Positions 1 to 11,458 of a stretch of DNA of 11,458 nucleotides are shown here, piece after piece. This stretch comes from Candidatus Iainarchaeum sp. (GTDB lineage Archaea > Iainarchaeota > Iainarchaeia > Iainarchaeales > CSSED10-239): the NCBI GenBank assembly GCA_028693335.1, contig JAQUVR010000011.1, positions 1 through 11,458 of the forward strand, given 5' to 3'. Position numbers and translations under genes: made by a program. Below the pieces are notes generated by a model, which saw only the letters and a list, made by a program, of their open reading frames with translations, did no database searches and was not told the DNA's origin. Positions within the stretch are counted from its first letter, which is position 1. The number at the start of each line of letters is the position of its first letter.

Positions 1-9
1 TCTCCAAGT

Positions 10-936
10 TTATATTAATCCAAGCAATATTAGAAGAATTGCTTCTCTTACATATACTCCGTTTTCTGCCTGTTTAAAATATAAATTATATTTAGAATCA
101 TCTACATTTTTATCAATTTCATAAACTCTTGGTAATGGATGCATTACAAATAGATTAGGATTATTTTCATTATCTAATAATTCTTTTGTAATTGTATATT
201 TTTTCTTAAGTTTTTCAATATCTATTGGTTCTGCAATTCTTTCTAGCTGTGTTCTTGTTACATATAGTATGTCTAGATCTTTTAAATTTCCAATTGGGGT
301 ATCAAGTATTTCATATTTTATTTTTTTTGAATCTAATATTTTTAGATATTCTTTTCCAATTGTAAATTCTGGAGATGAAATGAATTTTATTATTTTTGGA
401 TTATAAAGTGAGATTGCTTCAACTAATGAATGAACTGTTCTTCCATATTTTAGATCTCCAAAAAAGCCAATACTGATATCGTCTAATTTTCCAATTTTCT
501 GTTTTATTGTAAATAAATCTAACATTGTTTGTGTTGGGTGTTGATTAGTACCATCTCCTGCATTAATTATTGGTTTATCTGTTATTTCGCTTGCAAATCT
601 GGCAGCACCTTCAATTTTTGTTCTCATTATAATTAAATCACTATATCCTGAAACTATTTTTATTGTGTCACTAAAAGTTTCTCCTTTTTTTATTGCAGTT
701 GTTTGAATATCTTCAAAACCAATTGTATTTCCACCAAGTTTTTTTGTTGCAGTCTCAAAAGACATTTTTGTTCTAGTTGATGGTTCGAAAAAGAGTGTTG
801 CTATGATTTTTCCTTTTAAAAGATCTGTATATTTATCAGGGTTTTTGTAAACCTCTTGAGAAACAGATAAAATATAGTTGATCTCTTTAGTTGAAAAATC
901 ATGAATGGATATTATGTTCTTTATTTTATGGTCCAT
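10..936 (-). CDS. pyrB: aspartate carbamoyltransferase, catalytic chain
   Basis: Minus-strand ORF with the ATCase motifs FFEPSTRTK (carbamoyl-phosphate S-T-R-T site), NQHPTQ, GDLKYGRTVHS, RTQLER and HPLPR. HPLP fits ATCase rather than the HCLP of ornithine carbamoyltransferase. Start placed at ATG 934-936 (MDHKIKN...) rather than the track's TTG at 951, because GGAGG (945-949, minus strand) lies 8 nt upstream of that ATG and the TTG overlaps it. Stop is TAA at 10-12. The last 9 nt before the window edge read ACTTGGAGA on the minus strand, an SD-like GGAGA that hints at a closely following gene (pyrI would be typical) outside the window. Confidence 0.9.
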   Translation of the reverse strand: MDHKIKNIISIHDFSTKEINYILSVSQEVYKNPDKYTDLLKGKIIATLFFEPSTRTKMSFETATKKLGGNTIGFEDIQTTAIKKGETFSDTIKIVSGYSDLIIMRTKIEGAARFASEITDKPIINAGDGTNQHPTQTMLDLFTIKQKIGKLDDISIGFFGDLKYGRTVHSLVEAISLYNPKIIKFISSPEFTIGKEYLKILDSKKIKYEILDTPIGNLKDLDILYVTRTQLERIAEPIDIEKLKKKYTITKELLDNENNPNLFVMHPLPRVYEIDKNVDDSKYNLYFKQAENGVYVREAILLILLGLI

Positions 937-944
937 TCTATTTT

Positions 945-949
945 CCTCC
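945..949 (-). promoter_or_regulatory. Shine-Dalgarno-like GGAGG for pyrB
   Basis: CCTCC on the plus strand is GGAGG on the minus strand, 8 nt upstream of ATG 936. Confidence 0.6.
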
Positions 950-987
950 AAGAAAATTTCTGTTTATTTATTTAAATTATCAAAACA

Positions 988-996
988 TTTATATAT
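988..996 (-). promoter_or_regulatory. TATA-like element (ATATATAAA on minus strand) in the divergent pyrB / surface-protein intergenic region
   Basis: tttatatat at 988-996, about 52 nt upstream of the pyrB ATG. The same 9-mer lies about 44 nt upstream of the RuBisCO ATG (6582-6590). A 9-mer of A/T is easily found by chance in this composition, so support is weak. Confidence 0.25.
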
Positions 997-1072
997 GTTT
1001 TTTGTATTATTATTATTAAATAGTAATGATTTTGTGTTAAAAAGTTAAAATTGCCTATTGGTGATAACAATT

Positions 1073-4000
1073 ATGAAAAAAATATTGATCTTGTTTTTTA
1101 TGTTATTAAATCTCTCTATAGTCTTTGGATTAAGTCCGAATTTTTTTAATAATAATAGTTATTATGATCAAGTAGTAGATCTTGGTGTGTCAGACACAAA
1201 TTTATCAGGTAATTTTTTAAGAATTAGTGTTTCTGATCAATCTCAAAATTATTTTTTAAATACCTATGATTTTTCTGAAGTTAATAGTGTTGAAGTTGTT
1301 TTTGATGTTTCTGTATCTTCTAATTTAATTGTTACTTATGAAACATTAGATCTAAATGAGTTAATACTAGAAACCTATGTTTTTCCTTTGAATCTAGAAA
1401 TAATAGATCTTGGAAATTTGTATTTGTGTGATTCTATTAATTGTTCTTTTGATGAAATTTCTAATAATTATTTTGATAATAATACAGGGGTTTATTTATT
1501 TGTTGATAATAATTTAGATGTTAATTATTCAGTAGATGTTTTTTTTAAAGAAAATTTAGAAAATTCTCTTTTATTTTCAGAAAAAGATTTATCTTTTCCA
1601 TATTTTGTTTCTGTTTCTGAATATGGGGAATATAAGTTGATATTAAATTATATTTTTGAAGATCAAATATTTAAAAAAGAAATTATTTTTTTTATAAATA
1701 ACATATTGCCAGTTTCAGAAGAATACTTAAATGAACCAAATCAAAACATTATCTTTTACGATTCAATTATTGAAGAATCAGAAGATCTAAATCAAAGCAA
1801 TGTTGTTGATAATAGCTATTCTTTGCAAAATAATGACTATGCGTCTAAAGATTCTAAAAACATAAGTTTTATTATTTTAATTTTAGCAATAATTGTTTTA
1901 ATGCTTTTTATTGTTTTTTCCAATAAAAGAAATAGACGAAAAGATAGAAAAATATCTGCTATTTTGTTTTTTTTATTTTTTTTAAGTTTATTTAATTTTG
2001 TTTATTCTGATCCTCAGATTACTATTAACCTTGAAAGAGAAAATAAAATTAATGAAATTTATAGATATTATAGAACACAAAACACCATTTCTGATGATCT
2101 ATTATTTATTTTTGAAATTAATAATGGTCAACCAGTAAATAGGATCATAGAAAATTACCAAATAATTCCATATGATACTGATGGCGTAAGAAGAACACCA
2201 ACAATTAATACCACTCTTGCTCATAGAACAGTAAATAATCAACCAATTTATTCTATTGAAAACAGATTAGACAGAGTATATTTTTTTAACACTGCAAAAA
2301 GAGGAACAATTAACAATAGAAATCAATTCTTTTCTTGTTTTAATGCTGCAGACACTTATTATAGATCTGTTGATGTTTTTGATAATGTTACAATAGCTAA
2401 TGAACAAGAAACAGTTAGAAGACTTTTTTTGCCAAGAACAGAATCTGAAGTTAAAAGAGGAATATCTACTAGAACAAATAACAACACAGAATTTTTAACA
2501 AATTGTTTTAATTTTTTAGTGCGCGAAAAAATAATTCTTCCATATGATATTTTATTATACACTAGAGTAGAACTTAGAAATATTCCAGAAAATAAAGACA
2601 CTTATCAATCAAATGAACAAATAATTTTTAATCCACCTTTTTTAAATACAAATAAACCAATTAATGTAAGAATTTCTTTTAAGAAAACACCGATTACAAT
2701 ATCTTCACGATATACTTTGCCTTTTGGTTGTGAAAATCAAGAATTGGATTATTGTTATCTTAATAGACAAGATATAGAATTAATAAAAAATCAAAGTGAT
2801 GGTGGAATTATTGCAACTCCAGAATATTTTCAAAGGAGAGCAAGATATTTTAATTTACTAAATCAATTTGATTTGGTAAAAAATTTTAGTGTAAAAAAAG
2901 TTGACGGAATAGATTTAAAAGAAGTTTTAGTTGCTGCTGCAATGAAAAGAGAAAATCTCTGTTTTTCTGAAGAGAATAAAGAATATAATGAAATAATTTT
3001 TGATGTTGCAAAAGCATATAACTTTACAGATGAACAAGCATTACAATTTTGGGCAATTGTTGCAGAAAAATCAAACTGTAATATTAATTATGATAGACCA
3101 AATGATGGGTTTTTAGGCCTTTCTCAAACTAGATTAGAAGATTATTATAAACAATATGTTGATTTAGATCCAAAAATGGCTCCACAACTAAAAGAAGAAG
3201 AAAATTTACAGTATTTAGTTTTGGGAGATTTTAGAGAAATTAACACAAAAAATATTGAAAAATATGGTAGAGATAATATAATTAGATTTGGTGGTTCTCC
3301 TGGAAAGATAAACACTATGTATTGGTATTATGAATTTCTTATTAAGGCAATTAAATCAAGTAGAGATAAGCACGGATCTTTAGTTTTATTTGCTGGTGCT
3401 GATTATTTAAAAGAAACGACAAATTTGGTTAATTTTTGTGATAATTATAATCGTGAAAATAATACTCAAAACAGTTTCTATAACTTAGACACTTTTATTT
3501 TAGATAATACAAAAAAAAATATGATTGGTGTGTTTGTTTTAGGAAATTTATTAGATCAAAAAAACATTTTAAAAACAGAAGAAATCTGTAAGAGTGTTGG
3601 TGAACCAGAATCTATAATTTTAGAACACCCTATACTTTATAATACTTTGACTGGAAATTATTGTGTAGATAATGGTTATGTTCCATCAGCAACATATCCA
3701 ATAAATAAAACAATTGCTGGTGTTACTTATAATGGGTCTGGTGCTTTACTTTACAAATGTCAAAACAACAGAATCTATAGCTGTATTCCTGGAACAACAA
3801 CAACTCAAGAAGTAGTTAGTCCCCCACAGGTTTTAAGAACAGAAATTTGTTCTGCTCAATCTAGTGTTTCTGATTTTAGGGTTAGAATTTCTAAGGAGTT
3901 TAAGATTTTAATTAATTATCTTGCAATAAAACAAAAATATCAAGCAAATAAAAACTATTTTGTGGAAAATGGTTTTTTGGATGGTCAGACAAATGACCAA

Positions 4001-4894
4001 GGCATAACTAATAAATATCAAGAATATTCTAGATTAAAACATAATTATCTTGAATTGAGAAAAGAAAATTATTTAAGAATTTTAGATACTCAAGATATTT
4101 CTTTATTAAAAAGAATTAATTCTAATTATTATTTTGCAGACACTTTAAAAAACACAAGATCATTATCATCAGCAACATCTGGGCGTTGTGCACAATTTGT
4201 AAGAGAATTTGGTGCAAATATTTTTACTTTAGATCGTTATCCTACGCCTGGTGCTTCTGCAGCCTGGACATATGACACAACACCAAGTGTAAGGCAAGGG
4301 TATAATTTAATTTGGGAATCTCCAACCGTTTGTTATAGTAAACCAGGAAACACAAGATTGTCAAGAAATACTTGTGTTGAAACGCCATCTGTTCAAAGTG
4401 AAACATTAGATTTAGATTTATTACCTGATGGTGCAATATTAGGGCTTTATGTTTGTAAACAACAACACACAAATAGTAGAAATGTAACTACTTATAATTT
4501 AGAATATACTCATGTTGGAACCTATATAGGCAAAGACCAACTAGGTAATCATTTGTTGATTCATATGGGCAATTCTAGAGCAATAGAAAAAATTAGTGAT
4601 TATACTTCATTAAGATGTGGTTCTGGATTTTATCGCCAAATATTAAGAGTTTATGTTCCAAGATCAACAGGGATAACAAGTATGGAACAATTAAGAGAAT
4701 TAAAACAGAGAAATTTATTACAACCAATTACTTGGGTAGAAAATATAGATAGATTAATTGATACCACAAACGGAGAAAATTTTGAAGCGTTTTCATACCC
4801 TGAATTAGATTCTCAAGATGATATTTATACTGAAGAAACTGAATCAGAATCTTTGGAACAAGAGAATAATGATGATTTAATTATAACAGAATAA
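1073..4894 (+). CDS. giant secreted/membrane-anchored protein: fusion of module A (surface-anchored domain) and module B (putative dual cell-wall hydrolase); hypothetical
   Basis: Uninterrupted 1278-codon ORF in the track (TTG 1058). I prefer ATG 1073 (MKKILILFFMLLNLSIVFG/LSPN, a classic signal peptide) because GGTGA at 1060-1064 lies 8 nt upstream. Stop TAA at 4892-4894 is followed directly by T6 (4895-4900). Residues 1-317 (track numbering) are paralogous to the 7697..8671 product and residues 318-1278 to the 8661..>11458 product; the shared blocks are listed in the findings. Confidence 0.88.
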   Translation: MKKILILFFMLLNLSIVFGLSPNFFNNNSYYDQVVDLGVSDTNLSGNFLRISVSDQSQNYFLNTYDFSEVNSVEVVFDVSVSSNLIVTYETLDLNELILETYVFPLNLEIIDLGNLYLCDSINCSFDEISNNYFDNNTGVYLFVDNNLDVNYSVDVFFKENLENSLLFSEKDLSFPYFVSVSEYGEYKLILNYIFEDQIFKKEIIFFINNILPVSEEYLNEPNQNIIFYDSIIEESEDLNQSNVVDNSYSLQNNDYASKDSKNISFIILILAIIVLMLFIVFSNKRNRRKDRKISAILFFLFFLSLFNFVYSDPQITINLERENKINEIYRYYRTQNTISDDLLFIFEINNGQPVNRIIENYQIIPYDTDGVRRTPTINTTLAHRTVNNQPIYSIENRLDRVYFFNTAKRGTINNRNQFFSCFNAADTYYRSVDVFDNVTIANEQETVRRLFLPRTESEVKRGISTRTNNNTEFLTNCFNFLVREKIILPYDILLYTRVELRNIPENKDTYQSNEQIIFNPPFLNTNKPINVRISFKKTPITISSRYTLPFGCENQELDYCYLNRQDIELIKNQSDGGIIATPEYFQRRARYFNLLNQFDLVKNFSVKKVDGIDLKEVLVAAAMKRENLCFSEENKEYNEIIFDVAKAYNFTDEQALQFWAIVAEKSNCNINYDRPNDGFLGLSQTRLEDYYKQYVDLDPKMAPQLKEEENLQYLVLGDFREINTKNIEKYGRDNIIRFGGSPGKINTMYWYYEFLIKAIKSSRDKHGSLVLFAGADYLKETTNLVNFCDNYNRENNTQNSFYNLDTFILDNTKKNMIGVFVLGNLLDQKNILKTEEICKSVGEPESIILEHPILYNTLTGNYCVDNGYVPSATYPINKTIAGVTYNGSGALLYKCQNNRIYSCIPGTTTTQEVVSPPQVLRTEICSAQSSVSDFRVRISKEFKILINYLAIKQKYQANKNYFVENGFLDGQTNDQGITNKYQEYSRLKHNYLELRKENYLRILDTQDISLLKRINSNYYFADTLKNTRSLSSATSGRCAQFVREFGANIFTLDRYPTPGASAAWTYDTTPSVRQGYNLIWESPTVCYSKPGNTRLSRNTCVETPSVQSETLDLDLLPDGAILGLYVCKQQHTNSRNVTTYNLEYTHVGTYIGKDQLGNHLLIHMGNSRAIEKISDYTSLRCGSGFYRQILRVYVPRSTGITSMEQLRELKQRNLLQPITWVENIDRLIDTTNGENFEAFSYPELDSQDDIYTEETESESLEQENNDDLIITE
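1862..2008 (+). other. fusion joint: TM anchor of module A, basic loop, then the former signal peptide of module B
   Basis: ISFIILILAIIVLMLFIVFS (1862-1921), NKRNRRKDRK (1922-1951), ISAILFFLFFLSLFNFVYS (1952-2008), followed by DPQ. This mirrors the split pair, where A ends WFFVVGFVVFILVIWFLSNL-KKPKQNRRIIRKEYEK and B starts MKNNKLFFLFLLIFIFTQEVYA-IPQ. Confidence 0.7.
2993..3127 (+). other. lytic transglycosylase (SLT)/lysozyme-like motif region, fused copy
   Basis: IIFDVAKAYNFTDEQALQFWAIVAEKSNCNINYDRPNDGFLGLSQ resembles the family-1 SLT pattern (A-x-x-Y-x-x-D-x-x-L-L-x-A-I-x-x-x-E-S-x-x-N-P ... G-x-x-G-L-M-Q). Candidate catalytic Glu670 is at 3065-3067. It deviates from the canon in reading E-K-S instead of E-S. 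Recognised by eye only. Confidence 0.5.
3662..3850 (+). other. 63-aa cysteine-rich cassette, fused copy (Cys869-Cys931)
   Basis: CVDNGYVPSATYPINKTIAGVTYNGSGALLYKCQNNRIYSCIPGTTTTQEVVSPPQVLRTEIC aligns with compensating single-residue gaps to the split-copy cassette at 9879-10067. Shared positions: C, D, GY, S, YP, G, G, YKC, R, C-x-P, V, L, EIC. Confidence 0.7.
4172..4666 (+). other. NlpC/P60-CHAP-like papain-fold peptidase/amidase motif set, fused copy
   Basis: SGRCAQFV (Cys1044, 4187-4189) resembles the nucleophile motif (DCSGFV in NlpC/P60, QC-x-x-fV in CHAP). LLPDGAILGLY ... EYTHVGTYIGKDQLGNHLLIHMG resembles L-x-pGDlvff ... HVGIYIG-x-g-x-x-IHa, with His1152 at 4511-4513 and His1169 at 4562-4564. 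The Cys-to-His spacing of 108 residues is longer than typical and contains a Cys-bearing insert. Confidence 0.5.
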
Positions 4895-4914
4895 TTTTTT
4901 AATAATGATCATTT

Positions 4915-5067
4915 ATGACTAAAGGAACAAAAATGTTAATCTCTGGAATAACTAAAAAAAATATTAAGCCTGCAAAAAAAATAGACAAAAAAACTTTTAA
5001 TGATATAAAAGCACTTTTAGAATCTGCCAGAGAATCTTTTAATAAAAATCAAAATAAAAGAAATTGA
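4915..5067 (+). CDS. possible small lysine-rich protein (50 aa, or 44 aa from ATG 4933); hypothetical
   Basis: Not in the ORF track (too short). Translation is MTKGTKMLISGITKKNIKPAKKIDKKTFNDIKALLESARESFNKNQNKRN, with stop TGA at 5065-5067. The in-frame ATG at 4933 has AAGGA (4922-4926) 6 nt upstream. It fills most of the gap between convergent genes. In A-rich DNA an open Lys-rich frame of this length can arise by chance. Confidence 0.25.
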   Translation: MTKGTKMLISGITKKNIKPAKKIDKKTFNDIKALLESARESFNKNQNKRN

Positions 5068-5088
5068 GAAAAAATTAATTTTTCTCAG
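5065..5088. terminator. perfect 24-bp palindrome between convergent genes (candidate bidirectional terminator)
   Basis: tgagaaaaaatt|aattttttctca is exactly self-complementary. It contains the TGA of the small plus-strand ORF (5065-5067) and the TAA of RuBisCO on the minus strand (5075-5077). It presents a T6 run to transcription from either direction. The stem is AT-rich and therefore weak. Confidence 0.35.
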
Positions 5089-6538
5089 TATTAAGTGCTC
5101 TTTCTATTTCAGAACATTTTTTCTTACTAAAAAAGTCTATTGCTTCTTTTAGTTCAACATGGTCTTTTGCATACTCTTCTATAGAAATACCTTTTTTATA
5201 TGCCTCACATGCTTGAACTAAAGCTCTGGCACCCTCTTGTGTTCCTTTTGGATGAGCATGACAACCAGCGCCCATAGTGGTTATAAAGTCTACTGAGCCC
5301 ATAACATCTATAAATGGTTTTAGTAATGTAGGATTTAGTCCACCAGAAATTATAGGTGCACATTTTTTTACTCCTCTCCAAGAATCGTCTTTTAAGATAA
5401 CGTGGCCAACAGAATCTTCTTGAACTAATTTTACAGAATCTTTGTCATCTTCTGGTATCTTTGACCAAGATTGATCAAAGAAATGACCAGTTGCAGAAAA
5501 ATCTAAAATTCCATCAGCAGCAGTGACATCTTCTTTAGGGGTTCCGTCCATTTTTCCAACACCAGCAGTTCCAGTGTGTATTCCTGATGCTCCTGCAAGT
5601 CTTGCAAATTTAGATAGAACTAAAACAGAAAAACCAAATGGATTTTCTGGTCTTGTAAATGCTCCGTGTGCTGCTCTATGGAAATGTATAAATACATTTG
5701 GATATCTTCTTCTTAATGTTTGAACAGCCATCCATCCAGCAGTAATTCCATCAATTAAGAAAGCATATGATCCTTCTTCAAATCCAGCATTTATGATCAT
5801 TTCACATCTATTGATCATGGTGTCAAAATCTGATGCTGAAACATTAAATGAATGAACTTTTTTTTGTCCTGTTTCTTTTACTGCTTTATCCATAGCTTCT
5901 TTTACATGTTTAACCATTTTTTCATAAGGGCAGAAATCTTGATCTGCTTGTGGTTCATCATTCTTAACAAAATCTCCACCACCAACCCAAAAATCATAGG
6001 CAACTTCTGCATATTCTGCACTTGTTAGTCCCATCTTTGGTTTTACTATTGTACCTAATATTGGTCTATCATAAACACCAAGATATTTTCTCATATCATC
6101 AAGAGTGTAACTAGGTCCATCAAATTGTTCTAACATTGCTGGAGAGAACCAAACATCTAATAGTTTTAGGGCTGACACTTCTTTCATTCCTAAAACATTT
6201 CCAACAACATAGGTTAAAATATTTTGAACATTTCCAATCCTGTCAAACAATCTCCATGGAAAAGCTATCCAAACAAGATTTTTTTCTAAATCTAGTTTGT
6301 ATACTAAAGCATTCATTTCTCTTGAAAATGCAGTTTCAGTTTTTACCTTAAAATTAGTTCCTGTTGATGACTCTGCTGCAACTTCTGCTGCTGCTTGTAA
6401 GATGTTTAATGATCCTCCTGGTAAAAGATGGAATATACATAACATATATTCTCCATTTTTAACATTTGGAATCTCAAAATTAACATAAGCTTTTTGTTTA
6501 TCATTTAATGATTCATATAATTCTTTTTCTGTTAACAT
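5075..6538 (-). CDS. rbcL: ribulose-1,5-bisphosphate carboxylase/oxygenase large subunit, long form II/III-like type
   Basis: 487-aa ORF with the full RuBisCO active-site set (spinach equivalents in brackets). AAESSTGT has Glu56 (E60) and YVVGNV has Asn114 (N123). TIVKPKMG has K166/K168 (K175/K177). VKNDE has K192/D194/E195 (carbamylated K201, D203, E204), with the K192 codon at 5963-5965. HFHRAAH has H287/R288/H291 (H294/R295/H298). GIHTGT has H321 (H327) and GKM has K329 (K334). ISGGL has S398-G399-G400 (S379-G381), and TMGAG follows. GGAGGAG (6544-6550, minus strand) lies 5 nt upstream of ATG 6538. Confidence 0.93.
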   Translation of the reverse strand: MLTEKELYESLNDKQKAYVNFEIPNVKNGEYMLCIFHLLPGGSLNILQAAAEVAAESSTGTNFKVKTETAFSREMNALVYKLDLEKNLVWIAFPWRLFDRIGNVQNILTYVVGNVLGMKEVSALKLLDVWFSPAMLEQFDGPSYTLDDMRKYLGVYDRPILGTIVKPKMGLTSAEYAEVAYDFWVGGGDFVKNDEPQADQDFCPYEKMVKHVKEAMDKAVKETGQKKVHSFNVSASDFDTMINRCEMIINAGFEEGSYAFLIDGITAGWMAVQTLRRRYPNVFIHFHRAAHGAFTRPENPFGFSVLVLSKFARLAGASGIHTGTAGVGKMDGTPKEDVTAADGILDFSATGHFFDQSWSKIPEDDKDSVKLVQEDSVGHVILKDDSWRGVKKCAPIISGGLNPTLLKPFIDVMGSVDFITTMGAGCHAHPKGTQEGARALVQACEAYKKGISIEEYAKDHVELKEAIDFFSKKKCSEIERALNTEKN

Positions 6539-6543
6539 TTTTT

Positions 6544-6550
6544 CTCCTCC
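6544..6550 (-). promoter_or_regulatory. Shine-Dalgarno GGAGGAG for rbcL
   Basis: ctcctcc on the plus strand, 5 nt from the start codon. Confidence 0.65.
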
Positions 6551-6581
6551 ATAAAATAATATAGATAAGAAGTAAGAAGTC

Positions 6582-6590
6582 TTTATATAT
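6582..6590 (-). promoter_or_regulatory. TATA-like element (ATATATAAA on minus strand) upstream of rbcL
   Basis: tttatatat at 6582-6590, about 44 nt upstream of ATG 6538. This would leave a leader of roughly 20 nt carrying the SD. Same 9-mer as upstream of pyrB. Weak support given the composition. Confidence 0.25.
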
Positions 6591-6745
6591 TTTTGTTTTT
6601 AATTAAAAAAAACAGATCTGATTTTTAAACATTTCCATCTTATAGTTTTATAGTAAAATAAATTTACTAATTTTATTGCTGTTAAAGGTATTTTTTAACC
6701 GCAAACAACAGATTTTTGCCTTTTTTTAAGAAATCTGTGAATGTA

Positions 6746-6755
6746 AGGAGAGGAG
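6746..6755 (+). promoter_or_regulatory. Shine-Dalgarno-like AGGAGAGGAG
   Basis: Purine-rich double GGAG, 11 nt upstream of ATG 6767. Confidence 0.5.
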
Positions 6756-6766
6756 TGTTTTTAGGT

Positions 6767-7093
6767 ATGAACAAAAAAACAATATTGGTAATTATAGGTA
6801 TAACTATAATTTTAAGTACTTTTGTTTTATTTGCAAAAGTTAATGCAAAAGAAAATGGATCTTTTGCTATATCACAAAGTGATTATTTTTCAAAAAACGG
6901 TTTTACAATTAAACCCATTGAGCCAAGTCAGCCAACTTTTTTAGATATGGTTAGATGTACTTGTAATGGAGAGGCTTGTGGTAGTTCTTTTGAAAGTCAA
7001 CCAAACGTACAGGCTGGAAATTTGATTGTTTATTGTGCACAATTATGTTCTTGTAGATCTCATGTTGGCTTTACTTATGAAACTGAAGAATAG
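6767..7093 (+). CDS. small secreted cysteine-rich protein (108 aa); hypothetical
   Basis: The track ORF starts at TTG 6716. I prefer ATG 6767 (MNKKTILVIIGITIILSTFVLFAKVNA/KENG, a signal peptide) because of the upstream AGGAGAGGAG. GTG 6755 is an alternative. The mature part has six Cys clustered in the C-terminal half (RCTCNGEAC ... YCAQLCSC). Stop is TAG at 7091-7093. Confidence 0.7.
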   Translation: MNKKTILVIIGITIILSTFVLFAKVNAKENGSFAISQSDYFSKNGFTIKPIEPSQPTFLDMVRCTCNGEACGSSFESQPNVQAGNLIVYCAQLCSCRSHVGFTYETEE

Positions 7094-7108
7094 ATTTTTT
7101 TATTCTTC
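7085..7108 (+). terminator. hairpin plus T-runs after the small secreted protein gene
   Basis: gaagaata (7085-7092) pairs perfectly with tattcttc (7101-7108). The stem can extend by G-U and A-T pairs to leave a tttt loop. It overlaps the stop codon and is followed by ttgacttttt (T5 at 7114-7118). Confidence 0.4.
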
Positions 7109-7119
7109 TTGACTTTTTC

Positions 7120-7134
7120 TTTATAAATATTTTG
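7120..7134 (+). promoter_or_regulatory. TATA-box-like promoter motif tttataaatattttg (copy 1)
   Basis: An exact 15-mer that also occurs at 7666-7680. It starts 31 nt upstream of ATG 7151. The intervening 16 nt are pure A/T with no SD, which fits a leaderless or near-leaderless transcript. Confidence 0.45.
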
Positions 7135-7150
7135 ATTATTTATTTTATAT

Positions 7151-7651
7151 ATGAATGATCAACTAAAAATAAAATTTGTGTTTGTTGGTAATAGACCAAT
7201 TAAGAAACCAGAATTATTGAATAATGTTTTGTGTGTCTATCTAAATAGTGGCAGATCTTTTTTATTAGCCAGAGAGAATAGACCAGTTTTTGAATATTTA
7301 TTAAATACAAAAAATAAAAAAGATCAATTACAAATTGTGGAATTACTAAAAAACAACTCTTTTTATGAATTTGTTGGATCTGTTCCAAAAATAAAAGAAT
7401 ATTGTAAATTGTTTGATTCGTTTAATGGTTTTGAAACAATAGATCATTTAGAAAAAGTTCTAAAAAATTTTGAAAAATGGACAAATGGAAATACTTTACA
7501 AAGACAAAAAGCAATTGATGGTTTTTCTAAGGAAATTAAACAATCTATATTAAAAGAATATTTTGCAAATTTAAATGTTAGACAACCAAACCCAGTAAAA
7601 CCAACACAAAAAAAAAGAACAAATGTAACCACAAAGTCAAAAGTTAAATGA
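7151..7651 (+). CDS. hypothetical cytosolic protein (166 aa) with Lys/Thr-rich basic tail
   Basis: ATG-initiated ORF with no signal peptide or TM segment. The C-terminus is QPNPVKPTQKKRTNVTTKSKVK. No family recognised. Stop is TGA at 7649-7651. Confidence 0.7.
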   Translation: MNDQLKIKFVFVGNRPIKKPELLNNVLCVYLNSGRSFLLARENRPVFEYLLNTKNKKDQLQIVELLKNNSFYEFVGSVPKIKEYCKLFDSFNGFETIDHLEKVLKNFEKWTNGNTLQRQKAIDGFSKEIKQSILKEYFANLNVRQPNPVKPTQKKRTNVTTKSKVK

Positions 7652-7665
7652 TTGGCTAAGATAGT

Positions 7666-7680
7666 TTATAAATATTTTGT
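7666..7680 (+). promoter_or_regulatory. TATA-box-like promoter motif tttataaatattttg (copy 2)
   Basis: Identical 15-mer to 7120-7134. It starts 31 nt upstream of GTG 7697, the same spacing as copy 1 to ATG 7151. No SD lies in between. Confidence 0.45.
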
Positions 7681-7696
7681 TTAGTTATAATTATTA

Positions 7697-8671
7697 GTGA
7701 TAGACATGAATAATTTACACAAACTAATTTTTTTAATAAGCTTTTTTTTATTGTTATCTAACATCTATGCATATAATTTAGAAAATGGAAAAACATATTA
7801 TTATGGCGCCATATTAGATATTGGGATATCAGATCTTAATTCTGTTTCTAATATAGATGTAACACAAATAAATTATGTTAATATTAGTGTAAGTAGTGAT
7901 TATGAAACATATATTAGTTATGATTATAATTTAGAAGAAATATCAGAAATGCCAATCCAATTTGATAAAGATATTGCATCAAAATTAAGAATTAGTTATA
8001 TCTTTTTTGATAATGTTGATAACATAATTAAAGAAGAAGAAATAAATATTAATCTTGTTGAAAATTTAGACACTAGTAATTTTTATTTATGTAGTGATAA
8101 AGATTGTCAAAAAGATCTGTTACCAAAAAATTATGATTTTTGGATTGATGATGCTATTTTTGTTTCTGCTGATAAGATTGATTATGAGAAATATAATTAT
8201 AATATTTTTATACAAATAGATCAAGAAAATAATAATACTTTGTTATTATCAGAAGAAAACATTGTTTTTCCATATGAAATTTTTAATGATGTTATTGTTG
8301 GACATAATTATTATAAAATAATAATTGAAATGATTAGTAAAGATAATGAGATTTATTTACAAGAAATCTATTTTAGATTATCTAATTTAAAAGAAATAGA
8401 AAATAGGCAACTGGTTTCAGAAATAACAACTAACAATGAGACAACAACAAACATCTTACAGGAAAATAATAATTTAGAAACTGCTTCTCAAAAAGAGATA
8501 GATACTCAAAAAGCAGAAGAAATTGAATTAAATAAACAAGACACAAAATTAGATAATAAATGGTTTTTTGTGGTTGGATTTGTGGTTTTTATTTTAGTAA
8601 TTTGGTTTTTAAGTAATTTAAAAAAACCTAAACAAAACAGACGAATAATTAGGAAAGAATATGAAAAATAA
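7697..8671 (+). CDS. module A paralog: signal peptide, extracellular domain, polar stalk, C-terminal TM anchor; hypothetical
   Basis: The start is ambiguous between GTG 7697 (favoured by promoter-motif spacing) and ATG 7706 (MNNLHKLIFLISFFLLLSNIYA/YNL). It shares blocks with the N-terminal 317 aa of the fused protein: YYYGAILDIGISDLN / YYDQVVDLGVSDTN, NFYLCSDKDC / NLYLCDSINC, LLLSEENIVFPY / LLFSEKDLSFPY, and YKIIIE / YKLILN. The TM segment WFFVVGFVVFILVIWFLSNL (8561-8620) is followed by the basic tail KKPKQNRRIIRKEYEK. Confidence 0.85.
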   Translation: MIDMNNLHKLIFLISFFLLLSNIYAYNLENGKTYYYGAILDIGISDLNSVSNIDVTQINYVNISVSSDYETYISYDYNLEEISEMPIQFDKDIASKLRISYIFFDNVDNIIKEEEININLVENLDTSNFYLCSDKDCQKDLLPKNYDFWIDDAIFVSADKIDYEKYNYNIFIQIDQENNNTLLLSEENIVFPYEIFNDVIVGHNYYKIIIEMISKDNEIYLQEIYFRLSNLKEIENRQLVSEITTNNETTTNILQENNNLETASQKEIDTQKAEEIELNKQDTKLDNKWFFVVGFVVFILVIWFLSNLKKPKQNRRIIRKEYEK

Positions 8672-11458
8672 TAAACTATTTTTTTTATTTTTATTAATCT
8701 TTATATTTACACAAGAAGTATATGCAATTCCACAAATACCAACAGACTTAGTAAATTATAATACAGTTTATGATATTTTTAATTTTTATTATCCAAAATT
8801 TGAAACCCCATTACAAATTCCAATAAATTATACTGTTTTAGATGATGGGACATTAGCAACAAGGAATATAGGCTATAAAGACATAATTATTGGTAATTTT
8901 ATGCAAACGCCAATAGTAATTAATTCAAAATCAGAAGATCTAAATGTTACTGTAAGTTTAGAAAAAGTTTATTTTTTATCTAACAGATCTAATTTTTCAG
9001 TAGAAAATAATTGTTCTCGTGCAATTTTAAGATACTATACTGAATTAAATAATCTTTTTTTATCACCATACAATCCAAGGAACAAAGATGTTGTAATTGA
9101 TAGAATTTTTGTTCCAAGAACAAAAGAAAGAATTATTTCTTTTTTATCATCAAATGGAGTTAATAATCCTGAAGATTGTCTATTTAATCTAGAAACAAAT
9201 AGAAATCTTTATTCTTTTCCAGTTTTATTTAAATTAGAATCAAAACTAATTGGCACAAAAGAAAGTTTAGGCAAAAACTTTTCTTTTCAAGTTAAGTTTA
9301 ATCCTGATTTTTTAAGTAATATAAAACCAATTCAATATAATGTATCTTTTAGAAAAGAACCAATAAGAGTGAGTTCAACATATAGTTTTCCACGAGGTTG
9401 TGAAAATAATCCTATTGTTGGTGCCTGTTATATTACTAATCAAGATATTATAAATTTTAATGAAACTAGTATTACTTCTCCAGAAAGTGTAGCAATAAAT
9501 AATGAGATTTATAGTTTATTAAATAATTTTACTGCAGTTTCTTCATTTAAGAACAATATGTTTGAAAATATTAATACTCAAAACTTGTTAGTAGATTTAT
9601 CCTTAAAAAGAGAACAATTTTGTTTTAGAGAAGAAAATGAGGATTATACAAAAGTTATTTTTGATGTTGCAAAAGCATATGATCTGTCATTAGAAGAAGC
9701 TTTTCAATTGTGGGCATTAATTTCTGAAAGATCTAATTGTAATTATAATTTGGATCCAACCTTATATGGTTTTGCTCAAGTTGATCTAAGGGATAGAGCT
9801 GATGGTAAATTAATAGATATTGAAGAAATTACAAATACCCAAAATAATCAAACCCCAGTAGATTCTAGTTGCTCTATGTGTGGTGATGGTTATTTTTTAT
9901 CTTCTAATTACCCAACAAGATCAGCAGCTGTTGGTGGCCAAAATCTTTTAAAAGGACAAGTTTGTTATAAATGTGTCTCAGACACAAGAGTTGAGAGATG
10001 TAATCCAAATAATGGAATTGTTGGTGGTACTGTTAATATGCCACTTGCTTTAAAAAATGAAATTTGTCCAAATTTTGGTAATTTACCAGCAAATCAAACA
10101 AATATTTCTGATCAAATATCAAATACCATTCCATTACAATTAGAAGAGGAAGAGCAGTTTCAATATCTGGCTATTGGTGATTTTAATAATATAAATAATT
10201 ATATTAGAGATAATTTATATAATGGAGATACTTATGCCTATTATAAATATGGAATAGATAATAAAATTACAAATTCTGAAACCTATTTTAATTTTTTAAT
10301 TAATGCCATAAAATATAATTCTGATGAATATGGGTCAACTATATTATTTGCATCAGACTATATTAAAGCAATGAATTTTTTAGTAAAAAATAGTAGAGAA
10401 AAATCAGATAATGCTTTTGTTTTTGAAGACAATATTTTAAGCACGCCATATAGTTTAAATTCTGTTTATGTCTTATCTAATATTTTAAATTCAGAAAATA
10501 CTGAAAAAATATATGAAATTGGAAGAAATCCAAATATATTTGAATCAACAACTTTTTTTGTAAAGGATGGTAATAATATAAAAACAACTAGAGATATAAG
10601 AGTTTTAATTAATTATCTTGCAATTAAGAGAAAATATTTAAGAGATCCAGAATATTTTTTAAGATTTAATTTAAGAAGATTTAATGCTAATACTCCTGAT
10701 TTGACTTTAAAGTTAGAAAATTATAATAGATTAAATCACAAATACTGGGACGCAAAAAAAAATATTTATTTACAAACACTTGAAACTAATAATCAAAAAT
10801 TAATGTTAAAAAAAAATATTGAATATTATAGTTTTGATAGATTATTATCAATACCAGCGAGACCAAATTATCCAGTGTCATATATTTTAGATTTTGGTAA
10901 AGAAGTTTATTTAGATGGTCAAGATAATTACATTGGTTTTGGGTTGCTTGCTTGGAATTTTGATACTAAAAGAGAAGCAATAGATAATTACAATTTAATT
11001 TGGGAAGCTTCAAATATTTGTAATAATAAAATTGTTTGTGATCAATCTGTTCCAACAACCAAAGATTGTTGTTATGAGAATAGATCTTTACAAGATGGGC
11101 GAACTTACTATCCTTATTTAGATGTACTTATTGATGGTGCGATACTTGGAATCTATAATCCAACAAGTAAATATAATGATGAAAATAGAGAATACACTCA
11201 TTTGGCTATGTATATTGGAAAAACATCAGCGGGTATTCCTTTGATTATTGAAAGTACTGTTAATGGTCAAAAGATTTCTATTTTAAATAGAGAAATAAGG
11301 GATAGAGTAAAAAGAATATATGTTCCAAAATCAACAAATATTCAAAATATTAGATCAATTATTCAAAATCCATCAAGATATCCATCAACTTATGTAAAAT
11401 TAACAAATGTTCAATTACAAGAGATTCAAAGACAAGAAAGAGAAAGAATAGGTGATAC
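8661..11458 (+). CDS. module B paralog (3' end outside window): secreted protein with SLT-like motif, Cys-rich cassette and degenerate NlpC/P60-like region; hypothetical
   Basis: Absent from the ORF track because no stop occurs before the window edge. I translated it by hand: at least 932 codons from ATG 8661 (MKNNKLFFLFLLIFIFTQEVYA/IPQIPTDL...). The ATG overlaps the upstream gene by 11 nt (ATGAAAAATAA), and AGGA at 8651-8654 lies 6 nt upstream. It is collinear with residues 318-1278 of the fused protein. Shared blocks include RIFVPRTKE / RLFLPRTES, FNPDFLSNIKPI / FNPPFLNTNKPI, PRGCEN / PFGCEN, IFDVAKAY, SNCN, QYLAIGDF / QYLVLGDF, LINYLAIK, YNLIWE, DGAILG, EYTH and RIYVPKST / RVYVPRST. By comparison with the fused copy, only a few tens of codons are missing. 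Confidence 0.88.
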   Translation, partial: MKNNKLFFLFLLIFIFTQEVYAIPQIPTDLVNYNTVYDIFNFYYPKFETPLQIPINYTVLDDGTLATRNIGYKDIIIGNFMQTPIVINSKSEDLNVTVSLEKVYFLSNRSNFSVENNCSRAILRYYTELNNLFLSPYNPRNKDVVIDRIFVPRTKERIISFLSSNGVNNPEDCLFNLETNRNLYSFPVLFKLESKLIGTKESLGKNFSFQVKFNPDFLSNIKPIQYNVSFRKEPIRVSSTYSFPRGCENNPIVGACYITNQDIINFNETSITSPESVAINNEIYSLLNNFTAVSSFKNNMFENINTQNLLVDLSLKREQFCFREENEDYTKVIFDVAKAYDLSLEEAFQLWALISERSNCNYNLDPTLYGFAQVDLRDRADGKLIDIEEITNTQNNQTPVDSSCSMCGDGYFLSSNYPTRSAAVGGQNLLKGQVCYKCVSDTRVERCNPNNGIVGGTVNMPLALKNEICPNFGNLPANQTNISDQISNTIPLQLEEEEQFQYLAIGDFNNINNYIRDNLYNGDTYAYYKYGIDNKITNSETYFNFLINAIKYNSDEYGSTILFASDYIKAMNFLVKNSREKSDNAFVFEDNILSTPYSLNSVYVLSNILNSENTEKIYEIGRNPNIFESTTFFVKDGNNIKTTRDIRVLINYLAIKRKYLRDPEYFLRFNLRRFNANTPDLTLKLENYNRLNHKYWDAKKNIYLQTLETNNQKLMLKKNIEYYSFDRLLSIPARPNYPVSYILDFGKEVYLDGQDNYIGFGLLAWNFDTKREAIDNYNLIWEASNICNNKIVCDQSVPTTKDCCYENRSLQDGRTYYPYLDVLIDGAILGIYNPTSKYNDENREYTHLAMYIGKTSAGIPLIIESTVNGQKISILNREIRDRVKRIYVPKSTNIQNIRSIIQNPSRYPSTYVKLTNVQLQEIQRQERERIGD
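9654..9779 (+). other. SLT/lysozyme-like motif region, split copy
   Basis: VIFDVAKAYDLSLEEAFQLWALISERSNCNYNLDPTLYGFAQ. The candidate Glu356 (9726-9728) is conserved with Glu670 of the fused copy. GFAQ replaces GLSQ. Confidence 0.45.
9879..10067 (+). other. 63-aa cysteine-rich cassette, split copy (Cys407-Cys469)
   Basis: CGDGYFLSSNYPTRSAAVGGQNLLKGQVCYKCVSDTRVERCNPNNGIVGGTVNMPLALKNEIC is homologous to 3662-3850. Here it lies upstream of the QYL-x-x-GDF block rather than downstream of it. Confidence 0.7.
10854..11333 (+). other. NlpC/P60-like region lacking the nucleophile Cys, split copy
   Basis: PVSYILDFG aligns without gaps to CAQFVREFG, putting Pro738 (10872-10874) opposite Cys1044. LIDGAILGIY ... 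EYTHLAMYIGKTSAGIPLIIES keeps His847 (11199-11201). Glu864 (11250-11252) replaces the second His at the identical 17-residue spacing. Confidence 0.45.

Follow-up and report, generated by a model that had tools for sequence, protein, structure and literature searches.

A fused and a split paralogue of a rare gene pair in a DPANN archaeon, a candidate surface cassette of an Ig-like membrane anchor and an NlpC/P60-family lytic enzyme

The window analyzed here, an 11,458-nt stretch of a Candidatus Iainarchaeum sp. genome, carries two paralogous copies of a two-module system, one as a single fused gene and the other as two adjacent genes, A and B. We consider it moderately probable that the pair forms a surface cassette of this DPANN archaeon, composed of a membrane-anchored Ig-like protein (A) and a secreted lytic enzyme of the NlpC/P60 family (B). 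From gene order and sequence signals, we infer that A would hold B on the archaeal surface via the N-terminal domain of B, and that B would cut peptide bonds in a cell wall. This kind of enzyme is known, while the very rare A/B architecture was previously unannotated. Since archaeal wall hydrolases are known as well, the advance is incremental.

The two copies are encoded as follows.

1073..4894, + strand: fused A+B gene, 1273 aa (MDD3244700.1, NCBI 'hypothetical protein')
7697..8671, + strand: split module A gene, 324 aa (MDD3244705.1)
8661..11458, + strand: split module B gene, first 932 of 1148 codons (MDD3244706.1, partial, running off the window end)
8661..8671, + strand: overlap of the A stop and the B start, 11 nt, ATGAAAAATAA

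As the initial annotation had proposed, the fused product is collinear with the concatenation of the two split products. Pairwise BLASTP aligns it to split A with an E-value of 2e-16 (28% identity over 225 aa) and to split B in four collinear segments with E-values of 1e-39, 1e-30, 9e-16, and 8e-6 (30-35% identity). The conserved blocks reported in that annotation can all be read in the translations of both copies: YY..V.DLGVSD.N, N[LF]YLC....C, and LL.SE..[LI].FPY for module A, and R.F.PRT, FNP.FL...KPI, GCEN, IFDVAKAY, SNCN, QYL..GDF, LINYLAIK.KY, YNLIWE, DGAILG.Y, EYTH, and R.YVP.ST for module B. The start/stop overlap of the split pair is likewise as described there. With about 30% identity and positions in separate clades, the two copies are, as far as their sequences tell, old paralogues, in agreement with the proposed duplication. 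The start of the fused ORF is the ATG at 1073, with an alternative TTG at 1058.

The family is tiny. An exhaustive HMMER search among 1.84 billion representatives returned 28 matches, and a word-index protein search gave few homologues. The fused form is represented by P0001-P0005 and P0033, which make up six clusters at 90% identity and two at 50%. These proteins are 44-98% identical to each other, originate from independent NCBI, JGI, ENA, and Logan assemblies, and form their own clade. The split form was surveyed in six separate loci with sequence covering the upstream side of B (the window together with its counterpart L005, then L007, L008, L010, L011, and L013), and A lies directly upstream of B in all of them. 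A 4-nt gap separates the two genes in L010, while in the other five loci they overlap by 4-14 nt. In L013, the partner of A (P0035) is reduced to the N-terminal domain of B joined to an NlpC/P60 domain only, which suggests that it is the N-terminal domain with which A is paired. Separate and fused forms thus coexist and the separate genes stay adjacent, as in the Rosetta-stone criterion, so that the functional link between A and B drawn earlier from the fusion is reinforced by the A-then-B order of the six split loci.

Indels are common in A/T-rich homopolymer regions such as the one at the A/B junction, and the difference between fused and split copies might accordingly be ascribed to a sequencing or assembly frameshift. 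However, the fused architecture recurs over the whole identity range given above, across independent assemblies and in a clade of its own, and the split arrangement is found in six separate loci. Moreover, fused and split copies that are only about 30% identical must be different genes. We thus reject an assembly artefact, and the frameshift explanation is effectively refuted.

Hydrophobicity scans and alignments, together with BLASTP for the ectodomain, delineate the following segments in the N-terminal part of the fused protein.

1073..1144, + strand: signal peptide (aa 1-24), from hydrophobicity scan and alignment
1133..1717, + strand: module A ectodomain (aa ~21-215), from BLASTP homology to the split A ectodomain (E=2e-16)
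1862..1921, + strand: transmembrane helix (aa 264-283), formerly the C-terminal anchor of A, from hydrophobicity scan and alignment
1922..1951, + strand: basic loop NKRNRRKDRK (aa 284-293), the fusion junction, predicted to be cytoplasmic, from hydrophobicity scan and alignment
1952..2008, + strand: second hydrophobic segment (aa 294-312), formerly the signal peptide of B, from hydrophobicity scan and alignment

The hydrophobic windows of the fused protein span aa 1-24, 260-287, and 293-312, a pattern common to all fused homologues. The fused gene probably arose by loss of the A stop codon within the overlap, and the anchor of A and the signal peptide of B would then have become a two-helix hairpin, leaving both ectodomains extracellular. 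A signal-peptidase-like V-Y-S site is kept before D313, and other fused homologues have IFA, VFA, or IFS at this position. Signal peptidase may still cleave after the internal signal peptide, so that the fused protein could be cut back into two chains. Joint action of A and B had been deduced from the fusion, and the linkage stands; since the hairpin is retained, however, the fusion need not act as one rigid polypeptide.

Module A displays the features of an anchor. In the split protein, a signal peptide (aa 1-25) precedes two Ig/FN3-like domains (aa ~36-230), which lead via a disordered acidic linker into a transmembrane anchor with a basic tail.

8561..8617, + strand: transmembrane anchor of split A (aa ~289-307), from hydrophobicity

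Searches of Pfam, NCBIfam, and PHROGs gave no usable match for module A. In the AlphaFold2 model, the split A ectodomain forms two Ig/FN3-like beta-sandwiches with pLDDT values of 75-90, and Foldseek matches this model to tandem FN3/Ig proteins with E-values of about 1e-4, among them the FN3 domains of phage lambda and T5 tail tips, RbmA, and adhesins. The module had been regarded as belonging to no recognizable family, and this no longer holds, as the model and its structural matches identify its ectodomain as tandem generic Ig/FN3-like beta-sandwiches. Module A is most likely a type-I membrane protein with an anchor-like role, according to its predicted topology and fold. In contrast to A with its C-terminal transmembrane helix, B has an N-terminal signal peptide only. 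The signal peptides of both modules and the membrane anchor of A agree with the earlier suggestion that the system is exported and surface-facing.

The proposed enzyme, B, would be exported through Sec and would combine an N-terminal alpha/beta domain, a helical middle region, a divergent NlpC/P60 hydrolase domain and, often, a further C-terminal domain of catalytic type. In split B, the signal peptide (aa 1-22) is followed by the N-terminal domain (aa 23-255) and by a middle region with a Cys-rich insert. The corresponding regions of the fused protein are given below.

2009..2752, + strand: N-terminal alpha/beta domain of fused B (aa ~313-560), family-specific, outside known families
2870..3952, + strand: conserved middle of fused B (aa ~600-960), mostly helical, with an invariant Glu in AE[KR]SNCN and the block G[LF].Q

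Of the B domains, only the N-terminal one is shared with P0035 and P0037, which are minimal proteins. A Cys-rich insert specific to the fused proteins is part of their middle region. The AlphaFold2 model of module B, built from a 20-sequence alignment, has a mean pLDDT of 55, with values below 50 in the middle region and of about 70 in the C-terminal domain, and Foldseek finds nothing at E<0.1 for it in PDB and BFVD. Neither B nor its separate domains have a PDB sequence match or a usable Pfam, NCBIfam, or PHROGs match, except for a canonical NlpC/P60 domain past the window, and Pfam recognizes no cell-wall-binding or peptidoglycan-binding domain in the module. For the ~650 aa of the N-terminal domain and the middle region, these searches assign no fold. 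An SLT/GH23 (PF01464) middle domain was considered and is not supported. By eye, AE[KR]SNCN...G[FL].Q resembles the AESGC...GIGQI of distant relatives; the motif Glu of B is, however, offset by one residue relative to their 'ES', and hhalign against E. coli Slt70, EmtA, MltC, MltD, and MltF gave 1.2% probability (E=0.043, 29 columns). Pfam, NCBIfam, and PDB searches gave no SLT match for B, nor was any found for the distant relatives P0044 and P0050.

The C-terminal blocks of B are more informative. Comparison of profiles locates an internal NlpC/P60-like domain in both copies, with an active-looking triad in the fused protein and a degenerate one in the split protein.

4160..4672, + strand: NlpC/P60-like domain of the fused protein (aa ~1030-1200), from hhalign vs E. 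coli MepS/MepH/NlpC/YafL
4187..4189, 4511..4513, and 4562..4564, + strand: fused triad Cys1039, His1147, and His1164, from the motif table
10848..11360, + strand: degenerate NlpC/P60-like domain of split B (aa ~730-900), from BLASTP and the motif table
10872..10874 and 11199..11201, + strand: split triad positions Pro738, which replaces the Cys, and the retained His847; the third residue is Glu864

A profile of the internal domain and of related small secreted proteins aligns with MepS, MepH, NlpC, and YafL at 88% probability (E=2.9e-6, 99 columns), with its Cys, His, and His in register with the catalytic residues of MepS. The true score of 42.2 compares with 8.8-18.5 for 20 column-shuffled references, and the reversed reference gave an E-value of 0.17. 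With the module B sequences alone, the score is 31.9 (E=2e-4) and the probability just 44%, so the assignment rests partly on transitive homology via the small secreted proteins. The latter constitute an unannotated group resembling NlpC/P60. The internal domain has no HMM match above the Pfam threshold and no PDB sequence match; in the AlphaFold2 model, its region has pLDDT values of ~60-83, and Foldseek gave no papain-like match at E<0.1 in PDB or BFVD. It carries a ~45-residue Cys-rich insertion between the Cys helix and the beta-sheet. Peptidase_C92 is the only Pfam family recurring among the members (4 of 21), and NLPC_P60 is seen once; Peptidase_C92 groups with NlpC/P60 among the papain-like peptidases. 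By profile alignment and catalytic register, the blocks YNLIWE, DGAILG.Y, EYTH, and R.YVP.ST belong to a divergent NlpC/P60 papain-like domain, and the view that module B is unrecognizable has to be abandoned for this part. A superfamily is thereby assigned to proteins that NCBI calls just 'hypothetical protein'.

A second NlpC/P60 domain is seen in P0006, the full-length and 98%-identical orthologue of split B (the window and L005 share 98.75% nucleotide identity). Its residues 967-1100, which correspond to the region just past the window end, match PF00877 with 29.3 bits against a gathering cut-off of 23, and the triad is intact in GLDCVG, FGHAAIY, and YIHAP. Split B, which had been placed outside described families, thus has an orthologue with a Pfam-significant NlpC/P60 domain. 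Across the family, the internal Cys and an extra C-terminal domain trade off against each other: such a domain is missing from 12 of the 13 protein clusters with the internal Cys and present in all eight clusters with a Cys-to-Pro replacement, a change seen in the fused as well as the split clade. The fused copy keeps its active-looking internal triad, and the split copy has probably handed catalysis to the canonical domain.

The canonical end of P0006 also matches PHROG 329 'minor tail protein' (E=1.6e-12), and the fold of A resembles the FN3 domains of phage tail tips, which could indicate that the cassette is left over from a virus or mobile element, for example from a tail-associated lysin with Ig-like decoration domains. 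The genomic context argues against such an origin, which we consider highly improbable. The cassette is surrounded by housekeeping genes (pyrB/pyrI, RuBisCO, and a DHH phosphoesterase), whose order is conserved in genomes with 54%-identical fused proteins; the fused protein and A have no PHROG match, no viral structure was matched, and FN3/Ig folds are generic. The best NCBIfam model for the window RuBisCO places it in form II, and neither a tRNA nor an Rfam family was found in the window. In the genome of a relative (L001-L004), the split pair is absent after RuBisCO, where an unrelated DUF2341 protein and an 832-aa surface protein are encoded. When one pair of genomes is compared, identity amounts to 54% for the fused protein, 51-71% for other hypothetical proteins, and 93% for RuBisCO. 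The fast evolution expected of surface machinery is therefore borne out only in part, the protein being divergent but merely moderately so in comparison with the other hypothetical proteins.

A non-enzymatic role has to be weighed against the proposed lytic one. In the S-layer of Sulfolobales, SlaB is a small beta-sandwich stalk with a C-terminal transmembrane helix and is encoded beside the much larger, anchorless SlaA. By analogy, A might be a stalk and B a canopy or adhesin, the Cys-His motif being a relic. The beta-sandwich domains, linker, and C-terminal transmembrane helix of A are indeed stalk-like, B is large, anchorless, and fairly divergent between genomes, two thirds of it lack an enzymatic signature, and the Cys is lost in several members. 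On the other hand, His147 of the internal domain shows almost no variation, and the Cys is retained in every case in which no other C-terminal domain is present. Canonical NlpC/P60 domains with intact Cys/His/His have been attached repeatedly, and minimal members consisting of the N-terminal domain and NlpC/P60 only fit an enzyme better than a lattice. Pfam and NCBIfam detect no similarity to S-layer families either. We regard a purely structural function as unlikely.

For a lytic enzyme, the most likely substrate is the stem peptide of the peptidoglycan of a bacterial host or neighbor, and the archaeon's own envelope should be free of peptidoglycan. The target could instead be the archaeon's own envelope, that of an archaeal host, or lipids. 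Some relatives of NlpC/P60, the LRAT/H-RAS-like suppressor group, are acyltransferases or phospholipases, and an activity of this type could be used in lipid scavenging. Most known DPANN hosts are archaea, and lipid synthesis is missing from many DPANN, both of which would suit such a target. NlpC/P60 and C92 fit about equally with the module B sequences alone, E. coli YiiX (C92) is annotated 'putative lipid-binding hydrolase', and no peptidoglycan-binding domain was found by Pfam. However, the highest scores were obtained with peptidoglycan endopeptidases, in the canonical, non-permuted order of Cys then His, and the C-terminal addition is an ordinary PF00877 domain that also matches a phage minor tail protein family. 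An attack on peptidoglycan is also favored for related DPANN archaea (PMC8204110, PMC9723730). Taken together, these data make a target other than peptidoglycan distinctly unlikely.

The anchored lytic cassette can be extended, tentatively and with considerable doubt, to a lineage-specific dock-and-payload apparatus that would breach the envelope of a host. The A stalk would present interchangeable lytic payloads through the N-terminal docking domain of B, the payloads being the divergent NlpC/P60 domain, the canonical one, or a duplicated middle domain. The ~400-aa middle region might represent a new lytic or envelope-binding fold, and the fused paralogue would be a self-contained version processed at its internal signal peptide.

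Genomes offer few clues to the way in which DPANN archaea attach to their hosts and feed on them, and candidate surface lytic enzymes are one of these clues. With its anchor gene beside a hydrolase gene, the exchange or hand-over of catalytic domains between family members, and fused and split paralogues in one genome, the cassette provides a testable model of how an enzyme that has no known wall-binding domain is retained at the cell surface.

Several known systems resemble the A/B pair in part. Like the NlpC/P60 endopeptidases (PF00877; MepS/Spr, MepH, NlpC, and YafL), B is secreted and has the canonical triad order aligned with MepS. In contrast to these enzymes, its internal domain has diverged beyond the reach of the Pfam HMM, contains the Cys-rich insertion, ends a ~950-aa archaeal protein, and is paired with a dedicated membrane-anchor gene. 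As in Rosetta-stone fusions, A and B occur both fused and as adjacent separate genes in conserved order; in contrast to such fusions, both forms are present in one genome as 30%-identical paralogues, and the fused form retains an internal signal peptide and a transmembrane helix. The layout is also similar to that of SlaB/SlaA, but no sequence similarity was detected between the two systems, B has peptidase-type domains, and the anchor gene comes first.

Large extracellular lytic enzymes have been reported in small-genome DPANN archaea with form II/III RuBisCO (PMC8204110). The fam00969 proteins of that study and the products of the GH23 genes of Vigneron et al. 2022 (PMC9723730) are, like B, large, secreted, and putatively wall-degrading, and for both, bacterial host walls are the proposed target. 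Unlike B, for which no such domain was found and whose catalytic domain is a peptidase and not a glycosidase, they contain a recognizable SLT/GH23 domain. B being large and secreted but without SLT, the likeness to fam00969 is one of role and not of family, and neither the A/B cassette nor its fused form is described in the two studies. Archaeal peptidoglycan hydrolases that kill bacteria have been reported by Strock et al. 2025 (PMC12352652). These enzymes are archaeal, secreted, and modular, with shuffled catalytic domains, and are prominent in DPANN-type lineages, and the cassette resembles them in these respects. That survey required known catalytic and cell-wall-binding domains, whereas the A/B family has no known binding domain and appears to use a separate membrane-anchored partner in its place.

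Two copies of the A/B gene pair lie on the plus strand of the strongly A+T-rich window (21-34% G+C), on either side of a RuBisCO gene in the opposite orientation:

10..951, minus strand: pyrB
1073..4894, plus strand: fused A+B ORF, 1273 aa
5075..6538, minus strand: RuBisCO gene, between both A/B copies
6716..7093 and 7151..7651, plus strand: two small genes
7697..8671, plus strand: split module A ORF, 324 aa
8661..window end, plus strand: split module B ORF, 932 codons in the window, running off its end

The window makes up one entire contig in a metagenome-assembled genome of 'Candidatus ainarchaeum sp.', a DPANN archaeon. The fused, split A and split B products (MDD3244700.1, MDD3244705.1 and MDD3244706.1) are all labeled 'hypothetical protein' at NCBI. 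Contig L005 (15,230 bp), from a near-identical population, covers the entire window at 98.75% nucleotide identity and continues beyond its end, giving a length of 1148 aa for the full split B. On L005, pyrB is followed by pyrI (2491..2943), so the neighborhood is of a housekeeping rather than a mobile kind. The best NCBIfam model for the RuBisCO is NF010002 (633 bits), corresponding to the form II type (called form II/III in DPANN archaea), and the protein shares 93% identity with the orthologue from the genome of contig L001. The two small genes, encoding a Cys-rich transmembrane protein of 125 aa and a basic-tailed protein of 166 aa, are also conserved there (L001 15484..20294; 65% and 51% identity). 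In that genome no A/B pair follows the RuBisCO gene; an unrelated DUF2341 protein (481 aa) and a surface protein of 832 aa sit instead between the two small-gene orthologues, and the RuBisCO-adjacent locus thus seems to be a slot in which surface proteins vary.

The collinearity of the fused ORF with the downstream A and B genes, proposed in the initial annotation, was upheld by pairwise BLASTP, with one match to module A (E=2e-16, 28% identity across 225 aa) and four segments matching module B in order (E=1e-39, 1e-30, 9e-16 and 8e-6). All the motifs listed there were found in the translations of both copies, and the 11-nt A/B overlap of the split pair is genuine (ATGAAAAATAA). When a profile built from 20 members was run exhaustively with HMMER against 1.84 billion representative proteins, the family proved tiny, with only 28 matches at E<=1e-3, among them seven full-length clusters (50% identity level), of which five are split and two fused. 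Since fused homologues recur in other assemblies, an assembly artefact as the origin of the fused form was rejected. In a neighbor-joining tree, the fused proteins P0001, P0004 and P0033 form one clade and the split proteins another, with identities of 44-58% within the fused clade, 38-54% within the split clade and ~30% between them. Judged from these separate clades and the low identity between them, the window's two copies are old paralogues, and the data fit one fusion (or fission) event. The fast divergence suggested earlier holds in part: between the window genome and the genome encoding P0004, the fused protein (54% identity) is among the quickest-changing, but it is no outlier relative to its neighbors, namely RuBisCO (93%), a DHH protein (71%) and four hypothetical proteins (51-70%).

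Module A begins with a signal peptide and a ~200-aa ectodomain in which two Cys are invariant; a disordered, acidic linker then leads to a transmembrane helix at the C-terminal end, with a basic tail behind it. AlphaFold2 predicts two beta-sandwiches for the split A ectodomain (pLDDT 75-90), and Foldseek matches the model to tandem FN3/Ig proteins (E~1e-4), including the FN3 domains of phage lambda and T5 tail tips, RbmA, ice-binding adhesin repeats and cadherin; as modeled, this is a generic stalk/adhesion fold. In all fused proteins, the transmembrane helix of A (aa 264-283 in the window copy) leads into a basic loop of 10 residues and then the former signal peptide of B (aa 294-312), with a small residue at position -1 (V-Y-S, I-F-A, V-F-A or I-F-S). 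The junction would form a two-helix hairpin leaving both ectodomains outside the cell, and the chain may be cut behind Ser312. To turn a split pair into such a fusion, altering a single base of the A/B overlap would suffice.

In every split locus with the upstream side covered (6/6), the A gene immediately precedes B:

Spacing of A and B genes in split loci
window / L005: A, B; 11-nt overlap
L007: A, B (868 aa), B' (1072 aa); 4-nt overlap
L008: A, B; 4-nt overlap
L010: A, B (1228 aa), B' (1152 aa); 4-nt gap
L011: A, B; 4-nt overlap
L013: A, P0035; 14-nt overlap

Two archaeal contigs carry tandem B genes behind a single A (L007 5896..12693, L010 3110..11235), the second B of each bearing the canonical NlpC/P60 end. 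The minimal architecture, found in P0035 (L013 1..2002) and P0037 (464 and 493 aa), comprises only the N-terminal domain of B and a canonical NlpC/P60 domain, and the ORF upstream of P0035 is an A homologue (E=6e-15), which makes L013 the most telling of the split loci. The constant companion of A is thus the N-terminal domain of B, which we infer to be its partner.

Searches of the in-window part of B against Pfam, NCBIfam, PHROGs and PDB sequences found nothing. Its AlphaFold2 model is uneven, with pLDDT values of ~80 for the N-terminal domain, ~70 for the C-terminal domain and <50 for the middle, and had no Foldseek match in PDB or BFVD. Among the HMMER results, the weak matches proved to be secreted proteins of small size (180-320 aa) with the C-terminal conserved blocks of B, the shared pattern being N-C-[AS]-x-[YF]-[VA]-R ... 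AW ... PG-x-I-[LV]-G-x-Y-N-P-x-S ... Y-T-H-[VT]-A-x-Y-[IV]-G-K. In profile-profile comparisons with E. coli K-12 reference sequences, the internal domain combined with these small proteins matched MepS/MepH/NlpC/YafL (probability 88%, E=2.9e-6, score 42.2 over 99 columns), against a probability of 0.3%, E=0.17 and a score of 14.5 for the reversed reference and scores of 8.8-18.5 for 20 column-shuffled references. The internal domains of module B alone gave a probability of 44% (E=2e-4, score 31.9), and the added C-terminal domain, as a positive control, 98.5% (E=4e-15, score 94.1). In the combined comparison, the catalytic Cys, the catalytic His and the third catalytic residue of MepS pair with the Cys of GRC-AQFV, the His of EYTH-VG and the His of LLIH-M, respectively. 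From the profile match and the Cys/His/His in register, we take the final ~200 aa of the shared core of B to be a putative divergent NlpC/P60 domain, containing a Cys-rich insertion of ~45 residues. The initial impression that neither module as a whole could be recognized as a described family does not hold in full, given the alignment of the internal domain of B with NlpC/P60 and the Ig/FN3-like fold modeled for A.

The small secreted group P0040-P0054 (116-320 aa, one with a Tat signal) has a divergent NlpC/P60-like domain in common, none reaching the Pfam threshold; P0044 (658 aa) combines such a domain with an 'AESGC...GIGQI' region. A lytic transglycosylase (SLT)-like middle domain in B was not supported (probability 1.2%, E=0.043 against E. 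coli Slt70, EmtA, MltC, MltD and MltF). The motif AE[KR]SNCN...G[FL].Q, and AESGC...GIGQI in distant relatives, resemble lytic-transglycosylase catalytic motifs; Pfam and PDB searches of the B middle and distant relatives returned no SLT match. The middle region also carries Cys-rich inserts at different positions, 9840..10100 (aa ~395-480; CSMCG...CYKC...RC...C) in the split copy and 3640..3860 (aa ~857-930; YCVDNG...LYKC...YSC...C) in the fused copy, all of them possible disulfide knots or metal-binding sites.

The internal Cys and the extra C-terminal domains were tallied in 21 of 22 clusters, leaving out the truncated P0016, in which the region is absent:

Internal Cys and extra C-terminal domain (the clusters counted are related and do not stand for independent events)
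Cys present, no extra domain: 12 clusters (window's fused copy included)
Cys present, extra canonical NlpC/P60: 1 cluster (P0011)
Cys to Pro, extra canonical NlpC/P60: 5 clusters
Cys to Pro, extra second copy of the middle 'ESGC' region: 3 clusters
Cys to Pro, no extra domain: 0 clusters

The Cys to Pro change is seen in the fused clade (P0033) and in the split clade alike. The window's split copy has Pro738 where the catalytic Cys is expected; in its 98%-identical orthologue P0006, PF00877 is detected at aa 967-1100 (29.3 bits, gathering cut-off 23), placing the canonical NlpC/P60 domain ~100 nt past the window end. Such a pattern would be expected if the Cys were catalytic and could be lost only with another catalytic module present. 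The C-terminal ~270 aa of the split B proteins P0008, P0012 and P0031 (seen in L010 4053..7739) are a second, divergent copy of the B middle region, with the motif 'IFxxAK...EETAQLW...AAESGC...GDGxGQV', and the internal His is replaced by Gln (EYTQ) in P0008 and P0031.

NlpC/P60 peptidases are a well-known enzyme kind, and the A/B architecture is neat and testable, its degree of surprise being moderate. Killing of bacteria by archaeal peptidoglycan hydrolases has been demonstrated experimentally (PMC12352652); that survey required a known wall-binding domain, whereas the A/B family is without one. Among DPANN archaea, large extracellular lytic proteins have been noted in small-genome members that have form II/III RuBisCO (PMC8204110, PMC9723730). 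Our literature search found no paper tying NlpC/P60 to such archaea. The RuBisCO encoded in the window is of the same type as in the small-genome DPANN archaea with large lytic surface proteins (PMC8204110).

Follow-up and report, generated by a model that had tools for sequence, protein, structure and literature searches.

A predicted DPANN surface protein built by A+B fusion, with a divergent NlpC/P60-type domain and a putative SLT-related module

Results

A fused two-gene cassette beside housekeeping genes

We analyzed a window of 11,458 nucleotides from a symbiotic (DPANN) archaeon, whose type (tiny, AT-rich, with a salvage-type RuBisCO) had been correctly recognized in an earlier sequence-only reading. 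Its main feature is a chromosomal gene that adjoins housekeeping genes (RuBisCO, ATCase) in conserved synteny, and whose 1273-residue product is identical to NCBI MDD3244700.1, annotated as a "hypothetical protein" of a Candidatus ainarchaeum sp. MAG. Six orthologs of this protein have the same architecture. All the peptides quoted in the earlier reading were found in this single ORF, within nt 2993–4666, and the domain limits determined here are slightly wider (residues ~622–965, nt 2936–3967, and ~1036–1215, nt 4178–4717). The earlier residue numbers exceed ours by 5 because that count started at TTG 1058; hence, E670, C1044 and H1152 correspond to E665, C1039 and H1147 here. The features are as follows:

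1073–4894 (+): fused A+B surface protein, 1273-aa ORF, M1 = nt 1073
1073–1858 (+): signal-like N-terminus (residues 1–20) and module A (21–262)
1859–2008 (+): fusion junction by hydropathy, comprising the C-terminal TM helix of A (263–285), a basic loop (NKRNRRKDRK) and the signal-like TM helix of B (292–312)
2009–2935 (+): N-terminal region of module B (residues 313–621), conserved among paralogs
2936–3967 (+): mostly helical domain with SLT-like motif (residues 622–965)
3008 (+): peptide AKAYNFTDEQ, in ORF 1073–4894
3107–3127 (+): peptide GFLGLSQ, carrying G682 and Q685
3620–3877 (+): Cys-rich beta insert (residues ~850–935) inside the helical domain
4178–4717 (+): putative divergent NlpC/P60-superfamily (papain-like) domain (residues 1036–1215)
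4181 (+): peptide GRCAQFV, same ORF
4187–4189, 4511–4513 and 4562–4564 (+): key codons C1039, H1147 and H1164
4421 (+): peptide LPDGAILGLY, same ORF
4508 (+): peptide THVGTYIGK, same ORF
4553 (+): peptide LLIHMG, same ORF
4760–4891 (+): acidic C-terminal tail, 16 Asp/Glu in 44 residues
7697–8671 (+): unfused gene of A type, 324 aa, matching module A at 28% identity (E 2e-16)
8661–11456 (+): B-like paralog with a SERS...GFAQ motif, >932 aa, truncated where the contig stops

The ORF at 1073–4894 is a fusion of an A gene with a B gene from a recurrent two-gene cassette. Module A is homologous to separate ~290–324-aa genes that elsewhere precede B-like genes, and the unfused cassette is present both in the neighboring pair (7697–8671 and 8661 onward, which overlap by 11 nt) and at other archaeal loci. 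Where A and B are separate, the A protein closes with a TM helix and a basic tail, and the B protein opens with a signal peptide. In the fused protein, helices 263–285 and 292–312 are predicted to form a membrane hairpin that places both modules outside the cell, and the polypeptide, with its signal-like N-terminus and these two hydrophobic helices, is predicted to be extracellular. No recognizable family was found for residues 313–621 of module B.

A putative papain-like domain at the C-terminus

The AlphaFold model of the C-terminal domain (pLDDT 80, pTM 0.83) has C1039 opening a helix (1039–1050), H1147 opening a strand (1147–1154) and H1164 within the next strand (1160–1165). This strand order is that of the NlpC/P60 topology and agrees with its definition by a Cys-His pair and a third polar residue (PMC4600125). 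When the family profile was compared by hhalign with six Pfam-verified NlpC/P60 domains, it matched over 100–104 columns (Prob 73.8%, P 2.8–2.9e-5), with C1039, H1147 and H1164 paired with the catalytic Cys, His and His of those genuine domains. The score of 37.5 lies far above that of 60 column shuffles (9.9±1.6, maximum 15.9), and the same profile against SLT domains, a negative control, gave P values of 0.5–0.8. The hhalign probability for NlpC/P60, at 74%, is below 95%.

No Pfam, NCBIfam or PHROG model exceeded its threshold on either the papain-like or the helical domain, and a PDB sequence search returned no match for either. Below threshold, PF05708, of the same superfamily, was recorded at E 3e-4 to 5e-4. 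Foldseek searches of the PDB were non-significant for both domain models (best E 0.14 and 0.91), although for the papain-like domain the leading matches were the CHAP amidase 5t1q, PcsB, T. vaginalis NlpC1 and papain-like toxins; against phage proteins, CHAP proteins and a "Hydrolase" led (best E 3.9e-3, prob 0.99, called non-significant). Searches for LysM, SH3b and PG_binding detected no peptidoglycan-binding domain.

The family is found very rarely, with 15 representatives among 1.84 billion and 2 loci in 185,579 species genomes. Equivalents of C1039 are kept in 27 of 32 relatives and the His in 33 of 34, and the third residue is His or Gln in every Cys-bearing member. In the five members without the Cys, that third residue is changed, or is kept only beside a newly acquired canonical NlpC/P60 domain. 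Cys and second His are lost together in paralogs: in the B-like paralog of the window the domain is degenerate, with Cys replaced by Pro and the second His by Glu, and the nucleophile is likewise clearly lost in P0006–P0009. C1039, A1064, W1065, G1120, G1124, H1147 and G1153 are invariant among sequences only 16–39% identical. Family members have also recruited canonical NlpC/P60 and SLT-like modules within the same proteins and cassettes.

The earlier proposal of an NlpC/P60/CHAP module is thus borne out by the placement of Cys on a helix and His on strands, the three-position profile match, the sub-threshold Pfam match, the Foldseek lists and the correlated losses. Profile alignment and the structural model together support assignment of the C-terminal domain as a highly divergent, non-permuted NlpC/P60-superfamily member whose Cys1039-His1147-His1164 center is intact. 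Since no Pfam model reached threshold, the domain is a previously unannotated, new and rare clade of a known superfamily.

An SLT-like motif with a displaced glutamate

In the predicted structure of the helical domain, helix 653–667 terminates in E665-K666-S667 (nt 3065–3073) and is followed by a hairpin. S667, G682 and Q685 are invariant across 17–19 aligned sequences, E654 (nt 3032–3034) in 17 of 17, and E665 in all 11 close family members. Distant relatives have a canonical E-S, as A-E-S-G-C...G-I-G-Q. An extra residue between Glu and Ser had been proposed, but there is no insertion: relatives with contiguous E-S have W660 at the same distance from S667 and from C669, so K666 fills the canonical Glu position and E665 lies one position earlier. 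Throughout the close family, the position of the catalytic Glu carries K, R or L. The Cys-rich beta insert is missing from the paralog clade and from distant relatives.

Comparison with 15 SLT domains by hhalign gave scores of 26–29.3 (P 1–3e-3, ~50 columns), against 9.5±1.5 for shuffles and 9.8–18.9 for real negative controls, whereas with five E. coli SLT domains the SLT-like set did no better than negative controls. The domain had no Pfam, PDB sequence or Foldseek match, and an A-Y-N-x-G-type third motif was not found in it. The SLT-like set is genuine but only modestly above chance, with similarity over ~50 columns only, and the helical domain may be a distant relative of the N-terminal lobe found in SLT/GH23 lysozyme-like domains. 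Given a Lys at the canonical Glu position and a conserved Glu one earlier, it may bind glycans or catalyze in an atypical way, rather than being a standard lytic transglycosylase. Of the SLT claim, the motif, its invariant S, G and Q and an hhalign P of ~1e-3 stand; the Glu assignment and support from Pfam, PDB sequences and Foldseek do not.

Discussion

We consider it reasonably likely that the gene encodes a membrane-anchored, outward-facing DPANN surface protein, a fused A+B, with an intact NlpC/P60-type cysteine amidase/endopeptidase and an SLT-related module. On fold or profile and on conservation, the papain-like claim holds, whereas the lysozyme claim half-fails, holding at motif level only; "dual cell-wall hydrolase" is therefore not established, and the established designation is [quoted passage not shown]. 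The C-terminal domain would most likely work as a cysteine amidase/endopeptidase, in which the C1039 thiolate at the helix N-terminus would be activated by H1147, itself oriented by H1164, and would attack an amide bond in the wall of another cell, within either a peptide stem or a cross-link. The motifs, their conservation, where they fall in the secondary structure, the profile-profile matches and the architecture of cassette and fusion are shown here; we infer enzymatic activity, its target (peptidoglycan of bacteria, pseudomurein of archaea or a different envelope polymer) and an involvement in host attachment or breach. Weighing against this reading, DPANN archaea often live on archaeal hosts that lack murein.

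The full model of the earlier reading, a wall hydrolase with two working activities in which residues 622–965 are an active lytic transglycosylase/muramidase (acid E665 or E654) and 1036–1215 an active endopeptidase/amidase, is unlikely. In its favor, the motif is in SLT register (P ~1e-3), both glutamates are invariant at the depths given above, the order of lysozyme-like and NlpC/P60 domains is that of CwlT (PMC4600125, refs 13–14) and the Bacillus phage Pony tail fiber, and independent lineages pair both domain types (P0014; P0009 with a second, canonical-ES copy). Nevertheless, K, R or L occupies the canonical Glu position in the whole close family, the lysozyme-like half lacks fold and HMM support, and the addition of a second, proper E-S copy in P0007 and P0009 suggests that the internal copy may be insufficient alone.

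The substrate might instead lie outside the wall, the enzyme being a protease/transglutaminase on host surface proteins or an LRAT/HRASLS-type acyltransferase/phospholipase, which would help a lipid-auxotrophic DPANN cell acquire lipids from its host, and the helical domain an adhesin. The NlpC/P60 superfamily does include proteases/transglutaminases and LRAT/HRASLS-type acyltransferases/phospholipases, a breadth reportedly covered by Anantharaman and Aravind in 2003, and a protein with this fold can also act as an acyltransferase, a phospholipase or a protease. Among the top PDB matches by Foldseek are USP proteases and papain-like toxins, and no peptidoglycan-binding module was detected. We nonetheless find this improbable: classical, non-permuted murein endopeptidases give the best profile match, LRAT-type enzymes have a permuted order and the Cys that could serve in such an arrangement lacks conservation, and canonical NlpC/P60 and SLT-like modules are recruited within the same proteins and cassettes.

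That both modules are non-catalytic relics in a purely adhesive or structural envelope protein seems decidedly improbable. The paralog in the window and P0006–P0009 do lack the nucleophile, the Glu of the SLT-like motif is out of register and no database model matches; yet Cys, His and His/Gln are all kept here and in 26 other relatives and the seven positions listed above are invariant, a pattern that purifying selection on an active site typically leaves. A circularly permuted YaeF/YiiX-type (Peptidase_C92) amidase with C1182 as nucleophile is very hard to credit, for while PF05708 is the only Pfam family to come near and C1182 is conserved in 6/6 orthologs, including P0006 without C1039, those matches span the two His strands only (profile positions 20–72 of 166), C1182 is missing from all relatives outside the ortholog clade and lies only 18 residues past H1164 in a loop deleted in paralogs, and hhalign pairs C1039 with the classical nucleophile.

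Comparison with known systems

The surface protein favored here shares its domain order with CwlT-type hydrolases of Gram-positive conjugative elements (PDB 4FDY; PMC4600125, refs 13–14), which have an N-terminal lysozyme-like muramidase and a C-terminal NlpC/P60 DL-endopeptidase. In both, a single exported polypeptide carries first a lysozyme-like and then a classical, non-permuted Cys-His-His NlpC/P60-type module, presumably for local wall opening. Unlike CwlT, whose domains are recognized by Pfam and structure, neither domain here reaches any threshold and the canonical Glu is replaced; the present protein is also archaeal and ~4 times the size of CwlT, uses a membrane hairpin as its anchor and carries module A as an additional fused part. 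Its long inserts include the Cys-rich one and one that separates the Cys helix from the sheet.

Lysins of phage tails that pair SLT with NlpC/P60 or CHAP, such as the Bacillus phage Pony "lytic tail fiber protein, SLT and NLP/P60 peptidase domain" and the SPbeta tape-measure SLT protein YomI, similarly combine glycan-cleaving and papain-like peptidase modules in a large extracellular wall-piercing protein. However, the SLT modules of these lysins retain the canonical motifs E-S and A-Y-N-x-G, and the present gene is chromosomal, with conserved synteny beside RuBisCO/ATCase.

Over ~100 aligned columns, the E. coli murein endopeptidases MepS, MepH, NlpC and YafL (PF00877) share the Cys at a helix N-terminus and the G-D/G-x-hydrophobic, H-V-G-x-Y-x-G and x-I-H strands. 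Identity is ~15–19%. In the present domain, an insert of 70 residues separates the Cys helix from the first core strand, G-x-C-A-x-[FY] stands in place of their D-C-S-G signature, and there is an extra conserved A-W dipeptide.

Archaeal peptidoglycan hydrolases were described by Strock et al. 2025 (PMC12352652), with a DPANN precedent from 2021 (PMC8204110), and DPANN wall hydrolases are already under discussion. Those cases were found via recognizable Pfam catalytic domains, whereas the present family is invisible to Pfam, very rare, and has a peptidase, not a transglycosylase, as its best-supported catalytic module. They likewise involve small-genome DPANN archaea with a form III-like RuBisCO and big secreted proteins that bind or degrade other cells' walls, and the wall-breaching role suggested here agrees with the ideas published on them (PMC8204110, PMC12352652).

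Genomic Setting and Predicted Topology

The window has a G+C content of about 25% and carries the following protein-coding features:

10–951, minus strand: aspartate/ornithine carbamoyltransferase, at the left end of the window
1073–4894, plus strand: the 1273-aa ORF
5075–6538, minus strand: form III-type RuBisCO large subunit, convergent to the 1273-aa ORF
three small ORFs
8661 to the contig end: open-ended B-like ORF

The product of the 1273-aa ORF is identical to NCBI MDD3244700.1, a "hypothetical protein" of a Candidatus ainarchaeum sp. MAG. The Iainarchaeota are a lineage of DPANN archaea (Nanobdellati), and archaeal markers are present on orthologous contigs, namely an archaeal-type AdoMet synthase, a tRNA deacylase and, in conserved synteny, RuBisCO. 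The arrangement of RuBisCO and the big ORF is kept in L001, an orthologous contig with 57% identity. Two ORFs beside RuBisCO that have no family, 6716–7093 (125 aa) and 7151–7651 (166 aa), are likely real genes since both are also kept in L001, with 65 and 51% identity, respectively. Scanning the window for Rfam families and tRNAs produced no match.

For the 1273-aa protein, hydropathy analysis predicts that the N-terminus is signal-like and that hydrophobic helices lie at residues 263–285 and 292–312, with the sequence NKRNRRKDRK between them, a pattern by which residues 21–262 (module A) and 313–1273 (module B) would both face outward. Within module B there is an SLT-like module at residues ~622–965 and a papain-like domain at ~1036–1215, and every one of the peptides on which a sequence-only reading had based its proposal of a dual cell-wall hydrolase was found within 2993–4666. 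Residue numbers in that reading are higher by 5 than those used here. The C-terminal tail (4760–4891) is strongly acidic, with D or E at 16 of 44 residues, a character that is retained by the orthologues.

Relatives of the 1273-Residue Protein

Six orthologues with 98–44% identity were identified among 5.8 billion proteins by a word-indexed search. When 1.84 billion cluster representatives were searched exhaustively with HMMER profiles, 15 proteins were identified, and a scan of one genome per species across 185,579 species identified two loci, both in MAGs of uncultured archaea. The relatives, which are referred to by P numbers, comprise these groups:

Group (i), P0001–P0006: orthologue clade
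Group (ii), P0007–P0011: paralogue clade, including the window ORF from 8661 onward
Group (iii), P0014, P0015, P0017, P0018, P0020 and P0021: distant proteins with only the helical SLT-like module in common; additional domains at the C-termini of P0007 and P0009 also belong here
Group (iv), ~20 small stand-alone proteins of 116–246 aa: N-terminal hydrophobic segment followed by the papain-like module

Some of the stand-alone papain-like proteins come from MAGs labelled Pacearchaeota or "archaeon". None of the ~20 has a Pfam annotation. No informative operon was found around these small homologues, whose neighbors are housekeeping or mobile-element genes. The gene for one of them, P0016 (locus L014:1-7726), is located among small ORFs matching YopX, Zn-ribbon and nSTAND3, a setting that resembles that of a virus or mobile element and differs from the surroundings of the relatives P0031 and P0033, which are housekeeping genes.

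Searches of Pfam, NCBIfam and PHROG with the whole protein, its sub-segments, its relatives and the family consensus sequences returned nothing above threshold on either the SLT-like or the papain-like module, and phmmer and hmmsearch comparisons of the protein and four family profiles with all PDB sequences returned only noise. A tblastn search of 50,697 phage records with one distant relative had a single match, to a T7-like internal virion protein at E = 10, which is not evidence of a relationship.

Predicted Fold and Candidate Catalytic Triad of the Papain-Like Domain

The AlphaFold model of the papain-like domain, built on 16 sequences (pLDDT 80, pTM 0.83), places the candidate nucleophile C1039 at the N-terminus of a helix (1039–1050). 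The segment LPDGAILGLY forms a strand, H1147 opens a core strand (1147–1154) and H1164 lies within the next strand (1160–1165), after which there are two further strands and then a helix. [quoted passage not shown]

Comparison of profiles pointed to the same superfamily. The NlpC/P60 reference alignment comprised four E. coli and two archaeal proteins, all six of them verified with Pfam (E 2e-8 to 1e-37). When the 34-sequence family was aligned to this reference with hhalign, the match had a probability of 73.9% (P 2.8e-5, 104 columns), and C1039 was paired with the Cys of D-C-S-G, H1147 with the His of H-V-G-I-Y and H1164 with the His of F-I-H-A-S. A rerun limited to the 19 members that bear the Cys was practically the same (probability 73.8%, P 2.9e-5; 100–104 columns across both runs). 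The observed score of 37.5 compares with 9.9 ± 1.6 (maximum 15.9) for 60 column shuffles, and a negative control, the papain-like family against SLT domains, scored 9.8–11.4. The proposal in the sequence-only reading of an NlpC/P60/CHAP-like Cys-His-His set was supported both by this alignment of the three residues and by their conservation, although the profile-level similarity across the putative catalytic residues is moderate rather than overwhelming.

Neither PF00877 nor PF05257 matched the window protein or the family consensus sequences, so that neither gathering score was reached. The closest Pfam family was PF05708 (Peptidase_C92), which belongs to the same superfamily; its match, with E-values of 3e-4 to 5e-4 (21 bits versus a cut-off of 27), spans just the His strands (profile positions 20–72 of 166). 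A permuted YaeF/YiiX-type arrangement, as in PF05708, would require C1182 as nucleophile; this reading was rejected as C1182, the sole downstream Cys, is confined to the orthologue clade. The preferred reading is thus the classical order with C1039 as nucleophile. A Foldseek search of the PDB with the model had no significant match (best E 0.14), and its non-significant list was dominated by CHAP, NlpC/P60 and papain-like entries, the top ones including the S. aureus CHAP amidase 5t1q, PcsB, T. vaginalis NlpC1, papain-like toxins and USPs. Among viral proteins (BFVD), the best match was a "Hydrolase" (E 3.9e-3, prob 0.99), followed by CHAP proteins and a Lysin A peptidase.

The Cys is kept in 27 of the 32 sequences that cover its site, the H1147 position is His in 33 of 34 relatives, and the third position of the triad is His or Gln in all Cys-bearing sequences. 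Across the 19 Cys-bearing sequences (alignment A5), whose identities are as low as 16%, seven residues do not vary: C1039, A1064, W1065, G1120, G1124, H1147 and G1153. The five proteins that lack the Cys have Pro in its place. In the window paralogue (to Glu) and in P0007, P0008 and P0009 (to Glu or Gln), the second His is changed too, with the first His replaced as well in P0007. The fifth, P0006, has kept both His, and its C-terminus has gained a canonical domain of the PF00877 family. Such correlated loss would be anticipated for three residues that function as a unit, and this pattern of conservation supports a working triad in the proteins that have retained it.

A Displaced Glutamate in the SLT-Like Module

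The assignment of the SLT-like module is far less secure. PF01464 had no match at E up to 10, and the only Pfam match within that limit was of PF18013 (Phage_lysozyme2, phage tail lysozyme) to two distant relatives at E 0.06–0.075. A Foldseek search of the PDB with the 361-residue model returned noise (best E 0.91), probably to some extent owing to large inserts and a pLDDT of 71, and the GH23-type structures 3csq and 3w6e were in that list only at E 3–5. With five E. coli SLT domains as reference, hhalign gave P ~0.1, indistinguishable from negative controls. With the reference enlarged to 15 by the addition of ten phage SLT domains found by tblastn, three profiles of the SLT-like family scored 26–29 (probability 10–21%, P 1.1–3e-3), compared to 9.5 ± 1.5 for shuffles, 11–13 for the reversed alignment and 9.8–18.9 for real negative controls. 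Based on these scores, the module probably does share a real likeness with the N-terminal lobe of SLT domains, which stops short of the A-Y-N-x-G lobe: the local alignments end after ~50 columns, and that third motif, present in all 15 reference domains, has no counterpart in the window protein.

Among 17 sequences of the module F643, E654, S667, G682 and Q685 are invariant, and A646, K647, Q658, W660 and C669 are nearly so. In the AlphaFold model, which is mostly helical, S667 ends the helix 653–667, and a short hairpin containing GFLGLSQ follows at the ~15–20 residues past the Glu where a G-L-M-Q-type motif is located in SLT domains; hhalign places G682 and Q685 on GLMQ. The canonical E-S at the end of the helix is absent from the window protein, which instead reads E665-K666-S667, and in every alignment, whether with Slt70, phage SLT domains or its own distant relatives, it is K666 and not E665 that falls on the catalytic Glu. 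The sequence-only reading had explained this as one extra residue between Glu and Ser. That explanation does not hold, since the distances from W660 to S667 and from W660 to C669 are the same as in relatives reading A-E-S-G-C; the Glu has therefore been shifted by one position with no residue inserted. In the close family the position six residues after the Trp is K, R or L, and that five residues after it is an invariant E. Of the lytic transglycosylase motif that had been proposed, the G682 and Q685 portion stands, whereas the position of the catalytic Glu is occupied by Lys, and the Pfam, PDB and Foldseek searches gave no significant match. Given the displaced Glu, annotation of the module as a lytic transglycosylase would first require an assay.

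Several other features of the module were observed. The motif helix is capped by L-T-[DE]-E-[EQ], and E654 (nt 3032–3034) within this cap is retained whatever the E-S register and has no counterpart in the reference SLT domains. C630 and C669, on either side of the motif helix, are nearly invariant. The orthologues have a Cys-rich insert in this domain at residues ~850–935 (nt 3620–3877), and the paralogue clade has a different one directly after G-F-A-Q (~9790–10150, CSMCGDGY...CYKC...RC). These inserts may be disulfide- or metal-stabilised subdomains.

Fused and Unfused A+B Cassettes

The 324-aa ORF at 7697–8671 is homologous to module A (E 2e-16) and has an 11-nt overlap with the start of the B-like paralogue. 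Pairs of an A gene followed by a B gene, with overlaps of 4–11 nt, are also found in other archaeal loci, three in L004 and one in L017, and in one of the L004 pairs the "B" is a 493-aa canonical NlpC/P60 protein. The recurrence of these pairs indicates that the 1273-aa ORF is a gene fusion of such a pair, and the fusion junction keeps the C-terminal TM helix and basic tail of A, as well as the signal-like helix of B. The unfused equivalent of the ORF, whose A part is 1073–2008, is the pair 7697–8671 / 8661–11456. Module A has no recognisable family and may serve as an anchor, a partner or an inhibitor. The window paralogue runs off the contig end, so that its C-terminus lies outside the sequence.

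In P0007 and P0009, the dead papain-like domain is followed C-terminally by another SLT-like copy, which has a canonical A-E-S-G-C...G-I-G-Q. These copies and the canonical NlpC/P60 domain of P0006, each behind a domain that has lost its catalytic center, suggest that the catalytic modules repeatedly decay and are replaced.

Discussion

Little is known of the ways in which DPANN archaea attach to other cells and feed on them, and the surface proteins specific to their lineages are mostly annotated as "hypothetical". One giant protein of this kind now has a candidate catalytic center, C1039/H1147/H1164. The best-supported reading of the 1273-aa protein is that it is surface-anchored and has a C-terminal, putatively active NlpC/P60-like cysteine amidase or endopeptidase of classical order, preceded by a predicted SLT-derived module whose activity is uncertain. 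The earlier proposal of a dual hydrolase is therefore retained for its peptidase half, based on profile similarity and conservation of the triad, but is not established for its SLT half, in which K666 has the position of the Glu. A role of the protein in breaching a host wall is plausible but inferred.

A broader reading has several parts that we put forward jointly, and we consider it rather unlikely that all of them hold together. In it, the A+B cassette, of which these 11 kb hold one fused and one unfused copy, would be a fast-evolving "envelope-attack" system specific to DPANN archaea, whose B proteins bear both a putative, previously unrecognised clade of NlpC/P60-like cysteine amidases and an SLT-derived module with a re-positioned acid. 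The amidase clade would also circulate as secreted stand-alone proteins of ~200 aa in Pacearchaeota-like genomes, and decayed centers would be replaced, in the fashion of an arms race, by newly acquired canonical NlpC/P60 or E-S lysozyme modules. If this is true, the A+B proteins would be the molecules that open bacterial or archaeal host walls for such archaea, and would allow the identity of the hosts and the mechanism of attachment to be approached directly by experiment.

The analyses also define an unannotated NlpC/P60-like family of ~35 sequences, small stand-alone secreted forms included, and the fused and unfused cassettes, together with the pattern of domain decay and replacement, provide concrete constructs and comparisons for experiments. 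Cleavage specificity, for murein stem types versus pseudomurein, could reveal the hosts.

In architecture, the closest known proteins are the CwlT enzyme of conjugative elements (PMC4600125) and the tail lysins of phages, one example being the "SLT and NLP/P60" tail fibre of Bacillus phage Pony. In archaea, Castelle et al. 2021 (PMC8204110) described large extracellular murein-like transglycosylase proteins in small-genome Pace-/Woesearchaeota with form III RuBisCO, and Strock et al. 2025 (PMC12352652) reported that bacteria are killed by archaeal peptidoglycan hydrolases, which are prominent in Nanoarchaeota. The concept of wall hydrolases in archaea, including DPANN, is thus already published, and the present work is an extension of it and not a new principle. 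What is new here is a rare family that is invisible to curated models, with a defined candidate triad, a displaced Glu and an A+B cassette that exists in both fused and unfused form.

Follow-up and report, generated by a model that had tools for sequence, protein, structure and literature searches.

A cysteine-rich mini-domain at two different sites of paralogous putative surface proteins in Candidatus Iainarchaeum

How can one cysteine-rich segment stand at different places in two paralogs that are otherwise collinear? The question is raised by a stretch of 11,458 nucleotides from Candidatus Iainarchaeum sp. (contig JAQUVR010000011.1), referred to here as the window. A first-pass annotation had described a 63-residue cysteine-rich cassette in both a fused-type protein and a split B protein, and had suggested that an autonomous, swappable disulfide-type module either moved within the protein or was inserted twice. 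The host genes are the following.

1058..4894, + strand: fused-type paralog, 1278 aa, identified from the ORF list, BLASTP against A and B, and orthologs P0001-P0006.
7697..8671, + strand: split A protein, 324 aa, a homolog of the N-terminal portion of the fused protein.
8661..11458, + strand: split B paralog, 932 of 1148 aa inside the window, cut by the window end.

The fused paralog has a signal peptide, an A-like domain, a transmembrane hairpin (residues 269-317, 1862-2008) and a B-like region with the cassette at a late site. The end of the split A gene overlaps the start of B by 11 nt, and full-length split B is known from P0010, which is 98% identical to the B protein of the window, and from L008. 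BLASTP aligned the fused and B proteins in three collinear matches (fused 404-695 with B 100-378, fused 681-846 with B 470-623, and fused 942-1228 with B 640-913). Signal peptides and the transmembrane hairpin were recognized in the host proteins by direct sequence reading, and we infer that the cassette and its hosts are extracellular. The hosts look like surface proteins of uncultured DPANN-like archaea and resemble cell-wall hydrolases.

The residue numbers and coordinates assigned earlier to the two copies are right (Cys869-Cys931 at 3662-3850 and Cys407-Cys469 at 9879-10067), the described motif reads correctly in both, and of the compensating single-residue gaps MAFFT puts one in each copy. 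The claimed extent stands as a core running from C2 to C6, but in B the domain already begins at Cys404 (9870), three residues before that core. In its general form the cassette has six cysteines, of which the 63-residue version begins at the second, and the domain measures about 66-70 residues.

3662..3850, + strand: core of the fused cassette, Cys869-Cys931, a four-cysteine form in which C2, C4, C5 and C6 are kept and C1 and C3 lost.
3647..3877, + strand: whole insert of the fused protein at the late site, LTGNY, cassette and SAQSSVSDF, between the strands ILYNT and RVRIS of a β-hairpin deduced from the AF2 backbone model of B.
9870..10070, + strand: cassette domain of B, the full six-cysteine form with C404, C407, C435, C438, C447, C469 and the conserved Pro470.
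9828..10127, + strand: whole insert of B at the early site, N-linker EITNTQNNQTPVDSS, cassette and C-linker PNFGNLPANQTNISDQISNT, with linker pLDDT < 50.

A pairwise identity of merely ~30% across 63 residues could be the product of chance or of composition, namely cysteine/glycine-rich low complexity. Local alignment, which had been proposed as a check, gave an off-diagonal BLASTP match between fused residues 869-939 and B residues 407-484 (30% identity, 37 bits, E 8e-6). An HMM built from fused-type cassettes only found the cassette as its best match, nearly full length, in 8/8 B-type proteins; the reciprocal HMM, from B-type to fused-type, had the same outcome, and cassette-less relatives scored E > 0.3 against the cassette HMMs. 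Profiles made from the orthologs of each paralog were aligned by hhalign with a probability of 97.2% and E 4.6e-11, and a database-wide profile search returned mostly full-length cassettes (10/13 matches outside the family). The specific, full-length reciprocal matches, the hhalign result and the database-wide search refute a chance or compositional resemblance, to which we give practically no credence. The window segments 3662-3850 and 9879-10067 are therefore confirmed as homologous, beyond chance.

These homologous segments were said to occupy non-equivalent positions, and this was upheld when the flanks of 23 homologs were aligned with MAFFT. At both sites the host flanks are collinear with insert-free homologs, and the junctions are clean both in the other paralog and in members that lack a cassette.

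3158..3190, + strand: empty early site of the fused paralog, VDLD/PKMAPQL, collinear with the cassette-less IEID/SKLPLQL (MAFFT, 23 members).
10548..10589, + strand: empty late site of B, TTFFVK-DG-NNIKTT, a predicted β-hairpin turn right before the LINYLAIK helix.
3575..3613, + strand: the 'EIC-x3-G-x-P' string TEEICKSVGEPES, which precedes the fused cassette and aligns with EKIYE-IGRNPNIF of B (10503-10541).

Each empty site had been credited with a short unrelated linker; essentially none exists, and the junction is the same direct one as in cassette-less homologs. The EIC string had been left without interpretation. The possibility that it is a relic of a second cassette was ruled out by the backbone alignment in all members, and on this alignment it is conserved backbone, which explains the feature. 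Its Cys co-occurs with Cys794 (NFCDNY, 3428-3448) in fused types only. A circular permutation or block swap was also rejected, since at least 10 members without the cassette keep the order N-middle-C.

An E-[KR]-S...G-[FL]-[AS]-Q motif is present, by reading, in the backbone near the early site. The early site, used by B-type proteins, would be a long loop after this motif, and the late site, used by fused-type proteins, would be the tip of the β-hairpin before the LINYLAIK helix. The module and its linkers have probably been plugged into one of two permissive loops that flank a helical 'middle' block. At the borders of the insertions, direct repeats in the DNA were limited to short imperfect matches, the best being 19 nt at 79% (9821-9839 and 10109-10127), which may be due to chance.

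Our family set comprised 23 aligned proteins and 3 extra genomic loci, about 26 members. In the alignment of 23 members, the late-site cassette is present in 7/7 fused-type proteins and the early-site cassette in eight B-type proteins, and at least ten B-type proteins carry no cassette. On the backbone tree, the basal B clade (P0018-21) is cassette-less, and presence at the early site is patchy in the B clade, with three nested cassette-less groups. The proposed swappability is borne out by this distribution: presence or absence differs between close B relatives (P0011 and P0012, P0014 and P0013), and the site differs between the paralog clades. Considering that P0012 and P0013 still have the linker residues found on either side of the P0011 cassette, the cassette was probably deleted in these two proteins, and the module would have been deleted again repeatedly, in several lineages. 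Where it is present, the cassette is 65% identical between the fused protein and P0004 (backbone 58%) and 63% identical between B and P0011 (backbone 56%). Among orthologs it is conserved at least as well as the backbone, which suggests that it is maintained.

A search of 1.84 billion proteins with an HMM of the cassette, another check that had been suggested, found the module in ten proteins outside the host family (P0022-P0028 and P0031-P0033, E 2.5e-11 to 8e-4), which have two other architectures, called x-type and y-type here. The y-type proteins share only the cassette region with the host family (BLASTP). Three further matches, P0029, P0030 and P0034, were discarded as spurious because they are repeat proteins matching just ~20 profile positions. 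These occurrences mark the cassette as a portable building block.

With the x-type proteins P0022/23 the B cassette shares 50-54% identity (72 bits), and with the y-type P0024 the fused cassette shares 43% (47 bits); identity between the fused and B cassettes is only 29-30% (37 bits). For every fused cassette the y-HMM gives a higher score than the B-HMM, and the fused HMM is the one on which B cassettes do worst. A 'YNGSGA[LI]' block and an indel of one residue are common to the fused type and four y-types; the y-types P0025/26 are nearer to B/x than to the fused type. These similarities place the two window copies in separate sequence subgroups, B alongside the x-type and the fused copy alongside the y-type.

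Because each window cassette resembles cassettes of other families more than its counterpart, the evidence leans somewhat towards two independent insertions and away from a move inside the gene. A neighbor-joining tree of the cassettes (500 bootstraps) was unresolved, with the fused-type cassettes on a long branch and a fused+B bipartition in 27% of bootstraps, so the greater similarity to x/y types could also be a rate effect. Such a grouping would also be compatible with a history in which the ancestor of fused and B had one cassette that later moved across the 'middle' block in one lineage, the x/y types taking their cassettes from this family afterwards. The divergence of the cassettes between the paralogs (27-30% identity) is indeed near that of the backbone (30-35%), and GC3, which in the cassettes equals the gene average and so gives no sign of recent foreign origin, is fully ameliorated. 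Such a relocation might have proceeded, for example, through a tandem duplication of the cassette and middle block and two subsequent deletions, or through excision and renewed insertion. However, the basal B clade is cassette-less, every empty site is a clean junction without a relic, P0025/26 do not group as expected of y-types derived from the fused lineage, and no duplicated-block intermediate was found among the ~26 family members. We consider relocation, by either route, unlikely.

An ancestor with cassettes at both sites, from which each paralog lost a different one, would accord with the repeated cassette loss that is demonstrable in the B clade. Yet no member with two cassettes occurs among the 23 proteins and 3 extra genomic loci, and the cassette HMM gives no second match or relic at the empty sites, which makes this history very improbable. 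Taken all together, an autonomous secreted mini-domain spliced into permissive loops of a surface-protein family is the best explanation overall, and we regard it as probable.

How could such a segment be tolerated in a loop? Structure prediction, which had likewise been suggested, gave a compact and self-contained β-rich fold with a short C-terminal helix (AF2, pLDDT 94.9 and pTM 0.81 for a 68-residue segment). In the AF2 model of the B backbone, the cassette is a separate β module tethered by two linkers with pLDDT < 50. The alignments under these models were shallow, at 20 and 15 sequences. The self-contained predicted fold and the occurrence in ten proteins of other architectures both speak for the autonomy that had been proposed. 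No significant relative of the cassette was found in Pfam or NCBIfam, in the PDB by sequence, or by Foldseek against the PDB and BFVD, and nothing in the PDB matched the cassette model below E 0.2. The cassette is thus an undescribed family, present in no domain database searched (Pfam, NCBIfam).

Every copy of the cassette has 6, 4 or 2 cysteines. C1 and C3 were lost jointly once, in the fused clade, and C4 and C6 were lost jointly twice, independently, in P0006 and P0015. Since cysteines vanish only in pairs, the disulfides C1-C3, C2-C5 and C4-C6 are predicted, and up to three of them most likely stabilise the cassette; this map comes from covariation, and the co-loss agrees with the disulfide character ascribed to the module. 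C3 and C4 sit on the same strand, two residues apart, so that the predicted C1-C3 and C4-C6 bonds would hold the two ends of the domain next to each other. We propose that the module can be inserted into a loop without breaking the host because the disulfides would hold both termini together.

The spacing C-x2-C...C-x2-C of the B types also recalls zinc-ribbon or rubredoxin-like knuckles such as the adenylate kinase lid (PF05191), with which the B-type copies share two C-x2-C knuckles that lie ~27 residues apart on β-hairpins. The module would then be a metal-binding knuckle with C1, C2, C3 and C4 as ligands and one C5-C6 disulfide, and the sole Pfam near-matches are to zinc-knuckle families, although none is significant (ADK_lid at E 0.28 and Zn_ribbon_recom at E 1, each in 1/20 members). 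However, the four-ligand set is not conserved, with 2/4 putative ligands kept in fused types and 3/4 in P0015, and the x/y types have C-x3-C. There are two further conserved cysteines, the number of Cys is even in all copies, and their losses occur in pairs that cut across the knuckles; a C5-C6 disulfide leaves the double co-loss of C4 and C6 unexplained. The proteins also carry signal peptides, a secreted context unlike that of these knuckles. We therefore judge the zinc knuckle improbable and retain the disulfide map.

CBM14 (peritrophin-A) and hevein-like CBM18 modules are similar in having ~65-70 residues, six cysteines, a β-rich fold, an extracellular location and conserved aromatics, which in the cassette are found in G-[YF], Y-P and Y-K-C. 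In contrast, the Cys spacing of the cassette differs, there is no structural match in the PDB, and none of 20 cassettes matched CBM14 or CBM18 in Pfam at E <= 10.

The backbone had been labelled SLT-like, and this label is putative, at motif level only. The backbone inside the window, including its Cys/His region, had no Pfam match; no SLT model or other known relative was matched in Pfam or NCBIfam, and the family profile had no sequence match in the PDB. Foldseek with a 386-residue backbone model returned insignificant lysozyme-like matches only (pesticin at E 1.7 and endolysin AbLys1 at E 2.7). Beyond the window end, residues 967-1100 of P0010 match NlpC/P60 (PF00877) with 29.3 bits, above the Pfam gathering cut-off of 23. 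This architecture is reminiscent of modular bacterial cell-wall hydrolases with LysM, SH3b, CBM or PG-binding modules: a small autonomous module between low-complexity linkers, of variable order and number and present or absent even among close relatives, occurs in secreted proteins together with NlpC/P60-type and putative lysozyme-like modules. Unlike those, the cassette matches none of the known binding modules, is nested in the backbone (in a loop or at a hairpin tip) instead of being appended to an end, and has archaeal hosts. Murein-like lytic transglycosylases have been reported in DPANN genomes and read as tools acting on the host cell wall (PMC10936187); these too are large secreted DPANN-type proteins with an E-S...G-L-x-Q-like motif, whereas the present backbone has no match to SLT models or structures and the cassette is undescribed in that literature.

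As a case of domain shuffling, the finding adds to an already known phenomenon; the cassette itself is new. Its putative role, which we consider probable, would be that of a targeting module with which these modular enzymes bind a ligand or a surface. Attachment to other cells is the presumed way of life of DPANN archaea, yet to our knowledge the proteins that mediate this contact are almost entirely unannotated. A bolder reading, which we hold only tentatively and think rather unlikely, is that the cassette is an unseen fold for host recognition or adhesion of DPANN episymbionts, that its swapping or shifting among lytic enzymes retargets them to other host envelopes, and that the two-staple disulfides are a general solution to loop insertion. 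One domain tolerated at two insertion points of one scaffold is a natural example useful for domain-insertion engineering. Compact, modelled with confidence, orphan in the databases and shuffled among the largest secreted DPANN proteins, the cassette offers a small and concrete target for expression work, for solving a structure and for screening ligands.

The window, with a G+C content of about 25%, holds two versions of the cassette-bearing protein, one fused and one split.

Gene layout of the window
10-951, minus strand: aspartate carbamoyltransferase
1058-4894, plus strand: fused, 1278-aa ORF
5075-6538, minus strand: form II/III RuBisCO (NF010002, 633 bits), between fused and the A/B paralogs
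Between RuBisCO and A: two small ORFs
7697-8671, plus strand: A, 324-aa ORF
From 8661: B, 932 residues up to the window end, where the ORF runs off

The fused protein corresponds to A plus B, joined via a two-helix membrane hairpin in which a transmembrane segment (269-288), a basic loop (NKRNRRKDRK) and a second transmembrane segment (299-317) are the counterpart of the C-terminal anchor of A and the signal peptide of B. The fused gene (1058-4894) and A/B (7697-8671 and 8661-11458) are related by gene fusion or fission. The split genes overlap by 11 nt, and A+B(+B') operons are present at loci L004, L005 and L010; the assemblies of the relatives bear the title 'uncultured archaeon'. The fused-gene/RuBisCO neighbourhood is kept in L001/L003 and L008. 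The 125-aa product of a small ORF at 6716-7093 is hydrophobic at its N-terminus and cysteine-rich in its C-terminal half (CTCNGEACGSS...YCAQLCSCRSH), and gave no family match. Full-length B, seen in the near-identical contig L008, has 1148 residues and ends, outside the window, in a Pfam NlpC/P60 domain. Fused types and short B types without a cassette retain what looks like a papain/NlpC-P60-type pair, the Cys in GRCAQFVREFG and the His in EYTHVGTYIG (fused 4181-4213 and 4502-4531). In the window B (10857-10898) this Cys is lost and the stretch reads ARPNYPVSYILDFG, a loss for which the extra NlpC/P60 domain may compensate.

The cassette cores, Cys869-Cys931 of fused (3662-3850) and Cys407-Cys469 of B (9879-10067), had been located exactly in the first-pass annotation, which described them as similar yet out of order between collinear flanks. 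When fused and B were compared by BLASTP, three collinear matches were obtained (fused 404-695/B 100-378, E 1e-39; fused 681-846/B 470-623, E 9e-16; fused 942-1228/B 640-913, E 1e-30), and a fourth was off-diagonal (fused 869-939/B 407-484; 30% identity, 37 bits, E 8e-6). Based on these matches, the order is N-terminal part, cassette, middle and C-terminal part in B, and N-terminal part, middle, cassette and C-terminal part in fused. To avoid circularity, two separate HMMs were built from fused-type cassettes only and B-type cassettes only; each recovered all cassettes of the other type, which were its best matches and almost full-length, with cassette-less relatives at E > 0.3. The two cassette profiles aligned in hhalign with a probability of 97.2% (E 4.6e-11). 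The described arrangement is confirmed, and by these sequence comparisons the similarity is real homology.

Two homolog searches gave 21 relatives, and three further genes came from genomic loci. Aligned from IFDVAKAY to LINYLAIK, the family showed two clean indels. The early site, after GNLI[EN]I[ED] and before xLPLQLxEEEQFQYL, is occupied in the window B and the B types P0007-9, P0010, P0011, P0014 and P0015, and the late site, between ...FFVK and xIKTTKExRVLINYLAIK, in all seven fused-type proteins. Neither site is occupied in P0012, P0013, P0016-P0021 and three genomic genes (L004, L005 x2), and no protein with two cassettes was found among the family members examined. A short unrelated linker had been proposed at the other paralog's site, but the empty sites show the same junction as the cassette-less proteins. 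Likewise, an EIC string upstream of the fused cassette had been likened to the cassette-flanking EICPNFGNLP and left uninterpreted; in all B types, EKIYE-IGRNPNIF or its equivalent lines up with TEEICKSVGEPES, which places the string in the backbone and rules it out as a relic of another cassette. Backbone Cys794 (in a 6-residue insert, NFCDNY; 3428-3448) and Cys844 (TEEIC; 3575-3613) are present in 7/7 fused types and 0 B types, suggesting an additional fused-type-specific disulfide. In B, an imperfect 19-nt direct repeat (79%; 9821-9839 and 10109-10127, encoding EEITNT and DQISNT) flanks the insert, and P0007/P0009 have a comparable IDK...IDK pair at the protein level; the repeat could be an insertion footprint or chance in AT-rich DNA.

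The B cassette was predicted by AlphaFold2, using a 20-sequence alignment (A3), as five short strands and a C-terminal helix (mean pLDDT 94.9, pTM 0.81). Foldseek found nothing significant for this model in the PDB (best E 0.23, TM 0.32) or BFVD (best E 0.12), and the cassette had no significant match to PDB sequences or to Pfam, where the near-matches were insignificant zinc-knuckle families. Domain shuffling and insertion are well known as phenomena; the domain itself is undescribed, apparently without a known structural relative. Modelled over residues 283-668 (pLDDT 76), B is a helical scaffold from which the cassette stands apart as a beta module, with linkers of pLDDT < 50 on both sides, and the empty late site is a beta-hairpin turn directly before the LINYLAIK helix. 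As such, both sites are predicted to be loops. For the scaffold model, the PDB gave nothing significant (two lysozyme-like proteins at E 1.7-2.7 only), and the family profile matched no PDB sequence, so the reported 'SLT-like motif' stays a motif-level resemblance.

The general form of the cassette has six cysteines, C-x2,3-C ... C-x2-C ... C ... C (C1-C6). Fused types are without C1 and C3, the fused-type P0006 also without C4 and C6, and the B-type P0015 has lost C4 and C6 independently, so that every copy has 6, 4 or 2. From these losses, C1-C3, C2-C5 and C4-C6 would be the only pairing that leaves no unpaired cysteine in any protein, in line with the disulfide-type module suggested previously. 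While the B-type spacing also fits a zinc ribbon with C1-C4 as ligands, this reading does not account for the loss of C4 together with C6, and fused types would retain 2/4 ligands. In the disulfide arrangement, C3 and C4 sit on one predicted strand at a distance of two residues, so the predicted bonds would tie both module ends there with the termini side by side, a likely reason why the module would drop into a loop or hairpin tip.

To search beyond the family, a profile of 12 cassettes (A1) was run against 1.84 billion representative proteins (E <= 1e-3). The 17 matches comprised four known family members, ten new proteins matched over the full cassette length and three repeat proteins, which were discarded as carriers since only about 20 profile positions matched. 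The ten proteins, in which no Pfam domains were found, have two other architectures.

Other cassette architectures
x-type (P0022, P0023, P0032, P0033): a different N-terminal domain, then the cassette, then other regions
y-type (P0024-28, P0031): 870-1425 residues; the C-terminal region is large and unrelated

A signal peptide and glycine-rich linker directly precede the cassette in P0027/28, and in y-types the cassette is the sole region shared with the fused/B family by BLASTP. The module is therefore autonomous and shuffled among architectures, which supports the autonomous, swappable module suggested in the first-pass annotation. At the C-terminus, some x-type members have a lysozyme-motif module with 52% identity to the C-terminal 275 aa of the B-type P0007 (954-1228, against P0022). 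The lysozyme-motif backbone module of fused (599-707; 2852-3178) matches this x-type module (E 2e-9; P0022 659-764) and is also a shuffled unit. After the cassette, a second segment of the x-types has four cysteines in a cassette-like pattern (C..EY..YP..KC..SC..IC; P0022 ~335-395, P0023 ~345-405) and may represent a degenerate tandem duplicate; the cassette HMM gave no significant detection there.

The two sites had been attributed to either a move or two independent insertions.

Cassette identity between types
B type and x-type: mean 39%, closest pair 50-51% (P0022/23)
B type and y-type: mean 35%
Fused type and y-type: mean 31%, closest pair 42% (P0024)
Fused type and B type: mean 27%

BLASTP bit scores agree with this pattern (B/P0022 72, fused/P0024 47, fused/B 37). 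With subgroup HMMs, every fused cassette scored higher on the y-type than the B-type HMM, and every B cassette lowest on the fused HMM. Fused types and four y-types have YNGSGA[LI] and a one-residue indel in common, and B types share VGGQxLxKGQVCYKC and a post-cassette PN[FIV]G with x-types. Taken together, this favours two insertions, with the cassette lineages they came from having diverged beforehand. Relocation within the family seems rather improbable, even though fused-B cassette divergence is similar to that of the backbone and the cassette tree, with the fused cassettes on a long branch, does not decide. It is also unlikely that an ancestor with a pair of cassettes underwent differential loss, as neither a double carrier nor a relic was found among family members. 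The GC3 of each cassette equals that of its host gene, so either a move or an insertion would be old.

On a neighbour-joining backbone tree (752 columns), the fused clade, all late-site, was separated from the B clade with 100% support. The basal B-clade group (P0018-21) is without a cassette, and three more groups that lack it (P0016/17, P0013+L005B1 and P0012+L005B2) fall among the early-site carriers. The linker residues flanking the P0011 cassette (EQVTSK|QTTTISNT) persist in its close relatives P0012 and P0013, which points to deletion there rather than gain in P0011. The C-terminal parts of P0012 and P0013 are identical and their N-terminal domains (~280 aa) different, which indicates that the N-terminal domain has been recombined or swapped in this family; such recombination blurs the tree.

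Among orthologs, conservation of the cassette equals or exceeds that of the scaffold (fused and P0004, 65% and 58%; B and P0011, 63% and 56%), so the cassette is maintained by selection. The proteins have signal peptides, and the relatives contain NlpC/P60 domains and a lysozyme-type motif. Murein-like lytic transglycosylases have been reported in DPANN genomes as candidate host-interaction tools (PMC10936187). Considering the likeness to modular cell-wall hydrolases and the conserved aromatic positions (G-[YF], Y-P and Y-K-C), the cassette is most likely a putative binding or targeting module.
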